From positions 91,202 to 155,201 of IMG/VR virus record IMGVR_UViG_3300017761_003320: 64,000 nt of DNA; one strand, given 5' to 3'. Positions within the stretch are counted from its first letter, which is position 1. The number at the start of each line of letters is the position of its first letter. The translations under genes and the position numbers were made by a program. The DNA is from a virus. Below the pieces are notes generated by a model, which was not told the origin of the DNA, made no database searches, and saw only the letters and a list, made by a program, of their open reading frames with translations. This document shows, piece after piece, positions 1 through 64,000 of this stretch.

Positions 1-1198
1 ATGGTGCAGCAGGTCTAGATGCAACAGCCCCACGACTAGCTAATTTGTTTTCTAAATCATCTATCGTTATAAATCCGTCATTATTTACATCTAATATTGG
101 ATTTAATGAATAATAATTTTCCCCACGTTGTGTCAATACCCCATCACCGCGCGAGATTGCTGATGCAACTCTACCAGGTAAAAATACATGTGCATAAATC
201 ATACCTGCGCTTGCACCTGAGGGTAGACCAGTCATTCTAAAATAACTCTCAACCAGTTGAAGTTGCTGCACAGCATCCATTTCTCTTATTGCAGCAGTAG
301 TCGTACCTAATCTTCGCGCCGTACCTTCAGTAAATTGAATAAGGCCAGTTGCAGTTTGTCCAGGTAATGTATTACGTGCAGTAGTTCTGACTCCACTCTC
401 AACTCTCATAACAGCTAGAAGATTAGCAGGATGAATACCTAATCTATTTGATACTGCTATAAGCTCTGCTTGGAATCTCGGATCACCTTCTACATTTCCT
501 GTTGGGCCCATCTCTGGACGAAATCTTATATCACCCTCATTATATTCTTGAGTTTGCTGTTGACCAATACGAGGCTCTGTTTCTTCACCAAAAAGAAAAT
601 TTGATAATCCATTAAATACTGTCTCTCGTCCCTCACGATATCCTTCACGAAATGTTCCACCTTCGACAGATCGTTGAACGCCTCTATATACACCAGCGGC
701 CAGTGCAGCTAAACCTGCACCAGGTATAGTTCTTACGGCTATTCCGCGAGCAAGTCTGCGTGCTGTGCGTGCTATTTCTACGGCCGCTCTAGCTACAGAA
801 ATCGTGGCTCTAGCAATTAATGATGTTATTGCTTGTAAAATACCACTTGAATTTATATCTTCATTTTGTCTTGTATCTTCAATTTCTTCTTGTCTTTCAA
901 ATTGACGAGATTCTAATCTATCTTCTTCCTCTATTCGCTCTATTCTATCGACTATTGCACGTTGTTTGTCTTTTTCATCATTTATGCGGCGCAAAGTCTG
1001 AACCATTTCCCTAATGGATTCGCGAGATTTGATAAATGTTGATCCTATAGAACCACTAACAGTGTACATCATATTTGTGGCAGGACGCGATGGTCCAATC
1101 CTTAGCAAAGAAGCAAATGGCAATAAAGCCAAACTTGTCTCTCTAGCACCAGGACCAGTAAGATTATATCTTTCTGTCGCATCAGCCAATGTGGCCAT
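1..1198 (-). CDS. Tape-measure/baseplate-hub-like protein with lytic transglycosylase (SLT) domain; partial, runs off the window's left edge
   Basis: Not in the ORF track; translated by hand from ATG 1198 (MATLADATERY...). Has a charged coiled segment, a hydrophobic IPGAGLAALAAGVY stretch, SLT motifs AVMRVESG...ATGLIQF, and an EF-hand-like LDVNNDGFITIDDL. Directly follows gp26/gp51. Confidence 0.65.
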   Translation of the reverse strand, partial: MATLADATERYNLTGPGARETSLALLPFASLLRIGPSRPATNMMYTVSGSIGSTFIKSRESIREMVQTLRRINDEKDKQRAIVDRIERIEEEDRLESRQFERQEEIEDTRQNEDINSSGILQAITSLIARATISVARAAVEIARTARRLARGIAVRTIPGAGLAALAAGVYRGVQRSVEGGTFREGYREGRETVFNGLSNFLFGEETEPRIGQQQTQEYNEGDIRFRPEMGPTGNVEGDPRFQAELIAVSNRLGIHPANLLAVMRVESGVRTTARNTLPGQTATGLIQFTEGTARRLGTTTAAIREMDAVQQLQLVESYFRMTGLPSGASAGMIYAHVFLPGRVASAISRGDGVLTQRGENYYSLNPILDVNNDGFITIDDLENKLASRGAVASRPAAP

Positions 1199-1199
1199 A

Positions 1200-1379
1200 T
1201 TACTGAGCGTTCCTCTTTGCTTCTTCTTTTTCTATAAAATCTAGCAGAAGTTTAACGTATATTTCCCTCTCCCAAGGTATCATATTTTCTATCTCATACA
1301 AACTATACTTGTGATGTTGCATAAGCGAAAAATTCAATGAATAATAATTTCCAAGATTATTGTGAGAGAGGGCTATCAA
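1200..1379 (-). CDS. gp51: gp51-like baseplate hub assembly protein (59 aa from TTG; possibly expressed as a -1 frameshift fusion to gp26)
   Basis: Hand translation LIALSHNNLGNYYSLNFSLMQHHKYSLYEIENMIPWEREIYVKLLLDFIEKEEAKRNAQ*. The MQHHKYSL..IENMIPWER.IY signature is typical of gp51 in cyanophage-type T4-likes. Confidence 0.85.
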   Translation of the reverse strand: MIALSHNNLGNYYSLNFSLMQHHKYSLYEIENMIPWEREIYVKLLLDFIEKEEAKRNAQ

Positions 1380-2089
1380 AAAAAATCTGCTAGACCTTTT
1401 AGCTTTACAGTATCAACTTGTCCACAACCAGAACACTTATAAGTTATTTCATGCTCCAATATTGGCATTGTATCAAAAAATTTCATTATATCTGCAAATT
1501 GCATATTGCTAAGAGAACCAATAAATTCTTTCACCTCATCTAAGCTTTCTGGCTCATATACTTCTTCATCATCAAAAACGCATTCAAAGCATTTTGATAT
1601 TAAATCTGTTTCATCAACTTCAGGCTGTAACATATCTCCCACTTCTTTCATAGTGGGATATTTCATTCTAACAGTAAGCTTATCATTCAATTTTATATCT
1701 TTTGAATGCTCAGGATCAAACTTGACTTCAATGGCATCAAGGTCAATCTCGACTGTTGTTATTGCATCACAGCTTTCGCCTTTATAATTTACACCATCAA
1801 CATGTCGATATCTAAGAGTTGCTTTTTCGCTAACTGATTTTGACCTGACTTTAAGAAACAAATATTCAAGATCGAAAGAAGGTAGCTTGGTTATATTGAC
1901 ATCTTCCGTTAAAATGCAAGCTGATAGTGTGTCTATCATTGCACGATACATATGATCCACATCTTTTGATTCCATAGCAATCAAAAGAGTCTTTTCTTCT
2001 TTTACAAGAAAAGGTCTAAATGTTACCTCCTTTTTTGATGACGGTATAGCCGCAGTAAAGGTCGGGGTAACTATTTTTGGTAAAGCCAT
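1376..2089 (-). CDS. gp26: Baseplate hub assembly protein gp26-like
   Basis: MALPKI.TP..., FRPFLVKEEK.LL.A, FDLEYLFLKVRSKSV, a C-terminal CxxC and the GLADFF ending typical of this family. Confidence 0.85.
   Translation of the reverse strand: MALPKIVTPTFTAAIPSSKKEVTFRPFLVKEEKTLLIAMESKDVDHMYRAMIDTLSACILTEDVNITKLPSFDLEYLFLKVRSKSVSEKATLRYRHVDGVNYKGESCDAITTVEIDLDAIEVKFDPEHSKDIKLNDKLTVRMKYPTMKEVGDMLQPEVDETDLISKCFECVFDDEEVYEPESLDEVKEFIGSLSNMQFADIMKFFDTMPILEHEITYKCSGCGQVDTVKLKGLADFF
1378..1385 (-). other. Candidate -1 ribosomal frameshift slippery site (T TTT TTT)
   Basis: Minus strand reads GCA GAT TTT TTT TGA, with a run of 8 T. The -1 frame continues TTG ATA GCC... into gp51. Confidence 0.6.
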
Positions 2090-2101
2090 AATATTCTCCT
2101 A

Positions 2102-2995
2102 TCAAGCAAATGGTAATCTAAATTGTCTAATGCCTTGTGTAACAGCATCAAGTATACCGCTAGTTCCACCCAAGACACCTGTATTGGTAAGTATGGATAT
2201 AGCAGGTGCAAATCCTGCCAAGAAATCTGAACGTCTGATGAAATCTTCTGCAACATATAGAGATTTTAGTGCAGCTGCCTTTGGGTGTTCTTCAGTCGCA
2301 ATGAAATATTCCATTTGCACGGTCAGTTTTGATACTTGATCACCAGCAGACCAATCAAGTTCAACATCACCAATATTCAAAGGAAATGCTTCTTGAAGAT
2401 TGACCCTATATTGTGGTTTAACTGATTGTGTTGATCCAAATATATTCACATTAAATGGATCTATGACATCTGCGGTATTTGTAAAAATAGTACCTAAATC
2501 ACCGAGCGCAAGAGCTTCGCCTACAGAAGTAGCGGCCTCTGATTGGAATTGTGGTGTTTCAGGAAATTGAAGTATGTCGACAGATCCTATGATTTCATCA
2601 TAAAATGTTGAGTCAAATATACCAACACCCCGTGATCTGCTGCCGCCGCGACGGTATCCCGCACGGCCACCTGATGATGTTGCAAGATCCTGCCAAGCCA
2701 TTAGCACTTCACGTTCAATCATATTGTCACTTAAAATTATGCGTAATTGCATTGGTTGTTGCATAAACCGATATGGTATATTTCTAACTGGACCATGATA
2801 TGACTGTTCTATTGTCATCAATGAACGACTAGGCAATGAAGCATGTTCTATTCTAAGAGGCAAAAATGAAGTATCAAAAAACCCACGAAGCGCAGGTGGC
2901 ATATTCAATAATACAGAAAAATATGAGGGTTTTGCGGTACCACGTTTTCCAATTTCGGCAGAAAATTCTGATACATTAAAACGTCTATTACCCAT
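2102..2995 (-). CDS. Tail-tube-fold baseplate protein (gp54/gp19-like tube initiator)
   Basis: Start MGNRRFNVSEF resembles the gp19 N-terminus in this window (MAFNVSEF). Also ASLPSRSL, YHGPVRNIPY and EAFPLNIGDVELDW tube-family motifs. Confidence 0.7.
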   Translation of the reverse strand: MGNRRFNVSEFSAEIGKRGTAKPSYFSVLLNMPPALRGFFDTSFLPLRIEHASLPSRSLMTIEQSYHGPVRNIPYRFMQQPMQLRIILSDNMIEREVLMAWQDLATSSGGRAGYRRGGSRSRGVGIFDSTFYDEIIGSVDILQFPETPQFQSEAATSVGEALALGDLGTIFTNTADVIDPFNVNIFGSTQSVKPQYRVNLQEAFPLNIGDVELDWSAGDQVSKLTVQMEYFIATEEHPKAAALKSLYVAEDFIRRSDFLAGFAPAISILTNTGVLGGTSGILDAVTQGIRQFRLPFA

Positions 2996-3005
2996 GGGAC
3001 TGCCT

Positions 3006-3626
3006 TTATAATTTGTTATAAGAATCGCGATAGACAGTTTCTCTACTTGCGCCTGCAAATCTATCAAGCGGCATAAAGAGAGCAATGTCCCATGATTTTG
3101 GATCTATACGAAAATATCTAGTTTTGACATGTGAGAATAGATATTGCTTTATACAAGGTTTGAACATATGATATTTGGTGACAGATTTTAACAGCTTATA
3201 TGAAATCTGCATATGAGTTCTATCATCATAATTTTCATCACTTATGACAGTATATAAAGCATCCATCAGTCGTGCACGTAGTCGTAATGGTAGATAATGC
3301 ATATTCAATCCCATAAACCCAGGTTGGGTTGATGTTCCTGCTGCACGGCCACCAAGTCTTGTCGTATCAAATGGTATCACTAAGGGATATCTGTCATAAT
3401 ATGGTAAATCTGCTTTGGTCTTTGGGTCATAAGCAAACAAATACATCTGACCTATCATAGGCACACTTACCATGGCACTACGATCTTCACCCATTAATGC
3501 ATTAGGGCTAACACCAACCTTACTGGCCTGAGCGCGAAACCACGTTCTAGACTGTTGGGTTTTGTTAGGTATCATACCTTGTCTCTCACCTTGGGTGAGG
3601 ATGCTATCAAAGGTATATGCCACCAT
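3006..3626 (-). CDS. gp2: DNA end protector protein
   Basis: GQMYLFAYDPKTK..LPYYDRYPLV, GLNMHYLP...R, KPCIKQYL..HV motifs. Start taken at MVAYTF. Confidence 0.9.
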   Translation of the reverse strand: MVAYTFDSILTQGERQGMIPNKTQQSRTWFRAQASKVGVSPNALMGEDRSAMVSVPMIGQMYLFAYDPKTKADLPYYDRYPLVIPFDTTRLGGRAAGTSTQPGFMGLNMHYLPLRLRARLMDALYTVISDENYDDRTHMQISYKLLKSVTKYHMFKPCIKQYLFSHVKTRYFRIDPKSWDIALFMPLDRFAGASRETVYRDSYNKL

Positions 3627-4072
3627 TATTTTCGACCTAAATCCTTCTCTGTTATAATAACAAATTCCCAATTGCGATCAGCACAATATTCTCGGGCAGC
3701 TTTCCACTTCGCAGTATTTATCCCATATTTGGCAACCTCAGTCAAATACTTTCTTGTTGGTTTTCGTGATGTATCATGAGGTATTGGTTGTTGTGTCTGC
3801 ATAAACGGTTTTACTTCAATCATCTTGATTGCTATTTTGCCAGTTCTATCTTTCATTTTTATGATAAAATCTGGAAAATATCTATGCCACTTACCATCAA
3901 TTGGTGATTTGTAAGGAACTATGACTTCTTCCGAGGCCCATTCTATAACCGAATCATTTTGATCAAATTCGATCATGATCCTTCGCTCCCATAATGAGCG
4001 ATAAATTATATTCGTTGGATCTCCCTTATATTTTGAGGGATTGATGGGTTGATATTTGCCTTTGTATGCCAT
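3626..4072 (-). CDS. gp4: Head completion nuclease
   Basis: MAYKGKY.P.NPSKYKGDPTNIIYRSLWER, WASEE..VPY, HRYFPDF, IEVKP, N.AKWKAA. Confidence 0.92.
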   Translation of the reverse strand: MAYKGKYQPINPSKYKGDPTNIIYRSLWERRIMIEFDQNDSVIEWASEEVIVPYKSPIDGKWHRYFPDFIIKMKDRTGKIAIKMIEVKPFMQTQQPIPHDTSRKPTRKYLTEVAKYGINTAKWKAAREYCADRNWEFVIITEKDLGRK

Positions 4073-4088
4073 ATTTCTATCTAGGCGC

Positions 4089-4096
4089 AATAAATA
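4089..4096 (+). promoter_or_regulatory. T4-type late promoter (AATAAATA)
   Basis: One mismatch to the gp55 consensus TATAAATA; intergenic, upstream of gp48. Confidence 0.6.
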
Positions 4097-4123
4097 TTAC
4101 ATATTTTAAGAGGACTATAATTA

Positions 4124-5236
4124 ATGGCATTTCCTGGGGAAACACCTACAGCTGAATTACAACAATTTCAGGGAATGAGACCTGCGCCACCAGCACGTCG
4201 CGCGCAATCACTTTATTTTCCAAATGATTATAGAAATATTGATCATTGTGTAACATTTCAAGTTAAAAAATTTGAACGTGTCACAAGAACATCAGCTTTA
4301 GCAAATGATCAAACACTTGTAAATCCTAATAGAAATACAAATGCATCTAGACTTTTGACAACTATAACTCTACCCATGCCAAGCATATTTAATACTGAAT
4401 ATGGTGTAGAATATGATGACGCTAAACAAATATCATCGGTAGGTGAACTTGCTGCAACTATGGCATCAATGGCCAGAGGTGGTAATTCGGAGGCGGCCGC
4501 CCGATCTCTTGGTCAAGCATTATCACAAATATATGGTGCTGGTGCCGCGGCAGGTGGCATTGGTTCTGCCGCTCAAAATGCTGGTAATGTAATATTGAGA
4601 CAAATACAAGGTGCCACGCAAACATTAACTCCAGGCGTAGCTGGAGCTGTAGGATTAAGTGCTGCTGCTGGTTTAGCTACTAATGCATCAACATCAGCAC
4701 AAGCAGTAATTGCAAATTTTCTTGGTGTAGCACGAAATCCTCATAAGGTAGTTTTATTTCAGGGTGTCAATTTTCGTAGGCATGTATTTTCATATAAACT
4801 ATCACCTAAAAATATTAATGAAGCTCGATCAATATATAAAATTATAAAAGCATTTAAATATCATATGTCACCAAGCTATGGATTGGGTGAAACTCCTACG
4901 GCCGCACGAGGACTTTTGGCAGGATTAGGATTTGAAGAAGCTGGTGAAACAACTGGTAATATAACATCTGAGGCAGGATCCATATCACGAGCATTTTTTG
5001 AATATCCTGAAGTATTTGATATAAAATTTCAAGGTAGTGCCAGAAATAATTTATTCACTATAGGTGAATCTGTATTAAAAGGGTTTACTGTAAATTACCA
5101 TCCTATGGCATACCCGGCTTATGTAAGGTCTCTAAATTCGCCAAATGTTTCTTCTCCCGCTGAAGTTGAGATAAGTCTTACATTCCAAGAGACCGATATA
5201 GTTACAAAAGAACAAATACAACAATTTGATAGGTAA
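4124..5236 (+). CDS. gp48: Baseplate tail-tube cap
   Basis: ITLPMP, NPH..VLFQGVNFRRHVFSYKLSPKN..E...I..II..FK, FFEYPEVFDI, SLTFQE; upstream of gp53. Confidence 0.85.
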   Translation: MAFPGETPTAELQQFQGMRPAPPARRAQSLYFPNDYRNIDHCVTFQVKKFERVTRTSALANDQTLVNPNRNTNASRLLTTITLPMPSIFNTEYGVEYDDAKQISSVGELAATMASMARGGNSEAAARSLGQALSQIYGAGAAAGGIGSAAQNAGNVILRQIQGATQTLTPGVAGAVGLSAAAGLATNASTSAQAVIANFLGVARNPHKVVLFQGVNFRRHVFSYKLSPKNINEARSIYKIIKAFKYHMSPSYGLGETPTAARGLLAGLGFEEAGETTGNITSEAGSISRAFFEYPEVFDIKFQGSARNNLFTIGESVLKGFTVNYHPMAYPAYVRSLNSPNVSSPAEVEISLTFQETDIVTKEQIQQFDR

Positions 5237-5239
5237 ACC

Positions 5240-5818
5240 ATGCCTCATTATTTCTCAGCTTTTCCGACAATTAATTATGCTTTACCTAGTCTTAACAAGA
5301 CTAATACGGTCACCGATATCACAAGAAGATTTGTGATCAGAGATTTTTATAAGAAAAACTTATTTTCATTTTTTAAATATGATATTACTGATGGTAATCG
5401 ACCTGATAGTGTTGCTTATGAGTTATATGGCGATTCTACTTTAGATTGGCTAATATTATTACCAAATGAAATAATTGACCCATATTTTCAATGGCCTTTA
5501 GATCAAAATCGATTTAATGAATTTATTAGAAAAAAATATGGTAGTGTATCTACAGCGATGGGCACTATACATCATTATGAACAAATAATACAAAATAGAT
5601 TAGAGACTGTAAATTCAGACGGTGAAAAGATTTTTGTGCCTGAACGTACTCTTCAGGTAGATCAAACAACATACTTATCACTTTCTGCCAATGCTAAAAA
5701 AGAAATCACTGCATATGATTATGAATTAGCTAAAAATGAAAGAAATAGAACAATATCTGTAATTGATATCGTATATGTACCTAGTATAGTGGATAGATTT
5801 AGGAATCTGTACATATGA
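5240..5818 (+). CDS. gp53: Baseplate wedge protein
   Basis: YFSAFP.I.Y, RPDSVAYELYGDSTLDWLILL.N.I.DPY..WP, IHHYE, AYDYE...NE..R.I. Confidence 0.9.
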   Translation: MPHYFSAFPTINYALPSLNKTNTVTDITRRFVIRDFYKKNLFSFFKYDITDGNRPDSVAYELYGDSTLDWLILLPNEIIDPYFQWPLDQNRFNEFIRKKYGSVSTAMGTIHHYEQIIQNRLETVNSDGEKIFVPERTLQVDQTTYLSLSANAKKEITAYDYELAKNERNRTISVIDIVYVPSIVDRFRNLYI

Positions 5819-7131
5819 CAACGCCTCAACAGGCATCTGGTTCAGGTTTAATACAAGCTTTAACTATAAGATCGGCCACTCAACAGCAATCGCAAATAGA
5901 TTTCAGACAAATCGCATCTGAAATTAGCTATTATGAATCTATTGACGCACCTGGTTTTACTTTAACTGCAACTCTGCTAGACGGAGCAGGATTTAGAACT
6001 GCTGTACCTTTAACTGGGGGTGAAGAAGTATTCTTTTCATTTTCAGATAGCGAACAAAATTCACCCAGAATATCTGGGTCGGCGATAGTATCAAAATTAG
6101 TAGATAAGGTTAGAGCAAAAGAAAGTTTAGATTCTTATTCTTTGTTTTTGTATCCAAAAGAACTCATGTTGCATAATTATGAAATTGTGGATACTTCATT
6201 TAAATCTCGTAAAATAGAAGATATAGCAAAAACTATAGTTCAAAATCATATTACTCCAATAAACGGTAGAACTTTAACAACAGTAGAACCTACTTTGGGT
6301 CAATTTACAACTATTTTTCCTAGAATTAGTCCATTTACAGCATTGAATTATTTGGCCGGAGAAGCTCAATCGGCTGACACAAAAAGTTCATCCAGATATT
6401 TTTTCTTTGATACCAACAAAGGATATGTGTTTGCTTCATTGCAATATTTGATGAAGCAACAGATTAAAAGAAAATTTACTTTGATAGAAGAACGTATTCC
6501 AGGTGATAGTCAATATGAAAGAAACCGCATAGTATCGATGGAAGAAAGAGTTGCATTTGACTTGGGGGAAGGTGTAGCATCTGGTCAATTAGGAACTCAA
6601 ATTTTATCATTAGATCCAGTAGCAAAAAGATTTAGATCGACACAATATCTTTATAATAGAGATTATTCATCAATTGATCATATATCTCAGGAAAGAAGAC
6701 TTACTGCAAGAGTTGCCCAACAATTTGGTACAAGATTTTCTAGAGAAGCTTTTATAGTTACTAATTCTCATCAATCAACTTTACCATATGTTACTGAACG
6801 AGAATCTTCAATACAGCAAAGTTATAGAAGACGTCAAGATTTTCTAGGAGTTGAAACTGCTGCGACTGCGGATATTTCATCAAATATAACGGTGATAACA
6901 GTTCACGGCGATTCAACCTTACATGCAGGTGATACTATAGAAATTATGGTTCCTATTACAGGAGATAGAACAATAAGAGACCGTGCAATGGATAATCTTG
7001 CAAGCGGTAAATACTTAGTTACAGCTGTGGCCCATCGCATTACTACAGGGGGTTTAACATATGTAACTGTTCTTGAATGTGTGAAAGATGCATTTATAAA
7101 GCGTGTAGAAAATATAGTAAGGGATAGTTAA
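5815..7131 (+). CDS. Baseplate hub protein (gp27-like)
   Basis: Lies between gp53 and gp5. YESID, YFFFDT..GYVFASL, VHGDSTLHAGDTIEI, SGKYLVTAVAHRI are typical of hub/gpD-like proteins. Confidence 0.6.
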   Translation: MTTPQQASGSGLIQALTIRSATQQQSQIDFRQIASEISYYESIDAPGFTLTATLLDGAGFRTAVPLTGGEEVFFSFSDSEQNSPRISGSAIVSKLVDKVRAKESLDSYSLFLYPKELMLHNYEIVDTSFKSRKIEDIAKTIVQNHITPINGRTLTTVEPTLGQFTTIFPRISPFTALNYLAGEAQSADTKSSSRYFFFDTNKGYVFASLQYLMKQQIKRKFTLIEERIPGDSQYERNRIVSMEERVAFDLGEGVASGQLGTQILSLDPVAKRFRSTQYLYNRDYSSIDHISQERRLTARVAQQFGTRFSREAFIVTNSHQSTLPYVTERESSIQQSYRRRQDFLGVETAATADISSNITVITVHGDSTLHAGDTIEIMVPITGDRTIRDRAMDNLASGKYLVTAVAHRITTGGLTYVTVLECVKDAFIKRVENIVRDS

Positions 7132-7132
7132 T

Positions 7133-8374
7133 ATGCCGATTCGTTCACCTGAGTGGATGGGAAACAACGGGTTTGTATGGTTTGTCGGAATCGTCGAAGA
7201 TAGATTTGACCCTCTTGGTATAGGTCGAGTTCGTGTTAGATGTTTTGGTTGGCACACCGAAAATAAAGAATCACTACCTACATCATCTCTGCCATGGGCT
7301 CAGGTTTTGATGCCAGCAAATTCGGCATCTATTAGTGGTGTCGGTTCATCACCAACAGGTTTAGCTGAAGGTAGCTGGGTTGTTGGATTTTTTATGGATG
7401 GTAGTACTGCTCAGACACCTATGGTATTAGGATCATTTCACGGTGTTCCTGGTGATGCTGGTAATTCTTCGCAAGGATTTGGTGACCCATACGGAACATA
7501 TCCTCTTGCTAAAGGTATACCTGATACATCTATGCTATCAATAGGTAATGATGCATATTTGGAGCATCCTAATACTAAAGATCGTATATCCACCAGAGTT
7601 ACAGATGTGCCTGAGGCCGCAATACGTAAAGCATCATCTGTAGCCTTTGATGATACAGATGATACTACATATGAAACCCCAACTTGGAATCAACCTGAAT
7701 TACAGGGTCTTACTACACCACCATCATATCCTTTTAATCATGTTCGCACCACTGAATCTGGTCATACATTTGAAGTAGATGATACTGTTGGTGCTAGACG
7801 TATACATGAATATCATGCATCTGGGACTAATAGAGAAATTATAGATGATGGAACCAGAGTCACTCGAATAATTGGTGATGATTATGAAATTGTTGTTAGA
7901 GATAAAAAAGTAATTGTATTTGGATCATGTAGCGTAACTATTGCTGGTGATGCTAGATTAAGAGTTGACGGTGATTTAATTCATGAAATTTTAGGTAATT
8001 ATCATTTGAGTGTCAAAGGAGATATGATTTCTAAAATAGAAGGCAATCGTAGCACAGAAATTTTAGGATCAGAGATAACACAGATCAATACAAATGATTC
8101 AAAAACTGTTGGTGGTACAAGAAACAGAGTAGTTGGATCAACAACCATAGAAACCTATGGTGATGCCATACAAAAGACCATTGGTGGAAATGTTACAGAG
8201 ATAATCAAAGGTGACAAGCTTGTTGCAACTTCAGGCAAGACAACACATTTGGCAGGAACATCTATGGAAGTCGGCGCTGGTACAGATATGACATTAGCAG
8301 GTAAATCAACAGTGACAGTCAATTCTATAGGTCCAACCACAATCAAAGGTTCAAGAGTGGATTTAAACCCATGA
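7133..8374 (+). CDS. gp5: Baseplate central spike protein, lacking the lysozyme domain
   Basis: OB-fold WFVGIVEDRFDPL..GRVRVRCFG.H, LPWAQV, GSWVVGFF.DG; YPFNHV..TESGH.FE.DDT; beta-helix repeats ending GSRVDLN. Confidence 0.9.
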   Translation: MPIRSPEWMGNNGFVWFVGIVEDRFDPLGIGRVRVRCFGWHTENKESLPTSSLPWAQVLMPANSASISGVGSSPTGLAEGSWVVGFFMDGSTAQTPMVLGSFHGVPGDAGNSSQGFGDPYGTYPLAKGIPDTSMLSIGNDAYLEHPNTKDRISTRVTDVPEAAIRKASSVAFDDTDDTTYETPTWNQPELQGLTTPPSYPFNHVRTTESGHTFEVDDTVGARRIHEYHASGTNREIIDDGTRVTRIIGDDYEIVVRDKKVIVFGSCSVTIAGDARLRVDGDLIHEILGNYHLSVKGDMISKIEGNRSTEILGSEITQINTNDSKTVGGTRNRVVGSTTIETYGDAIQKTIGGNVTEIIKGDKLVATSGKTTHLAGTSMEVGAGTDMTLAGKSTVTVNSIGPTTIKGSRVDLNP

Positions 8375-8396
8375 TAAAAATATTAGGTATCATATC

Positions 8397-9179
8397 ATGA
8401 GCGGAACTAGAACTGCCATAGCTGTCGCAGCGACTGCTGCTGTAGCCGCTCTTGCTTTACGAGAATTGAGATCGGCAAATACTTCACCTGGAGCTACACC
8501 AAATTGTGCTGCTGGTCCTTTAGCTGAAGTGTCTCGACAATTATCTCAGGTTTCATCCGCACTTAACAATGCTGTACAATCATTGGCCTCATTACCTAGC
8601 CAAATTGAAAGTCAAGTTAATGCGGCAATCAACAGTGCTCTTAGTACTGCAATTGGTCCAGTGCGAACTCAAGCAAATGCGATTGCAAATGAATTAAATC
8701 AGCTTTTACAGTTTTTAAATGATCCCGCTAGATTTCTAGCACAGTGGATCAATATGCAAACATTATTTCCAAATTTGGATCTCCGTTCATTAGTTAATCG
8801 TCTATTATCAGGTCTTGGTGTATGCGCCGCCTCTAATTCGCCACCACCATCGACTAATTCTGCTGTTGCCGGACCTCCACCAGCCCAGCAAGCACAACCC
8901 CCACAAGCTAATTCTTCACCAAATTCATCAGTCGTTGCTCAAGGGTCAGCACTTCCTATTCCTGTAACAGTGCAACCACTATCTGGCCCACAGCCTTCTT
9001 CTGCACAGAATACATTAGGCGCACTTAGATTTCAAGAATCAGCAAGATTAGAAGTTCAAAGATATAGACTTCAATTAGAACGTTCTTTTACGTCTGATCC
9101 AACTGAAAGGCAGAGATTGCAATCCGAAATAGATGATATTCGAGACCGTTTATCATCATTAGCAGCTCCAACTAGCTAA
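8397..9179 (+). CDS. Hypothetical virion-region protein (hydrophobic N-terminus, helical region, P/Q/S-rich linker)
   Basis: 260-aa ORF between gp5 and gp25; no recognised motif. Confidence 0.6.
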   Translation: MSGTRTAIAVAATAAVAALALRELRSANTSPGATPNCAAGPLAEVSRQLSQVSSALNNAVQSLASLPSQIESQVNAAINSALSTAIGPVRTQANAIANELNQLLQFLNDPARFLAQWINMQTLFPNLDLRSLVNRLLSGLGVCAASNSPPPSTNSAVAGPPPAQQAQPPQANSSPNSSVVAQGSALPIPVTVQPLSGPQPSSAQNTLGALRFQESARLEVQRYRLQLERSFTSDPTERQRLQSEIDDIRDRLSSLAAPTS

Positions 9180-9185
9180 TAAATA
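9178..9185 (+). promoter_or_regulatory. Late promoter (AATAAATA)
   Basis: Near-consensus box ~21 nt upstream of gp25, followed by a GGAGAGG SD. Confidence 0.6.
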
Positions 9186-9206
9186 TACCATTAACGGAGA
9201 GGTTTC

Positions 9207-9605
9207 ATGGCAGGTGCAATTAAAACTCCTGTGTTTAAGGATTTTGACCTGAACATGAAGGTCCATCCTGTCACAGGTAAGCTAATAATTAGAAAAAATT
9301 CCGAATCTGTCAAGCAGGCCATAAGAAACCTTGTATTGACCGATAAAGGTGAAAGACCCTTTCGACCATTATTTGGTTCTGATATCCGATCAAGGCTATT
9401 TGATTTATATGATCCGGCAACAGAATCTAATATAACAGCTGATGTAACTTTAGCAATAGAAAATTATGAAGAACGCGCATTATTATTAGGTGTTGGGGTT
9501 GCTGGTGATCCTGATAATAATAATCTAAGGGTTAATATAACTTTTCGTACTATAAGCTCTGAAATTCCTAATACTCTTACCCTATCTCTGGAGGCCATAC
9601 GCTAA
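9207..9605 (+). CDS. gp25: Baseplate wedge subunit
   Basis: FKDFDL....HPVT, SVKQAIRNLVLT..GERPF.P.FGS, AIENYE.R. Confidence 0.92.
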   Translation: MAGAIKTPVFKDFDLNMKVHPVTGKLIIRKNSESVKQAIRNLVLTDKGERPFRPLFGSDIRSRLFDLYDPATESNITADVTLAIENYEERALLLGVGVAGDPDNNNLRVNITFRTISSEIPNTLTLSLEAIR

Positions 9606-11455
9606 TGGCTACAAATAATGCGCTAACTGTAACAGGTCTTGATTTTGATACAATAAGATTAAACCTGCGTAATTTTTTAGCAGGCAAGCCTGATTTTGCA
9701 GATTTTGATTTTGAAGATTCTGCCATAGGCACACTAATCGATTTGCTAGCATATAACACATATTATAATGCATTTTATGCAAATATGGCTGCTAATGAAG
9801 GATTTTTAGATACAGCGCAGATTTACGAAAATGTAGCATCTCGCGCAAAAATGTTAGGGTATCTACCAACTTCAGCACGTGGTCCAACTGCTAATGTTTT
9901 GATTAATTTTAGTGTTCTTGCCAATTCTACCTTTAGAACTATATCAATTAACAAAGATACTCAATTTAGAAGTACTGTCAACGGGGTATCTTATACATTC
10001 GTCACACCTCAAACATATGCAATATATGCAAATTCATCAAATCGCTTTAGTGGTTATATAAACATCACCGAAGGAACACCTCTAACTCATCGGTTTCTAT
10101 TTTCAGCATCTAATACATCATTTGTATTACCAAATGCAAATACTGATACATCAAGCATAACTGTTGCAGTCACTACAGCAGGAAATACGCAGACATATAT
10201 TGTCGCTAATGATCTGAATACTGTCAATGCAATATCTAAGGTATTTTTCATAGAACCAGATCGTGATAAGCTGTATAAGATTAGCTTTGGTGATGGTATA
10301 ATGGGCGTTAAGCCATCATTTAATAGCACGGTATCGGTATCTTATCGAGTATGTAATGGTATTCGCGCTAATGGTGCGAATAATTTTACTGCTATTGGAA
10401 CTGTTGGTGGCCAAAATAGTTTTACACTCAGAACAATGAGTCGCGCTAATGATGGTGCGGAACCCGAATCTATCGAATCAATTCGATTTAATGCTCCTCG
10501 TTTATATGAAACCCAAAATCGCGCGGTTACGAGAGAAGATTATCGTCGCTTAATTTTACGCGATAATCCTGATCTTGGTGCTGTGAATGTATGGGGTGGT
10601 GAAGAAAATGATCCACCAATTTACGGTAAAGTATATGCAGCCGTCAAACCAAAAGTTGGTACTCTAATCTCTACAAATCGTAAAGAACAGATTAAAGCTG
10701 GAATCAGACAATATAATGTACAGTCGATTGACTTAGAATTGGTTGATCCGACATATCTTTATGTAGTGCCAACATTAACTACCAGATATGATCCAACTCA
10801 AACAACATTGGCTGCTTCTGAAGTTGTCGCAGCTATTGCAAATAAAATTATAAGCTATGAATCTACAAACCTCAATAGATTTGATGGTAGATTTAGATTT
10901 TCTAGATTTTTGGATTTTATAGATTCGGCCGATGCTTCAATCGCATCAAGCACAGGTAAGATTCAAGTACAGAAGAAATTTAAACCTTCTACTACAGCAC
11001 AAAATACATATACCATAACTTTTAATCGAGCATTATTTCATCCTAGTGCAGGGTATGTGTCAGCAGTATCATCTACATCATTTACGTTAGAAGGACAGAC
11101 ATGCTTTTTTGATGATGATGGATATGGTAACCTTAGAGTATATTATGTTTCTCAAGGTTCTAAGAATTTTGTGCGAACTTCAATTGGTACTGTAGATTAT
11201 GTAAACGGTATCATTAAAATCAATTCATTCCTACCGACAGCTATTGGTAATGGTGGTGAAATCGATCTACGTGTTGAGATCGAAGAATATAACGTATCTC
11301 CAGTGCGTAATCAGATTCTTCTAATTGCTGGTTCCAAAATAACTCTGATCAATGATAATACTGGAGCCATCGATGCAAGACTTGAAACAGTATCTACCTT
11401 AGGTAATACAACAAGTCTTAATTCATCATCAATCGCACAGCTGACAGCTTATTGA
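9605..11455 (+). CDS. gp6: Baseplate wedge subunit
   Basis: LDFDTIR.NL, DFDFEDS....LIDLLAYNTYYNAFYANM, FGDG..G, ESIESIRFNAP..Y.TQNRAVT..DY, WGGEENDPP.YGKV. Confidence 0.95.
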   Translation: MATNNALTVTGLDFDTIRLNLRNFLAGKPDFADFDFEDSAIGTLIDLLAYNTYYNAFYANMAANEGFLDTAQIYENVASRAKMLGYLPTSARGPTANVLINFSVLANSTFRTISINKDTQFRSTVNGVSYTFVTPQTYAIYANSSNRFSGYINITEGTPLTHRFLFSASNTSFVLPNANTDTSSITVAVTTAGNTQTYIVANDLNTVNAISKVFFIEPDRDKLYKISFGDGIMGVKPSFNSTVSVSYRVCNGIRANGANNFTAIGTVGGQNSFTLRTMSRANDGAEPESIESIRFNAPRLYETQNRAVTREDYRRLILRDNPDLGAVNVWGGEENDPPIYGKVYAAVKPKVGTLISTNRKEQIKAGIRQYNVQSIDLELVDPTYLYVVPTLTTRYDPTQTTLAASEVVAAIANKIISYESTNLNRFDGRFRFSRFLDFIDSADASIASSTGKIQVQKKFKPSTTAQNTYTITFNRALFHPSAGYVSAVSSTSFTLEGQTCFFDDDGYGNLRVYYVSQGSKNFVRTSIGTVDYVNGIIKINSFLPTAIGNGGEIDLRVEIEEYNVSPVRNQILLIAGSKITLINDNTGAIDARLETVSTLGNTTSLNSSSIAQLTAY

Positions 11456-11456
11456 T

Positions 11457-13940
11457 ATGAGCATTTCTGGCGCCGAAGAAACCTTTAAAAAGATTTCACC
11501 TCTTATTGAATCGCAGTTTCCTGCATTCATAAGAGAGGATGGCCCAAGATTCGTATCATTCCTAAAAGCTTATTATGAATATTTGGAGCAAACTGGAAAA
11601 GCTGGAGATGCTACCAGAAGCTTAGTAGATTATCAAGATATTGACCGTACATTAGATTCTTTTGTTCAATATTTTCAGCGCGAATTTATGCTGAATATAC
11701 CGCAGAATGTATTAGCGGACAAAAGACTTCTTGTAAAGCATATTAGAGATTTTTATCGAACAAGAGGTTCAGAATTTTCATATAAATTTCTGTTTCAAGC
11801 ATTATTCAATAAAGATATTGAAATTATATACCCTGGTGATTATATTCTTAGAGCTTCTGACGGTCGTTGGGTAAAAGAAACTATAGTTCGAGTAGGTCCC
11901 CCATTTAGTGCTAACCCTACCGTATTTGATGGTCAGATTATTACAGGACAGATATCTGGTGCGGTTGCGCGTGTTCAAAAAGTTTCGCAGGTTACAATAT
12001 TAGGTCAAGAACTATATGAATTTTTGGTTGAAGATGTCACTGGTAGATTTTGGGATGGTGAAATTGTTACAAATCCGCTAGGTGATACGGCCACTGTATC
12101 ATCTCAATTTGGTAGTGTTGTTGATATAGAACAGATTGATAATCCTGGTGCATTTCACGCGGCAGGTGATAATGTCATCATAACATCGGCCGGAGCGATT
12201 GCTTCAGCCAGAGTTACGTCAACAAATGATATTGGTCCAATTTCTTTTAGAATTAATAGAGGTGGTAGCGGCTATCGATTAGGCCAAAGCATCATAAGTT
12301 TAACCGGAGGATCAGGCACAGGGGCGGCCGCAACTGTTACGTCTCTTTCAAATACTACATTTGTAAGTTTAAATACTGATGCTATATCACCATTGCGTAA
12401 TGTTGTGCTTAATACTGGATCAACCTTTGTATCTCTTGGTACTAATACTGCTTCTGTATCTGCAAATTTGGCAACTGCTAATATAAGTTCGGTAATAGGT
12501 GCAAAATTAAAATTTGCTAATTCAATTGCCGGTTCAATTAATGCTATATCTGTATCAAGCGTAGGTGTGAATTATACTTCTGAATTACCAACCGTTACAG
12601 TTAGAGATCAAGTTGTATTTGAACAAAACATTTCAGGTCAAAATGGTAGATTTAAAGGTGATGACGCAGTAATCATTGCTATTCGTGCGCCAGGTGCTAT
12701 AACGGGTCTTGATATAATATCATCTGATCCATCATTTGACAATTTAACAACTGCATCAGTGATAAATTCTCGTGGAACAACTTCAACTACTGATTCATAT
12801 ACAGACAATGCTGGTAGAACAAGATTTACAATACGTAATGAGACTTATAGTGCAACAATTAAGCCTGAAGTTTCAGCTGTTATTACTTTACCAGGTCGCT
12901 ATATCGATACCAAAGGTTTCTTGAGTTGGAATATGCGACTTCAAGATAATGATTTTTATCAAGAATATTCTTATTTGATAAGAGTAACAGAGATTGTTGA
13001 CAAATATAGAGATGTTGTAAAGAGAGTATTACATCCTGCCGGTTCAAAGATGTTTGGTGCTTATGTATTTACAGCTTCTAATATGAATCATATTGATCAT
13101 TCAATAACAGGTATAGAATCTACTAAAAAACCTGTCACTCTTGATGTAAGCAAAGCTGCCGTTAATACTTCTGTGAATTTTTCTGTGGCCGCGGAGGAAA
13201 GTCAACCAGTAGGTTTGACATTTAGCCCATCAGGTAGAAAAATGTATATGATTGGACAAAATAATGATAGAATATATCAATATAATTTGACAACCGCATT
13301 TAATACATCAACAGCTTCATATTCATCAAAAAGCATTTCAATAGCCAATACAACTACATCCGGCCCCGGAGATACAGCACCAACCGATGTAAAATTTCAT
13401 CCTGAAGGTCATACAATGTATATTGTTGGTACCGTTAGTGATAGAGTTTATCAATATACACTATCAACCGCATGGGATGTATCTACAGCAACATATGCAT
13501 CCAAAACTGTGTTAGTATCATCACAAGACACCGCACCACAGTCTCTTGAATTTGGTGATAATGGTTCTAAGATGTATATGTTAGGTTCTACAAATGATAG
13601 AATATATCAATATACATTATCGACCCCATGGGATGTATCAACTGCATCATATGCATCTAAGTTCTTATCAGTATCTTCACAAGAGGCAAGTCCTTTAGGT
13701 ATGGCATTTAGTTTTGATGGAACCAAAGTATTGGTTGTAGGTTCTAACAATGATACTGTATATCAATATAATTTGACTACAGCTTGGGATATTTCAACTG
13801 CTTCTTATTCAGGTAAGAGTTTGAGTGTATCTACTGAAGAAAGTGTGCCGCATGGTATAGCTCTTAGCTTGGATGATAGCAAATTATTTGTGGTAGGTAC
13901 CGGTACAGATACGGTTTATACCTATCTAAGGTCATCCTAA
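11457..13940 (+). CDS. gp7: Baseplate wedge initiator (gp7-like) with C-terminal beta-propeller
   Basis: QFPAFIRED...FV.FLKAYYEYLE, FY.TRGSE.SY..LF, LQDNDFYQEYSY, HPAG. The C-terminus has repeated blades YQY.L.TAWD.STASY. Confidence 0.75.
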   Translation: MSISGAEETFKKISPLIESQFPAFIREDGPRFVSFLKAYYEYLEQTGKAGDATRSLVDYQDIDRTLDSFVQYFQREFMLNIPQNVLADKRLLVKHIRDFYRTRGSEFSYKFLFQALFNKDIEIIYPGDYILRASDGRWVKETIVRVGPPFSANPTVFDGQIITGQISGAVARVQKVSQVTILGQELYEFLVEDVTGRFWDGEIVTNPLGDTATVSSQFGSVVDIEQIDNPGAFHAAGDNVIITSAGAIASARVTSTNDIGPISFRINRGGSGYRLGQSIISLTGGSGTGAAATVTSLSNTTFVSLNTDAISPLRNVVLNTGSTFVSLGTNTASVSANLATANISSVIGAKLKFANSIAGSINAISVSSVGVNYTSELPTVTVRDQVVFEQNISGQNGRFKGDDAVIIAIRAPGAITGLDIISSDPSFDNLTTASVINSRGTTSTTDSYTDNAGRTRFTIRNETYSATIKPEVSAVITLPGRYIDTKGFLSWNMRLQDNDFYQEYSYLIRVTEIVDKYRDVVKRVLHPAGSKMFGAYVFTASNMNHIDHSITGIESTKKPVTLDVSKAAVNTSVNFSVAAEESQPVGLTFSPSGRKMYMIGQNNDRIYQYNLTTAFNTSTASYSSKSISIANTTTSGPGDTAPTDVKFHPEGHTMYIVGTVSDRVYQYTLSTAWDVSTATYASKTVLVSSQDTAPQSLEFGDNGSKMYMLGSTNDRIYQYTLSTPWDVSTASYASKFLSVSSQEASPLGMAFSFDGTKVLVVGSNNDTVYQYNLTTAWDISTASYSGKSLSVSTEESVPHGIALSLDDSKLFVVGTGTDTVYTYLRSS

Positions 13941-13945
13941 AGTCT

Positions 13946-13953
13946 AATAAATA
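13946..13953 (+). promoter_or_regulatory. Late promoter (AATAAATA)
   Basis: Intergenic, upstream of gp8. Confidence 0.6.
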
Positions 13954-13975
13954 ATTTGTCTATGGTGAGGACCTC

Positions 13976-15544
13976 ATGACTAATCTAATAACTCCTTCAT
14001 TTCGTATAAACACATCCGAACAATTTAAGGAAGCTTTTTCTGAAGCTAGCCCTACTCGGATGTATATGTTTGTGGGTAGAATAACTCCATATTCAAATGA
14101 TCAAGTTGCTACAGCAACATCAAATACACTTACGGCCACAACTTTTGATGTATATAAAGATATGGTCGCATTAAAACGTATAAACACAACTGATATCATA
14201 TCCATTGCACCCAGATATAACTGGACAACTGGCACAGTTTATATCCAATATGACAATTCAACAACTAATTTGTTTGATAAACAATTTTATGTTCTTACAT
14301 CAGATAATAATGTATACAAATGCATTGATAATAATCGAGGTGCCGCATCTACTGTCGAGCCGACAGGCACAAGTACATCAATTATAACAACCTCTGACGG
14401 ATATCGTTGGAAATTTCTGTATACAGTAACTACAGCTGATGCACAAAAATTTCTCACAACCACTTATATTCCAGTAAGAGAAGTTACAGCAAATAATGGT
14501 AGCGCACAATGGTCTGTGCAGCAAGCCGCGGCCAATGGTTCTATTGAACATATTGTAATTACATCAAATGGTGCTGGCTATATCAGTACATCAAATTCAT
14601 TTTTATCTATCACTAGCTCTAGCATAGTTCAATTATCAAATAATGCACTTCAGGTTGATGGTGCTTACGTTGGTTCATCAATATACATTTCATCAGGATT
14701 GGGATCTGGTCAGCTACGTCGTATTATACGATATACTGGTACGGGTCGCACGGTCACTGTCAATTCTGCATTTTCTGTGACACCAAATACTACATCTAAG
14801 TATATAATTGCTCCTGCGGTAATAGTTAGCGGAGAAGGTGGAAGTCACACTGCTGTTCGAACAACAGCTTATGTTTCAAATTCTGTTGGCGGACAAATTA
14901 GAAAGATAACAATTTTAACTAATGGTAGAAATTATGGTTATGCTAATGTTAATATAATCGCAAATTCTACATATGGTTCTGGGGCCGCGGCCAGACCTGT
15001 AATATCTCCGCGTAACGGTCACGGTTCAAAAGCTAAAGATGAACTTAATGCCAAAGATGTCATGATGTCAATTTCCGTATCAGGTGGTGAATCAAATACA
15101 TTTCCAACTAATAATGATTTCAGAACCATTGGTGTGATACGCGATCCAGTACTTAGATCAGGCCCTGTTGCTAATTCATCGGTTATTGATCAGTGTCATA
15201 GAATAATTGTTCAAAATGTTACAGGTGACTATACGGCCGATGAAGTAATAACTGGTGGAACTAGTGGTGTAAAAGGTAGAGTTGTATATTTTGCAAATAC
15301 AAATGCTGCTAGAACAAAAGGTATTCTTCGAGTAATTCGTGTCACCACGGATGGTATAGGTAGAGGATTTTCACAAACTGAAACATTAACAGCGGCATCT
15401 TCTGGTGTTACGGCTTCAGTTATAAACGTAGTCAAGCCAGCTATCAGAGAATATACGGGAGATGTCTTATACATAGAAAACAATTTACCTGTATCAAGAA
15501 GAACCGATCAGGTTGAAGAATTTCGCTTCGTCGTGACGTTCTAA
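13976..15544 (+). CDS. gp8: Baseplate wedge subunit
   Basis: RYNWTTGTVY..YD, FYVLTSDNNVYKCIDNN, DGYRWKFLYT, GHG......EL, GDVLYIEN..P..R..DQ.E. Confidence 0.9.
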   Translation: MTNLITPSFRINTSEQFKEAFSEASPTRMYMFVGRITPYSNDQVATATSNTLTATTFDVYKDMVALKRINTTDIISIAPRYNWTTGTVYIQYDNSTTNLFDKQFYVLTSDNNVYKCIDNNRGAASTVEPTGTSTSIITTSDGYRWKFLYTVTTADAQKFLTTTYIPVREVTANNGSAQWSVQQAAANGSIEHIVITSNGAGYISTSNSFLSITSSSIVQLSNNALQVDGAYVGSSIYISSGLGSGQLRRIIRYTGTGRTVTVNSAFSVTPNTTSKYIIAPAVIVSGEGGSHTAVRTTAYVSNSVGGQIRKITILTNGRNYGYANVNIIANSTYGSGAAARPVISPRNGHGSKAKDELNAKDVMMSISVSGGESNTFPTNNDFRTIGVIRDPVLRSGPVANSSVIDQCHRIIVQNVTGDYTADEVITGGTSGVKGRVVYFANTNAARTKGILRVIRVTTDGIGRGFSQTETLTAASSGVTASVINVVKPAIREYTGDVLYIENNLPVSRRTDQVEEFRFVVTF

Positions 15545-15559
15545 GGATAGGAAATACAG

Positions 15560-18500
15560 ATGGCGTCTATTGCTAATACCGTCACGATTTCGACAAACCT
15601 TAATGTCGATCCGTATTATGATGATTTTGATGAATCAAAGAATTTTCATAGAATTTTATTTCGTCCTGGTCTAGCTGTTCAGGCGCGTGAACTTACTCAA
15701 GTTCAATCTATTTTACAAAATCAGATTGATAGATTTGCTGAGCATATTTTTAAAGAAGGTAGCGTTATTCGTGGATGTCAAACCCTTCTTGATAAAGATG
15801 TATTGTTTATTAAATTAAGAGATAGAGCATCGAATGGAACAACCACGGTCAATGTATATTCATTTTTAAATAAAACTATCACGGGTGTAACTTCAGGAGT
15901 ATCTGCTAGCGTTATTAAAGTTAATGACGGGTCAGAAGCAAATACACCAAACTATAAAACACTTTTTGTTAAATTGACGGGCGCCAATGGCCCTATTCGT
16001 ATGTTTTCAAATGGCGAAATTATCAATTCAACAAGTGGTGGATTTACTGCTAATTTAATTAGCTCTGGGGCTACTGGATTTTCGGCCCTGATGAAAATAT
16101 CATCAGGTGTAATCTTTGCAAAAGACCATTTTGTTCGTACAGATGACGATCTTTTAGTTTTATCGAAATATTCATCTAATACATCTGGGAGAATTGGTTT
16201 TAATGTAATAGAATCTATTGTTAAAGAATCTGATGATTCTACATTGTTGGACCCTGCATCAGGTTCATATAACTATGCCGCGCCAGGCGCAGCAAGATTA
16301 AAATTATCTGCTAGATTTGTTACAATTGGTTTGAATGAAACTGCAAGTAATAATTTTATAGAACTTGTTCAGTTAAAAGATGGTGTAATTCAATCACAAT
16401 CAGATACTCCACAATATGGTCTATTGCGTGATTATTTTGCAAAACGCACTTATGATGAATCAGGTAATTATGTAGTAAAGGGCCTAAATCCTAGACTTCG
16501 CGAACATTTATTAAGCGCGAATAACCAAGGGGTATATACTTCTGGTGAAGGTGGAGATTCAGCAAAACTTGTCGTAGAACTTACTCCAGGTAAAGCCTAT
16601 GTGCAAGGTTATGATATTGAAACTTTACAGAGTGCTAGAGTAGCGATTGATAAAGCAAATGATTATGCTTCAGTATCATCGGCTTCTACCATTATCGATT
16701 ATGGTAATTATGTCATAGTTGACAATATTGTTGGTAATTGGGGTGTAAATTCGCAAGCTTTAGTAAGTCTGCGGGCCCAGCAAGCTAATGCCGTATCCAC
16801 ATTATCATATTCAACAACATCATTACCGTCAACACAAATTGGTACAGCTCGGGTTCGTTCTTTAGAACATTATAGTGGCACTCCGGGGTTACCTTCAGCT
16901 CAGTATAAGCTATATCTGACTGATATTAATATGAATTCCGGATTTGGCTTTACAAATGTACAATCCATAGGATATGATGGTGGTGCAGGCACTGCACTTG
17001 GTAAGGCTGATATACTTGGTTCTAATGGTCTTAATGCTAATACCTCAGAATCAGCATTTGATAGGGCCGTTTTTAGATTACCTGCAAAATATATTAGGCG
17101 TCTGAGAAGTACTTCAGGTACAGTAGTATCTGATTTTAGATTTAAGAAATCATTTGATATTACTTTTGGTACTGCAGGTACTGCAACGGTTACAACAGGT
17201 TTAGCTAGCGAAACGTTCTCAGGATCAGGTGCATTATCTGCATCTCTTGGAAGAGCAAATTATTATGTGGTTGCGCGAGGGTCGGGTAATACCGGTGCAA
17301 TTGGCACACTGCGGTTAAGCACAACAAGTGGATCCAATACAATAACGCGTTCAAATAGCTCCATTGATTTGACCACACGTATTAGTCCAGGCGAATTGAT
17401 TCGTGTTGCAAATACCGGTGATTTCATTGTAACATCTGTATCTGCATCATCTTTGACGACTCTTTCTACAGCAAGCGCAACCAGAACAGGTATGAGGGTT
17501 CACAAGCTAATTAAGCAAGGTCAAATTTTAGATTTTGGCGGAAGCGGTGGTCTTGCTGGCACAGCTCGTAGCATAACTGTATCATCATCTACTCAAACTG
17601 ATTTTGATCTTAAAGAAACTCTTGGTTCATCTATCAATGCTACTGTGATAGCAGAGTTAAACAAAGTTGATGGACAAGAAGCATCTAAGACAGTTAACCG
17701 TAACCGACTGGTTCAAATTAGAGTTGGGTCTGGTGGTGGTACATCATATGTGGCCAATACTACAGGGCCCTGGCCTCTTGGATTATCAGATGGTTTTAAA
17801 TTATTATCTGTACGCAAAAAGTCCGGGTCTAATTTTGCCAGTCTGACTGAAGGTACTGACGTAACAAATAGCTTTGTGCTTGATTCAGGTATGAATGATA
17901 GCTATTACAGTCATGCACAATTAGTTAAAAAGCCTGGTGCTGGGATTAGCATATCTTCTGGTGATAGATTGCTTGTAAAGCTTGATTATTTTATACATAG
18001 CTATTCAACTGGTGTAGGATATTTTTCTGTAGATTCTTATCCTGTGAGTGATGCAACTGCAGGAACAGATACCACAAAAATTTATACATATGATATACCA
18101 AGATTTACATCACAACGTACAGGTATCCTTTACGATCTTAGAGATTGTATTGATATACGTCCAAGAATGACGGATACTGCAAACACGGTTACCTCGCTTT
18201 CAAATATATCAATAAATCCAAAACTATCAACATCCTTTGATCAACCGTCCGGTGGTCTGCGATTTATGTCAACTGGTGATACATTTACTACGGATCTTGA
18301 TTACTATCTGTATAGAAATGATAGAATAGTTTTGGATCGTAAAGGTATATTTTCTCTAGTAAGAGGCGTTCCATCCAATAATCCGACAACACCGGATGAA
18401 CCATTGGATTCCATGTCTATTGCTACTATAAATTTAACTCCATATCCATCTCTGCCTGATGAACAAGCACGTAGAGTCGGAAGAACAGATCTTGCATCTA

Positions 18501-21500
18501 AAGTATTTCCTATTAAGAACCCTAGATTTACTATGAAAGATATTGGTGTTCTTAGAGATAGAATTGAAAATCTTGAATATTATACAACTCTAAATTTATT
18601 AGAGATGGATACCAAAAATCTATTGATTCAAGATGAAACTGGTAATAATAGATTCAAGAATGGTATTTTGGTCGATCCATTCTACGGCCATAATGTTGGA
18701 GATGTTACTAATTCTGATTATAAGATTTCTGTAGATTCAGCTAAGGGTGAAGCACGTCCACCGTTTAAGCTAGACAATTTTGAATTATTCTATAATTCTG
18801 CTAATTCATCAAATGTGGTTCGTACGAATACGACTACAGGTGGTGTGGCTAGAGATCAGATAGTATTCATTTCAAATAGTGCCGCTGCATTTGCGAATGG
18901 TCAGACTGTAACCGCAGGTGGTGCATCTGGTACATTAAGATTTAAAGTCAATAACAAACTGTATATTGAAAATGCTACTGCAAATTTCTCTACAGGAGCT
19001 ACGGCAACAAGTGGAGCTGTATCATCTACAATTTCTGGTGTATATGCAATTCCACCTGGAAATCTTATAACTCTACCATATACACATGAAGTTTTTGTTC
19101 GCCAGCCATTTTCTTCTACTACAAAAAATGCAGCAGGTTTATTTTGGAAATGGAATGGTAGAGTATTTTTAAATCCTGATAGTGATTATTGGACAGATAC
19201 TGTCCAATTACCTGATGTAAATGTCAATGTTGATAATTTTGATGATAATTGGGCGCAAAGCGGGGCCTGGGGTACTTCTTGGAATAATTGGCAAACCGTT
19301 TGGCAATCATCATCGGATGCAGTTGTAAATAATACAACAGTATCAACTCAAGGTGATGCTACAATAGCAACAACAACAAGTACCACTACAACTACAACGA
19401 CATCTGGTCAAGTTAGAGAAGGTATTCAGTATTCACTAACTCCAGTAACAACTACAACTAATTATGGCCCAAGAGTCATATCAACAAACATACAACCGTT
19501 TATGCGGTCTAGACCTATTAGATTTACCGCAACAGAAGTTAAGCCTGGTGCAAGATTATATGCATTTTTTGATGGCACACCAGTATCAGAATATGTAACT
19601 CCAACCAATTCATCCTTTGCAAATACTGCTAGAGAAGGTGGTCCGCTTTTTTCGGCTGCTAATGGAAATGTTTATGGTATATTCAGAATTCCTGCTGATG
19701 AAAGATTAAGATTTAGAACTGGTACATTAAGATTCCGTTTGTCAGATTCACAGACAAATGATATATCAGCAGGATCATCTTTGACTTCAGCAGAAGGTTC
19801 ATATTCATCGCAGGGATTGACACAACAAACTCAATCTACCATAGTATCAACTACCAATCCACAAGTTGTTATGACGGCCGTATCTGAAAGTCAAACTGCA
19901 ATTACTAATGCAGTATCAACAACAACTACTTCAGTTAGTGCATCAGTTACTCAAAATATTACAAATGTAATTAATGTTACTCAAGTTGTACAGCAACCAG
20001 CCCAAGAAGATCCAATAGCGCAATCATTCACTGTTAATACTCTTGCGGTAGGTAAAGTAAATGGTTCTGGTGCATTTGCTACAAAAGTTGATCTTTTCTT
20101 TGCATCTAAATCCACAACACTTGGATGTGAAGTCCATCTAAGAGAAATTGATACATTATCAAATACTATAACACCCAGGGTAGTTCCATTCAGTACAGTA
20201 TTTTTGCAACCAGCAGAAATAAATGTAAGTGATAATGCTTCTGCGCCAACACCAGTATATTTTAGCGCACCTGTATATTTACAAAATGGTAGAGATTATG
20301 CAATAATAATAAAACCAGTAGGTAATAATCCAGATATAACTTTGCATATCTCTCGTTTAGGTGAAGTTGATAAATTAACAGGTAATAGAATAACTTCTCA
20401 ACCAGCCGCTGGTATGCTATTTGCTTCAGCAAATGACAAAGTTTATACAGCGATTCAAGAAGAAGATTTGAAATTTACACTTTATGTTGCAAACTTCCAA
20501 AATTCATCGGTAGGTTCTGTAGTATTTAAAAATGAATTACGTGATTATTTGGAAATTGCAAATGCATCAGCAGCTTTTATTCGAGCTGGTGAATTAGTTC
20601 ACGGTGAGACAATTCTTGTTGGAACATTTGCTAACACAAAACATGTAAATACCGGAGTTACTTATGTTCAAGGTATGACTTCGGGTGCTACTGGAACCAT
20701 ATCACGGTTTAGCACATCACAATTACGGGTTCGTAATGTATCATTGACTTCAAAATTTAGAGGTGGTGAAACTATTCGCATTCGCAATACAAATGCAACA
20801 ACAGGTGTCATAGTTGGTAATTCGACTGGGGGTATCACCTCAGCAACAACACCAACTGGTCGCGTAGCATATTTTGATGCGGTATCATTTGCGAATACCT
20901 ATTTGCATCTGGCAAATGTGGCCTATACAAATAGTGGCGCAGCTTCTGGTTCAGGTAGAGTTTTCTTTGCTAATAACTGGATTCGCGGTCAAGTTAATGG
21001 AGCGATAGCTCGCATAGTTAAACTTGATCGTCTTCAGGCCGATGTATTAAATATATCTACTGATTTCTTGACACCAACAAATACCGCGATAATTGTATCT
21101 GGTAAATTTGCCACAAGCAATAGCAGTAGAGATACCTCATATATCAATCTTGATGTAAATAATAATAATGAATTTGCATCACCTAGATATGTGCTTAGCC
21201 GTAGTATGGAATCTAATACTTCGATTAGTGGTACTTCAATGGGTGCAGATAGATCAGCAGAAATTAAGACCTCATTGATTAGCTTGAATAGATATGCATC
21301 ACCAGTTCTTGATGTTCAACGCATTTCTGCTATCATAGTGGAGAATTTGATTAATAATGATACAACTGGTGAGGCCAATACCGCAAGTGGTGGTAATGCT
21401 TTAGCAAAATATATTACTAGAAAAATGACACTTGCTGATGGTCAAGATGCGGAAGATATTAGAGTTTATCTGACTGCTTATCGTCCACCTGGATCAAATG

Positions 21501-21865
21501 TAAGTGTATATTACAAAATTCTACACAAAGAAGATAGTGATACATTTGCTAATGCTAGATGGATTCCAATGGATCCTTCTTCGGAAGCAGGATTTACATC
21601 ATCTACCACATATTCTAGCTCAGAATTGAAAGATGATTTTAGAGAATATGTATTTGTCCCACCTGTTTATGTTGAATCTGGTGGAGAGTCTGCTTATAAA
21701 TCGGGAACAAATCCAAGCAATAGTGATATAATTGAATATAAAAATTCAACTGGCGCTAAATTTGTTGGTTATAAGTATCTGTCAATCAAGGTCATTTTAA
21801 CAAGCACGTCAACAACAAATCCACCAAGATTAGATGATGTTAGAGTGATTGCATTACAGAGATGA
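15560..21865 (+). CDS. Large VrlC-like (DUF4815-type) virion structural protein
   Basis: NLNVDPYYDDFD..KNFHRILFRPG.AVQARELTQ.QSILQNQI, APGA.RLK, RTYDESGNY, TMKDIG.L..RIENLEYYT.L.LLE, DPIAQSF; follows gp8. Confidence 0.85.
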   Translation: MASIANTVTISTNLNVDPYYDDFDESKNFHRILFRPGLAVQARELTQVQSILQNQIDRFAEHIFKEGSVIRGCQTLLDKDVLFIKLRDRASNGTTTVNVYSFLNKTITGVTSGVSASVIKVNDGSEANTPNYKTLFVKLTGANGPIRMFSNGEIINSTSGGFTANLISSGATGFSALMKISSGVIFAKDHFVRTDDDLLVLSKYSSNTSGRIGFNVIESIVKESDDSTLLDPASGSYNYAAPGAARLKLSARFVTIGLNETASNNFIELVQLKDGVIQSQSDTPQYGLLRDYFAKRTYDESGNYVVKGLNPRLREHLLSANNQGVYTSGEGGDSAKLVVELTPGKAYVQGYDIETLQSARVAIDKANDYASVSSASTIIDYGNYVIVDNIVGNWGVNSQALVSLRAQQANAVSTLSYSTTSLPSTQIGTARVRSLEHYSGTPGLPSAQYKLYLTDINMNSGFGFTNVQSIGYDGGAGTALGKADILGSNGLNANTSESAFDRAVFRLPAKYIRRLRSTSGTVVSDFRFKKSFDITFGTAGTATVTTGLASETFSGSGALSASLGRANYYVVARGSGNTGAIGTLRLSTTSGSNTITRSNSSIDLTTRISPGELIRVANTGDFIVTSVSASSLTTLSTASATRTGMRVHKLIKQGQILDFGGSGGLAGTARSITVSSSTQTDFDLKETLGSSINATVIAELNKVDGQEASKTVNRNRLVQIRVGSGGGTSYVANTTGPWPLGLSDGFKLLSVRKKSGSNFASLTEGTDVTNSFVLDSGMNDSYYSHAQLVKKPGAGISISSGDRLLVKLDYFIHSYSTGVGYFSVDSYPVSDATAGTDTTKIYTYDIPRFTSQRTGILYDLRDCIDIRPRMTDTANTVTSLSNISINPKLSTSFDQPSGGLRFMSTGDTFTTDLDYYLYRNDRIVLDRKGIFSLVRGVPSNNPTTPDEPLDSMSIATINLTPYPSLPDEQARRVGRTDLASKVFPIKNPRFTMKDIGVLRDRIENLEYYTTLNLLEMDTKNLLIQDETGNNRFKNGILVDPFYGHNVGDVTNSDYKISVDSAKGEARPPFKLDNFELFYNSANSSNVVRTNTTTGGVARDQIVFISNSAAAFANGQTVTAGGASGTLRFKVNNKLYIENATANFSTGATATSGAVSSTISGVYAIPPGNLITLPYTHEVFVRQPFSSTTKNAAGLFWKWNGRVFLNPDSDYWTDTVQLPDVNVNVDNFDDNWAQSGAWGTSWNNWQTVWQSSSDAVVNNTTVSTQGDATIATTTSTTTTTTTSGQVREGIQYSLTPVTTTTNYGPRVISTNIQPFMRSRPIRFTATEVKPGARLYAFFDGTPVSEYVTPTNSSFANTAREGGPLFSAANGNVYGIFRIPADERLRFRTGTLRFRLSDSQTNDISAGSSLTSAEGSYSSQGLTQQTQSTIVSTTNPQVVMTAVSESQTAITNAVSTTTTSVSASVTQNITNVINVTQVVQQPAQEDPIAQSFTVNTLAVGKVNGSGAFATKVDLFFASKSTTLGCEVHLREIDTLSNTITPRVVPFSTVFLQPAEINVSDNASAPTPVYFSAPVYLQNGRDYAIIIKPVGNNPDITLHISRLGEVDKLTGNRITSQPAAGMLFASANDKVYTAIQEEDLKFTLYVANFQNSSVGSVVFKNELRDYLEIANASAAFIRAGELVHGETILVGTFANTKHVNTGVTYVQGMTSGATGTISRFSTSQLRVRNVSLTSKFRGGETIRIRNTNATTGVIVGNSTGGITSATTPTGRVAYFDAVSFANTYLHLANVAYTNSGAASGSGRVFFANNWIRGQVNGAIARIVKLDRLQADVLNISTDFLTPTNTAIIVSGKFATSNSSRDTSYINLDVNNNNEFASPRYVLSRSMESNTSISGTSMGADRSAEIKTSLISLNRYASPVLDVQRISAIIVENLINNDTTGEANTASGGNALAKYITRKMTLADGQDAEDIRVYLTAYRPPGSNVSVYYKILHKEDSDTFANARWIPMDPSSEAGFTSSTTYSSSELKDDFREYVFVPPVYVESGGESAYKSGTNPSNSDIIEYKNSTGAKFVGYKYLSIKVILTSTSTTNPPRLDDVRVIALQR

Positions 21866-22086
21866 CAAAGCCACCTTTTGCTAAAATAAAAAATGAATCA
21901 GGTTATGTTAAAGATATGGCCAATAAGGCTATACTCTCAACTGATCTTGTTGGATTAGAAGCATATAAGACGAGAAAGAAAAAAGCGGTCGAAATGCAAT
22001 CCAAATTAGATGAGATAAATACTCTAAAGCAGGACGTCGCTGAGATCAAGGATCTATTAAAACAGCTACTCGGATCCAAGGAATAG
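21862..22086 (+). CDS. Small conserved hypothetical protein with C-terminal coiled coil
   Basis: YVKD...KAILSTD...Y, then EINTLKQDVAEIKDLLKQLL; overlaps the stop of the VrlC-like gene. Confidence 0.75.
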   Translation: MTKPPFAKIKNESGYVKDMANKAILSTDLVGLEAYKTRKKKAVEMQSKLDEINTLKQDVAEIKDLLKQLLGSKE

Positions 22087-22092
22087 TCATAG

Positions 22093-22683
22093 ATGGCTAA
22101 AATTGCAAATGTCGCATTAACTAATACGTTTGATACCTGGAGGATTCGATCTAACCAGGCATTTAATCGTTTAAGTCAATTTGCGATTGATGAATCAAAA
22201 CTTTATGCTAATACACTAACTGCTAACGTGCAGTTTGTATCTTTAGGTGCAACAAAGCTAGGTTCAAGTGCCACTACAAGAATTATAGCTAATGGTCTAT
22301 TATCAACTAACGGCAATTTTACTGTATCAGGTAACTCAGTTATAGGCGCGGCCACTAAGCGTACTGTGATAAATGGAACGGTAACGGCTAACGGCAATTT
22401 AACAATAACTGGTAATACTACGATCGGTGATGCCGCTACTGATAGATTAACTTTAAATAGTAATACTGTTTCAATTGGTGCGGCCGTATTAAATATTGAT
22501 ACTGGACTTCTATTTTTACAGAAAAATTCAAATAGAGTAGGTATTAATACACTACGCCCAAATACGGCTTTTCATGTGAATGGTGTGGTCTTGGCAAATA
22601 GTGGATTCAAATATCCAGACGGAGCTTTAACAACTGCGCCACTATATGTGTATGATGATACCGGCTCTCAGTTGTATCCATAA
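22093..22683 (+). CDS. Short tail-fibre/adaptor protein
   Basis: N-terminal TNTFDTWRIRSN fibre-anchor-like motif; beta repeats GNLTITGNTTIG; C-terminus shared with the 1710-aa fibre. Confidence 0.65.
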   Translation: MAKIANVALTNTFDTWRIRSNQAFNRLSQFAIDESKLYANTLTANVQFVSLGATKLGSSATTRIIANGLLSTNGNFTVSGNSVIGAATKRTVINGTVTANGNLTITGNTTIGDAATDRLTLNSNTVSIGAAVLNIDTGLLFLQKNSNRVGINTLRPNTAFHVNGVVLANSGFKYPDGALTTAPLYVYDDTGSQLYP

Positions 22684-22692
22684 GGTAATACG

Positions 22693-23952
22693 ATGGCAAA
22701 TCCTTTAAAGGTCAAAAAAACAGGCGCTACATTTAACGGCCTGCAGCTTATGACAAATGCAGAGATGAATTATACTGTCGATGTTGTTCTTAAATTATTT
22801 GCCAATACAAATTCAGGTCTTGGTACTGTAAATATTGATGGTGCTACTGGTACATCAATTGGTACATTTGTTGATACTTCTAGATCAGGTTCTGTTGGTG
22901 ATCACCCAGTTGCAGATTCACCTACAACAGTAACCACATATACATTTAAGCAAGATGTTACAACTGCTGCAACAGAAGTTATAACAAGGCCGATTGAACA
23001 TTCATCTAGCGGTATTAGACAACAAAATGATACACAGCTAAATGCATCAATCATCACACGAGCCTTAGCTAACTGTGCAGCATCTGGTATAGGTTCATAT
23101 GCATTACAACCTAGTGCTCCAGTTGGAACTTGGACATCAGTCGGCACCATAACAAATAGTGTTATCGGTGCAACCAATACATCAACCTTGTGGAGAAAAA
23201 CTGGTGGTACTGCCCCAACCGCGGTAAGACCATTAAAATATCAAACTAGTCCGTCAAAATCTTTCAAAGAAATGACGGATGTTGAAATACAAGGTCTTAC
23301 TAATAGATTTCGTAATCAGATCATATCTACTGGTATTTGCACTTACAAATTACAAACATCAGCTCCATCACCAGGCACATGGACTACAACCGGTGCGGCC
23401 TTTGATGATACTAGAAATACACTAGCATCTGCGAACTATACCGGATCATATACTGGTTCATATGGAGCCACTTATAGTGGATCCTTTGCAGGATCTTATG
23501 CAGCCACTTATAGTAGATCCTTTGCAGGATCTTATGCAGCCACTTATAGTAGATCCTTTGCAGGTTCTTATTCCGGTAGCTATTCCGGTACATATTCTGG
23601 TCCTTATTCAGGATCTTATACAAGAAATAGATCACAAAATTTTCAAACATTTTTTACTGGATTTGGTGGTACGATTTTTACTGGATTCTTTACAGGATTT
23701 TATACAGGGTTCTATACAGGATTTTATACAGGATCTTATACAGGATCTTATACTGGTAGCTATACTGGGAATTTTGCTGGTACATATACTGGTAACTATA
23801 CTGGGAATTTTGCTGGTACATATGCTGGTAACTATACTGGGAATTTTGCTGGTACATATGCAGGATCATATGCCGGATCATATGCTGGAACAACTATTCA
23901 AGCAAGTTCAGCTACCATTTCAACAGTCAGCCTTTGGGTGAGGACCGCATAA
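22693..23952 (+). CDS. Fibre-like virion protein with (Y/F)xGx tetrapeptide repeats
   Basis: Internally duplicated N-terminal domain (two ...IG.Y.LQ.SAP..GTW.. units) followed by 38 tetrapeptides. Confidence 0.75.
   Translation: MANPLKVKKTGATFNGLQLMTNAEMNYTVDVVLKLFANTNSGLGTVNIDGATGTSIGTFVDTSRSGSVGDHPVADSPTTVTTYTFKQDVTTAATEVITRPIEHSSSGIRQQNDTQLNASIITRALANCAASGIGSYALQPSAPVGTWTSVGTITNSVIGATNTSTLWRKTGGTAPTAVRPLKYQTSPSKSFKEMTDVEIQGLTNRFRNQIISTGICTYKLQTSAPSPGTWTTTGAAFDDTRNTLASANYTGSYTGSYGATYSGSFAGSYAATYSRSFAGSYAATYSRSFAGSYSGSYSGTYSGPYSGSYTRNRSQNFQTFFTGFGGTIFTGFFTGFYTGFYTGFYTGSYTGSYTGSYTGNFAGTYTGNYTGNFAGTYAGNYTGNFAGTYAGSYAGSYAGTTIQASSATISTVSLWVRTA
23437..23892 (+). repeat. 12-bp-period coding repeat containing 36-bp tandem units
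   Basis: Units such as GATCCTTTGCAGGATCTTATGCAGCCACTTATAGTA and ACTGGGAATTTTGCTGGTACATAT(A/G)CTGGTAACTAT encode YTGS/FAGS/YAAT/YTGN. Confidence 0.95.
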
Positions 23953-24417
23953 ATGTCTGATAGACAAATTTTGGAACCATATTGGGCATCCAATTTAAAA
24001 AATCAAATAGTATGTAAATTTAAATATGCTGATGGGCGAGAAGTTGTGGCATCCGTATCGCAAACGGATGAAGGTAATCCTGATTGGGATGAAATAATTC
24101 AGAAATTTACTATGGAAGAAATTGATGCCAATACGGCCGCAGGTGTTCAAAGACATGAAGAAAATCGTTTAAAACGTCAGATGGAGCAGCAACGTCAAGC
24201 CGATAATTTTAGACGTGAAGCTTTGTTTATGGCTAAGAGTGATGCATTTGAAGTTGATTTGGTAAGAACTTCTACAAATACTGAGTTAAAATCAAAACTT
24301 AGAAAAGCGGCCTCTATTATGGAAGTTACTTTACTTGCATCTATGATTGCGCTAGATAATTACAACATGCAAAAGGTGACAGTCGATGCCGAAACGTCGT
24401 CAGCAAACACAGCTTGA
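23953..24417 (+). CDS. Hypothetical protein (possible fibre chaperone)
   Basis: 154-aa ORF abutting the repeat-protein gene. Confidence 0.6.
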   Translation: MSDRQILEPYWASNLKNQIVCKFKYADGREVVASVSQTDEGNPDWDEIIQKFTMEEIDANTAAGVQRHEENRLKRQMEQQRQADNFRREALFMAKSDAFEVDLVRTSTNTELKSKLRKAASIMEVTLLASMIALDNYNMQKVTVDAETSSANTA

Positions 24418-25144
24418 GCCTAGCAAAGGCTATCTTCTTGTAGCATCATATTCAAAAGCTTATTATGATGCTGCAATAAGATGCGCGATATCTATTCGTG
24501 ACCATCATCCTGATGCTAGAATAGTTCTGTTTACCCATGCAGATTTTATTAAGGATTCCGATAGATATCTATTTGAAGATGTCATAACTGGTATTCCGTA
24601 TCATATGCGCGCAAAATTATGGGCCCTTGATAAGACTCCATTTGATATAACTCTATATCTAGATTGCGATACTGAAATATGGCATAATGATATTTCTAAT
24701 ATATTTGACCTATTAGGTGATAGTGATATCGCAATAACTAATATTCGAGAATATGCTGGAAAAGGCACTAATGTAAGTAAGACTGAAAAAATGACACATC
24801 ACTGTGGTGTATTTCTTTATAGAAAAAATACAACCATTAGCTTTATGCAAAAATGGTGGTGTGATTATTTGATTCAAACAACACGTGGTCCATGGCCATA
24901 TCCCGAATATGAATCTAATATGAAACCTTGGGATCAATTTACTTTTTGGCGGTTGTTGAAAGAAGAATTTAAAAATATTAAAGTATCAATCTTGCCAGAT
25001 GATGCTAGATGGAATTTCATACATCTGTATCTAGATAGTGAGACCGATAAGCCAATAGTGGTCTGGCACTATACAATACCCAGAGGAATCGTAGATGCAA
25101 ACTCTATCAAAGATACATCCTATTCTCCAGAAAATTTTAGATGA
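24386..25144 (+). CDS. GT-A glycosyltransferase (GT8-like)
   Basis: RAKLWAL..TPFDITLYLDCD (DxD), HCGVFLY, WDQFTFW, RWNF, VVWHYT. Confidence 0.75.
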   Translation: MPKRRQQTQLEPSKGYLLVASYSKAYYDAAIRCAISIRDHHPDARIVLFTHADFIKDSDRYLFEDVITGIPYHMRAKLWALDKTPFDITLYLDCDTEIWHNDISNIFDLLGDSDIAITNIREYAGKGTNVSKTEKMTHHCGVFLYRKNTTISFMQKWWCDYLIQTTRGPWPYPEYESNMKPWDQFTFWRLLKEEFKNIKVSILPDDARWNFIHLYLDSETDKPIVVWHYTIPRGIVDANSIKDTSYSPENFR

Positions 25145-25739
25145 CTTTTCTGATTGGTTTTTCCAACAAGATTTGTCACAATTAAAAATACAAAGACGAG
25201 ATGATTTTAAGAAAAATCTATCTTACATAGAATGCACTAATAGAGAATATCTGGAGTCGGCCTTACCGACTCCGGAGAGATTTGGTTTTCCTAGAGACTG
25301 TTATGGTATTGATATGATCATACACCATTCGAAGGAAAGAGAGTTTTTTCCGACTTATTTTGATCCAGTGCTTAGAAAACTAGATGATGATCTAATGACA
25401 TTTCTTGGCGCTAGAAATAATGCATTAAAGATGTATTATCCACCAGAAGGTTTTATAGGATGGCATAATAATGGAAATGCACATGGTTACAATATAGTAA
25501 TAACATATAGCAAAACTGGTGATGGTGCATTTTATTCATATGATTTGAAAACCAAAGAAATCATAGAATACAAAGATAAGCCAGGTTGGAATATAAAGGT
25601 TGGATATTTTGGTAAATTTTCAGAACCTGATACTGTATTTTGGCATTCGGCTAGAACCGATTGTGATAGATTGACATTAAGCTATATCATATATGATAAA
25701 AATATTTGGGATAATATGATCGAAGATATTCAATCATGA
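25095..25739 (+). CDS. Double-stranded beta-helix (2OG-Fe(II)-like) oxygenase
   Basis: YYPPEGFIGWHNN...FWHSARTDCDRLTLSY gives an H-x-N...H...R pattern; HxN replaces the canonical HxD. Confidence 0.6.
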   Translation: MQTLSKIHPILQKILDDFSDWFFQQDLSQLKIQRRDDFKKNLSYIECTNREYLESALPTPERFGFPRDCYGIDMIIHHSKEREFFPTYFDPVLRKLDDDLMTFLGARNNALKMYYPPEGFIGWHNNGNAHGYNIVITYSKTGDGAFYSYDLKTKEIIEYKDKPGWNIKVGYFGKFSEPDTVFWHSARTDCDRLTLSYIIYDKNIWDNMIEDIQS

Positions 25740-26381
25740 TTTGGTTAACATTTGAATAACTTCTGCATCTGACATCTTTAGACTAAACACAGAATCAACT
25801 AATGAAGTTCTATTGAAAATCCATTTCATATCCAAAATATCATAACCATCTGGATATTCAAATGTAATAAATTCATCATTACCAAAATATTTGATCATAT
25901 ATTCTTCACTGGCCGATATGAATTTTTCATATAGATCATGATGATTACCACCAGTCCACATCATGATTGATGAATTTAATATGGTAAAATACATACCCAA
26001 AGTCTTTTTTCGTAAATGAGTATTTACTAAACTTTTATGCGTGATTTTAGATGGGTTTTGTCCTATGATTAGCTTGTCACCAAATTGTAGCATTTCATCT
26101 ATAGGCTTTAAAAGCTTCGAATCTAGATCAAAAAATATACATTTTGCACCATCTTCACATAATCCTGGCTTAAATAATAGAAGCTTGAACCACCAACCTT
26201 CCAAATCATGATCACGCACATCTATCGGAATAATATCTGTGCCTATAAATTCGTCGGGGTCATCGGTTAGGCAATAGTGTTTGAATGGTGAACCGAGATA
26301 AATCTTACTTGATTCATTAATGGCCATAACATATTTTTTGTTATATTTTGGCTTTACTAATATGGAGTATAGATGATACAT
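25734..26381 (-). CDS. GT-A glycosyltransferase-like protein (antisense to the operon)
   Basis: KPKY...YV, HYCLTDD, GWWFKLLLF, FFDLD, LNSSIMMW, YFGNDEFI. Start taken at ATG 26381. Confidence 0.7.
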   Translation of the reverse strand: MYHLYSILVKPKYNKKYVMAINESSKIYLGSPFKHYCLTDDPDEFIGTDIIPIDVRDHDLEGWWFKLLLFKPGLCEDGAKCIFFDLDSKLLKPIDEMLQFGDKLIIGQNPSKITHKSLVNTHLRKKTLGMYFTILNSSIMMWTGGNHHDLYEKFISASEEYMIKYFGNDEFITFEYPDGYDILDMKWIFNRTSLVDSVFSLKMSDAEVIQMLTKS

Positions 26382-27114
26382 GTCGACCTCTATAAAATTC
26401 ATATGCTATAAGTGGGGAAAGAAATACCCAAGTATATATGTTAACAGATTATATAATATGGTAAAAGCACATTACAATGGCAGCTTTTCTTTTCACTGTA
26501 TAACTGATGATATTTCAAATATTAGAAATGAAATTATAACACACGACATTAATAAAATTGCATCATTTCGTAAAGATATAGGATCAATTTTTACAATAGA
26601 AAAATTAAGTTCATTTAAACCTGGTTTTTTGGATGGAGGTCGATTTGTTTTACTAGACCTTGATATCATAATACATGGTAATTTAACAGAATATTTGAAT
26701 GGGTGTTTTACAGAATTTAGATTGATCAAAAATTATTGGCAACCTGATTATGCAGATATAACCCATTATGGCGGTAATTACTGTTCAATAAATTCATCAT
26801 TCGTTACATGGAAAGATGATCAAGCATCACACATATATGATTTTTATATGAAAAATCTCAATAAGATTTCTCGGGTTTACAATAGTTTTGATAGATCATT
26901 ATATTATCTTCAAGATGGGCAATATGCATTTCATTCAAAAGGAATAGTATATTCTTATAATGGAGGGGCCCACTATCCTGATGATAGGTCCGTAGGATTA
27001 TATAGAGATTCTTATAAAATTTGCATATTTAATAATTCTCATGGTTATGGTATGGATATTAACAATACAAAAAATTGGGCATTAAGCATGTGGAAAAAAT
27101 ATGATACCTTATAA
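26380..27114 (+). CDS. GT-A glycosyltransferase-like protein
   Basis: ICYKWGKKYPSIYVNRLYNMV, FHCITDD, LLDLDIII, INSSFVTW; paralog of the divergent gene. Confidence 0.75.
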   Translation: MSTSIKFICYKWGKKYPSIYVNRLYNMVKAHYNGSFSFHCITDDISNIRNEIITHDINKIASFRKDIGSIFTIEKLSSFKPGFLDGGRFVLLDLDIIIHGNLTEYLNGCFTEFRLIKNYWQPDYADITHYGGNYCSINSSFVTWKDDQASHIYDFYMKNLNKISRVYNSFDRSLYYLQDGQYAFHSKGIVYSYNGGAHYPDDRSVGLYRDSYKICIFNNSHGYGMDINNTKNWALSMWKKYDTL

Positions 27115-27739
27115 AGATATGAAAGAAAAAATTTCATCCAAATATAATAAGTTAATAAGAACGTCAGAATGGCCAATATCTCATGTATTAAATGATAGCA
27201 TAGATCCTTATTATTCTAGTATAGAATATGAAATTGTCGAATCTTTGATACCGCATATTGAAAATGGTTCTAAAATTGCCATATTAGGTTCTTGGTTTGG
27301 TATAACTTTTTTAGAAACATTTTCTTTAATAAATCACAAAATAGATACGATAAAGCTATTTGATTATGACCCAACGGTTGAAATAATTGGTAAAAAAATA
27401 TCCAATATGGTAGATATTGATGTCAAATATCTAAGAAAAAATGTAATTTTTGATGATATAACAAAAGATATAGATGGGTTTAATATCTTCATAATACCCT
27501 ATATTCATATGCTATTACCTTTTGATGATATTATTCCAAATGCACCTAAAAATAATTTGATTTCATTGTCTGGTTCAAATGATGCATTTTTAATGAGATA
27601 TGGAAATCCTATATTCAATGTAGATGATCTAAAGCAACAAACAACATTTTCCGATGAATTGTATATCTCAGAAAAAGAAATGAAATTTCTGGATAGGAGA
27701 TTAAGTTTTAAAAAATCGATTTTAACGGCAAGAATCTAA
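27101..27739 (+). CDS. Class I SAM-methyltransferase-like protein
   Basis: KIAILGSWFG (motif I-like), then LFDYD (acidic residue after beta2). Confidence 0.5.
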   Translation: MIPYKDMKEKISSKYNKLIRTSEWPISHVLNDSIDPYYSSIEYEIVESLIPHIENGSKIAILGSWFGITFLETFSLINHKIDTIKLFDYDPTVEIIGKKISNMVDIDVKYLRKNVIFDDITKDIDGFNIFIIPYIHMLLPFDDIIPNAPKNNLISLSGSNDAFLMRYGNPIFNVDDLKQQTTFSDELYISEKEMKFLDRRLSFKKSILTARI

Positions 27740-27797
27740 ATAGGCCGTGATCTAGCTATAATATGAATGAAAACATTATAGCTGGAGGATGCCTATT

Positions 27798-28067
27798 ATG
27801 GCTGAAAATAAAGAAGAACCCGCAGCGCAGACACCTGCTCTTACACAAGAGCAAACCACGCTGTCAATGGCACATTCATTTTTTGTTACAAAAATATCGA
27901 TTATATCTCTTGCATCAATCATGGTATCTGTGGTTGGTGTTTTGTTAATTAGCATTTTTCATCCAGATGTTGATAATAACAAAATTTTTGAAATTCTCGG
28001 ACCTGCATTTCAAACTGTAGTCGGTTGTTTTGTTGGAATGGTATCTGCGAATTTCATAAGGAAATAA
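27798..28067 (+). CDS. Small two-TM membrane protein (possible lysis accessory)
   Basis: Two hydrophobic helices; GGAGG SD at 27784. Confidence 0.6.
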   Translation: MAENKEEPAAQTPALTQEQTTLSMAHSFFVTKISIISLASIMVSVVGVLLISIFHPDVDNNKIFEILGPAFQTVVGCFVGMVSANFIRK

Positions 28068-28071
28068 TATT

Positions 28072-28587
28072 ATGGACCAGCTCCTTAATATAGTCAAGAC
28101 GGTTGCACCAACTATCGCAACTGCGATGGGTGGACCTCTTGCAGGTATGGCAGTTCGCACCTTATCCGAGACATTGCTTGGTAAGCCTGACGGTACGCAA
28201 GAGGAGCTGGCCGCGGCGGCAGCGGCTGCAACACCAGATCAATTACTTGCGCTAAAAAATGCTGAAAATAATTTTAAGCTTGAAATGAAAAAGCTTGATG
28301 TCGATTTAGAGCGTATTAGCGCAGGTGATCGTGATAGTGCTCGTCATATGGCAATGCAAAATCCAAGAGATTGGACACCAAGGGCTTTGGCAGGTGTTAT
28401 TACAATTGGTTTCTTTGGTGTATTAATGTATATGTTGATGTTTGGTCTACCTGCTGCCGGTGGTGGTGAGGCAATGTTGGTTATGCTAGGTACCCTAGGC
28501 ACAGCATGGGGTGCTGTAGTATCATTCTATTTTGGTTCATCGGCAGGCTCAAGAGCAAAAGATGAAGCTTCGGCTGGAAAGAAGTAA
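28072..28587 (+). CDS. Holin-like membrane protein (3TM/GTA-type)
   Basis: VAPTIATAMGGPLAG, DRDSAR, C-terminal TM helices ending VVSFYFGSSAGS. Confidence 0.6.
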   Translation: MDQLLNIVKTVAPTIATAMGGPLAGMAVRTLSETLLGKPDGTQEELAAAAAAATPDQLLALKNAENNFKLEMKKLDVDLERISAGDRDSARHMAMQNPRDWTPRALAGVITIGFFGVLMYMLMFGLPAAGGGEAMLVMLGTLGTAWGAVVSFYFGSSAGSRAKDEASAGKK

Positions 28588-28589
28588 GC

Positions 28590-28597
28590 CATAAATA
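28590..28597 (+). promoter_or_regulatory. Late promoter (CATAAATA) inside an inverted repeat
   Basis: AAGCCATA-AATAG-TATGGCTT upstream of gp13. Confidence 0.6.
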
Positions 28598-28621
28598 GTA
28601 TGGCTTAATTCGGAGGTAGGT

Positions 28622-29365
28622 ATGGCTGTACCAACTACTCGCAAGCTGTTCAAAGATTATTGTCTTAGACGGCTAGGTTATCCTGTCATTGATATCAACG
28701 TTGATGATGGTCAAGTTGATGACCGCATCGATGATGCGCTTGCATATTATCGAGATTTTCATTTTGATGGTACAGAACACATCTATCTTTCATATAAGAT
28801 TACACAGACGGATGTGAATAACAAATTTATCACGCTTCCTGATAATATCAATTATGTCATTCGTATTTTTGATATTGGTCGTGCATCTAGCGTATCAAAT
28901 CTATTCAATGTGCGATATCAAATTCATCTGAATGACTTGTTTGACTTTACAAGTACAACTTATGTTCCATATGTTATGGGTATGCGTCATATTGAGGAGC
29001 TTGAACAGATATTTGTTGGTAGCAAACCAATTCGATTTAATCGTCATAACAACTGTTTATATGTTGATATGAAATGGGACAAAGATGTTAAGGTTGATGA
29101 TTATGTAATTGTCGATTGCTATCGTGTACTTGATTCTGAGGCCTTCAGCGATGTCTGGTCAGATCCGTGGTTAAAGAAATATGCATCAGCTCTTATCAAA
29201 AAGCAATGGGGCGAAAACCTAAAGAAGTTTGAAGGTATGAACCTTCCTGGTGGGGTAAAATTCAACGGCCAAAAAATTTGGGATGAAGCTAATGATGAAA
29301 TCAATGCTCTTGAAAAAGAAATGAATAGTGGCTATAGCTTACCCGTCATGGATATGATGAATTGA
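28622..29365 (+). CDS. gp13: Neck protein
   Basis: YCLRRLGYPVIDINVDD.QVDDRIDDAL, WLKKYASALIKKQWGENL.KF.G..LPGG. Confidence 0.95.
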   Translation: MAVPTTRKLFKDYCLRRLGYPVIDINVDDGQVDDRIDDALAYYRDFHFDGTEHIYLSYKITQTDVNNKFITLPDNINYVIRIFDIGRASSVSNLFNVRYQIHLNDLFDFTSTTYVPYVMGMRHIEELEQIFVGSKPIRFNRHNNCLYVDMKWDKDVKVDDYVIVDCYRVLDSEAFSDVWSDPWLKKYASALIKKQWGENLKKFEGMNLPGGVKFNGQKIWDEANDEINALEKEMNSGYSLPVMDMMN

Positions 29366-29366
29366 T

Positions 29367-30209
29367 ATGGCCACAAACAAATATTTTCGCAACTATAGCT
29401 ATGGACGAGAGCAAAGGGTAGAGGATGATCTAACCGTCGAGGCGATCAAAATTTATGGTGTTGATGTGCAATATATGCCACGTACCATATTCAATGAGAT
29501 TGAAGAATTTGGTGAAGATCCTCTATCAAAATTTGATCTAGCAGTACCCATCGAAGTTTATGTCAATAACCTTGAGAATTTTCAAGGCGAGGGTGATTTT
29601 CTTAGCAAATTCAATCTGGAAATTCGTGATCAGATTACTCTTACAATGGCCAGGCGGCGTTGGGATCAAATTCGTACAGAAAAATTATTTGATGAAGTTG
29701 GAAATGCATATCTTACTGAAGATAATCCTGCAATCTATTCATCAAATACTGATAACTATCTTTTGGAATCTGGCAGCGCAAATGGTTATTCTATTTCATC
29801 ATCGCGGCCTCTTGAAGGCGACTTGATTTATGTTCCGTTTATAAACAATGGAAACGGCGCTATCTATGAAGTAAAATTTGTTGAGCATGAGCGCGTCTTT
29901 TATCAGCACGGTAAGCTGTACACATATGAAATGACATGTGAATTATTCCGTTATAGCTCGGAACGTCTTGACACCGGCAATAATGATATTGATATAATTG
30001 AAACCCGACTAACTCAAGATATCTTAAATTATAATTATCTAATGGAAAATTCAGATACCATGATATCTGAAGATGGTGGTTATATAGTTCAAGAATTCCG
30101 TTTAGAAAATATACTAGGATCTGCAAATAATGAGCTATTTACGCAGAAATCATTTATAGACGTAGACTTCAGCGAGCGTAACCCATTTAGCGAGGTAGAT
30201 AGGTATTAA
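29367..30209 (+). CDS. gp14: Neck protein
   Basis: EAIKIYG.DV.YMPR, GEGDFLSKF.LEIRDQ, RPLEGDLIY.P, FVEHE..FYQ.GK, DFSERNPF. Confidence 0.93.
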   Translation: MATNKYFRNYSYGREQRVEDDLTVEAIKIYGVDVQYMPRTIFNEIEEFGEDPLSKFDLAVPIEVYVNNLENFQGEGDFLSKFNLEIRDQITLTMARRRWDQIRTEKLFDEVGNAYLTEDNPAIYSSNTDNYLLESGSANGYSISSSRPLEGDLIYVPFINNGNGAIYEVKFVEHERVFYQHGKLYTYEMTCELFRYSSERLDTGNNDIDIIETRLTQDILNYNYLMENSDTMISEDGGYIVQEFRLENILGSANNELFTQKSFIDVDFSERNPFSEVDRY

Positions 30210-30211
30210 TC

Positions 30212-31126
30212 ATGCCAATATTCGGCTCTTCCTTCTATCATCAGACGCTTAGAAAATATGTTATCACTTTTGGTAACATGTTTAATGATATGACAGTCAG
30301 TCGTATAGATTCTACAGGCAAAACAATTCAAACTTTAGGAATACCTATTTCATATAGTCCTAAAGAAAAATGGTTAGCTAGATTAAAAGATAATCCCGAT
30401 CTTACATCTCAAGTACAGACGGTTTTACCTAGACTATCATTTGAGATAACTGGATTTGAATATGATGGTACCCGTCGTCTTCAATCTTTAACTAGAAATG
30501 TTTCTACAAATTCTAATGGTTCTTTTAAATATCAGCGTACACCAGTTCCATGGAATTTAAATTTCTCGTTATATTCATATGTAAGAAATGCCGATGACGG
30601 TGTTCAAATTATGGAACAGATTCTTCCTTATTTTGGGCCAGAGTGGACAAATACATTAAACTTGATTCCTGAAATGGGTATCAAGATGGATGTACCAACT
30701 ATACTTACGGGTATGAATATAGAAGATACCTATGAAGGTGATTATGAAAATCGTAGAGCCCTCATATACACATATAATTTTACAATGAAATGTTGGTTCT
30801 TTGGTCCTGTGCGCACACCTGCTAATGATGGTGGTATTATTCGTCGCACTATACTTAATTTTCATTCCATGGATACTAATCTTAGAGCAAATACTCTTTA
30901 TGGTATTACCGTCGATATCACAGATGAAGAAATTGATAGATCACTTACAACATCTCGTGTTACTATACAGCCAGGATTATTTGCTAACGGAGTCGGCACC
31001 GCTAATAGTGCTGCATCAATAAATCGTAATTTAATAGCGGCCAATTCAGATTGGAAATATGCACCTAATACATTTTTCTATCCTAGTGGTGTGAAATATG
31101 ATCCAATAACAGGTCAGGATTCTTAA
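30212..31126 (+). CDS. gp15: Tail sheath stabilizer / tail terminator
   Basis: FYHQTLRKYV..FGNMFND, PISYSPKEK, LPRLSFEI, QIMEQILPYF.P, YEGDY..RR. Confidence 0.93.
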   Translation: MPIFGSSFYHQTLRKYVITFGNMFNDMTVSRIDSTGKTIQTLGIPISYSPKEKWLARLKDNPDLTSQVQTVLPRLSFEITGFEYDGTRRLQSLTRNVSTNSNGSFKYQRTPVPWNLNFSLYSYVRNADDGVQIMEQILPYFGPEWTNTLNLIPEMGIKMDVPTILTGMNIEDTYEGDYENRRALIYTYNFTMKCWFFGPVRTPANDGGIIRRTILNFHSMDTNLRANTLYGITVDITDEEIDRSLTTSRVTIQPGLFANGVGTANSAASINRNLIAANSDWKYAPNTFFYPSGVKYDPITGQDS

Positions 31127-31127
31127 A

Positions 31128-31547
31128 ATGAGCAGTTTACATGATGCTTTAAATCTACCAGAAGTTCAGAAAAAAGAAACTCTGCCAGCAGTAATAGATC
31201 AGACTGAAACTTCTGATGATCTTGAAATTGATTATAAAGAAGCACGAAATAATTTAAAAGATGTCATAGGTAAGGGTAAAGAAGCCCTTGAGAATCTTTT
31301 GACAATGGCAAAAGACCTTGATTCACCTCGTGCATATGAAGTTGTAGGTCAGCTTATCAAGACGATATCTGATGTAAATAAAGATTTGATCGATATTCAC
31401 AAACGCAATAAAGATATCAGAGGCGAAGCCGCAGGTCCTAGCACAGTGGTGAATAATGCTGTATTCATAGGTAGCACGGCCGATCTGCAAGCAATCATAA
31501 ACGGTCGCAAGGAAGATATCATAGACGGGCAAACTTCTGATGTCTGA
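31128..31547 (+). CDS. gp16: Terminase small subunit
   Basis: DY..AR.NL, SPRAYEVVGQLIKT, NNAVFIGSTADLQ. Confidence 0.93.
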   Translation: MSSLHDALNLPEVQKKETLPAVIDQTETSDDLEIDYKEARNNLKDVIGKGKEALENLLTMAKDLDSPRAYEVVGQLIKTISDVNKDLIDIHKRNKDIRGEAAGPSTVVNNAVFIGSTADLQAIINGRKEDIIDGQTSDV

Positions 31548-33165
31548 TAATTATCTGGGCAATCCTACTTTAAAAAAAGCTGGTGTTAAGATAAACTTCA
31601 CGGAAGATCAAATCCGTGAATATCATAAGTGTGCTACAGATCCTGAATATTTCATTCAAAATTATATGAAGATTGTCAGCGTTGACCGCGGTTTGATAAA
31701 TTTTGGTTTATATCAATATCAGCGCAAGATGGTTCGCACCTTTAAAGATAATAGATTCTCGATATGTAAGATGCCTCGTCAGTCAGGTAAATCTACCACT
31801 GTTACTGGATATATGTTGTGGTTGATATTATTTCATGACAATCAAAGCATTGCCATTCTAGCTAACAAAGGTAGTCTTGCGCGAGACATGCTTGCCAAAA
31901 TTCAGCTTGCATATGAACATATACCAAAGTGGATGCAGCAAGGTATCGTCATATGGAACAAAGGTAATATTGAACTTGAGAATGGTTCAAAGATATTAGC
32001 ATCTGCAACTTCAGCTAGCGCGATTCGCGGTGGTTCATATAATCTGATCTTTCTAGATGAATTTGCATTCGTACCACGCAATATCGCTGAAGAATTTTTT
32101 GCATCCGTTTATCCTACGATTAGCTCTGGTAAGACTTCTAAGATCATAGTCGTATCGACACCTAACGGTCTGAATCATTATTACAAGATGTGGGTTGATG
32201 CGACTGAGAAACGTAGCGAATACGTACCAATTGAAGTGCATTGGCGCGATACACCAGGTCGTGATGATAAGTGGCGCGAACAAACAATTCGCAATACCAG
32301 CGAAGAACAATTCAAGCAAGAATTTGAAACCGAGTTTCTTGGAAGTACGCTTACTCTTATTTCAGGTTCAAAACTTCGTTCTATGGCATTCCGAAATGTA
32401 ACCAGAGATGGTTGGGGTGTCGATATCTATCATCAACCTGAATATAAGCATACCTATGCTATCATGGTCGATACTGGTCATGGTGTTGGTCTTGATTATT
32501 CTGCTTTTAGTGTGATAGATGTGTCACAGGCTCCATATAGACTTGTTGCAAAATATAAAAACAATAATGTAGTTCCATCATTTTATCCAGAAATTATTGC
32601 CAGATATGCTAAGGCCTATAATAATGCTTATATCTTGGTAGAAACTAATGATGTAGGTAAAACAATCGCGGAAGTTTTACATCGTGATCTTGAGTGTGAT
32701 AACGTATTATCCACTATACAAATGGGTCGTGGTGGTCAACAGCTTAGTGCCGGATTCTCAGGTAGATCACAATTAGGTGTTACCACTTCAAGGTTTGTGA
32801 AAGCTGTTGGTTGTGCTAATTTAAAAGAGTTAATCGAAGGTGATAAGCTTATCATCGAAGATTTTGATACTATTGAAGAACTTTCAAATTTTGTATCAAA
32901 AGGCAATTCTTTTGAGGCCGAAGAGGGTTATAATGATGACCTTGTGATGACATTGGTTTTATTTGGTTGGCTAACAAAACAACTTTTCTTTAAAGAGCTA
33001 ACTGATATAGATATTAGACACCGTATAGCTGAGGAAAAGCTACGGGAGATGGATGAAGATTTGTTGCCGGCAGGTTTTTATGATGACGGTACAATGGATG
33101 ATCCGATGTCATTAGATGGCACTTCGGGTGATGGCGAATGGTTTGATCGATGGAGCCGAGTCTGA
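31540..33165 (+). CDS. gp17: Terminase large subunit
   Basis: YLGNP.LK, KMPRQSGKST (Walker A), IFLDEFAF, VSTPNG, DDLVM; uninterrupted. Confidence 0.97.
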   Translation: MSDNYLGNPTLKKAGVKINFTEDQIREYHKCATDPEYFIQNYMKIVSVDRGLINFGLYQYQRKMVRTFKDNRFSICKMPRQSGKSTTVTGYMLWLILFHDNQSIAILANKGSLARDMLAKIQLAYEHIPKWMQQGIVIWNKGNIELENGSKILASATSASAIRGGSYNLIFLDEFAFVPRNIAEEFFASVYPTISSGKTSKIIVVSTPNGLNHYYKMWVDATEKRSEYVPIEVHWRDTPGRDDKWREQTIRNTSEEQFKQEFETEFLGSTLTLISGSKLRSMAFRNVTRDGWGVDIYHQPEYKHTYAIMVDTGHGVGLDYSAFSVIDVSQAPYRLVAKYKNNNVVPSFYPEIIARYAKAYNNAYILVETNDVGKTIAEVLHRDLECDNVLSTIQMGRGGQQLSAGFSGRSQLGVTTSRFVKAVGCANLKELIEGDKLIIEDFDTIEELSNFVSKGNSFEAEEGYNDDLVMTLVLFGWLTKQLFFKELTDIDIRHRIAEEKLREMDEDLLPAGFYDDGTMDDPMSLDGTSGDGEWFDRWSRV

Positions 33166-33174
33166 TGGCTTTTT

Positions 33175-33182
33175 TATAAATA
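33175..33182 (+). promoter_or_regulatory. Late promoter TATAAATA
   Basis: Exact T4 gp55 consensus upstream of gp18. Confidence 0.85.
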
Positions 33183-33227
33183 TCGTGGATGGGAAATTAC
33201 ATCAGATATCTCTAGGAGGAAATGATC

Positions 33228-35159
33228 ATGCCATTTCAAATCTCTCCCGGCGTGAATGTCAGCGAAATTGATTTGTCAACGATCGTCCCTGCCGTAAGCA
33301 CGACGACCGGTGGTATCGCTGGACATTTTCATTGGGGCCCGGTTCAAAAACGTGTATTGATTGATACTGAGGACAATCTTGCACTGCAATTTGGTAGACC
33401 AGATGCTAACACAGCTGATTCATTTTTTACAGCCGCTAGCTTTCTCGGTTACGGAAATCAGCTATTTGTAGTTCGCGCCATTAATGAAGCTGGCAGTACT
33501 ACAAATGCACGTAATGCCACAACAAATGCAGCCAATACAACAAATACCGTCATTAAAAATGATGATGACTATGATCTAAATTATTCTAGCGGTATTTCTG
33601 GTGTTGGTAATTGGGTTGCAAAATATCCAGGTGAACTTGGTAATTCGCTTCGTATTTCAGTTTGTCCATCAGCAAATGCGTGGACAAGCACACTGACAGG
33701 TACACTTGCTTTCACTAATAATAGCACGACTGTCACAGGTACTACAACAACATTCAATAATCAAATTCGCGCCGGTGATATTCTTCTTGCTGGGCCTGAC
33801 AAATATGAAGTAAAAGTTGCATCTGTAGCTAACAATACAAGTTTAACTCTACAATCAAGATATGTCGGGAATACTGTAGCTTCACAGTCAAGTGTAACTC
33901 GTCGTTGGGAATTTTATAATTATTTTGATGCTGCTCCAGGTTCATCTGAATATGTGTCAAAGCAAGGCGGCTCTGGTGATGAGATGCATATTGTTGTGGC
34001 CGATGAAGATGGATTATGGTCAGGGCGTGCTAATACCGTAATTGAGCGTTTTGCTGGTGTGTCGAAAGCAAATGATGCTTTGACACAAGATGGTGGAACT
34101 AATTATTACAAAGAAGTCGTCAATCAAAGATCACAATATGTTTGGTGGACATCACAACTTACAGGTATTACAAATGCAGGTAAGGCATCTTCTGGTGTAA
34201 GCTTTGGTGTTGGTACTCAATCTCGTCCAATTAATGCATCATTTGTATTAGGTCGTGATGGAGCTCCACCACGCTCTGCTGATTATATTGTCGGCTATAA
34301 CAAATTTGCCAATCCTGAAGAAGTTGATGTATCATTGATTCTTACAGGTGATAGTAATCAAACAAAAGCTGTACATATCATTAATAATATAGCAGAAGTC
34401 CGTAAAGACTGTATTGCAGTTATTTCTCCGCGTCGTTCAGATGTGGTTAATAATTCCAGTTATATCGGTAAAGAGACTGAAGATTCAATTACATTCCGTA
34501 ATCTTCTACCATCATCTTCATATGCTGTCCTTGATAGCGGATACAAATACATCTATGACAAATATAATGATCTATACCGCTATGTTCCGCTGAATGGTGA
34601 TACAGCTGGTCTAATGGTTCGTACTGATAATGAGCGTGATCCATGGTTCTCACCTGCTGGGTTTAATCGTGGTCAAGTCAAAAATGTAATTAAGCTATCA
34701 TTCAATCCTACAAAAAGCCAACGTGATCAGCTTTATAAGAACGGTATCAACCCTGTTACTACATTCCCAGGACAGGGTACGGTGCTTTTTGGTGATAAGA
34801 CATTGCTTGCGAAGCCCTCAGCTTTTGACCGCATCAATGTTCGTCGCCTCTTTATCACTCTTGAGAAGGCAATTAGCACGGCCGCAAAATTCACTCTGTT
34901 TGAGTTCAATGATGAATTTACGCGCGCTCAATTCCGTAATCTTGTCGAACCATTCTTACGTGATGTGCAAGGCCGTCGCGGTATCTATGATTTCCGTGTT
35001 GTCTGCGATGAATCAAACAATACTCCTGAGGTTATTGACCGTAATGAGTTTGTTGGTGATATCTATGTGAAGCCGGCTCGCTCGATTAATTTCATTCAGC
35101 TGAACTTCGTCGCGGTCCGCACCGGCGTCGAGTTCACCGAAATCGTCGGTCAGTTTTAA
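33228..35159 (+). CDS. gp18: Tail sheath protein
   Basis: SPGVNVSEIDL, PWFSPAGFNRG, GDKT....PSAFDRINVRRLF, KPARSINFIQLNFVA. Confidence 0.97.
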   Translation: MPFQISPGVNVSEIDLSTIVPAVSTTTGGIAGHFHWGPVQKRVLIDTEDNLALQFGRPDANTADSFFTAASFLGYGNQLFVVRAINEAGSTTNARNATTNAANTTNTVIKNDDDYDLNYSSGISGVGNWVAKYPGELGNSLRISVCPSANAWTSTLTGTLAFTNNSTTVTGTTTTFNNQIRAGDILLAGPDKYEVKVASVANNTSLTLQSRYVGNTVASQSSVTRRWEFYNYFDAAPGSSEYVSKQGGSGDEMHIVVADEDGLWSGRANTVIERFAGVSKANDALTQDGGTNYYKEVVNQRSQYVWWTSQLTGITNAGKASSGVSFGVGTQSRPINASFVLGRDGAPPRSADYIVGYNKFANPEEVDVSLILTGDSNQTKAVHIINNIAEVRKDCIAVISPRRSDVVNNSSYIGKETEDSITFRNLLPSSSYAVLDSGYKYIYDKYNDLYRYVPLNGDTAGLMVRTDNERDPWFSPAGFNRGQVKNVIKLSFNPTKSQRDQLYKNGINPVTTFPGQGTVLFGDKTLLAKPSAFDRINVRRLFITLEKAISTAAKFTLFEFNDEFTRAQFRNLVEPFLRDVQGRRGIYDFRVVCDESNNTPEVIDRNEFVGDIYVKPARSINFIQLNFVAVRTGVEFTEIVGQF

Positions 35160-35182
35160 GGCGCGGTAGGAGGAAATAAGAC

Positions 35183-35740
35183 ATGGCTTTTAATGTCTCA
35201 GAATTTGCATCAGCAGGCCTCCCGCTTGGTGGTGCCCGCCCATCGCTCTTTAGTGTCATTGTCGATACACCATCTGGTGTACCGAACGTGGGAGCTAGAA
35301 TTTCATTCACATGCCGCGCAACGCAAATTCCGCAAAGCACGGTTGGTGTGATTGAACAAGCCTACTACGGTCGCCGCATCAAGATTGCAGGTACTCGCAC
35401 ATTCCAGAATTGGAGAGTCGATATCCTGAATGATGAAGATTTTCAGGTGCGTTCGGCAATGGAAATTTGGAGCAATGCGATTAATTCGCATCAATCAAAT
35501 CTACGAGCACCACAGCTAGCAACATCTGCTTCATACCGCACTACCGCGACTGTGACGCAATATGCTAAGACTGGTGAGGCTCTGCGTACATATCGGTTTG
35601 TAAATATCTTTCCGACAGAAATCGGAGCCATTGATCTGGCTTGGGATCAAGGTGAACAGATTGAAACATTCCCGGTAGAATTTGCATATGATTACTGGGA
35701 TCTAGTAAACCCAGGTACAACTGGCACGCTAGCGGTCTAA
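35183..35740 (+). CDS. gp19: Tail tube protein
   Basis: GGARPSLF, YYGRRIKIAG.RTF..W...ILNDEDF, IFPTEIGAIDL.W, F.VEFAYDYW. Confidence 0.95.
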   Translation: MAFNVSEFASAGLPLGGARPSLFSVIVDTPSGVPNVGARISFTCRATQIPQSTVGVIEQAYYGRRIKIAGTRTFQNWRVDILNDEDFQVRSAMEIWSNAINSHQSNLRAPQLATSASYRTTATVTQYAKTGEALRTYRFVNIFPTEIGAIDLAWDQGEQIETFPVEFAYDYWDLVNPGTTGTLAV

Positions 35741-35765
35741 TCTAAAACCACTAACGGAACTACCG

Positions 35766-35800
35766 ATAGGTCCTCTAAATATAGCGGACCTATTTTTTTT
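35766..35800 (+). terminator. Rho-independent terminator with a late-promoter box (CTAAATA) in its loop
   Basis: ATAGGTCC...GGACCTAT stem followed by a T run, between gp19 and gp20. Confidence 0.75.
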
Positions 35801-35811
35801 GAGGGATTCTC

Positions 35812-37548
35812 ATGGCTATAGAGCTATTTGGCTTCCGTATCGGCAAGGCTGACGAAGACGCCAAAAGGGCTGTACAGATTCCGTCATTCGTTCCGGAACA
35901 GAAGGATGACGGCGCGGTTGAAATCGCACCTGGCGGCGCTTACGGAACATTCGTTGATTTAGAAGGCACTGCTAAAAGCGAGGCTGAGCTTATTACTCGC
36001 TATCGCGAAATGTCTATGAATCCTGAAGTTGAAGCTGCGGTAGATGATATTGTCAATGAAGCATTAGTGACAGATCAAGATGCATCTGTTGTTCGTCTTT
36101 CTATGGATGATCTCAAACAACCTACACGTATTAAGAAACGTATAGAAGAAGAATTTGATGAAATTCTTGAGCTATTAGATTTTTCAAATATTTGTTATGA
36201 GATATTCCGTCGTTGGTATATTGATGGTCGTCTTTATTATCATATCATGATTGATGTATCTAATCCTCGTGATGGTATTAAAGAGCTGCGTTACGTTGAT
36301 CCTCGCCGCATTCGCAAGGTGCGCGTACCTCAGAAAAAAGAAAATGGTGATGCGACTAAGGATAAGAATCCTACAGTCCCTGCTTATTCAGAATATTATT
36401 TGTATAATCCTGCAGGCCTTGCAGGTGCAGCCTATTCACAAGGCATCAAGATTTCACCTGATTCAATCTGCTATGTAAATTCAGGTATGCTTGATAATCG
36501 CAATCGCATGGTACTATCACATCTGCATAAAGCTATTAAGCCTCTTAATCAGACACGCATGTTAGAAGATGCGGTTGTGATCTATCGTCTAAGCCGTGCA
36601 CCAGAACGACGCATATTTTATATTGATGTAGGTAATTTACCTAAGCCTAAGGCCGAGCAATATCTGCGCGATATGATGATTCGTCATAAGAATCGTCTGG
36701 TATATGATGCATCAACAGGTGAAGTTCGTGATGACCGCAAGTTCATGACCATGCTTGAAGATTTCTGGTTGCCGCGCCGCGAAGGCGCTCGTGGTACAGA
36801 AATTACTACATTACCTGGTGGTCAAAATTTAGGTGAGATGGCAGATGTTGATTATTTCAGAAAGAAATTATATCAATCACTGTCAGTACCAATTTCACGT
36901 CTTGAGCCAGATGGTCAATTTAGTTTAGGTCGCTCAAATGAAATTACTAGAGATGAAGTAAAATTCTCTCGTTTCATTGGTCGTCTTCGTCATCGTTTTA
37001 CAATGCTATTTGATCATCTAATGGAAATTCAGCTTGCGCTTAAAGGTGTGATGTCACGCGAAGAATGGCGTGAGATGCGGTCATATATCAAATATGATTT
37101 CCAGAAAGACAATTATTTTTCAGAGCTAAAAGATCAAGAGGTATTGACATCTCGTCTACAGCTGCTGAATACAATATCACCTTATATCAATCAATTCTAT
37201 ACAAAAGAATGGGTGCAGAAAAACGTTCTTCGATTTACTGATGAACAGATCGAAGAAATGGAATCTGAGATGGAAGAGGCTTCGGCCGATCAGATGGATC
37301 AAGCAATTCAGGCTAAGAAAACTGAACCTGAACAGATGCCGGATGAACCAAAACCACAAACAAATGAAAATTATGATAATGAATCTATGGTAAATAAACC
37401 ATTAACAGAACAAGAGCAGGCTCTAGTAAGAAACATGACTTTTGTCATGGAATCACTAGAAAATGATCATCCGGTAGATATAACTAATATAGATTTATCA
37501 GAGATTGATGATTTTATCGATAATAGAACAAGAGGGTTAAAGCGGTGA
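35812..37548 (+). CDS. gp20: Portal protein
   Basis: [72 protein letters not shown]. Confidence 0.97.
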
Positions 37549-40500
37549 CCTTATCCATAGAAGCAGCCAAAATACTTGCCGCAGCATTAAAAGCTGCTAG
37601 AAATGAATCTGACCGCGTTGAAAATAAGCTGCTTGATGAAATTCGTAGAATACCTCAGGGTCCTGAGGGTCCCCAGGGCCCATCTGGTGGGCCTGCTGGT
37701 CCTAAAGGTGATCGTGGTCTTCCTGGTATACCTGGTCCAGTAGGAGCGCAAGGCCCTAAAGGTGAAAATGGCGAAAGGGGTTTCATTGGACCTGCAGGTC
37801 CACAAGGTGAAAAGGGTGATCGCGGTCCAGTGGGTCCAGTTGGTCCTCGGGGTCCTGCAGGAGACGTGTCCGCTGTTGAAGAAAAACTTACTAACAAATT
37901 TGATGAGTTTTCACAAAGAATTAGCTCTCAAGCAACTCGTCTTGCATTAGCAGCAAAGCATGGTGGATCTGGTGAGACAAAATTAAATCGTCTTGATGAT
38001 GTTGACATCAATTCTGTTGATTCTGCTACAAATGGACAAGCTCTTGTATGGAATAGCACATTAGGTAAATGGCAAGCTAATACAGTTGGAGGTGGTTCTA
38101 CTAATAATTTCACCACTACTATTCAAACACAAGCCATCATTCCTGCGGCTAATAATACATATAATTTAGGTACTGCAGGTCGGCGTTTTGCTAATTTATA
38201 TCTAAGTGGTAGCACAATATTCTTAGGTAATACCACATTAAAATCTAGCACAACAGGCCAGCTTAAGGTTATTACAAAAACTGGCCAGGTAGAAAATTTA
38301 GTATCAAATGCGTATCTAACTTCTACCTTTCAAACTAAAGCCATTGAGCGTGCTGCTCTGGCTAATACAAATCTTGCTGTTACAAATGTCAAAAATAATC
38401 TGACATCTACAAATACTGCACTTCGCACATTGATTGCGGATAGATTACAAATTGCTAATGCTGCTACTTTGTATGCCACAAAAAGTAATCCAACAACATC
38501 AGGTACGCTAAGTCATACTGGTCGAGCTACAGTTAGCACAAACTTTACAGTATCTGGTAATACACAGCTTAGTGGTCTTATAGCTAACAATTCTAAAGGT
38601 TCTTATAATCAAATTTTAAGAACTAATGGATCTACTATATTTTGGGCCGATGAACCTCCCGCTGGGGGTGGCGTAACAACAGCAACATTTAATTCTGCTT
38701 TAGCCAATACCAATAGAGGTATTAGTAATTTAAATACAAATCTTTTGAGTTCCAATGCATCATTGCGCAGTCTGATAGGAGATAGACTGCAAGTATCTAA
38801 TGCTGCTGCAACCTATCAGACTAAAGCTATTGAGCGTGCTGCTTTAGCCAATACAAATCTATCAATCAATAATGTCAAAACAAATTTGACATCAACAAAT
38901 ACTGCACTTCGCACATTGATTGCGGATAGATTACAAATTGCTAATGCTAATGCTAAATTTGCAACAAAAGCATATGCAGCATCAAATGCTTATGTAAAGC
39001 AGATTCTTGCCAATACAAATGCATACATCGCATCTATAGTTTCAGGTGGAGGTGGTGTATCAGTAGGTACATTTAATTCTGCACTTGCAAATACAAATCT
39101 TGCAATTGGTAATCTTAACACCAATCTTACTAGCACTAATACCGCATTACGTCTTTTGATTTCTAATAGATTGCAGGTTGCTAATGCTGCTGCAACCTAT
39201 CAGACTAAAGCTATTGAACGTGCTGCTTTGGCCAATACAAATGCTTTCATCAAAGCTCAGTTAGCCAATACAAATTTGTCAATTAGCAATGTCAAGACTA
39301 ATCTGACATCAACAAATACCGCATTGCGTCTGCTAATTAATGATCGGTTGCAAGTCGCAAATGCTGATTTAAAATATTCTACAAATACATTCTCACGTAT
39401 TATTGTAGGCGCTAATAGTATATTTGCCGATAGCAAAGGTGATTCTTTAACTTTAGTCGCTGGTGCCAATATTACCATTGCGGCAAATCCTGGCTCTGAT
39501 ACTATCACTATCGCATCCACAGGAGGTGGTACTGGCGGTGTATCTGAAAGCACATTTAATGCGGCCTTAGCTAATACTAATCTTGCTATCACAAATGTTA
39601 AAGGTAATTTAACTAGCACTAATACTGCTCTCCGTATATTGATTGCAGATAGATTGCAGGTTGCTAATGCCGCAACAACTTATCAGACAAAAGCTATTGA
39701 ACGCGCAGCCCTAGCTAATACCAATGCTTTTATTAAATCACAGTTGGCTAATACTAATCTTGCCATCACCAATGTCAAGTCTAATCTGTCATCAACCAAT
39801 ACTGCACTTCGCACATTAATCTCTGATAGATTACAAGTTGCTAATGCAGCCGCAATCTATCAAACAAAAGCTACAGAACGTGCGGCTTTAGCTAATACAA
39901 ATGCATTCATCAAATCTCAATTAGCTAATACAAATCTATCAATTAGCAATGTCAAGACCGGTCTGACATCAACCAATACTGCACTTCGCACATTGATTTC
40001 TGATAGATTACAGGTAGCTAATGCTGCCGTTATCTATCAAACAAAAGCTGTTGAACGTGCGGCCTTAGCTAATACAAATGCATTTATCAAATCACAATTG
40101 GCTAATACAAATGCTTTCATTAAATCGCAATTAGCCAATACCAATCTATCAATTAACAATGTCAAGACCAACTTGACATCAACCAATACTGCACTTCGCA
40201 CACTTATCAATGATCGCTTGCAAGTATCAAATGCAGTGGCCACTTATCAGACTAAGGCGGTTGAACGTGCAGCTTTAGCTAATACCAATCTTGCTATTGG
40301 TCGTCTGAATACAAATCTGACTGGCACAAATACTGCGCTTCGTACGTTAATTTCCGATAGACTGCAAGTGTCTAATGCTGCTATAATTTATCAAACTAAG
40401 ACGATTGAACGTGCGGCCTTAGCTAACACCAATCTTGCTATTGGTCGTCTGAATACAAATCTGACTGGCACAAATACTGCGCTTCGTACGCTAATCAATG

Positions 40501-42677
40501 ATCGTCTGCAAGTTTCAAATGCCGCTACACTATATCTTCGCAAGACTGCAGGCGGTAATCAAACTGTTGCAAGCGCTGTAACATTTAGTGCTAACGTCAA
40601 TATCAATGGTAGATTGATAGTTACTGGTAATACAACATTTGTTAATCAGACAACTATCAATACCTCAGATAATCTGATTGCGCTTGCAAATAATAATACT
40701 GCTGATGTCAGCGATATTGGTTTCTACGGTCATTATAGAACAGATGGTGTCACCAATAATCACATTGGTTTTTTCCGTGATGCTGGTACCAAAGATTTCT
40801 ATGTGTTTGGTAATTATACTCTAGAGCCTAGCGCAGGTAGTATTAATGTCAATCATGCATCATTTGAAACTGCAAATCTAAACGTATCACAGCTTAAGGC
40901 CACAAAGGTTAGAGTTGGTGGTGTTGATATTGAAAGCCGTTATGCACAGAATACTGCTACGCGCACGCTTATCAATGATCGTTTGCAAGTAGCTAATGCG
41001 GCCGCTATCTATCAAACAAGAGCAATTGAACGCGCGGCGCTTGCTAATACTAATCTTGCAATTAGCAATGTCAAGACCAATTTAACATCAACAAATACTG
41101 CACTTCGTACATTAATTGCTGATAGATTACAAGTATCTAATGCTGCAACCTTGTATGCTACAAAAAGCAATCCGACAACATCAGGTCTGCTAGCGCATAC
41201 TGGTCGCGCAACAATCAGCACAAATCTTACAGTATCAGGTAATACTCAACTTGCTGGTGTGATAGCTAACGGTTCAACTGGTACCACAAATCAGATTCTA
41301 AGAACAAATGGCACCTCAGTATATTGGGGTAATGAATCTGCAGGTGGTGTATCACTAAGCACATTTAATTCCGCGCTTGCTAATACCAATCTTGCTATCA
41401 CAAATGTCAAGAATAATCTGACATCAACTAATACTGCACTTCGCACGCTTATTAGCGACCGCTTGCAGGTAGCTAATGCTGCGGCCACATATCAGACAAA
41501 AGCAATAGAACGTGCGGCCTTAGCTAATACCAATCTTGCTATTAGCAATGTTAAAACTGGTCTGACATCAACTAATACTGCTTTGCGTCTATTAATTTCT
41601 AATAGATTACAAGTAGCTAATGCTGCTACCTTGTATGCTACAAAAATTAGTCCAACAACATCAGGTACGTTATCTCATACAGGGCGTTTGGCTTTATCTG
41701 GACGTCAATCAATAAGCCAAAATCTTGAAGTATCTGGTAACACAGTTTTTGGTGATGCTACCGTAGAAACAAATCGCACTATAGTGAATGGTGCATTAAC
41801 AGCTAACGGTAATTTGACTGTTGCGGGTAACACAACTCTTGGTGCATCCGCAAAAACAACTGGTATTACTGGTCTGCTAACGGTCACTGGTCGTCAAACA
41901 ATCAGTCAGAATCTATACGTTTCTGGTAATACTGTTTTTGGTAACCCAACAAATATATCAGAACGCAGTACAATTAATGGCACGTTATTTGCTAATGGTA
42001 ATATCAATGTCAATGGTAATACGACTCTTGGTGCGTCCGCAAAAACCACTGGTATTACTGGTCTGCTAACAGTCACTGGTCGTCAGACTATTGATAATAA
42101 TCTGACGGTATCTGGCAATACCACACTTGGTGCTGCTGCTAAAACAATCACGACCACAGGTTTGATTTCGCATACTGGTCGTCAGACCATTAGCACCAAT
42201 CTAACAGTATCAGGTAACACCACACTTGGTGCTGCTGCTAAAACAATCACGACCACAGGTTTGATTTCGCATACTGGTCGTCAAACAATCAGCACTAATT
42301 TATATGTTGCTGGTAATTCAATATTTGGTGATCCTGCTGTAGTAACAGACAGAACAATTGTCAATGGTGCTTTATCGGCCAATGCAAATCTTACGGTCTC
42401 TGGTAATACAGTTCTAGGTTCTTCTGCCGCAAGCACACTAACCTTAACTGGTAATACAATAGCAATCACACCGGCAGTGCTAAACTTCAGCAGCGGCAAG
42501 CTATTCATTCAGAAAAATGCAAGTCGAGTTGGTGTAAATACCGTGACTCCAAATACAACATTCGACGTTGCGGGTATAATTAGATCATCAACAGGTGGAT
42601 TCCGTTTCCCTGATGGTGCTACAACAGCAGCACCATTGTATGTGTATGATTCTGCAGGAACGCAGCTATATCCATAA
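37545..42677 (+). CDS. Large fibre protein: collagen segment, ~44-55 aa coiled-coil repeats and beta repeats
   Basis: G-X-Y run near the N-terminus; 15 copies of LI.[DN]RLQ[VI].NA; [12 protein letters not shown] repeats; C-terminus shared with the 196-aa fibre. Confidence 0.8.
38330..41640 (+). repeat. Coding repeat array ([44 protein letters not shown])
   Basis: 15 hand-counted copies, synonymously diverged and interrupted by globular inserts. Confidence 0.9.
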
Positions 42678-42698
42678 TTTTAATATAGGAGTGATTTT

Positions 42699-43655
42699 AT
42701 GATTCGTTTGTTATTTGCTGCCGTTATAACGGCAGCAACTTTGATTACTGGGGTTTCTAATGCCCAATCTTTAGATCCTAATAGGCCTATTAGGTTTGTT
42801 GTGCCTTTTGCGCCTGGTGGTCAATCTGATGTATTTGTTAGAATCCTTGCAGATGGTATGACATCTACATCAAATAGGCAAATTAATGTAGAGAATAGGT
42901 CTGGTGGATATATTACTGTTGGTGGCAGATTTGTTATTGAACAACCAGCCGATGGTCATACATTAATCAATGTAGCAAATGGATTTACTACAAGTAGACA
43001 TTATGTTCCTGATATGCCTTTTGATCCTAGAGAAGAATTTTCTGTAGTTGCTGTAGCTATCAAGACTCCTATGACACTTATGATTCCTACTGTAAATACG
43101 GATATACAAGATTTTAATTCTTTAGTATCCGCAATTAGATCGCGACCTGATTTCTACACTTATTATAGCACAGGTGGTGGTGGAACTGGAGCAATGGCCT
43201 CGCACCTTTTCGCATCATCAATAGGTGGTTCAATGGTTAATGTGCCATATAGAGGATCTGGTCCAGCAGTCGCCGATTTCTTAGCTGGTAGATTGACTAT
43301 AATGTTTGATACTGTACCTGTTGGTTCTCAATTACATGGTAGAGGTGGCAGAATGTTAGCTGTTACTTCTGATCGTCGTGTTTCTAATCATCCTGATATA
43401 CCCACCTTTAGAGAATTGGGTATAAACCATGATTTTTATGTTTGGCAGGGAATATTTGTTAGATCAAATACACCTAGACCTATACGAGAACAACTTAATG
43501 TCATGATCAACAGAGCATTAAATCATCCCGATACTAGAGCCAGAATACTTGGTACAGGGGTTGAAGAGTCTTGGATTACACAAAATAATCTTAGTAATAC
43601 CGAAAGATTTATGGAATCTGAGATAGCTACATGGCGACAAATGTTTGATAAATGA
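42699..43655 (+). CDS. tctC: Tripartite tricarboxylate transporter substrate-binding protein (TctC/Bug family)
   Basis: Signal peptide; RPIRFVVPFAPGG.SD, VENRSG, PADGHTL, VPYRGSGPAVAD.LAG, LAVTS..R....PDIPT..ELG, W.GIF. Confidence 0.9.
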   Translation: MIRLLFAAVITAATLITGVSNAQSLDPNRPIRFVVPFAPGGQSDVFVRILADGMTSTSNRQINVENRSGGYITVGGRFVIEQPADGHTLINVANGFTTSRHYVPDMPFDPREEFSVVAVAIKTPMTLMIPTVNTDIQDFNSLVSAIRSRPDFYTYYSTGGGGTGAMASHLFASSIGGSMVNVPYRGSGPAVADFLAGRLTIMFDTVPVGSQLHGRGGRMLAVTSDRRVSNHPDIPTFRELGINHDFYVWQGIFVRSNTPRPIREQLNVMINRALNHPDTRARILGTGVEESWITQNNLSNTERFMESEIATWRQMFDK

Positions 43656-43658
43656 TAT

Positions 43659-43666
43659 TATAAATA
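43659..43666 (+). promoter_or_regulatory. Late promoter TATAAATA
   Basis: Exact consensus upstream of the prohead core genes. Confidence 0.85.
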
Positions 43667-43698
43667 TACCACAAGTTTAACAATAGGAGCATATTGTA

Positions 43699-43902
43699 AT
43701 GTCTCTTGATTCTATACGTGACGCAGTAGATAGCCTTCGTGTTGGTAATCCAGTAGAATTTTCTCAAACCATCAAAAGCATCTTGATGGATAAACTGGTT
43801 AATCGAATGGATGTTGAAAAGGTTAGCGTCGCTTCGCAAATGTTCGGTGATGTTGCTCCTGATGCACAATCATCGGAGGCGACAAATGGCGAAGACTCTT
43901 AA
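43699..43902 (+). CDS. Small prohead core protein (gp67-like position)
   Basis: 67 aa, ...KVSVASQMF; lies between portal and protease. Confidence 0.6.
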   Translation: MSLDSIRDAVDSLRVGNPVEFSQTIKSILMDKLVNRMDVEKVSVASQMFGDVAPDAQSSEATNGEDS

Positions 43903-44602
43903 AGATATTAGAGAAAAGGCGCTTCGCCTACGTGAAGGCGCTGGCGCATATGTCGCCACCGTCCAAGCTAAGAAGCGCACATATCGTTCTGATACTTCGG
44001 TAGATGACGATGAATCTGGATCTCTTGAGCCAAAAGCTGCTGGTGAAAAAGCCTTTAAGGCCATGCATACATCCACCACAACAGACTTTGGTGACCAAGA
44101 CAATAATAAGAATCAGGCTGATACTAAGACACGTATCAATCATCGCGCAGGTGATGAACCTAAAATTGGTGAGCGTCAAAAAGTAACTCAGGGAACTTCA
44201 ACTGTGAAGGGACCTGAGCTAGGTTCTTATACAAAGCAAACACCGACAAATTATGCTGATAAGCGCGGAGGTGAAATAACACCAGTTCGCACCTCACCAT
44301 CAGCTGTTGAGCCGTTTTCTGCTAAGACACCTAGAGTATCAATCAAGCAATTCCGTGAATCAATGCAATTTGGGATTCTTCGCATTGTAGAATCTCGCAT
44401 TGGTGGCCGCGTAATTTTTGAAGATGGTCATGTTGATGTAGCTGATACAATCGCTGAAAAGCTAGCTGAAGTTTATTCACTGCTTGAAGATGAAAATGCT
44501 AAGAAATTTATTGAGATTGGTTCATCTAGCGCAGAGGGTCTCCGCGAGCTAATCGATTTTGCATTTAGCATTGACGCCCAGGAGTCAGAAGATGGCCATT
44601 GA
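43886..44602 (+). CDS. Prohead core protein (gp68-like position)
   Basis: MAKTLKDIRE start with GGAGG SD; charged; synteny. Confidence 0.55.
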   Translation: MAKTLKDIREKALRLREGAGAYVATVQAKKRTYRSDTSVDDDESGSLEPKAAGEKAFKAMHTSTTTDFGDQDNNKNQADTKTRINHRAGDEPKIGERQKVTQGTSTVKGPELGSYTKQTPTNYADKRGGEITPVRTSPSAVEPFSAKTPRVSIKQFRESMQFGILRIVESRIGGRVIFEDGHVDVADTIAEKLAEVYSLLEDENAKKFIEIGSSSAEGLRELIDFAFSIDAQESEDGH

Positions 44603-44975
44603 TCGCGTAGTCAATAAAGGAATCAAAGGTGGTTATGTCACCGGCATTTTTTCTGCCGGTGGCTACATCGCTCTAAACAGTTCCAATGCTGTTGTGGCTG
44701 CTAACTCAGCAGGTGAGACAGTTCAAGAAATGGCTATTTCAGTCGTATCTTGGGCGGCTGCAAATGGTGTAACATTTAATATCAAGCGCGGCGCCAACAA
44801 TGTATTAAATCTTGCATTAAATGGCACAATGGATTTTCAAGCGGCTGGTATTGGTCTTGAGACAGGCGGTGAAGCAGCCGCAAATGTTGTAGTGACTAGA
44901 GCAGGCACTGGTCCTGCTTCCTTGGTAATCAAATTACACAAACGACCGGCAATCACCGGTGGTTCATCTTACTAA
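44592..44975 (+). CDS. Hypothetical head-associated beta-rich protein
   Basis: Immediately upstream of gp21; C-terminal LVIKLHK. Confidence 0.6.
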   Translation: MAIDRVVNKGIKGGYVTGIFSAGGYIALNSSNAVVAANSAGETVQEMAISVVSWAAANGVTFNIKRGANNVLNLALNGTMDFQAAGIGLETGGEAAANVVVTRAGTGPASLVIKLHKRPAITGGSSY

Positions 44976-44987
44976 GGAATAACTTCA

Positions 44988-45638
44988 ATGAAACTCATAT
45001 GCGAAGTCAATGAAGAATTGAAGGTTATCACCGAAGCCAATGAGCGCGGTGGTAAGAGTTATTTCATCGAAGGCGTGTTTATGCAGGCCGAACAGAAGAA
45101 CCGCAATAACCGTTCATATCCAAAGAATATCATGGAGCGCGAAGTTAATCGATATGTTGATGAACATATCAAACAAAATCGTGCTTATGGTGAGCTTGGA
45201 CATCCATCAGGACCTACCATCAATCTTGAGCGTGTATCTCACATGATCAAAGAATTGCGCGAAGATGGAAATAATTACATCGGTCGTGCCAAGATTATGG
45301 ATACACCATACGGTAATATTGTCAAGAATCTTATGGATGAAGGTGCTCGTCTTGGGGTATCTACTCGTGGTATGGGTTCTTTAAAGGAACGTAACGGTTG
45401 TATGGAAGTTCAAGATGACTTTCATCTAGCAACAGCTGCTGATATTGTCGCCGACCCTTCGGCCCCAGACGCATTTGTGCATGGCGTTATGGAAGGTAAA
45501 GAATGGGTTTGGGATAACGGCATTCTAAAAGAAGTCGATATTGCAGGCTATAAAAATCGTATCAATGAAGCCGCTCGCTCACGTCGCACCGAAACAGAAG
45601 TGCTAGGTGTATTCCGCGATTTCATTTCAAAGCTTTAA
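44988..45638 (+). CDS. gp21: Prohead protease
   Basis: YFIEGVFMQAE.KNRN.R.Y, GELGHP, RVSHMI, GVSTRGMGSL, DIVADPSAPDAFV. Confidence 0.97.
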   Translation: MKLICEVNEELKVITEANERGGKSYFIEGVFMQAEQKNRNNRSYPKNIMEREVNRYVDEHIKQNRAYGELGHPSGPTINLERVSHMIKELREDGNNYIGRAKIMDTPYGNIVKNLMDEGARLGVSTRGMGSLKERNGCMEVQDDFHLATAADIVADPSAPDAFVHGVMEGKEWVWDNGILKEVDIAGYKNRINEAARSRRTETEVLGVFRDFISKL

Positions 45639-45650
45639 TAACCACATTTT

Positions 45651-45658
45651 TATAAATA
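45651..45658 (+). promoter_or_regulatory. Late promoter TATAAATA
   Basis: Exact consensus upstream of gp22. Confidence 0.85.
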
Positions 45659-45696
45659 TCACAAGATCATCATCTAAGTCCCAAGGGAGACAGGAA

Positions 45697-46752
45697 ATGA
45701 ACGAAAGAAAGCAGATCGACGAGGTGGATGCCACTGGCGCTCACGTTCCCGATGCAGTTGGTAACAAAGTTACACCTCCCGGTGGCGATAAGGGTGGTGA
45801 GCATGGTATCATCCGCACATCACCAACTTCTGTTGACCCTGCGTCACGTTCAGCGATGGTTTCAGCCATCGTGAATACAGTGACAAAGATGAAGAAGGGT
45901 GATCTGAAAGCGACATATGCTAAAGTGATGGGTCTACCTGACGGTGAACATTCTGCTCCTTTGCAGGGTACATCAAAGATTGCTCAACCACCTCGCGTAA
46001 CATCAGAAGACCTAGATATCGCTGATGACGTTCGCGCTATCTTTGAAGGCGCTGAAGTTTCAGAAGATTTCAAGGACAAGGTTTCTGATATCTTCCAGAC
46101 AGCTCTTGTTTCTAAGATCAATGAGAAGCTGGAAGAAATGGCATCTATTCATGAGGCCGAAATCGAAGAAGCTGTCGACTCGCGCGTAACACAAGTTGTG
46201 GAAGAGCTTGACTCTTACCTCGACCACGTTGTTGAGCAGTGGATGGACGAAAACAAGCTGGCCGTTGAAACAGGCCTACGTTCTGAAATCGTAAATTCAT
46301 TTATGTCAGGTCTTCGCAATCTCTTTAGCGAACACTATATCGACGTGCCGGAAGGTAAGGAAGATGTGGTTGAGCAACTAGCTGCTCAGGTTGAAGAATT
46401 GACAGATGCGCTGAATAGCGAAATTGAAAAGTCAGTTGAGCTTCGTGCAGAAAATGAAGCTCTAGTTTGTGGTGCGCTGATCGCGGAAGCGACAGAAGGT
46501 TTAACAGATGTTCAGGCCGAAAAGCTGCGTAAGCTTGCTGAGTCTGTTGAATTTAACGATGTTGAGTCATTCTCATCTAAGCTACAAGACCTCCGTGAAG
46601 GCTACTTCCCGACAGGCCGTAAGGCTGCTCTGAAGTCAGTTCTCACAGAGTCTGCTCTTGATTCTGATCCCATTGAAAATATCAATGAGCAGACTTCAGG
46701 ACCGATGTCCGCTTATGTCTCAGCAATCTCACGCACCGTTAAAAAGTTCTGA
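45697..46752 (+). CDS. gp22: Prohead scaffold protein
   Basis: SEDFKDK...IF, LDSYLDHVVEQWMDENKLAVETGLRSEI, F.EHYIDVPE, M.AYVSAI. Confidence 0.93.
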   Translation: MNERKQIDEVDATGAHVPDAVGNKVTPPGGDKGGEHGIIRTSPTSVDPASRSAMVSAIVNTVTKMKKGDLKATYAKVMGLPDGEHSAPLQGTSKIAQPPRVTSEDLDIADDVRAIFEGAEVSEDFKDKVSDIFQTALVSKINEKLEEMASIHEAEIEEAVDSRVTQVVEELDSYLDHVVEQWMDENKLAVETGLRSEIVNSFMSGLRNLFSEHYIDVPEGKEDVVEQLAAQVEELTDALNSEIEKSVELRAENEALVCGALIAEATEGLTDVQAEKLRKLAESVEFNDVESFSSKLQDLREGYFPTGRKAALKSVLTESALDSDPIENINEQTSGPMSAYVSAISRTVKKF

Positions 46753-46755
46753 TCG

Positions 46756-46763
46756 GCTAAATA
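46756..46763 (+). promoter_or_regulatory. Late promoter variant (GCTAAATA) within GGCTA-AA-TAGCC
   Basis: Upstream of gp23. Confidence 0.55.
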
Positions 46764-46791
46764 GCCAATATTCCTAGGAAAGGGAACTACC

Positions 46792-48180
46792 ATGAATACA
46801 GAGTCTCTGATCCAGAAGTGGGGCGCGGTCATCGACCATGGTGACCTCCCCTCCGTAAAGGATTCTCACAAGCGTGCCGTGCTGGCTCAGCTCTTGGAAA
46901 ACCAAGAGTATGACTCACGCCAGCAATCAATTGGCTCAGGCGGCTATCGCGCGCCTGGTCTGCTAGGTGAAGCTGCTCCCGCGAATGCTATGGGTGCTTC
47001 TTCATCTGTGGCTTCAGCAGGTAATATCGATATCTTCGACCCAGTGCTCATCTCACTGGTCCGTCGCTCGATGCCGAACCTGATCGCCTATGACATCTGC
47101 GGCGTGCAGCCGATGACTGGCCCGACAGGCCTGATCTTCGCTCTGCGCTCACGCTATGAGTCACAGACAGGCACAGAAGCACTGTTCAATGAAGCGAACA
47201 CAACGTTCACTTCAGCGGCTGCAGGTAACACAGCTTCTCGCTTCGTGGTTGCGAATACTTCAACTGGTCGCGTTCAGGACGGTTCAGATCCTACAGGCCG
47301 CGTGAAGGCAGGTGCTTCAGGCTACACACTGTCAACTGGTATGACAACATCACGTGCGGAAGCTCTTGGTGACGGTTCATCCAATGCATTCCAGCAAATG
47401 GCGTTCTCAGTCGAGAAGGTTGCCGTGACTGCAGTGTCTCGTGCGCTAAAGGCTGAATACACCATGGAACTGGCGCAGGATCTGAAGGCTATCCATGGTC
47501 TGGATGCCGAATCAGAACTTGCGAACATTCTGTCAGCCGAGATTCTTGCTGAAATCAACCGCGAAGTTGTTCGTACAATCAACTACACTGCCACAGCCGG
47601 CGCTCAAGAAAATGTGACTTCAACAGGCACATTCAACCTTGACGTTGACTCAAACGGTCGCTGGATGGTTGAAAAGTTCAAGGGTCTGCTGTTCCAGATC
47701 GAGCGTGAAGCTAACCAAATCGCGAAGGCAACTCGTCGCGGTAAGGGCAACGTGATGATCTGCTCATCAGACGTTGCTTCAGCTCTGTCAATGGCTGGTG
47801 TGCTTGACTATACACCTGCTCTGTCAGCGAACCTTCAGGTTGATGACACAGGCAACACCTTTGCTGGTGTGCTTAACGGTCGCATCCGCGTCTACATCGA
47901 CCCGTACTTCTCATCATCAACTGGCAAGCAGTATCTGACAGTTGGCTACAAGGGTTCTTCAGCCTTCGATGCCGGTCTGTTCTACTGCCCGTATGTGCCG
48001 CTCCAGATGGTGCGCGCTATCGGTCAGGATACATTCCAGCCGAAGATTGGCTTCAAGACTCGTTACGGTATTGTGGCCAACCCGTTTGCAACAACAGCCG
48101 CCGATGGAACGATTGGTTCATTCGGCGACGGCAAGGCGAATATCTACTATCGCTTTGTGGCCGTGACAAACCTGATGTAA
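46792..48180 (+). CDS. gp23: Major capsid protein
   Basis: DPVLISLVRRSMPNLIAYDICGVQPMTGPTGLIFA, SRALKAEYTMELAQDLKAIHGLDAE, FYCPYVPLQM, FQPKIGFKTRYG. Confidence 0.98.
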   Translation: MNTESLIQKWGAVIDHGDLPSVKDSHKRAVLAQLLENQEYDSRQQSIGSGGYRAPGLLGEAAPANAMGASSSVASAGNIDIFDPVLISLVRRSMPNLIAYDICGVQPMTGPTGLIFALRSRYESQTGTEALFNEANTTFTSAAAGNTASRFVVANTSTGRVQDGSDPTGRVKAGASGYTLSTGMTTSRAEALGDGSSNAFQQMAFSVEKVAVTAVSRALKAEYTMELAQDLKAIHGLDAESELANILSAEILAEINREVVRTINYTATAGAQENVTSTGTFNLDVDSNGRWMVEKFKGLLFQIEREANQIAKATRRGKGNVMICSSDVASALSMAGVLDYTPALSANLQVDDTGNTFAGVLNGRIRVYIDPYFSSSTGKQYLTVGYKGSSAFDAGLFYCPYVPLQMVRAIGQDTFQPKIGFKTRYGIVANPFATTAADGTIGSFGDGKANIYYRFVAVTNLM

Positions 48181-48202
48181 TATCAGGCGATAGCCTAGTA
48201 AC

Positions 48203-48235
48203 AAACCCCGTGGGAGAAATCTCACGGGGTTTTTT
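48203..48235 (+). terminator. Rho-independent terminator after gp23
   Basis: AAACCCCGTGGGA-GAAA-TCTCACGGGGTTTTTT: GNRA loop and U tail. Confidence 0.92.
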
Positions 48236-48261
48236 GTGCCTAAATAGGTAGGGAGGAATCG

Positions 48262-48804
48262 ATGAGCACCATAACAGACCAACCTACCAATCTGAATTAT
48301 CTTTCGCCGTTAGGGTTTAAGTTTACCCTTCGTCGTCTACCGATGGTCAATTATTTCTGCCAGTCGGTCGATATCCCTGCGATTAGTATGACACCAATCA
48401 ATACACCAACACCAGTAGGTACATTAGTAAGACCTGGTGATAAGATTGCATATGATCCTCTGACCATCACGTTTCGTGTCGATGAAGATATGAAAAATTA
48501 TATTGAGATGGTTAACTGGCTTGAGGGTCTTGGTCACCCCAATAGCTTGAAACAACTTCGTGATCTATCTGCATCTTCACCACTTGCGACACCAAATACA
48601 ATAGGTAGCGCAATGACTCTTACCTCAGATGCTACTCTAACAGTATTGACAAGTCATAAAAATCCCGGATTGAATGCTTTCTTTAGTGATGCATTTCCTA
48701 CTAGCTTGTCAGCACTTAGATTTACATCAATGGCCAATGATGTTGAATATCTTGAAGCTACAGCTACATTTTCTTACAGAAAATATACATTAGAACGCAT
48801 TTAA
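48262..48804 (+). CDS. gp3: Tail tube terminator / tail completion protein
   Basis: NYLSPLGFKF, YFCQSV.IP.I, PGDKI.YDPL...FRVDEDMKNY.E...W, FPTSLSAL.F; preceded by CCTAAATA. Confidence 0.9.
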   Translation: MSTITDQPTNLNYLSPLGFKFTLRRLPMVNYFCQSVDIPAISMTPINTPTPVGTLVRPGDKIAYDPLTITFRVDEDMKNYIEMVNWLEGLGHPNSLKQLRDLSASSPLATPNTIGSAMTLTSDATLTVLTSHKNPGLNAFFSDAFPTSLSALRFTSMANDVEYLEATATFSYRKYTLERI

Positions 48805-48807
48805 TTC

Positions 48808-48836
48808 TGTACATTTGCCTAGAAACCTGGTATTAT
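48808..48836 (+). promoter_or_regulatory. Sigma70-like promoter for uvsY (probably leaderless)
   Basis: TGTACA-N17-TATTAT with extended -10 TG; ATG begins 7 nt after the -10 box. Confidence 0.6.
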
Positions 48837-48842
48837 GGCTAG

Positions 48843-49283
48843 ATGATGAAAACGCAAGACATTCTCGACATATGGGTTATCGACACAAAGTTGGATGACC
48901 TAAACTTGGACCTTGAGAGCATCAAGGTTCCAATGCTTCATGGAAAATATTTGGCATTGCTTTCAAAAGAGCGTGCTAAAGTTCGTGAGCTAACCGCTAA
49001 TAAAAAGACGCTTACACGATTGCTGATTGCTTATTATTCAGGCAAGGCCACTCAAGACGAACTTGAAAAGTTAGGTCGTGAGCAATTCATGGAGCGCGTC
49101 ATAAGAGGTGATATTGATGAGCGAGTGAATAATGATGCAGCCATGATACGTCTTGAGTCAATGCTGGGTCTCCATCAAGAATGTGTGATGGTTCTTGAGG
49201 AGATTATGAGATCGATAAACAATCGAGGCTTCCAGATCAAAAATGTAATTGACTGGCGCAAGCTAACTGTAGGTATGAAATGA
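48843..49283 (+). CDS. uvsY: Recombination mediator
   Basis: D.K.D...LDLESIKVPMLHGKY, YYSGKA, INNRGFQIKN.IDWRK. Confidence 0.9.
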   Translation: MMKTQDILDIWVIDTKLDDLNLDLESIKVPMLHGKYLALLSKERAKVRELTANKKTLTRLLIAYYSGKATQDELEKLGREQFMERVIRGDIDERVNNDAAMIRLESMLGLHQECVMVLEEIMRSINNRGFQIKNVIDWRKLTVGMK

Positions 49284-50725
49284 CTGAGCTGGTACATATT
49301 CTTAAAATCGATGAATCAACCATGCGCCTACAATGCTCAGGTTCTGTTGCAAGAGAGGTATCAGAAAAATATACCTTCGAAGTACCTGGCGCAAAATTCA
49401 TGCCGTCTTATAGAAGCAAAGTCTGGGACGGTAAAGTTCGTCTATTCAATGCTCGCAATTATACAATGTATGCAGGGCTAGCCCATAGCGTTAGATCATT
49501 TTTAGAAGAATCTGGTTATGATGTATCAGTTGATGATGATCTTATTTCAGAAGATGAAGCATCATTAGTCGAGATTCAAGATTTTATTCATGACCTAAAG
49601 CTGCCAGTAGAGCCTAGAGATTATCAGATACGTGCGCTTGCATTAGCCATTCGTATGCGTCGTGCTGTATTCATATCACCTACGGCCAGCGGTAAATCAA
49701 TGGTCGCATATCTTATATCACAATGGTTTGGCGGCCGCACATTAATTGTGGTACCTACGGTATCTCTGGTTATTCAGATGGTCAAGGATTTTCAAGACTA
49801 CGGATATATCGGTCAGATACATGGCATCAGAGGCGGTCAAGAAAAGAAAGCTGTAGACGGAGTTACAGTATCTACTTGGCAGTCCGTATATGAGATGGGT
49901 GAAGAATTTTTCTCTCAGTTTGATACGATTATCGGTGATGAAGCACATCTTTTTAAGGCTAAGAGTCTTATTACTATAATGACTAAGATGCCTTCAACAA
50001 AATATAGATTTGGTATGACTGGTACCTTAGATGGTTCTGAAGTCAATGAACTTGTTCTAGAAGGTCTATTTGGTAAGATTGAAAGATTGGTCAAGACCAA
50101 AGACTTGATGGATGCGGGCCATGTTGCAGATTTAGCAATCAAGGTATTGGTATTGAAGCATCCCGAACCTTTGTCAAAAGATGCATCTTACCAAGATGAA
50201 ATTGATCGAATAGTATCAAGCGATGCTAGAAACAAATTCATTCGTAATCTAGCTTTGTCGCTCAATGGTAATACTCTAGTGCTATATGCATTGGTTGAAA
50301 AACACGGTGAGATATTAAACCAAATGATATCGGCTAAAGCTGATGAACGAGGCAAGATTGTATCTTTTGTTCATGGTGGCACAGAAGCAGAAGATCGTGA
50401 TGGTATTCGCACATTAGCAGAGTCTGGCGATAACAATATTATCATAGCATCTTATGGTACGTTTAGCACTGGTATTAATATTCGTAATCTACACAATGTA
50501 ATCTTTGCTAGCCCGACTAAGAGTCGAGTGCGTACCTTGCAATCTATCGGCCGAGGCCTTCGCAAAGGTGATACCAAAGACTCTTGCACACTATTTGATG
50601 TAGCCGATGATATGTCAAGCAAAACTAGCAGAAACTATACTTTGAACCACTTGATCGAACGCATCAAGATGTATAATCAAGAAGGGTTTAAGTATGAGAT
50701 GCATACCATAAAACTTAAAGAGTAA
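49280..50725 (+). CDS. uvsW: SF2 DNA helicase
   Basis: FEVPGAKFMP.YR...WDGK.RLF, SPTASGKS, GDEAH, GMTGT, FSTGINI, QSIGRGLR. Confidence 0.95.
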   Translation: MTELVHILKIDESTMRLQCSGSVAREVSEKYTFEVPGAKFMPSYRSKVWDGKVRLFNARNYTMYAGLAHSVRSFLEESGYDVSVDDDLISEDEASLVEIQDFIHDLKLPVEPRDYQIRALALAIRMRRAVFISPTASGKSMVAYLISQWFGGRTLIVVPTVSLVIQMVKDFQDYGYIGQIHGIRGGQEKKAVDGVTVSTWQSVYEMGEEFFSQFDTIIGDEAHLFKAKSLITIMTKMPSTKYRFGMTGTLDGSEVNELVLEGLFGKIERLVKTKDLMDAGHVADLAIKVLVLKHPEPLSKDASYQDEIDRIVSSDARNKFIRNLALSLNGNTLVLYALVEKHGEILNQMISAKADERGKIVSFVHGGTEAEDRDGIRTLAESGDNNIIIASYGTFSTGINIRNLHNVIFASPTKSRVRTLQSIGRGLRKGDTKDSCTLFDVADDMSSKTSRNYTLNHLIERIKMYNQEGFKYEMHTIKLKE

Positions 50726-50775
50726 TATAGTATACCCTGTAAACGGCAAGGCCTATTATACCAGGAGATTATAAA

Positions 50776-51336
50776 ATGTCAAGCAAAAAACATTATGTTA
50801 AGAACGCAGACCTATACGCAGCCATGGTTGAATACCGCAAGGCGGTAACTGAAGCAATAGAGAAGGGTGAACAAAAACCGCGAGTGCCTTTCTATATCGG
50901 CGAGTGTATCATGAAGATTGCGACGCATCTAGCCTTCAAGCCTAACTTCTCAAACTATCCATTTCGTGAGGAAATGATTTCAGACGGCATCGAAAATTGT
51001 CTGCAATATATTGGTAATTTTGACCCAGGTAAGTCTCAGAACCCATTTGCATACTTCACGCAGATAATCTATTTTGCTTTTATTCGACGCATTCAAAAAG
51101 AAAAGAAATATCTTTATACAAAATATGCGGCCATTGAGAGAGCAAATCTTATGGATGAGACGAGCGATGTTCAAGAATCTGACAAGCGGTCTGGGTCTAG
51201 ATTCAATGATGATATTAGCTACGGTGAATGGTCGCAAGAGCAAATGGAAAAATTCATGACCAGCTTTGATGAGAGCAGGCGAAACAGAAAGAAACGTAAG
51301 AAAACCATTGACAAGGTAGAACAAGACGTGATATGA
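50776..51336 (+). CDS. gp55: Late-transcription sigma factor
   Basis: HYVKN, YIGECIMKIATHL..KPNFSNY.FREEMISDGIENC, NPFAYFTQIIYFAFIRRIQKEKK. Confidence 0.96.
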   Translation: MSSKKHYVKNADLYAAMVEYRKAVTEAIEKGEQKPRVPFYIGECIMKIATHLAFKPNFSNYPFREEMISDGIENCLQYIGNFDPGKSQNPFAYFTQIIYFAFIRRIQKEKKYLYTKYAAIERANLMDETSDVQESDKRSGSRFNDDISYGEWSQEQMEKFMTSFDESRRNRKKRKKTIDKVEQDVI

Positions 51337-51337
51337 T
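51308..51337 (+). promoter_or_regulatory. Sigma70-like promoter for gp47 (probably leaderless)
   Basis: TTGACA-N18-TATGAT; ATG 51344 begins 7 nt after the -10 box. Confidence 0.65.
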
Positions 51338-51343
51338 GGCTGT

Positions 51344-52405
51344 ATGAAAGTTGCAATAGTCACAGATACCCATTTTGGCGCTAGAAATGATAGCTCGGAT
51401 TTCCTCGATTATTTTGTGAGGTTTTATGATGAGCTATTTTTTCCTACCCTAGAATCCAGAGGCATTAAAACTATATTACATCTAGGTGATATAGTTGATC
51501 GCCGCAAATTTATATCATATGTCACTTTGAGGCGTATGCGGCAATGCTTTATCGATCGTTTGGTCGATTATGATACTCATATTCTCGTTGGTAATCATGA
51601 TATTCCATATAAGAATACAAATGATATCAATGCAATGCGTGAGTTATTTGCTGGTAATGATAATATAAATCTATACATGGATCCGGCTGAAGTTACTATT
51701 GGCGGATCCGATATGCTATTTCTACCTTGGATCAATCAAGAAAACTATCAAGCTAGTATTGATTTGATCAAGAATACTAAGGCTCAAGTGGCCATGGGTC
51801 ATCTTGAAGTCAAAGGCTTTGACATGTATCGCGGTATGCCTTCACATGAAGGATTTGAGCCTGTCACATTTGATAAATTTGACATGGTATTCTCTGGTCA
51901 CTATCATCACATGTCGCGCAAAGGTAATATTCATTATCTTGGTGCACCCTATGAAATGATTTGGTCTGATTGCGCTGATCCTCGCGGGTTTCATATTTTT
52001 GATACTGAGACACGAGAATTAGAATTTGTGCAAAATCATATGACCATCTTTAAGAAGGTTTGGTATGATGATGAGGGTAAGACGCTAGAAAAGCTTACTG
52101 AGTCTATGCCTGATATGTCAGGTAAACATGTTAAGGTTATTGTTCAAGGTAAAACTAACCCATATTGGTTTGATTTGTTTATGGGTAAGATATACGCGAT
52201 GTCGCCTCTCGATGTCAGCATAGTTGAAGATCATCGTAATATGGATGTGATTAGTGATGATGAATTGTTAAGTGAGGCCGAAGATACTTTAACAATACTG
52301 TCAAAATATATTCAAGCACTTGAGATTGGTGTTGACAAACCTAATCTTGAAAAATTAATGCGTGGACTTTATAATGAGGCTATACTGATGGAGTCATCTG
52401 AATAA
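51344..52405 (+). CDS. gp47: Recombination endonuclease subunit (Mre11/SbcD-like)
   Basis: TDTHFGAR, HLGD..DRRK, GNHD, GHLE..GF, FSGHYH. Confidence 0.95.
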   Translation: MKVAIVTDTHFGARNDSSDFLDYFVRFYDELFFPTLESRGIKTILHLGDIVDRRKFISYVTLRRMRQCFIDRLVDYDTHILVGNHDIPYKNTNDINAMRELFAGNDNINLYMDPAEVTIGGSDMLFLPWINQENYQASIDLIKNTKAQVAMGHLEVKGFDMYRGMPSHEGFEPVTFDKFDMVFSGHYHHMSRKGNIHYLGAPYEMIWSDCADPRGFHIFDTETRELEFVQNHMTIFKKVWYDDEGKTLEKLTESMPDMSGKHVKVIVQGKTNPYWFDLFMGKIYAMSPLDVSIVEDHRNMDVISDDELLSEAEDTLTILSKYIQALEIGVDKPNLEKLMRGLYNEAILMESSE

Positions 52406-52406
52406 T

Positions 52407-54128
52407 ATGGCTATTCATTTCAAAAAGGTTCGGTGGAAGAATTTTCTATCCACTGGAAATGCTTTCACAGAGGTTGAATTAGATCGCAATCAAAATACTT
52501 TGGTTGTCGGTACGAACGGTGCTGGCAAATCGACGATTCTAGATGCTCTGTGCTTTGGTCTATATGGCAAGCCGTTTCGTAAAATTAAGAAAGACCAATT
52601 AGCTAATTCGATCAATGGCCGTGATGTTGAGGTTGAGATTGAATTTAATGTTGCCGGTAGCTCCTATCTGATTCGCAGAGGTATCAAACCAACCGTATTT
52701 GAAATCCATCGCGATGGACAAATGATGGACCAACTTGCTGCATCTCGTGATCAGCAAGAAATGCTAGAGCGCACCATTCTGCGAATGAATATGAAATCAT
52801 TCACACAGATCGTGATTCTAGGTTCATCATCATTCGTGCCTTTCATGCAGCTACCGACATCAACTCGTCGCGAGGTGATTGAAGACCTGCTTGATATCCG
52901 CGTGTTTTCTACCATGTCTTCTCTCCTTAAAGATCGTGTGAGTGCAAACAAAAGCGAATTGGTATTAGCTGACAAAGAAGTTTCTTCAGTCGAAGAAATG
53001 ATTCGCATACAAAAATCTCGCGATGATCATGATGAAAAAATCAAAGCTGATACCATAGAAAAGCTTGAGGATAGCATCAAATTTCTGCAAGATCGAATTG
53101 ATACTCAATCTGGTTCTATCGAAGATTTGATGGCCAAGATAACAAATGAAACCTCTGATATGGTTGATATATCTCTATTGCGTGAGCGCATGACCAAGCT
53201 TAATGAATTGGAAAAGAATCTAGGTCAGAAGCGTAGCAAAGCTTTAAAGATGGTTACATTTTATAGTGAAAATGATAATTGTCCAACATGCTCTCAGATA
53301 ATTAGTGAGGCCCTCAAGACTGAGAAGATCGCAAGTAAGCAATCGACAATTACGGAAGTCGAACAAGCATTAGAAAAATTATCTTCTAATATTGATACCT
53401 TGAGCATTAGTATAAATGATACTAAGCTTAAGGTTGATCGCATCGAAAAACTAAATCGCAGCATAGTCGATATCAATACCGAGATTGCCGCAGATAATCG
53501 CGAGATAAAGACATTACAGCGTCAGATAGCAGATTTACTAAAGCCGCGTATAGTCACCGATCAAGATACACTTGATGATCTAAGGCTTCGACTTAAAGCT
53601 GCTAATGATCGCAAGATTGAACATATGAAGCAGAAGGAGCTTCTTGAAGTTGCAACTGTAATCCTGCGCGATTCTGGTATTAAATCTCGTATCATAAAGC
53701 AATACATTCCAATTATCAATTCGCTAGTGAACAAATATTTGGCCATGATGGATTTCTTTGTCAAATTTGAACTTGATGAATCCTTCGAAGAAAAATTGCT
53801 ATCACGACATAGAGATGACTTTACCTATGACTCTTTTAGCGAAGGTGAGAAAATGCGAATCGACCTTGCTCTATTATTTACTTGGCGCGCAATCGCTAAG
53901 ATGAAAAATAGTGCTAGCACCAATTTGCTTTTGCTTGATGAGGTATTTGATGCATCGCTTGATACAAACGGCTGCGATGATTTTCTGAAGCTACTACAGT
54001 CACTAGATAATACTAATACCTTCATCATATCTCACAAGGGTGAGATTCTGCAAGACAAATTTAAAGACATCATACGCTTTGAGAAGCATAAAAACTTCTC
54101 TCGCATAGCAGGAAATAATTTGCAATGA
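52407..54128 (+). CDS. gp46: Recombination ATPase subunit (Rad50/SbcC-like)
   Basis: WKNFLSTGN, GTNGAGKST, CPTC zinc hook, FSEGEKMRIDLAL, LLDEVFD. Confidence 0.96.
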   Translation: MAIHFKKVRWKNFLSTGNAFTEVELDRNQNTLVVGTNGAGKSTILDALCFGLYGKPFRKIKKDQLANSINGRDVEVEIEFNVAGSSYLIRRGIKPTVFEIHRDGQMMDQLAASRDQQEMLERTILRMNMKSFTQIVILGSSSFVPFMQLPTSTRREVIEDLLDIRVFSTMSSLLKDRVSANKSELVLADKEVSSVEEMIRIQKSRDDHDEKIKADTIEKLEDSIKFLQDRIDTQSGSIEDLMAKITNETSDMVDISLLRERMTKLNELEKNLGQKRSKALKMVTFYSENDNCPTCSQIISEALKTEKIASKQSTITEVEQALEKLSSNIDTLSISINDTKLKVDRIEKLNRSIVDINTEIAADNREIKTLQRQIADLLKPRIVTDQDTLDDLRLRLKAANDRKIEHMKQKELLEVATVILRDSGIKSRIIKQYIPIINSLVNKYLAMMDFFVKFELDESFEEKLLSRHRDDFTYDSFSEGEKMRIDLALLFTWRAIAKMKNSASTNLLLLDEVFDASLDTNGCDDFLKLLQSLDNTNTFIISHKGEILQDKFKDIIRFEKHKNFSRIAGNNLQ

Positions 54129-55126
54129 GACGCGCATTAATTACAGGCATTACTGGACAAGATGGTTCATATCTGGCTGAATTGCTGCTAGAGAAAGGAT
54201 ATGAGGTTCACGGTATCATCCGTCGTTCCTCATCTTTCAATACTGGACGAATTGATCATATCTTTGACAAATTAAAGCTACATTTTGGTGATGTTACTGA
54301 TGGTAGCGCAATGACATCTGTCATCTCGCAAGTGAGGCCGCATGAGATATACAATCTTGCGGCACAGTCTCATGTCAAGGTTAGCTTTGAGATTCCTGAA
54401 TATACTCTTATGACTGATGGGCTAGGTGTGCTAAAGATACTTGAAGCTGTTCGGTCTGCAGGCATACAAGATAATTGTCATATCTATCAAGCTAGCACAT
54501 CAGAAATGTTTGGTTCGACACCTGGGCCACAAGATGAAGATTCTCCGTTTCAACCTTGCAGTCCATATGGATCTGCGAAGCTTTATGCACATTGGCTATG
54601 CGATAACTATCGCAAGTCATATGGTATGCATATTTCATCAGGCATTCTATTCAATCATGAGAGCCCACGCAGAGGAGAGACATTTGTAACTCGTAAGGTT
54701 ACTAAGGCTGCTGCTCGTATCGCAAAAGGTTCTACGGAACCTTTAGTGGTCGGTAATATTCATGCCATTCGTGATTGGGGTCATGCTAAAGATTATGTTG
54801 AAGCCATGTGGCGTATGGTTCAACAAAAAGATCCAGATGACTATGTAATCGCAACTAACCGTTGCTTGTCAGTAAAATACCTGATAGATTTAGCATTTGA
54901 TTATGCAGGTGTCACTCTTGAATGGCATGATAGTAGAAACGGTGAATTTGCTGCGGATGCAAAGACTGGGCATATTTTGGTGATCACCGATCCAAAATAT
55001 AGACGACCTAATGAGGTTGACTTTCTGCAAGGCATACCTACCAAAGCTAAAGATGTGCTTGGTTGGGAACCAACTACGTCTTTTGAAGATTTGATTAAGG
55101 AGATGGTTGAACATGACCTCAAATAA
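54125..55126 (+). CDS. gmd: GDP-mannose 4,6-dehydratase
   Basis: ALITGITGQDGSYLAELLL.KGYEVHG, NLAAQSHV.VSF, QASTSE, SPYGSAK, LFNHESPRRGETFVTRK, RDWGHAKDY. Confidence 0.96.
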   Translation: MRRALITGITGQDGSYLAELLLEKGYEVHGIIRRSSSFNTGRIDHIFDKLKLHFGDVTDGSAMTSVISQVRPHEIYNLAAQSHVKVSFEIPEYTLMTDGLGVLKILEAVRSAGIQDNCHIYQASTSEMFGSTPGPQDEDSPFQPCSPYGSAKLYAHWLCDNYRKSYGMHISSGILFNHESPRRGETFVTRKVTKAAARIAKGSTEPLVVGNIHAIRDWGHAKDYVEAMWRMVQQKDPDDYVIATNRCLSVKYLIDLAFDYAGVTLEWHDSRNGEFAADAKTGHILVITDPKYRRPNEVDFLQGIPTKAKDVLGWEPTTSFEDLIKEMVEHDLK

Positions 55127-56036
55127 TATTATTGTCTTTGGTGGTACAGGTATGCTTGGTCGCGCCGTTGTTGAACGTCTGCGACGTGATGGTGAGCGAG
55201 TATATGCTTTAGGTAGCTCCGATTGTGATCTTACAATATTAGATGATATCTCAATGGCTATTGCTGAAATAAAACCTAAAGCAATATATCATTGTGCGGG
55301 TCATGTTGGTGGGATTCTCAATAATCGCGATAATCAATTAACATTTCTTATCAGAAATACACAAATGGGATTGAACGTAGTCGATGTTGCTACCAAATAT
55401 AAAATTCCAAAGTTAGTATTTGCTGGTTCATCTTGCATCTATCCACGCAATTGTCCACAGCCAATGACTGAGCTTATGATTGGATCTGGTCCACTTGAGC
55501 AGACAAATAGAGGTTATGCAGTCGCAAAACTTACAACACTTGAAGCCGTTAATTTTGCTAGAGAAAAAGGCTTCAATTATATGACAGTCATGCCCTGCAA
55601 TTTGTATGGCCCTGGTGATAATTTTGCTGAAGGCGGACATGTGCTATCTGCTTTGGTTCGTAAAGTATGTGATGCTCGTCATAATAAAAGCGAAACTGTT
55701 GAGGTCTGGGGAACGGGATCCCCACGCAGGGAATTTCTGCATACGAGCGATGCTGCTGACGGTATCGTGACTGCATCTGAAAAGCTTAATGATGCAGTAG
55801 TTAATATAGGCAGTGGTGAAGATTTGTCGATAGCAGAGTTGGTTTTACTTGTGGCTGAGGTAGTCGGTTGGAATGGTGTATTGAAATTTGATACATCTAA
55901 GCCTGATGGTACACCAAAGAAGCTACTAGATATAAGCAAGCTAAAATCTGTAGGCTGGTCTCCTAAGATCGATCTACCTTATGGTATTGAAATGTTAGCG
56001 AAGGAATATGTGGATGCAACTTTTAAAACCCAATGA
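55113..56036 (+). CDS. fcl: GDP-L-fucose synthase
   Basis: GGTGMLG, AGHVGGI..N, GSSCIYP, LE.TN.GYAVAK, PCNLYGPGDNF, HV..AL, WGTGSPRREFLH, KPDGTPKK. Confidence 0.92.
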   Translation: MTSNNIIVFGGTGMLGRAVVERLRRDGERVYALGSSDCDLTILDDISMAIAEIKPKAIYHCAGHVGGILNNRDNQLTFLIRNTQMGLNVVDVATKYKIPKLVFAGSSCIYPRNCPQPMTELMIGSGPLEQTNRGYAVAKLTTLEAVNFAREKGFNYMTVMPCNLYGPGDNFAEGGHVLSALVRKVCDARHNKSETVEVWGTGSPRREFLHTSDAADGIVTASEKLNDAVVNIGSGEDLSIAELVLLVAEVVGWNGVLKFDTSKPDGTPKKLLDISKLKSVGWSPKIDLPYGIEMLAKEYVDATFKTQ

Positions 56037-56541
56037 CCCTCTGCTTAGGCAGAAAAGCGAGGAGTTTGATTTCTCATCTCCACAGATAGATCCCATGCAA
56101 CTGCATGAAATGCTTCGTGATAAGATATGCGAACTAAAGACATTGGGATTATCTGCGCCACAACTAGGTATCATGGTTCGTGTATTTGCATTTGGTAATC
56201 CAGATGATCCAAATAGCATCATGTCGGTATTCAATCCGAGAATTGTTAATTATGGTTCAGAACTTGATGTCTATGAAGAACAATGTTCCACCTTTCCTGG
56301 TCTATTCTTGAAAGTTAAAAGACCAACTACTATCAGAATGCGTTATTCTAATCAAGAAGGTAATACTGAGACTCATAATTTTCAGGGTATCACAGCCAGA
56401 GTCGCATTACATGAAATCGATCATCTAGATGGCATTCTATTCACAGAGCGGGCAAATAGATATCATCTTGATCAGGCCAAACGCAGAAAGCTAAAACTTG
56501 ATAGGGTGAGAAAAGCGAATGATCGACAAGCTGCTCTGTGA
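56008..56541 (+). CDS. def: Peptide deformylase
   Basis: GLSAPQLG, EEQCSTFPG (variant of EGCLS), ARVALHEIDHLDG. Confidence 0.88.
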   Translation: MWMQLLKPNDPLLRQKSEEFDFSSPQIDPMQLHEMLRDKICELKTLGLSAPQLGIMVRVFAFGNPDDPNSIMSVFNPRIVNYGSELDVYEEQCSTFPGLFLKVKRPTTIRMRYSNQEGNTETHNFQGITARVALHEIDHLDGILFTERANRYHLDQAKRRKLKLDRVRKANDRQAAL

Positions 56542-57349
56542 TGAGCTTACTAGATCCTCTTCTGATACTGAGTGCGCTATTCTCCTCTCTGGTGGGGTCG
56601 ATAGTTTATCAGTGGCTTTTGCGGCGCAAAGATTAGGTAAGAAGATTCATGCTTATACCTTTCGATTAACTGGACAGACCAGTTATGATTCTGACAAGGC
56701 CATTGAAGTATGTGATATCATGGACTGGAATTGTCATGTCATAGAAGTACCTGTTGGTAGATTAGAAGAAGATTTTAAATATCTTGCTAACACTATTAAG
56801 TGTGTAAAAAAGACACACTTTGAATGTTGTTTTCCGTTTATTCATGTATACCCTTACATAAAACAGCGTGAAGTTTTAAGTGGCTGGGCAGCTGATGGTT
56901 ATTATGGCATCAGCAAGAAAGCTGTATTGCATTATTCGCAGACTAAAGAAAAGCTTGATGAATTTCGTGATCAGTATTTTTCTGATGATGCTAGAGCTGG
57001 ATATAACTGGCATAAGCGCATAGCAGATATTCATGGTAAGAAACTTATAACACCTTATCTATGTCAAGAGGTCAAAGATTTCTTTTATACCATGGATTGG
57101 AATCAACTAAACAAACCTTACCAGAAGCATCATGTGGTCGAAGCTTTCCGTAAAGAGTTTGATGCTATTGGTAAATTTAAAAAGCATATCAACTTACAAC
57201 TTGGTAGTAATATTGATGTGCTGTTTGAGACTCTACTATATAATAGCAGAATTAATTTTAAGGAACGCAGTAGAGTCATGGATATGTGTAGGGATTGGGC
57301 ACAGCTACAAAAAGATACTGGACCTAGCTTAGATCAATTTCTAACTTAG
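56519..57349 (+). CDS. Asparagine-synthetase-like ATP-dependent amide ligase (synthetase domain only)
   Basis: PP-loop LLSGGVDS, VLSGWAADGYYG, ITPYL; no N-terminal Ntn glutaminase domain. Confidence 0.75.
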   Translation: MIDKLLCDELTRSSSDTECAILLSGGVDSLSVAFAAQRLGKKIHAYTFRLTGQTSYDSDKAIEVCDIMDWNCHVIEVPVGRLEEDFKYLANTIKCVKKTHFECCFPFIHVYPYIKQREVLSGWAADGYYGISKKAVLHYSQTKEKLDEFRDQYFSDDARAGYNWHKRIADIHGKKLITPYLCQEVKDFFYTMDWNQLNKPYQKHHVVEAFRKEFDAIGKFKKHINLQLGSNIDVLFETLLYNSRINFKERSRVMDMCRDWAQLQKDTGPSLDQFLT

Positions 57350-57352
57350 CCA

Positions 57353-57381
57353 TTGACATCTAGATCAATATGGAGTATTAT
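57353..57381 (+). promoter_or_regulatory. Sigma70-like promoter for the first MTase (probably leaderless)
   Basis: TTGACA-N17-TATTAT; ATG at 57389. Confidence 0.7.
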
Positions 57382-57388
57382 ATCTGTT

Positions 57389-58537
57389 ATGACAAAGTAT
57401 CAGCCGTATACCGTTCAAGATGTTAAAGACAGCTCAGCCCGCGAGCTGTTCACCGTAGTCAGCACATTTGCTGGCGGCGGTGGTTCTAGCACAGGCTATC
57501 GCCTTGCTGGTGGTAAGGTCATTGCTATCAATGAATTTGTCGAAGAGGCTATCAAAACCTATTCGACAAACTTTCCTGATACCAAAATCGTGCCAGGTGA
57601 TATCAAAACCTTAACTGGTAATGATCTACTAAAGGCAGCTGGGCTAAAGCCTGGTGAACTTGATATTCTGGATGGTTCTCCTCCTTGTTCTGCTTTCTCG
57701 GTAGCAGGCAAGCGTGAGAAAGGCTGGAACAAAGAGAAGTCATACAGCGATGGTATGAAGGTTGAGAATATCGAGGATTTATTCCTTGAATTTATTCGCA
57801 TCGCTGAAGAAATTCAACCCAAAGTTATTATTGCTGAGAATGTCAAAGGCATCACAATGGGAGAGGCCACAAAAAAGCTGAATGAGTTTATCAATGCATT
57901 TAGTAATATTAAGCCTGGTTATCATGTAACTTATGAAGTATTGAGTGCTGCAAATTTTGGTACTCCTCAAGGCCGTGAGCGTACATTCTTTGTATGCATA
58001 CGGCATGATATTGCAGACAAGGTTGGTATTCATATGTTCAACGCCAATCAAACTGTATTTCCGAATCCTATTACACCTGAGCATATTTCAATTAGTCAGG
58101 CCTTTGAAAATCTGGTTAATGATCCAGAAGAAGAAAAGATGCTTGAAGATTATGTGCAAAACTGTTGGCAGAAGAAGTGGGTTGAGATGTTACCTTTCAA
58201 CCCCTCTAAACATACAAAGCCATCAATGCCAGAGTTTCGTGATGTAAATCCTAAAGCATCTTTGTTCAATATGATTCGACCTGCGCCGCATCTACCTAGC
58301 CCGACTGTAACACAAGCTGGTCAGAAGCGCGGGGTATCTGGTGTGCTTCACTATGCGAAACATCGTAAATTAACTGTTATGGAATTAAAGCGAGTAATGG
58401 GTTTGCCTGATGATTATCAGCTTACTGGTTCATTCGATCAGCAGGCCGAGCGTATTGGGCGTATGGTTGCGCCAAAGATGATGTGCGCTTTAGCATCTAA
58501 TATCTATGAGAATGTGCTAAAGCCCTACAAGTCATGA
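57389..58537 (+). CDS. C5-cytosine DNA methyltransferase-fold enzyme, putative carboxymethyltransferase (paralog 1)
   Basis: FAGGGG, GSPPCSAFS, ENVKG, QGRER; motif X reads ERIGRMV instead of the usual GN(S/A)V. Confidence 0.85.
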   Translation: MTKYQPYTVQDVKDSSARELFTVVSTFAGGGGSSTGYRLAGGKVIAINEFVEEAIKTYSTNFPDTKIVPGDIKTLTGNDLLKAAGLKPGELDILDGSPPCSAFSVAGKREKGWNKEKSYSDGMKVENIEDLFLEFIRIAEEIQPKVIIAENVKGITMGEATKKLNEFINAFSNIKPGYHVTYEVLSAANFGTPQGRERTFFVCIRHDIADKVGIHMFNANQTVFPNPITPEHISISQAFENLVNDPEEEKMLEDYVQNCWQKKWVEMLPFNPSKHTKPSMPEFRDVNPKASLFNMIRPAPHLPSPTVTQAGQKRGVSGVLHYAKHRKLTVMELKRVMGLPDDYQLTGSFDQQAERIGRMVAPKMMCALASNIYENVLKPYKS

Positions 58538-59700
58538 TATCTAATTACCAACCCTATTTCATGAAAGATGTGCGCGAATCATCCGCGCGAGAGAGGTTCA
58601 ATGTCATTTCGACCTTCGCTGGTGGGGGTGGCTCATCTTTAGGTTATCGTCTAGCAGGTGGTAAGGTGCTATGCGTAAATGAGTTCGTCGAAGAAGCGAT
58701 AAAGACGTATACGCATAATTTTCCAGACACCAAGGTAATACCTGGGGACATCAAGGGCTTATCAGGCAAGGACTTGATGGATGCTGTGGGTATTAAGAAA
58801 GGTGAGCTAGACATATTGGATGGGTCGCCCCCTTGTTCTGCTTTCTCTACTGCAGGCAAGAGACACAAAAATTGGAATAAGACAAAGCTATACAGTGACG
58901 GTAAGAAGGTCGAGAATATTGAAGATTTGTTTCATGAATACATTCGTATAGCAACTGATATTCAACCAAAGGTTATTATTGCTGAGAATGTGCGCGGCCT
59001 AACTATTGGTAAAGCTATAGCCAAGCTAAATGAATTTATCTCAGCGTTTGAAACCATTCTGCCTGGATATTTGGTGACATACGAAGTCCTACATGCTTGC
59101 GATTTTGGTGTACCACAAGAACGACCTCGCACCTTTTTCGTCTGTGTTAGACAAGATGTTGCAGAAAAGGTCGGGCTTCATATGTTTAATATGAATACCG
59201 AGGTTATTCCAAATTCAACGTCGAATCACATATCAATGGGTGATGCTCTATCCGATGTAGCCCTTGACATGGATGAGATACAAATGTTAAAAGACTATAT
59301 TCAAAACAATTCTGAGAACCAGAGATACTGGCTTTCTATCTTACCTAAGAACCAAACAAAGAGGTTGAATCCATGCTCACCGGAGATTCCGAAGGAGCTA
59401 AATCCGAACGAGAATTACTTCACTTTGATTCGGACGTGTGCAAACTTGCCAAGTCCTACCCTGACTGCGAATGGATCCAAACGTTCAGGCGCAGGTCTGT
59501 TTCATTGGAACGAGGATCGCAAGTTCACGATACGAGAACTGATGAGATTGCAGGGCCTACCGGAGGATTACGAACTGACGGGAACCTTCGACCAGAAAGC
59601 GGAGCGAATCGGGAGAATGGTAGCACCGAAGGTGATGGCTGAGATTGCTAATCGAGTATATGATAGAATTTTGAAACCGTATAAAGAGGCTACACAATGA
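58534..59700 (+). CDS. C5-cytosine DNA methyltransferase-fold enzyme, putative carboxymethyltransferase (paralog 2)
   Basis: Same motifs (FAGGGG, GSPPCSAFS, ENVRG, QERPR, ERIGRMV) with a divergent target-recognition region. Confidence 0.85.
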   Translation: MISNYQPYFMKDVRESSARERFNVISTFAGGGGSSLGYRLAGGKVLCVNEFVEEAIKTYTHNFPDTKVIPGDIKGLSGKDLMDAVGIKKGELDILDGSPPCSAFSTAGKRHKNWNKTKLYSDGKKVENIEDLFHEYIRIATDIQPKVIIAENVRGLTIGKAIAKLNEFISAFETILPGYLVTYEVLHACDFGVPQERPRTFFVCVRQDVAEKVGLHMFNMNTEVIPNSTSNHISMGDALSDVALDMDEIQMLKDYIQNNSENQRYWLSILPKNQTKRLNPCSPEIPKELNPNENYFTLIRTCANLPSPTLTANGSKRSGAGLFHWNEDRKFTIRELMRLQGLPEDYELTGTFDQKAERIGRMVAPKVMAEIANRVYDRILKPYKEATQ

Positions 59701-60371
59701 CAAAATTTACATTTGCAACCCGTGATGAGGGTTTCGACAACCATATCAATGCATCTATTCGTCACTATGGTGATTTGTGGAATGATGTGCTTTCAATGTC
59801 ACAGTATTTTGTCGAAGATTATACGACAGTCGTTGATATCGGTTGCTCGACTGGCAAGCTACTTAAAGCTATGATTGCACAGAATACATTTGCCCCATAT
59901 GCATCTTATGTTGGTGTTGAGGTTGAACCTGATTTCTATCCTGGATTCGATCAAGATATGGGTCAATACCCAAACCTTCACTTTGAGAGAAGTGATATCA
60001 GGCCATTCAAATTCAAGAACTGTTCGCTTGTTACGTCCATTTTTACTCTGCAATTCATGCCACAACGTGATCGTCAAGATGTAATTAATTCCATCTATGA
60101 TGGCCTGCATAGAGGTGGGGCATTTATTTTTGCAGAAAAGACTGTGGCTGAGTCGCCGCGGATTCATGAGATTCGTACCTTTACATATTATGATTTCAAA
60201 CGCGAATCCTTCACTACAGATGATATTATGGATAAAGAGCGTACACTACGTCATATGATGAAGCCAAATACGCGAGAGGAATTGGTAAATATGGTAAGCC
60301 GTGCTGGCTTTGATCATATAGATTCCTTCTGGCAGAACCACGCATTTACTGGTTTCATAGCCATTAAGTAG
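59697..60371 (+). CDS. cmoA: CmoA-like carboxy-SAM synthase
   Basis: FDNHINASIRHY, VVDIGCSTG, IFTLQF, GGAFIFAEK, YDFKR, KERTLRHMM parallel the CmoA motifs (F.DM..RSVPGY, DLGCS.G, NFTLQF, GG.L..SEK). Confidence 0.75.
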   Translation: MTKFTFATRDEGFDNHINASIRHYGDLWNDVLSMSQYFVEDYTTVVDIGCSTGKLLKAMIAQNTFAPYASYVGVEVEPDFYPGFDQDMGQYPNLHFERSDIRPFKFKNCSLVTSIFTLQFMPQRDRQDVINSIYDGLHRGGAFIFAEKTVAESPRIHEIRTFTYYDFKRESFTTDDIMDKERTLRHMMKPNTREELVNMVSRAGFDHIDSFWQNHAFTGFIAIK

Positions 60372-60384
60372 CCACGTTTACCTA

Positions 60385-60413
60385 TTGACAGCATGGTGGT
60401 CATATAGTATAAT
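60385..60413 (+). promoter_or_regulatory. Consensus sigma70 (early) promoter, probably leaderless
   Basis: Exact TTGACA-N17-TATAAT; ATG 60420 begins 7 nt after the -10 box. Confidence 0.9.
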
Positions 60414-60419
60414 GACCCC

Positions 60420-62555
60420 ATGCAAAACCTTAAGCCCCAAGAGATCAAGGCCCTTGTCGAAGCGACCAAGGGTCTTGACCGTTTCGCCCGGCTTCTAGCC
60501 ACAGAAAACATCACGGTCGAACACTCGCCCACGGCGACGGCTTCTTTCGACCTTAAGCGGCGCCTGCTGACGCTGCCTATGTGGTCAGGCATGGAAGAGC
60601 CTGTATACCACATGTTGTCTTTGCATGAGGTCGGTCATGCATTGTTTACTCCGACCGATGGTTGGTCAAAGATCATTGATCCTTCCGAAGATAAACTTCT
60701 TCGCCATTATGTCAATGTCATTGAGGACGCGCGTATTGACCGCCGTATGAAGGCTAAGTTCCCTGGTGGTCGCCATGACTATGATTTTTCTGCCAAGTAT
60801 CTTGTCGAGCAAAACTTCTTTGGCATCAAAGATCGTTCTCTGGATTCCTTATCCTTCATCGACCGCCTGAATGTCCATTTCAAGGTTGGTCAAGAAGTTA
60901 CCGCGCCCTTTGATGATGATGAAAGCAAGTTCCTGCTTCGCATCGAAACCACGTCATCTTTTGATGATGTGGTAGATTTGGCGCGTGAGATCCTGCAGTT
61001 TGCCAAAGATCGTCGCGATGAAATCACCCAAGGTGAGGGTGGTGACATCGAAATGATGTTTGATTTCGATGGCGATGGTGATGGTGACGGCGATGGTGAT
61101 GAAGGTGAGGCTGGTGATGCTACTGGTGGTCGCTATGGTGACCGAGGTGGTCTGAATCGTGTCGACATTGGTTCCACCACTCAGGACAATTTCGAAAAGA
61201 TGTTGATGAGAAAGCACATCGATCCGAAAAAGACCAAGGGTATGGATTATATCAACGTGCCTGAAGTCAAGGATTATTCTTCCTTTATCATCAAGCATGA
61301 CGTGCTTTTGCAGGCCCTAGATGAGAGTCTGACTCGCATCGGTAGCGTAAGCGCATCCATGTATTCGAATAAGATGAATGAACGGTTCAAGGAATTCGTC
61401 ACGTTCAATACCAAGGCTGTGTCTTACATGGTCAAAGAGTTTGAATTGAAGAAGGCCGCGGCCGCTTATGCTCGCGCTAAGGATTCCAAGACTGGCATCA
61501 TCAATCCGAACAAGGTTCATTCTTACAAGTATTCTGAGGATATCTTTCGGCGCCTGACGACTCTGCCTAACGGTAAGAGCCATGGTATGGTGATGTTCAT
61601 TGACTTCTCTGGATCGATGCAATCCAATATGCTGGGTACCATTCAACAACTTATCTCGCTTGTCGAGTTTTGCCGCAAGACTGGTATCTCGCATCGCGTG
61701 TATGGTTTTACTACTGGCGTAGGTCGCACCCTTCGTCGGCATAAAACCCATGTATCTATCTCGAAGGAGCCTGGTGATATCACATTCAGCTCTGGTTCTT
61801 TTGACTTGCTTGAGCTGTTTAATGATCGCATGAACCGCTCGACCTATACCAGCATGGCCCGCCATCTTCATGAATTTGGTGTGGCTATGGGTGAGCGTCG
61901 TAGCTGGCACCAACAAAAGGGTGATGAATGGATTTTTCAGAATGACGTGATTGGCCTTGGCTCCACTCCGCTTAATCAGACGATTGTCTTGGCGCATAAG
62001 ATTATCCAAGATTTCCGTAGTGAGACTAAGCCAGATGTGGTGCATACGGTATTCTTGACCGACGGTGAATCTGACGGTTTGGAATACAATTCTCGCCATC
62101 ATTGGAATCCAATCATCATGCGTGACCATCGCACCAAGCACCAAGCTTTCGTCGATGGTTCGACTGAACAGACTGAGTTTCTTATCCGTAACCTACGGTC
62201 ACAACAGAATGTAAATGCGGCTGTATTCCGCATCGTCAATGGTGTTAGCGAACTTAGCCGAATGAAGCAGGGTATTGATACCGCTGCTATGACTGGCAAG
62301 CTTCGCAAGGACAAACATCTGGTGCTTCCTGGTGTGCTCGGTGCCACGCAGTTCTTTGCCGTCCTTGGTGGCAAGAACTTGAATGTTGAGGATACAGAAT
62401 TGGAAGACTTTGGTGGCGTGGCTGTGACGACTAACAAGCTTGCCAAAGCTTTTGTAAAGGCAAGTAACAAGAGGGCTGCAAGCCGCACCATGCTTGTCAA
62501 GTTCATTGACATGATCGCTGGTCATGCAACCAAAGTTGCCATTGACAAGCGGTAA
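60420..62555 (+). CDS. CobT-like VWA protein with N-terminal HExxH domain
   Basis: LLATENITV, TASFD...R.L.LP.W, HEVGHAL, NVIEDARID, MIDAS DFSGSM, TPLN, FLTDGE; acidic DG linker. Confidence 0.85.
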   Translation: MQNLKPQEIKALVEATKGLDRFARLLATENITVEHSPTATASFDLKRRLLTLPMWSGMEEPVYHMLSLHEVGHALFTPTDGWSKIIDPSEDKLLRHYVNVIEDARIDRRMKAKFPGGRHDYDFSAKYLVEQNFFGIKDRSLDSLSFIDRLNVHFKVGQEVTAPFDDDESKFLLRIETTSSFDDVVDLAREILQFAKDRRDEITQGEGGDIEMMFDFDGDGDGDGDGDEGEAGDATGGRYGDRGGLNRVDIGSTTQDNFEKMLMRKHIDPKKTKGMDYINVPEVKDYSSFIIKHDVLLQALDESLTRIGSVSASMYSNKMNERFKEFVTFNTKAVSYMVKEFELKKAAAAYARAKDSKTGIINPNKVHSYKYSEDIFRRLTTLPNGKSHGMVMFIDFSGSMQSNMLGTIQQLISLVEFCRKTGISHRVYGFTTGVGRTLRRHKTHVSISKEPGDITFSSGSFDLLELFNDRMNRSTYTSMARHLHEFGVAMGERRSWHQQKGDEWIFQNDVIGLGSTPLNQTIVLAHKIIQDFRSETKPDVVHTVFLTDGESDGLEYNSRHHWNPIIMRDHRTKHQAFVDGSTEQTEFLIRNLRSQQNVNAAVFRIVNGVSELSRMKQGIDTAAMTGKLRKDKHLVLPGVLGATQFFAVLGGKNLNVEDTELEDFGGVAVTTNKLAKAFVKASNKRAASRTMLVKFIDMIAGHATKVAIDKR

Positions 62556-62570
62556 GCTATCTGGTATAAT
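62542..62570 (+). promoter_or_regulatory. Consensus sigma70 (early) promoter
   Basis: Exact TTGACA-N17-TATAAT overlapping the end of the VWA gene. Confidence 0.9.
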
Positions 62571-62595
62571 ACACACATACACAATGGAGAGAGTG

Positions 62596-63759
62596 ATGAC
62601 CACTTCAACTGACAACCGTGAACTTTTGATCCAAACTGCTATCTCTCGTTTTGGCGAGAATGCAGTCCTGACTAAGGAAGCTTTGATCGACTTGGCTTCA
62701 GAGCTTGGTTTGCCGCGGCCGCGCTGGCTTTTTAATGACTCGGCTAATCGGGTCGAACGTGGTAAGTATCAGATTCCTGCTATCGCACATGCACAGGTTA
62801 TTCCTATGACGGCTCGCCAACAAGGTAAAAAGTTCGATCCAAATGCGGTATCCGAACATGACTACGTGATGGTCCCCGCTAAGGACAAGACCTATGTACC
62901 GTTCGGCGACTTCAAAGATGTCGAACAGATTATTCGCAGCCGCATTTTCTTTCCGGTATTCATCTCCGGTTATTCTGGTAACGGCAAGACCTTCATGGTC
63001 GAGCAGGCTTGCGCCCGCGCTGGTCGCCCGATGGTTCGCATCCAGATGTCTCGTGAGACTGACGAGGATGACCTGATCGGTGGCTTCCGTCTGATCGACG
63101 GTGAGACCAAGTTCCTCAAGGGTCCAGTGCTTCGGGCCATGGAGCTGGGTGCAATCATGCTCCTTGACGAAATGGACCGCGCCGATCCTACTAAGGCGAT
63201 GTGCTTGCAAGGTATTCTTGAGGGCAAGCCTTACTTCGTCAAAAAGACTGGTGAGGTTGTGTACCCGGCTGAAGGCTTCAACGTCTTTGTGACGGCTAAC
63301 ACCAAGGGCCGCGGCTCTGATGATGGTCGCTATGTTGCAGCCTCCATGCTTGACGACGCTCTGCTTGAGCGTTTCCCGATCACTCTTGAGCAAGAATATC
63401 CTAACACGAAGATCGAAACCAAGATCCTCACGGCTCAGTTTGATGCGCCAACTGATAATGACAAGGGCTTTATCGAGCATTTGATTGCATGGGCAGATGT
63501 CATTCGCCGTTCCTTCGCTGAAGGTGCGACTGATGAGATGATCTCCACGCGCCGCTTGACGCATATCATCAAGGCCTACAAGATGTTCAACGATCGCCAA
63601 CATGCGATTGGCCTTTGTATCAATCGTTTTGACGAGGAGACTAAGAAGTCTTTCCTCGACCTCTATCGCAAGGTCGACCCGACCCTGCCCAAAGCTCCGG
63701 AGCAGCCTGCTCCAGAGGCGGATGCCAATTCGCTCAAAGGCGATGACATTCCGTTCTAA
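62596..63759 (+). CDS. cobS: CobS/MoxR-like AAA+ ATPase
   Basis: GYSGNGKT, ETDEDDLIGG, LLDEMD, TANTKGRG, LLERF, ISTRRL. Start chosen at ATG 62596 after GGAGA. Confidence 0.88.
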   Translation: MTTSTDNRELLIQTAISRFGENAVLTKEALIDLASELGLPRPRWLFNDSANRVERGKYQIPAIAHAQVIPMTARQQGKKFDPNAVSEHDYVMVPAKDKTYVPFGDFKDVEQIIRSRIFFPVFISGYSGNGKTFMVEQACARAGRPMVRIQMSRETDEDDLIGGFRLIDGETKFLKGPVLRAMELGAIMLLDEMDRADPTKAMCLQGILEGKPYFVKKTGEVVYPAEGFNVFVTANTKGRGSDDGRYVAASMLDDALLERFPITLEQEYPNTKIETKILTAQFDAPTDNDKGFIEHLIAWADVIRRSFAEGATDEMISTRRLTHIIKAYKMFNDRQHAIGLCINRFDEETKKSFLDLYRKVDPTLPKAPEQPAPEADANSLKGDDIPF

Positions 63760-63791
63760 TACACCCACCCTAATATAGGATGTGCTTCGAT

Positions 63792-64000
63792 ATGACTGCT
63801 AAGCGTACCAAGACTGATCGTTTGCTTGACTTCCTGATGTCAGGCAACGATATTACTGAAGGCCAGGCACGTAGCCGCTTCGGTATCCAAAATCTGAGTG
63901 CGACTGCTTCCGCGCTCCGTTTCAAGGGCTATGCGGTATATGCTAACCGCAAGACCCTTGGTAATAACCGCGAGGTGACTATGTATCGCCTCGGTGCTCC
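63792..64000 (+). CDS. Small winged-HTH-like protein; partial, runs off the window's right edge
   Basis: Hand translation MTAKRTKTDRLLDFLMSGNDITEGQARSRFGIQNLSATASALRFKGYAVYANRKTLGNNREVTMYRLGA... Confidence 0.65.
   Translation, partial: MTAKRTKTDRLLDFLMSGNDITEGQARSRFGIQNLSATASALRFKGYAVYANRKTLGNNREVTMYRLGA

Follow-up and report, generated by a model that had tools for sequence, protein, structure and literature searches.

A 419-residue protein encoded among the baseplate genes of a freshwater T4-like phage probably carries a self-paired antiparallel hairpin ribbon on the base domain of a virion (baseplate or fibre) protein, a reading in which we place fair confidence. In the proposed architecture, the chain would leave the base domain, run out for 76 residues as a beta strand, turn at an aromatic, glycine-rich tip and run back for another 76 residues, after which a conserved tail would re-enter the base domain. 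The two arms would thereby form one antiparallel ribbon, about 25 nm long if fully extended. Positions 1 (Tyr/Phe) and 3 (Gly) of each tetrad would lie on one face and the small polar positions 2 and 4 on the other, such that mirror-related tetrads touch, Tyr against Tyr and Phe against Phe, with an N-arm Arg or other non-Gly residue usually beside a Phe pair. Further, a two-residue bulge in one arm would be met by a bulge in the partner arm. The length of the ribbon is envisaged to evolve by tandem-repeat slippage in either arm, with selection retaining only those variants that acquire a matching change opposite; since the DNA of the two arms is dissimilar and offers no coupling at that level, it must be selection on folding that keeps the arms matched. 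The tip, or the globular domain inserted there in large relatives, would constitute the distal end. Further copies of the protein, or another part of the virion, probably associate with the Tyr/Gly face and bury it, and such burial would account for layers that are all Tyr or all Phe.

The window, by which we mean the whole stretch of 64,000 nucleotides that was analysed, is part of a complete virus record of 155,201 bp with terminal repeats. The carrier is a freshwater T4-like myovirus, and near-identical DNA is found in freshwater metagenomes from 16 studies. The gene of interest (Table 1) sits inside the structural module, the location expected of tail fibre and baseplate genes. Upstream of it lie gp5-, gp6-, gp7- and gp8-like baseplate genes, a gene for a 2101-aa DUF4815 protein, a small virion structural protein of phrog_473 and a 196-aa fibre-like protein, while the neck, terminase, sheath, portal and major head genes follow further downstream. 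This order around the fibre gene is kept across 80 related loci, and its position is that at which T4 has gp9 to gp12 and wac. Together with the inserts found in large relatives (see below), the gene order suggests a baseplate fibre whose tip would meet the host surface. As a separate observation on this neighbourhood, the last 155 residues of the 196-aa upstream protein (22093-22683) match the end of a 1710-aa fibre protein (37545-42677) with 50% identity (E 2e-43). The two genes lie about 15 kb apart, and two fibres of very different length thus evidently share one predicted end module.

Table 1. Features of the fibre gene and its downstream neighbours (positions in the window)
Feature	Position	Strand	Basis or remark
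Whole gene, 419-aa ORF	22693..23952	+	ORF list; single copy in the complete 155-kb phage genome
N-terminal base domain, aa 1-248; last strand runs into the N arm	22693..23436	+	AlphaFold pLDDT >90 in two models; best VIA-align matches are MABP-type beta-prisms
N arm, tetrads 1-19 (76 aa), [YF]-x-G-x	23437..23664	+	Translation; same length as C arm
N-arm DNA repeat, 36 bp x 3.1, encoding YAATYSRSFAGS	23461..23571	+	Tandem Repeats Finder, 96% matches
Aromatic tip FQTF FTGF GGTI FTGF FTGF (units 18-22), FQTFFTGFGGTIFTGFFTGF	23641..23700	+	Mirror centre 23664/23665; position-blind tip matrix places the centre at 76|76
C arm, turn unit GGTI (23665-23676) and tetrads 21-38 (76 aa)	23665..23892	+	Translation and tip matrix; Phe/Tyr pattern mirrors N arm
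C-arm DNA repeat, 36 bp x 3.1, encoding YTGNYTGNFAGT	23749..23859	+	Tandem Repeats Finder, 97% matches
Conserved C-terminal tail TTIQASSATISTVSLWVRTA, predicted to return into base domain	23893..23949	+	L414 and W415 invariant; pLDDT 89-97; same in relative P0080
154-aa gene directly downstream	23953..24417	+	Conserved partner; 77 of 80 related loci have it after the fibre gene
Four genes (252, 214, 222 and 244 aa)	24386..27114	.	Present in 64-75 of 80 loci

The original prediction, made from the window alone, had described nineteen tetrapeptides, a GGTI turn and eighteen further tetrapeptides, an exact mirror of FAGx units at 9, 12 and 15 units on either side of the turn, and arms encoded by different 36-bp repeats that had each expanded separately by the same amount. 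The first three of these descriptions are borne out in full. Translation of 23437-23892 in the frame of the ORF yields 152 residues as 38 tetrads in one register and with no indel, GGTI being unit 20. FAGS occupies units 5, 8 and 11 (-15, -12 and -9 from unit 20) and FAGT units 29, 32 and 35 (+9, +12 and +15). Moreover, all position-1 Phe residues, five per arm, are mirrored about unit 20 (5, 8, 11, 18 and 19 against 35, 32, 29, 22 and 21). The arms are built from eleven residue types only, and His, Lys, Asp, Glu and Cys are all absent. In the DNA, Tandem Repeats Finder recognises one period-36 array per arm; the consensus units of the two are identical at just 20 of 36 bases, and one arm of the window gene shares no word of at least 8 bases with the reverse complement of the other. 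With the arm repeats dissimilar and inverted DNA repeats lacking, the mirror does not stem from a palindrome in the DNA and exists at the protein level only. On its own, the mirror in the window might be a coincidence, because a block of period three has few degrees of freedom (p of about 0.05-0.1 by rough estimate); chance is ruled out by the fact that 37 non-redundant relatives, whose Phe patterns are quite different, show this mirror too.

These relatives belong to a sizeable family. A word-indexed search returned 757 homologues among the 8000 candidates scored, and an exhaustive search 857 clusters at 50% identity. The family occurs in freshwater and marine samples alike, and relatives are encoded on 428 viral contigs. 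The common plan comprises an N domain of about 245 aa, a [YF]-x-G-x array, a tip motif, a second array and a tail ending in ...STVSLWVRTA. None of the family members found carries a Pfam domain or an informative name, and searches of Pfam and PHROGs with the 419-aa protein returned no family. In the ESM Atlas only the family's own unnamed viral clusters are recovered, the nearest named entries (Gp10_C and others) scoring below 0.8, and tblastn against 50,697 phage records gave as its sole match one uncharacterised protein. This match is a 3348-aa 'hypothetical protein' of phage C48C1, a complete Kyanoviridae genome (OQ984149.1 141011-151054; L082:112-10155), and it is a giant member of the family: its N domain and C tail are those of the other members, its arms consist of YxRxRxSx octads and FxGNYxRx tetrads, and it contains several non-repeat inserts, of which one is partly duplicated.

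If the two arms pair with each other, their lengths should change together, and it was on this point, the co-variation of arm lengths among homologues, that the prediction had been staked. For the comparison, arrays were anchored on a conserved DTR motif (+10) and a conserved LW (-14), and the tip was placed by a position-blind weight matrix built from motif hits. The prediction came through: the arms are exactly equal in 76 of the 86 relatives with a confident single tip, and these equal arms come in 25 distinct lengths, the shortest 24 and the longest 182 aa. For 43 disjoint nearest-neighbour pairs of unlike length, the N arm and the C arm have changed by the same amount in 34 (r = 0.99 over the 43 pairs). 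Two sister pairs (P0001/P0003 and P0014/L006), each identical in the N domain, are 12 aa apart in either arm, which, along with the dissimilar 36-bp repeats, fits the separate and equal expansion of each arm that had been proposed. The remaining 10 of the 86 have unequal arms, three of them by exactly 12 aa or one 36-bp copy, and these 12-aa exceptions may be due either to slippage that was left uncompensated or to faulty assembly. In four freshwater runs, every Logan contig breaks within the 36-bp blocks (at 23509, 23535-23818 and 23832); as both blocks interrupt short-read contigs, the copy numbers given by metagenome assemblies may be wrong in some cases. Assembly error does not explain the general equality, the repeats of most arms being imperfect. 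Without recourse to motifs, a mirror autocorrelation of the aromatics, run on arrays with bulges, placed the unique centre at the midpoint in 52 of 91 cases (about 7% expected by chance); near array ends and over short windows the method is noisy, and the tip matrix and the covariation were therefore preferred.

The covariation was measured on 37 non-redundant equal-armed arrays, with the three tip-adjacent units left out. When unit i of the N arm is set against unit n+2-i of the C arm, the choice of Phe or Tyr at position 1 agrees with a phi of 0.90 (67 FF and 312 YY pairs against 12 mixed), and the mutual information at this register stands at z = 54 relative to shuffles. No other mirror register exceeds a phi of 0.41, and no parallel register 0.31. 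The family register is that of the window, in which unit 5 lies opposite unit 35. The Phe patterns themselves vary widely, with Phe in every third unit, in every second or irregularly, and the mirror is perfect in 21 of the 27 Phe-bearing arrays. In the N arm, position 3 of the preceding unit is a residue other than Gly, often Arg, in 52 of 71 cases before Phe against 21 of 320 before Tyr; a Gly and Tyr pair would thus be exchanged for an Arg and Phe pair, as would fit tight packing.

The irregular units obey the same mirror. Outside the tip, 1728 tetrads are accompanied by 141 even-sized irregular units (104 of six residues and 32 of eight) and by 18 odd-sized ones, several of which are parsing artefacts. 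Even-sized units fit beta strands, as insertions of two residues preserve strand alternation. Six-residue units occur equidistant from the tip in both arms, at 20 and 42 aa in one relative (P0088), while in another (L063) all seven six-residue sites, 32 to 164 aa from the tip, are matched between the arms. The types of bulge pair as well, GxKT standing opposite GTSx in either order (xKT against TSx). Units of the YAGSRN type (P0056, P0098, P0110 and L078) are equal in number in each arm, their C-arm copies lying 4 aa nearer the tip, whereas the match is exact for units of the KT/TS type. Overall, comparison among the relatives establishes the antiparallel register along with matched arms and even-sized units. 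The antiparallel hairpin with matched duplications, as originally predicted, is hence supported by the equal arms and by a covariation confined to the mirror register, and the outcome named in advance as contrary to it, a parallel solenoid or disorder, was not obtained, the covariation being absent from all parallel registers.

The centre of the array has a character of its own. The consensus of 71 distinct tips is Y-x-[LRA]-[FY]-[YF]-[ASG]-G-[FYR] / x-G-G-x-[FY]-T-G-[FY], where '/' marks the centre, and one Gly is invariant. Within two to four units of the tip, aromatics reach a frequency of 0.5-0.9 at tetrad position 4, against less than 0.1 elsewhere, and with these added, both faces of the ribbon become aromatic near the tip. 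The very aromatic tip that had been anticipated is accordingly there in units 18-22 of the window protein, which also hold two Arg, with aromatics on both faces in the family. Large relatives (700 to 2500 aa) carry a central non-repeat insert of 100-600 aa between near-equal arms (163/166, 74/74, 196/195, 306/311 and 412/424). A guess that one such insert (P0143) is a laminin-G/ConA-like domain was unconfirmed, Pfam searches of eight large relatives being empty. In addition, eight relatives of 415-418 aa have two tips (P0005, P0006, P0011, P0013, P0016, P0018, P0022 and L011), at 48 and 99 of an array of 148 aa, and in P0005, examined by hand, the Phe/Tyr mirror holds inside each small hairpin. 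The two-tip form evidently is a tandem duplication of a short hairpin on a common stem, with a putative forked or four-stranded distal part. The centred inserts and the two-tip variant together imply that the array centre is the distal end and that the hairpin can fold within one chain. The aromatic, Gly and Arg make-up of the tip, the central inserts and the analogy with the MABP hairpin described below suggest that the tip may bind a receptor or membrane.

Modelling by AlphaFold, which had been proposed as a check, supports the base of the ribbon and leaves its distal arms uncertain. In the monomer of the window protein, computed with 50 aligned relatives, the N domain is predicted with pLDDT >90 and the C tail with 89-97. 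Strands are drawn at 237-257/389-418 and 284-310/338-364, symmetrically about residue 324, at an arm pLDDT of <50. A relative with 28-aa arms (P0080) reaches a mean pLDDT of 87.9, and its strands 236-260 and 288-320, well predicted close to the base, become weak towards the tip. In both models, pLDDT is <50 over the outer two thirds of the arms. These predictions support the view that both chain ends meet in one base domain and that the ribbon starts there, the whole ribbon lying beyond the reach of the models.

Foldseek found no match at E <= 0.001 against the PDB or against viral models; its weak PDB rows are pore-forming toxins with long hairpins, and they were given no weight. Exhaustive comparison with VIA-align returned the same top four for both models, namely the Mp2Ba1 C-terminal domain, Plu-MACPF, the MVB12B MABP and the perforin-2 P2 domain, with Z of 7.2/6.8/6.3/5.5 and 6.5/6.5/5.9/5.4 and identities of 5-12%, the next unrelated row being at 2.5. 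As these scores are middling and below the guide value of 8, the likeness to MABP is to be taken as a lead and not as membership. Separately, in both models about 43 residues of aa 126-171 (23068-23205) align with T4 gp11 (1el6) at a near-noise Z of 2.1-2.3 and 19-25% identity, and the same stretch aligns with a baseplate protein of Klebsiella phage KP1 (9f4b) at Z 2.0-2.1, likewise near noise. The recurrence of these near-noise alignments would fit a baseplate location.

Covariation and equal arms identify which segments touch, not the chain to which each belongs, and the same data could therefore be produced by interchain pairing, in which a dimer or trimer would place the N arm of each subunit antiparallel to a C arm contributed by a different one, as in the intertwined T4 gp37 needle. 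Phage fibres are usually trimers, and the AlphaFold monomers are unsure of the distal arms, both of which speak for such an arrangement. However, the two-tip variant is a hairpin duplicated inside one chain, most easily understood if the chain pairs with itself, and both models confidently build an intrachain ribbon at the base, so that we regard interchain pairing as decidedly unlikely. A different alternative accepts the ribbon as real and makes it an internal brace or ruler along the DUF4815 protein, the sheath or a fibre, the tip then being an assembly contact. The company kept by the fibre gene would suit this role, the DUF4815 giant being present in 69 of the 80 loci and the small virion protein in 50, and the Tyr/Gly face must be covered by something. 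Yet the arms vary from 24 to 182 aa, and to more than 400 aa in proteins with inserts, among phages with the same neighbours, which suits free projection better, and domains of several hundred residues are inserted at the tip of large relatives as they are in receptor-binding fibres; a brace thus seems rather unlikely.

The composition of the arms recalls the [G/S]Y[G/S] low-complexity regions, and with pLDDT <50 over most of their length they might also be viewed as a flexible Tyr/Gly/Ser linker of the FUS type or as a parallel beta solenoid, the mirror being a mere by-product of repeat history. Disorder would leave register and length free and gives no reason for equal arms, mirrored bulges and Phe:Phe matching, whereas the family keeps a strict register. 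A solenoid calls for parallel contacts between successive repeats, and these are not seen (phi <=0.31 in parallel registers against 0.90 in the mirror). Moreover, the DNA repeats of the arms are dissimilar and not inverted, so that repeat history cannot yield a mirror at the protein level. Both forms of this explanation are hardly credible. The self-paired ribbon remains the reading that we favour.

Several known systems share parts of this design. SMC and Rad50-type arms are antiparallel alpha-helical coiled coils in cellular ATPases; their two segments are bound to change in length together, and they carry a functional module at the distal end. As there, N- and C-terminal segments would fold back together here towards a far-end module, but the arms are built of beta-strand tetrads and the protein belongs to a virion. 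In the needle (D10/D11) of T4 gp37, a trimer, domain D10 consists of residues 811-881 and 1010-1026, and the core holds seven iron ions bound by His (PMC6957217). The likeness lies in the out-and-back chain, the tip in mid-sequence, which in gp37 binds the receptor, the base made from two separated segments and a repeated motif, which in gp37 lines the core; in the present protein, equal arms, mirrored covariation and both ends in the base point to such an out-and-back path. In contrast to the HxH iron-binding core of gp37, residues 249-400 contain no His and consist of [YF]-x-G-x tetrads; there is no match in sequence or family by Pfam, PHROG or tblastn, and the present family varies greatly in length. 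MPEG1 has in its MABP domain an 'extraordinary elongated' beta-hairpin, the tip of which binds lipid through positively charged and hydrophobic residues (PMC6753088). The predicted base domain may resemble such a prism (middling Z of 5.4-7.2 to MABP-type prisms), and the tip here holds Arg and many aromatics, whereas the present hairpin is repeat-built and far longer, and the protein is not part of a pore-forming toxin. By analogy, the closest system in principle would be the T4 gp37 needle and the closest in base fold the MABP prism.

The matched-arm ribbon appears to be a means, so far undescribed, of making fibres whose length can be adjusted. A literature search gave no account of a tetrad-repeat ribbon with a pairing code or compensating arm expansions, nor of the family, although such absence is not proof. 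We would go further only tentatively, and hold it quite possible, if short of probable, that the family represents an undescribed fibrous architecture: a self-pairing tetrad ribbon with a residue code reminiscent of an RNA stem (Tyr-Tyr, Phe-Phe beside Arg, xKT-TSx), which would grow in steps of about 1.4 nm through compensating slippage, branch by hairpin duplication and carry loop domains. Such a design would allow fast retuning of fibre reach in aquatic T4-like phages, and the GT-A-like neighbours of the gene may decorate its surface.

Fibre length and tip identity help to set the reach of a phage and its recognition of the host, and in this family the length appears to change by repeat slippage that is policed by a pairing rule readable from sequence alone. 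It would constitute a rare countable case of compensatory evolution at the protein level and offer a testable design rule for long beta ribbons, as well as a handle on a block of unannotated genes that many uncultured T4-like phages carry in their baseplate region. A structure would reveal how a ribbon with a Tyr/Gly face stays stable over tens of nanometres.

Further hints on the biology of the fibre could come from the genes behind it. The 154-aa protein has no Pfam or PHROG match, and a PDB profile search gave only scattered unrelated hits (E 0.1-0.9); that it serves as an assembly factor is a guess. Two of the four proteins that follow weakly match the glycosyltransferase phrog_1962 (E 1e-5 and 9e-5). 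Homologues of the 252-aa protein match Glycos_transf_2 (16 of 22), Nucleotid_trans (best 3.3e-7) and GT8; in profile searches of PDB sequences, the 252-aa protein itself has only a weak match to glycogenin (E 0.3) and the 214-aa protein none at E <= 1. Three of the four genes look like GT-A glycosyltransferases, and the five downstream genes may modify or assemble the Tyr/Ser/Thr-rich fibre. Finally, three further open frames, 67-159 aa long, lie across the repeat region in other frames (23462-23941 on the plus strand, 23411-23650 and 23690-23893 on the minus strand), and these are low-complexity by-products of the tetrad repeat, not genes.

Follow-up and report, generated by a model that had tools for sequence, protein, structure and literature searches.

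The window analysed here, a stretch of 64,000 nt from the 155-kb genome of an uncultured T4-like phage, carries four coupled + strand genes (positions 56519-60371). These are best read, with a probability of about 0.82, as an orthologous CmoA-CmoX-CmoY DNA hypermodification system whose two CmoX proteins most likely mark two different motifs. The pathway itself has already been published and the cassette is one more instance of a known system, that of Synechococcus phage S-B43 (Yang et al., Nat Commun 2025, December 2025; PMC12783734); the original prediction was right to caution that such a pathway had been reported in a cyanophage. In S-B43, experiments have demonstrated that the phage CmoA makes carboxy-SAM (Cx-SAM), that an Arg-type C5 transferase, SpCmoX (PDB 8YF3), which uses Cx-SAM only, writes 5-carboxymethylcytosine (5cxmC) and that an AsnB-like ligase amidates it, the glycine amide being present in virion DNA (PMC12783734). 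What appears new relative to this system, as judged from sequence comparison, is the duplication of the DNA transferase gene, with copies differing in their predicted DNA-reading part.

A four-gene cassette and its putative transcription signals

The open reading frames (56519-57349, 57353-58537, 58534-59700 and 59697-60371, all on the + strand) and their Pfam and NCBIfam domains bear out the original prediction of four contiguous genes encoding a ligase, two C5-cytosine transferases and a CmoA homologue. The first, cmoY (56519..57349), encodes a 276 aa ATP-dependent amide ligase. It is followed by two predicted DNA cytosine C5-carboxymethyltransferase genes, the ancestral-type cmoX1 (57389..58537; 382 aa) and its fast-evolved paralogue cmoX2 (58534..59700; 388 aa), and by cmoA (59697..60371), which encodes a predicted carboxy-SAM synthase of 224 aa. 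The start of cmoX2 overlaps the stop of cmoX1 by 4 nt, as does the start of cmoA the stop of cmoX2. A further 14 viral contigs, drawn from 13 metagenomes, share the Y-X1-X2-A order, and an identical CmoX2 protein occurs on at least 24 contigs of the ENA, JGI and Logan assemblies, so that the arrangement is not an accident of assembly. Purifying selection acts on each of the four genes, with dN/dS values of 0.04-0.12. Neither another C5-methyltransferase (MTase) nor a dCMP hydroxymethylase of the thymidylate synthase type was found in the genome.

A sigma-70-type promoter-like site, TTGACA-N17-TATTAT (57353..57381, + strand), matches the consensus at 11 of 12 positions and ends 7 nt before the cmoX1 ATG. 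The TTGACA and a -10-like box are kept, with a diverged spacer, in 13 of 14 related tandem loci (L010 being the exception). Taken at face value, this putative promoter implies a leaderless cmoX1-cmoX2-cmoA transcript. The TTG at 57353 belongs to the -35 hexamer of this conserved site, and independent gene callers also place the start of CmoX1 at ATG 57389; the gene most likely starts there, to give the 382 aa protein, and not at the TTG. Beyond cmoA, a perfect TTGACA-N17-TATAAT site (60385..60413, + strand) precedes the ATG of the following gene (60420) by 6 nt and would mark where the cassette transcription unit ends downstream.

CmoA and the two CmoX proteins

The phage CmoA matches NCBIfam TIGR00740 with 101 bits (8e-29), under the equivalog cut-off of 193.3. 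The assayed SpCmoA from S-B43 also falls under it (115.6 bits), and the cut-off thus does not cover the phage clade. The two phage proteins are 54% identical (E 1e-85), and the match to E. coli CmoA (4GEK) is more distant (28% identity, E 2e-21), with the SAM-contact residues Tyr39, Asp62, Gly64, Ser66 and Phe137 conserved. In E. coli CmoA, Arg199 forms a salt bridge with the Cx-SAM carboxylate (PMC3663124). The alignment confirms that KERTL in the protein described here stands opposite KRSML in E. coli, and it bears on the concern raised in the original prediction over the position of the key Arg: the Arg199 position is occupied by Glu in all 66 aligned phage CmoAs, SpCmoA included, and an invariant Arg stands four residues later, at E. 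coli position 203, in a KExxLR motif. We infer that this Arg does the job of Arg199 in the phage enzymes.

Both transferases score well against PF00145 (DNA_methylase; CmoX1 196 bits, CmoX2 195 bits) and align with SpCmoX over nearly the entire 8YF3 sequence (E 4e-112 and 1e-105, with 55% and 52% identity, respectively). The catalytic Cys motif SPPC is found at residues 109-112 of CmoX1 (numbered from the TTG) and 98-101 of CmoX2, together with the residues that touch the target cytosine, the Glu of ENV in motif VI and the Arg of QxRxR in motif VIII (QGRER in CmoX1 and QERPR in CmoX2). The substitution of Arg in motif X, as originally reported for both MTases (ERIGRMV), was verified at codons 58460..58462 (CGT, CmoX1) and 59614..59616 (AGA, CmoX2), both on the + strand. 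The motif aligns with ERVGRMV of 8YF3, placing the Arg of both copies at the position of SpCmoX Arg350, which is equivalent to HhaI Asn304 and contacts the Cx-SAM carboxyl (PMC12783734). SPPC, ENV, QxRxR and GRMV are kept in all 108 CmoX sequences collected. The co-occurrence of such transferases with cmoA, a point raised in the original prediction, is also recurrent, the two genes being linked in most of 85 loci.

CmoY and the predicted pathway

CmoY consists only of a synthetase domain of the AsnB/beta-lactam-synthetase type, with the PP-loop SGGVDS at residues 24-29. Its matches to PF00733 (Asn_synthase; 5e-12, profile positions 13-133) and TIGR01536 (positions 248-369) cover the synthetase part alone and hence, as first proposed, the protein has no glutaminase domain. 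The best solved relatives of the family profile are beta-lactam synthetase (1JGT), CarA (1Q15) and AsnB (1CT9). Compared with the glycine ligase SpCmoY, CmoY is 49% identical (E 6e-89). The published SpCmoY cluster is drawn at a threshold of about 30% identity (PMC12783734), and with a match of 253 bits CmoY falls well within it.

Every step of the scheme originally put forward, in which the phage makes its own Cx-SAM, then 5cxmC and then an amide, matches the experimentally established S-B43 system, and the four proteins are clear homologues of its components. CmoA would convert host SAM and prephenate to Cx-SAM. In CmoX1 and CmoX2, the SPPC cysteine would attack C6 of cytosine and the carboxymethyl group, its carboxylate held by the motif-X Arg, would be transferred to C5, leaving 5cxmC in phage DNA. 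CmoY would then adenylate the 5cxmC carboxyl and couple it with an amine, glycine being the most likely. The resulting 5-glycylcarboxymethylcytosine would block host restriction enzymes. The sequence data show homology, catalytic motifs, gene order, selection and phylogeny, and the chemistry, the amine, the target motifs and the anti-restriction role are predictions.

A variant of this scheme, in which the cassette functions as described but CmoY adds another amine (a different amino acid, ammonia or a polyamine) to give a final base distinct from that of S-B43, is a rather unlikely alternative. It draws on the limited identity to SpCmoY, only 49%, and on a published survey in which some CmoY-like ligases are predicted to use other amines (PMC12783734). 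Against this, CmoY agrees with SpCmoY at 42 of 44 family-invariant residues and differs only conservatively at the remaining two, CmoY lies well within the SpCmoY cluster, and the missing glutaminase domain makes glutamine-derived ammonia unlikely.

Tandem duplication and divergence of CmoX

CmoX1 and CmoX2 are 62% identical overall. In the tree their clades group as sisters, with an SH-aLRT support of 92, and the stem branch measures 0.13 for CmoX1 and 0.51 for CmoX2. The phylogeny thus characterizes the tandem pair as the product of a lineage-specific duplication, after which CmoX2, and especially its target-recognition domain (TRD), would have evolved faster than CmoX1. The TRDs (+ strand, 58031..58378 in CmoX1 and 59176..59523 in CmoX2) carry, respectively, an 11-residue loop, TQAGQKRGVS, after a TL-type motif and a derived loop, TANGSKRSGA. 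The TRD of CmoX1 is 51-63% identical to those of single-copy CmoX proteins from four other clades, and that of CmoX2 shares only 34-42% identity with the CmoX TRDs set against it. CmoX1 would therefore retain the ancestral DNA-reading domain following tandem duplication within the phage lineage, and CmoX2 would have diverged strongly.

Are the two copies redundant? They keep all the catalytic motifs and the Arg, their cores are up to 83% identical and their genes, to judge from the sequence, would be co-transcribed. Duplication might then simply raise the enzyme dose for fast modification of the whole genome at a single motif. The pattern of divergence makes this improbable. Identity falls from 60-83% in core windows to 33-50% across the TRD, with many clade-fixed differences and the distinct loops described above. 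Purifying selection also acts on each TRD taken separately (dN/dS about 0.03-0.12), and relatives whose CmoY is as little as about 75% identical still carry the pair. Moreover, a second, independent kind of pair, found at eight loci between L049 and L060, joins two distinct CmoX lineages (X1-type and S-B43-type), which argues that the copies are complementary and not redundant.

Target motifs

Both proteins fall outside the SpCmoX clade, and in both the recognition loop is lengthened by an insert of 6 residues which is absent from the GpC-specific SpCmoX. Their TRDs match no solved MTase except, weakly, SpCmoX itself (27.5 and 19.6 bits). Several hexamer palindromes, including GpC-containing ones, are strongly avoided in this genome, whereas in S-B43 the avoidance of GpC-containing palindromes is relaxed. 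Since the loop insert is accompanied by persistent GpC-palindrome avoidance, the targets are probably not plain GpC, and CmoX1 and CmoX2 probably do not share the specificity of the S-B43 enzyme; their motifs would be narrower or different. Because hexamer palindromes are still avoided, protection would be incomplete or narrow. In addition, an enrichment of GGCC (1.53-fold, z 12) is peculiar to this genome, and palindromes containing GGC or GCC are never avoided. A GCC- or GGCC-like site may be regarded as a weak lead for the CmoX2 motif.

The long stem branch and unique TRD of CmoX2, together with this over-representation of GGCC, could also be taken to mean that one of the copies, with CmoX2 the more plausible candidate, no longer serves bulk DNA protection and acts on another substrate or in another role, for example on single-stranded or replicating DNA, on RNA or at a few regulatory or packaging sites. 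We regard this as very unlikely: the catalytic motifs and the domain architecture are unchanged, with no additional domain, CmoX2 is under strong purifying selection similar to that on CmoX1 and no sequence feature indicates RNA. Finally, that these are ordinary 5-methylcytosine MTases accompanied by a CmoA homologue serving tRNA (cmo5U) modification, as might be supposed from Pfam and NCBIfam, which label the two transferases only as C5 DNA methylases, and from the CmoA score under its family cut-off, is highly improbable given that the motif-X Arg restricts SpCmoX to Cx-SAM and that the R350N change abolishes activity with either donor (PMC12783734), that the overlapping cmoX1-cmoX2-cmoA frames leave no space for cmoB and that CmoX and CmoA are so commonly linked.

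Comparison with known systems

The cassette and the S-B43 system have in common the same three enzyme families (49-55% identity), with an SPPC Cys, a GRMV Arg and a glutaminase-less PP-loop ligase encoded by adjacent genes in a T4-like phage, and the predicted products are likewise 5cxmC and then an amino-acid amide. They differ in gene order (A-Y-X in S-B43 and Y-X1-X2-A here), in the number and type of CmoX proteins (one in S-B43 and two here, outside its clade and with the loop insert) and in the relaxation of GpC-palindrome avoidance, which is absent here. The phages also differ. The present genome has no psbA, so that its host is probably not a cyanobacterium, and its gp46 reaches at best only about 46% identity to that of any cultured phage.

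The engineered CpG carboxymethyltransferase M.MpeI N374K, which produces 5cxmC from Cx-SAM (cited in PMC12783734), shares with CmoX the C5-MTase fold and a basic residue in place of the motif-X Asn. This residue is, however, Lys and not the natural Arg, and the engineered enzyme targets CpG, can still use SAM and lacks an accompanying ligase. M.MpeI (4dkj, 8c56) matches CmoX1 over the catalytic core only (E about 1e-9). The bacterial CmoA/CmoB tRNA cmo5U pathway (E. coli CmoA, 4GEK/4IWN) shares the CmoA fold and SAM-contact residues, and the SpCmoA orthologue makes the same Cx-SAM. In contrast to that pathway, there is no CmoB here, CmoA is only 28% identical with Glu for Arg199 and the invariant Arg at 203, and the predicted acceptor is DNA cytosine instead of tRNA U34. 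CmoY resembles the AsnB-family synthetases (1CT9, 1JGT, 1Q15) in its PP-loop ATP-pyrophosphatase domain and in the predicted adenylation of a carboxyl followed by amine attack, but it lacks their N-terminal glutaminase domain, is about half their size and has as predicted substrate a modified base in duplex DNA.

The main reading is thus that of an orthologous hypermodification system in which CmoX1 and CmoX2 most likely mark two different motifs, which would provide a denser array of protected cytosines. A more specific form of it, which we put forward tentatively and to which we give slightly less than even odds, is that the two tandem enzymes write at two motifs, CmoX1 representing a widespread 'long-loop' type with a non-GpC target and CmoX2 having acquired a third, lineage-specific motif. 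If true, natural carboxymethyltransferases would span several sequence specificities and phages would stack them to densify the hypermodification of their DNA.

A four-gene CmoA-CmoX-CmoY cassette

Four tightly packed genes occupy positions 56519–60371 on the + strand, as originally predicted, and profile matches (Pfam, TIGR) assign each of them to a family. The first, cmoY (56519–57349, 276 aa), matches PF00733 and positions 248–369 of the 517 of TIGR01536, and carries the PP-loop SGGVDS at residues 24–29. Since these matches are confined to the synthetase part of asparagine synthase, CmoY is without a glutaminase domain. It is followed by two genes for proteins of the C5-cytosine DNA methyltransferase fold, cmoX1 (starting at ATG 57389, 382 aa; PF00145, 196 bits) and cmoX2 (58534–59700; PF00145, 195 bits), and by cmoA (59697–60371), which matches TIGR00740 (8e-29) and E. 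coli CmoA (4GEK, 2e-21). There is a 4-nt overlap at both the cmoX1/cmoX2 and the cmoX2/cmoA junction. CmoX1 and CmoX2 include the FAGGGG, SPPC, ENV and QxRxR motifs and in both motif X reads ERIGRMV; its Arg codons lie where the prediction had placed them, CGT at 58460–58462 (CmoX1) and AGA at 59614–59616 (CmoX2).

An earlier report of such a pathway in a cyanophage had been suspected and does exist: it was published in December 2025 for Synechococcus phage S-B43 (Yang et al., Nat Commun 2025; PMC12783734). In that system CmoA produces carboxy-SAM, the sole donor for CmoX, a C5-MTase homologue which writes 5-carboxymethylcytosine at GC motifs, and the AsnB-like ligase CmoY attaches glycine using ATP; the glycine amide was detected in S-B43 virion DNA (PMC12783734). 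Arg350 of S-B43 CmoX (SpCmoX), which occupies the position of HhaI Asn304, touches the cofactor carboxyl in the 1.9 Å structure 8YF3 and the R350N mutant is inactive (PMC12783734). The parallel with the engineered M.MpeI N374K was already made by these authors (PMC12783734).

CmoX1 and CmoX2 match nearly the whole length of 8YF3 (E 4e-112 and 1e-105 respectively) with their motif-X Arg aligned with Arg350, while CmoA and CmoY are 54% and 49% identical to their S-B43 counterparts, SpCmoA and SpCmoY. As all the proteins are clear homologues of the tested enzymes, the predicted sequence of carboxy-SAM synthesis, cytosine carboxymethylation and amidation is very probably right, and the cassette belongs to the already published CmoA-CmoX-CmoY system. 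With this system in print since December 2025, and with 5,615 CmoX, 4,257 CmoA and 2,251 ligase gene candidates counted in viral sequence collections (PMC12783734), the locus adds no new principle. A literature search found no papers on CmoX beyond that of Yang et al., which makes no mention of paired CmoX genes (PMC12783734). When 50,697 phage records were searched with the cassette DNA at near identity, nothing matched; its relatives among cultured phages are at the protein level only.

Features of CmoA and CmoY

In E. coli CmoA, Arg199 forms a salt bridge with the carboxylate of carboxy-SAM (PMC3663124). The original prediction had pointed to the phage motif KERTL, in place of E. coli KRSML, and left the alignment of this Arg to be confirmed. 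Alignment of 66 phage CmoA sequences (the window gene, 64 related loci and the assayed SpCmoA) places Glu at the Arg199 position in every one, SpCmoA included, and the Arg of KERTL is not conserved (R in 33, K in 25, Q in 5 and V in 3). An Arg four residues beyond the Arg199 position (KExxLR) is, however, invariant in all 66. If the segment is helical, this residue would be on the same face as the Arg199 position, and we infer that the carboxylate-binding Arg has shifted within the phage CmoA clade. Such a shift would account for the low scores of phage proteins with curated CmoA models: SpCmoA (115.6 bits) and the CmoA described here (101 bits) are both below the NCBIfam cut-off of 193.3 bits. 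Neither the Glu at the Arg199 position nor the sub-cut-off score argues against CmoA function.

A profile of 20 CmoY sequences has as its nearest solved relatives beta-lactam synthetase (1JGT, 5e-7), CarA and AsnB, enzymes in which a carboxyl is first adenylated and an amide is then formed. The glycine ligase SpCmoY matches 42 of the 44 family-invariant CmoY positions, the remaining two changes being conservative. The CmoY described here scores 253 bits against SpCmoY, far inside the published SpCmoY cluster.

The phage and its genomic context

The viral record is 155,201 bp long, has direct terminal repeats and is rated complete; the window is its final 64 kb. The phage is a T4-like myovirus whose gp46 shares at most about 47% identity with those of Stenotrophomonas, Synechococcus, Sinorhizobium and Pelagibacter T4-like phages. 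Although the nearest cultured relatives include cyanophages, psbA is absent from the complete 155-kb genome and the host is therefore probably not a cyanobacterium. A hydroxymethyl-pyrimidine route is ruled out, as the genome lacks any thymidylate-synthase-type enzyme, and CmoX1 and CmoX2 are its only C5-MTases. Among precursor-boosting genes, neither a chorismate mutase nor a SAM synthetase was found in the genome, so that SAM and prephenate must be supplied by the host. ENA, JGI and Logan assemblies include at least 24 contigs that encode an identical CmoX2 protein.

Comparison of 84 related viral loci shows that the cassette occupies a constant slot, gp47-gp46-(sugar genes)-peptide deformylase-[cassette]-CobT-like-CobS, in uncultured T4-like phages that span a broad clade. 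Which genes it includes differs between loci (Y-X-A, X-Y-A, X-A, X alone, Y-X and Y-X-X-A, the letters standing for the cmo genes), and the close relatives L018 and L019 carry only X1 and A. Directly upstream of the cassette, at 54125–56541, are genes for a GDP-mannose 4,6-dehydratase, a nucleotide-sugar epimerase/reductase and a peptide deformylase. Their membership of the system was weighed and rejected: the sugar genes are missing from the same slot in many loci, among them more distant relatives, and related cassettes occur without them. Several loci include CmoX, some of them with CmoY, and cmoA was not found within the DNA retrieved (L056, L061, L063, L064, L066–L068 and L071, and likewise L074, L076, L077, L081, L083, L084 and L086). 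In L077 and L081 the flanks span gp47 to cobS and are still without cmoA; these two relatives at least may depend on the host CmoA for carboxy-SAM.

Near-consensus sigma-70 promoter-like sites precede gp47 (51308–51344), cmoX1 (57353–57391, TTGACA-N17-TATTAT) and the CobT-like gene (60385–60422). Each ends 6–7 nt before the start codon (ATG 51344, 57389 and 60420 respectively), so the corresponding transcripts would be leaderless. The TTGACA and a -10-like box of the cmoX1 site are retained, with a diverged spacer, in 13 of 14 related tandem loci, the exception being L010. An alternative cmoX1 start at TTG 57353 was rejected, as this TTG belongs to the -35 box and independent gene callers use ATG 57389. 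Genome-wide, the + strand has 19 such strong sites and the - strand 5. The longest CobS ORF (62524–63759) itself contains a perfect TTGACA-N17-TATAAT site at 62542–62570, and the true start is probably ATG 62584 or 62596 (391 or 387 aa), matching other gene callers; the latter ATG is preceded by GGAGAGAG.

Two diverged CmoX copies

CmoX1 and CmoX2 share 62% identity. Their clades are sisters (SH-aLRT 92) in a tree built from 108 CmoX sequences, each of which keeps SPPC, ENV, QxRxR and GRMV; this indicates that the gene was duplicated in tandem within this lineage. CmoX2 has a stem branch four times as long as that of CmoX1 (0.51 vs 0.13). In the catalytic core the two are 60–83% identical over 30-column windows; identity is 33–50% across the target-recognition domain (TRD), in which the clades show many fixed differences. 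The CmoX1 TRD shares 51–63% identity with the TRDs of single-copy CmoX belonging to four other clades, whereas that of CmoX2 shares 34–42% with the other TRDs compared, its sister CmoX1 included. It is therefore CmoX2 that has changed, CmoX1 being the conservative copy. Both copies are maintained, with low dN/dS for the whole genes and for each TRD alike (0.04–0.09 in the unsaturated comparison and 0.03–0.12 overall).

Eight loci in the range L049–L060 have a second type of pair, in which an X1-type gene is followed by a gene of the S-B43 clade and then by cmoA, often with cmoY upstream. These two pair types are independent, so genomes have come to carry two CmoX genes at least twice, in one case through duplication and in the other through combination. 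Such a repeated origin fits complementary roles rather than redundancy.

Target specificity

Searches of solved structures with the TRDs alone gave significant matches only to SpCmoX for both CmoX1 and CmoX2, and these were weak, so no specificity can be transferred from HhaI, HaeIII or MpeI. The loop following the TL-type motif, which by analogy with HhaI we take to be the base-contacting recognition loop, is TASG in SpCmoX, TQAGQKRGVS in CmoX1-type proteins and TANGSKRSGA in CmoX2. Its six extra residues are present in CmoX1, CmoX2 and nearly all other readable sequences apart from S-B43-type copies.

Specificity was addressed indirectly using Markov-corrected palindrome counts (observed/expected) in nine whole genomes; such avoidance also reflects host enzymes and history, and the counts do not reveal the protected motif. 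S-B43, the positive control, strongly avoids only GpC-free sites (CCGG 0.07, CTCGAG 0/11, GTCGAC 0/15, GACGTC 1/13). The cyanophages S-CREM1 and ACG-2014d, which lack CmoX, avoid GpC sites too (AGCT 0.16 and 0.29, GTGCAC 0/18 and 0/20, AGCGCT 0/10 and 0/9, respectively), as well as GCATGC in S-CREM1 (0/11). Compared with these, S-B43 is relaxed at GTGCAC (18/34), AGCT (0.67) and GCATGC.

Eight hexamers are strongly avoided in the present genome and six of them include GpC: GCATGC (0/22), TGCGCA (3/37), AGCGCT (4/28), GAGCTC (2/10), ACGCGT (2/8) and GTGCAC (8/24). AGATCT (1/39) and GAATTC (11/47) complete the set, and no 4-mer palindrome is strongly avoided. The GpC enrichment among avoided hexamers reaches only p = 0.04 (Fisher), and three other genomes with a long-loop CmoX, that with the six-residue insertion, have the same avoidance pattern. 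Cytosines in GCA, GCG and GCT contexts are thus probably not protected in this genome, which is modest evidence that CmoX1, CmoX2 and other long-loop CmoX do not modify every GpC. Palindromes with GGC/GCC are never avoided in this genome and GGCC occurs at 1.53 times its expected count (z 12); this enrichment and a CC/GG effect among hexamers (p 0.001) provide weak leads to the target motif.

How carboxymethyltransferase specificity is encoded is a question which the CmoX authors named as open (PMC12783734). The comparison of palindrome avoidance suggests that CmoX enzymes of the common long-loop type are not GpC-specific and, with S-B43 as a working control, constitutes a cheap screen for CmoX clades lacking assays. 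The inferred shifted-Arg pattern would improve the annotation of phage CmoA. CmoX1 and CmoX2 are natural paralogues with similar cores and different DNA-reading domains, a ready-made pair for work on specificity, and are candidate DNA-labelling tools with new target motifs.

Follow-up and report, generated by a model that had tools for sequence, protein, structure and literature searches.

The four genes at positions 56519-60371 of the window (the whole 64,000-nucleotide stretch of viral DNA analyzed here) very likely constitute a member of the CmoA-CmoX-CmoY system, with a CmoX pair that appears to have diverged to different, non-GC sites. This cytosine carboxymethylation pathway was published in December 2025 for Synechococcus phage S-B43 (Yang et al., Nat Commun 2025, PMC12783734; PDB 8YF3), whose enzymes were shown to make carboxy-SAM (Cx-SAM), 5-carboxymethylcytosine, and the glycine amide of that base, in GC sites (PMC12783734). 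The cyanophage report of a CmoA, a transferase, and a ligase that the first-pass annotation mentioned does exist, and the scheme proposed there for our phage (its own Cx-SAM, cytosine carboxymethylation, amidation, and protection from restriction) is experimentally proven for S-B43; the CmoA, CmoX, and CmoY proteins of our phage are each closely homologous to those of S-B43. As the carboxymethylation chemistry has already been published, the cassette would hold no surprise for a specialist; the only twist here is the duplicated CmoX. The features are as follows.

56519-57349, + strand: cmoY, 276 aa, glutaminase-less asparagine synthetase-type AMP-forming amide ligase (49% full-length identity to SpCmoY)
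57353-57381, + strand: predicted sigma-70-type promoter, TTGACA-17-TATTAT, 11 of 12 consensus matches (called from the consensus alone)
57389-58537, + strand: cmoX1, 382 aa, C5-cytosine carboxymethyltransferase by homology (Cys100 at 57686-57688, Arg358 at 58460-58462)
58295-58354, + strand: putative CmoX1 target-recognition loop, TQxG class (from alignments)
58534-59700, + strand: cmoX2, 388 aa, second carboxymethyltransferase by homology (Cys101 at 58834-58836, Arg361 at 59614-59616)
59449-59508, + strand: putative CmoX2 target-recognition loop, of a type observed in its own lineage only (from alignments)
59697-60371, + strand: cmoA, 224 aa, carboxy-SAM synthase by homology (Glu181 at 60237-60239, Arg185 at 60249-60251)

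ORF calls and profile searches bear out four intact + strand ORFs, but the earlier description of four contiguous genes overstates their unity: a 39-nt gap bearing the promoter parts the ligase from the X1-X2-cmoA block, so the cassette is not one unbroken unit. cmoY is the final gene of the upstream run gp47-gp46-gmd-fcl-pdf-cmoY, and 4-nt overlaps join X1 to X2 and X2 to cmoA. The -35 box and its spacing are conserved in seven of the eight relatives examined, and the -10 box is perfect in four. Because the cmoX1 ATG lies only 7 nt downstream of the -10 box, its transcript is, judging from the sequence, probably leaderless, and probably early. A TTG at 57353 was rejected as the cmoX1 start, since 57353-57358 is the -35 box itself; the start is the ATG at 57389.

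Identity to the proven S-B43 proteins runs over the full length of each: 49% for CmoY (E 4e-79), 52% for CmoX1 (6e-119), 49% for CmoX2 (7e-112), and 54% for CmoA (8e-76). These matches are not due to chance and pass the network clustering cut-offs of the S-B43 study (CmoX, 1e-70; ligase, 1e-56; PMC12783734). Our uncultured phage and S-B43 are both T4-like, both have the SPPC motif, the Arg350 equivalent, and a glutaminase-less ligase, and both lack CmoB; Y and X clustered with cmoA in a phage context without cmoB is the arrangement of the system. The order here is Y-X-X-A, with two CmoX, whereas it is A-Y-X in S-B43, with one; our phage also differs in its longer and dissimilar recognition loops, in the absence of GC depletion, and in the internal promoter between Y and X1. 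Unlike S-B43, it has no match to photosystem genes and is thus perhaps not a cyanophage. Its capsid is at most 64% identical to those of cultured phages, and a genome scan returned no close host or prophage copy. Searches of the complete phage genome gave no match to CmoB or to N6/N4 or Dam-type families, and the two CmoX are its only C5 enzymes.

Since every step was shown for S-B43 and the proteins are homologous, we posit with considerable confidence that the pathway operates here as described. CmoA would convert SAM and prephenate to Cx-SAM; no chorismate mutase was found in the phage genome, so the prephenate must come from the host. CmoX1 and CmoX2 would flip cytosines of the phage DNA and place the carboxymethyl group on C5, with the motif-X Arg gripping the carboxylate. 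CmoY would then adenylate the carboxyl and join it to an alpha-amino acid, most likely glycine, and the bulky modified base would block host restriction enzymes.

Why would a phage keep two CmoX enzymes? The paralogues are 62% identical overall, but the catalytic N-terminal part (73%) is far better preserved than the variable/target-recognition region (41%), whereas orthologues are evenly conserved across both regions (89 to 90% for X1 and 82 to 83% for X2). Both copies are intact in 14 related contigs, where both are under purifying selection (dN 0.06 to 0.12 versus dS from 1.6 to saturated). They form sister clades (SH-aLRT 93, from a quick tree method with this support measure and no bootstrap), with a stem of 0.65 for X2 versus 0.16, and the tree makes cmoX2 a lineage-specific paralogue of cmoX1. 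We infer that the two are a duplicated, diverged pair, retained because the copies recognize different sites, neither of them the plain GC of S-B43; a difference in target between the paralogues is itself probable. Tandem pairs also occur in other lineages, and each unites two different loop classes. The loop segments are what we take to be target-recognition loops from the general layout of C5-methyltransferases rather than from a DNA complex. By alignment, the CmoX1 loop exceeds its SpCmoX counterpart (TASGG) by 6 residues, and a word-limited search with the X2-type variable region returned eight clusters, all at least 84% identical.

Can the targets be read from codon and dinucleotide depletion? 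In the positive control, the known GC target of S-B43 appears as depletion of GC to 0.35 (z -20), and pooled loci sharing its loop reach 0.21 (counts including repeated contigs). In our phage, GC stands at 1.46 (z +19), which is no depletion; together with a loop that differs from that of SpCmoX, this argues, if indirectly, against GC, and it is likely that neither CmoX is a plain-GC writer. GC-containing palindromes are strongly avoided in this genome (observed/expected: GCATGC 0/19, AGCGCT 3/29, TGCGCA 3/25). The test is not specific, because GC can also be depleted in phages with no CmoX in the portion covered (0.53 to 0.73). Overrepresentation was dropped as a guide because the control targets are depleted rather than enriched; CGCG and GGCC, candidates on that basis, were dropped with it, and ACGCGT is avoided.

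Two other dinucleotides are suggestive. AC is depleted to 0.70 in this genome, on both strands and in every fifth of its length, with NAC codons lowest; in de-duplicated contigs, this lineage has AC below 0.9 at 8 of its 9 loci, versus 1 viral locus among 163 others, a signal that comes from a single lineage. Among genomes whose sole CmoX belongs to the X1 clade (n = 14), the median for CC is 0.61, versus 0.81 in 10 without detected CmoX (Mann-Whitney p 0.002, the genomes not being independent), and this genome, at 0.83 to 0.87, falls inside the control range. Where a TASGG and a TQxG loop are paired in tandem, GC (0.33) and CC (0.45) are both depleted (counts including repeated contigs). We tentatively suggest that X1 writes CC-type and X2 AC-type sites. 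With equal caution, we speculate that the CmoX family consists of short-motif writers in which the loop sets the base beside the target C (TASGG for GC, TQxG for CC, and the X2 loop for AC), that tandem stacking widens coverage, and that codon depletion reveals the target. If so, X2 would carboxymethylate cytosine C5 specifically at AC sites, an undescribed specificity in the family. The rule that a TANG loop means AC found no support, as two single CmoX with a TANG-starting loop show depletion of CC and not of AC.

Could it be instead that, within the same pathway, both enzymes have identical or nested targets, with a second copy kept for reasons of dosage or timing, and that AC is depleted through host or lineage composition? 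The shared promoter and translational coupling of X1 and X2 would suit such an arrangement, and a composition effect is possible because five loci on bacterial contigs, proteobacterial ones among them, are similarly low in AC. The genome also has an AT-high, GC-high, AC-low dinucleotide pattern, which resembles that of Alphaproteobacteria. Yet AC is 0.95 in a phage of an alphaproteobacterium and 0.94 in one of a betaproteobacterium, X1 and X2 diverged chiefly in the recognition region and the differences were then fixed, and other tandem pairs always mix loop classes, with depletion of two dinucleotides where TASGG meets TQxG. We consider this alternative rather unlikely and favor paralogues with different targets. 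The available portions of the text and supplements of PMC12783734 make no mention of paralogues or tandem copies; the study lists 5,615 candidate CmoX and leaves their sequence specificities and the ligase amines open. The locus brings two paralogues together in a single background, with a prediction already in hand. The reach of enzymatic methylation sequencing and of DNA labeling would grow with carboxymethyl writers beyond GC and CG, and tandem pairs would illustrate how phages broaden restriction protection.

The amine used by CmoY, unknown according to the first-pass annotation, is less open than that, as the protein falls inside the cluster of the glycine-using SpCmoY (E 4e-79 versus the link cut-off of 1e-56, although search sizes differ; PMC12783734). 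By this homology, the amine is probably glycine. Attachment of another amine, which would yield an undescribed base, seems improbable given that CmoY likewise lacks a glutaminase domain, has the same length as SpCmoY, and shares long invariant blocks with it across 21 homologues. CmoY matches Pfam Asn_synthase (5e-12), with the SGGxDS loop at residues 24 to 29. No solved structure matched the ligase by sequence; its AlphaFold model, which has a pLDDT of 91.8, does match structures of AsnB and of beta-lactam synthetase (E from 2e-10 to 1e-9). CmoY shares their synthetase-domain fold and PP-loop but, unlike asparagine synthetase B and beta-lactam synthetase, is missing the N-terminal glutaminase domain and is only 13 to 19% identical.

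Both CmoX have the C5-methyltransferase fold (Pfam DNA_methylase, ~1e-57 in each) and the SPPC catalytic cysteine motif, and they match PDB 8YF3 with E-values of 4e-112 (X1) and 1e-105 (X2). Alignment places equivalents of SpCmoX Phe25, Glu47, Phe48, Asp69, and Arg350 in both; invariant columns are F27, E49, F50, D71, E150, R196, and R198 (X1 numbering), including the motif VI Glu and the motif VIII Arg. The reported Asn-to-Arg change in motif X (ERIGRMV) is correct: 58460-58462 reads CGT and 59614-59616 AGA, both Arg, and Arg358 and Arg361 align with SpCmoX Arg350 and with the M.HaeIII Asn (the HhaI Asn304 position). M.MpeI N374K, cited in PMC12783734 (see also PMC12015181), likewise has a positive residue at this site, which enables Cx-SAM use; unlike CmoX here, it is engineered, carries Lys, is CG specific, and gives a weak local match only (E 9e-10). 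Both CmoX would transfer carboxymethyl from Cx-SAM. The long stem branch of X2 might suggest that one copy, X2 likeliest, makes ordinary 5mC, is inactive and serves as a partner, or acts on a different substrate; this is very unlikely, as X2 retains Arg361 and the cofactor residues along with the Cys, ENV, and the RxR motif, and wild-type SpCmoX, with Arg350, took Cx-SAM alone as cofactor (PMC12783734).

The genome encodes tRNAs of the cmo5U-carrying classes (Thr-UGU, Ser-UGA, Ala-UGC, Leu-UAG, Val-UAC, and Pro-UGG), but that CmoA chiefly feeds Cx-SAM to host CmoB is scarcely credible, as cmoA is coupled to both CmoX, the phage lacks CmoB, and T4-like phages commonly encode such tRNAs; it would be a side effect at most. 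By homology, phage CmoA would serve DNA modification, whereas bacterial CmoA serves tRNA modification. The best structural matches are YecO/CmoA (Z 27.5, rmsd 2.3, 217 to 220 aligned), and the positions of Tyr39, Asp62, Gly64, Ser66, Phe137, and Glu164 of the bacterial enzyme (E. coli, 4GEK/4IWN; PMC3663124) are conserved. The phage protein differs from it in having Glu181 at Arg199, Arg at the Glu203 position, and a score of 101, under the cut-off of 193, for NCBIfam CmoA TIGR00740 (8e-29), so that neither the aligned Arg199 nor the curated score of a bacterial CmoA equivalog is present; full-length homology to SpCmoA beside cmoX is. The earlier reading of KERTL here for KRSML in E. coli is accurate, but its worry over the key Arg can be set aside: Glu aligns at Arg199 in SpCmoA also, which is proven active, so this residue divides phage from bacterial CmoA and not active from inactive enzymes. 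Arg185 lies one helix turn past Glu181 (helix 174 to 187), and K180, E181, L184, R185, and K189 are invariant in all 49 of the 49 phage CmoA sequences.

By all testable features, the cassette is a member of the published CmoA-CmoX-CmoY system of Synechococcus phage S-B43 (PMC12783734), the cyanophage pathway to which the first-pass annotation had alluded. It is also a variant of that system in that it carries two predicted writers. The genes and their predicted products are:

56519-57349, + strand, cmoY, amide ligase
57389-58537, + strand, cmoX1 (X1), C5-cytosine carboxymethyltransferase
58534-59700, + strand, cmoX2 (X2), C5-cytosine carboxymethyltransferase
59697-60371, + strand, cmoA, carboxy-SAM (Cx-SAM) synthase

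In S-B43, SpCmoA outpaces its E. coli counterpart about 10-fold in Cx-SAM synthesis; SpCmoX writes 5cxmC at GC sites via Arg350 with Cx-SAM as its sole accepted cofactor, and SpCmoY attaches glycine; about 75% of GC sites in virion DNA bear the amide, and the mark prevents HhaI cutting (PMC12783734). The same study catalogues 5,615 CmoX, 4,257 CmoA, and 2,251 ligases, and its text has no discussion of paralogues. The best cultured-phage matches of the window's proteins include the S-B43 genes themselves, at the coordinates of the source data of PMC12783734; the ligase is 49% identical to its S-B43 counterpart, X1 52%, X2 49%, and CmoA 54%. All named active-site residues are retained in both transferases, the ligase structure model matches AsnB and beta-lactam synthetase, and that of CmoA best matches CmoA/YecO. 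We posit that the phage would likewise make Cx-SAM, carboxymethylate cytosines, and amidate them with an amine, probably as a defense against restriction. The analysis establishes the genes, their residues, homology, conservation, selection, and base composition directly, whereas the enzyme activities, the amine, the target motifs, and the anti-restriction role are deduced from these.

The four open reading frames, both motif Arg codons, and the KERTL stretch of CmoA are as originally described. The reading of KERTL against E. coli KRSML stands. In a 4GEK alignment numbered via Tyr39, Asn132, Phe137, and Glu164, Arg199, which binds the carboxylate in E. coli CmoA, lies opposite Glu181 of the phage protein. 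SpCmoA, a proven enzyme, has the same Glu, and K180, E181, L184, R185, and K189 are invariant across 49 phage CmoA sequences. E181 and R185 lie four residues apart on a single helix; given that E. coli has Arg199 and Glu203 whereas phage CmoA has E181 and R185, the simplest reading would be that the two charges have traded places across a single turn of the helix.

Fourteen IMG/VR contigs (83-100% identity) carry both transferases, intact and in unchanged order, with dN of 0.06-0.12 and dS from 1.6 to saturated for both copies. In a quick tree, X1 and X2 form sister clades, and a long stem leads to X2. X1 and X2 are 41% identical in the variable region versus 73% in the catalytic part, a contrast absent among orthologues; this pattern points to duplication, then target-region change, and then fixation. 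Tandem CmoX pairs are not unique to this phage lineage. In two further lineages, an enzyme bearing the S-B43-type target-recognition loop is paired with one of a different loop class; a single contig has a tandem of two other classes, and two contigs have separated pairs:

Other phage lineages in which two Arg-type CmoX, in tandem or apart, differ in loop class: loci L050, L063-L066, L068; L395-L397, L399, L400, L420; genomes G011, G012

The L395 group has an additional loop type.

What might the two enzymes recognize? We measured synonymous third-base use by next base, and C versus T within codons, with codon family controlled (use ratios below 1 indicate depletion). The known GC target of S-B43 shows as strong depletion (0.35, z -20; NGC codons 12% C), and pooled loci with the S-B43-type loop give 0.21. 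In contrast, the cassette phage has no GC depletion (1.46) and avoids restriction palindromes containing GC, which makes it unlikely that either copy writes plain GC sites; the targets are probably non-GC. GC depletion also occurs in some phages without detected CmoX, within an incomplete control set. For CC, the median is 0.61 in genomes with only an X1-clade enzyme versus 0.81 in those without detected CmoX, the genomes being non-independent, and the cassette phage falls inside the control range. AC stands at 0.70-0.86 in five tandem-lineage records versus 0.94-1.66 in 29 other viral genomes, and is depleted in 8 of 9 de-duplicated tandem-lineage loci versus 1 of 163 other viral loci; among viral genomes it marks the tandem lineage alone, which is one lineage, and proteobacterial contigs are similarly low. 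We speculate, with more doubt than confidence, that X1 has a CC-type and X2 an AC-type target.

A near-consensus promoter, conserved in relatives, lies directly before the cmoX1 ATG, with the transcript start predicted at or beside it. A TTG considered as the start of this gene was rejected; it belongs to the -35 box, and the true start is 57389. From the position of this promoter, and on promoter consensus alone, cmoX1-cmoX2-cmoA probably forms its own early transcription unit, and cmoY probably closes the upstream run. Six consensus sigma-70-type promoters have a gene-opening ATG 6-7 nt past the -10 box (window 51308, 57353, and 60385; whole genome 25550, 34712, and 51696), with gp47, cmoX1, and the VWA gene among the genes behind them, an arrangement that suggests leaderless early mRNAs.

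The virus record is complete (155,201 bp, direct terminal repeats), the window being its final 64 kb. The phage is T4-like, with capsid identity to cultured phages of at most 64% and no match to photosystem reaction-centre proteins. The cassette is flanked by gp47-gp46-gmd-fcl-pdf on one side and a VWA/CobS pair on the other; the GDP-mannose dehydratase and GDP-fucose-synthase-like genes (window 54125-56036) are immediately upstream of pdf and cmoY. ARAGORN finds 17 tRNA genes (genome 34899-71707), including all six UNN types able to carry cmo5U. The genome strongly avoids AGATCT (1 versus 48 expected) and GCATGC (0 versus 19 expected), as well as AGCGCT, TGCGCA, GAATTC, ACTAGT, GAGCTC, and ACGCGT; GGCC is enriched 1.55-fold, and other phages tested differ.

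Related genes also occur farther afield. Methylophilales phage Melnitz has a CmoX-like gene (L003:3995-5212; 41%) whose product has Leu in place of the motif Arg/Asn; the 9 kb retrieved contains no cmoA. Bacterial genome contigs (L265-L272, L279; records including Bacteroidales, Endozoicomonas, and SAR116) carry CmoX-like genes (40-57%), at least one of which (L266) keeps the motif Arg. Phages of Erwinia, Dickeya, Pseudomonas (PaBG), Yersinia, and Staphylococcus (collection matches H4-H58 and H76-H129) have cmoA, mostly with cmoY homologues, but yielded no C5 enzyme match that passed the 1e-40 cut-off; these phages are cultured, which makes testing easier.
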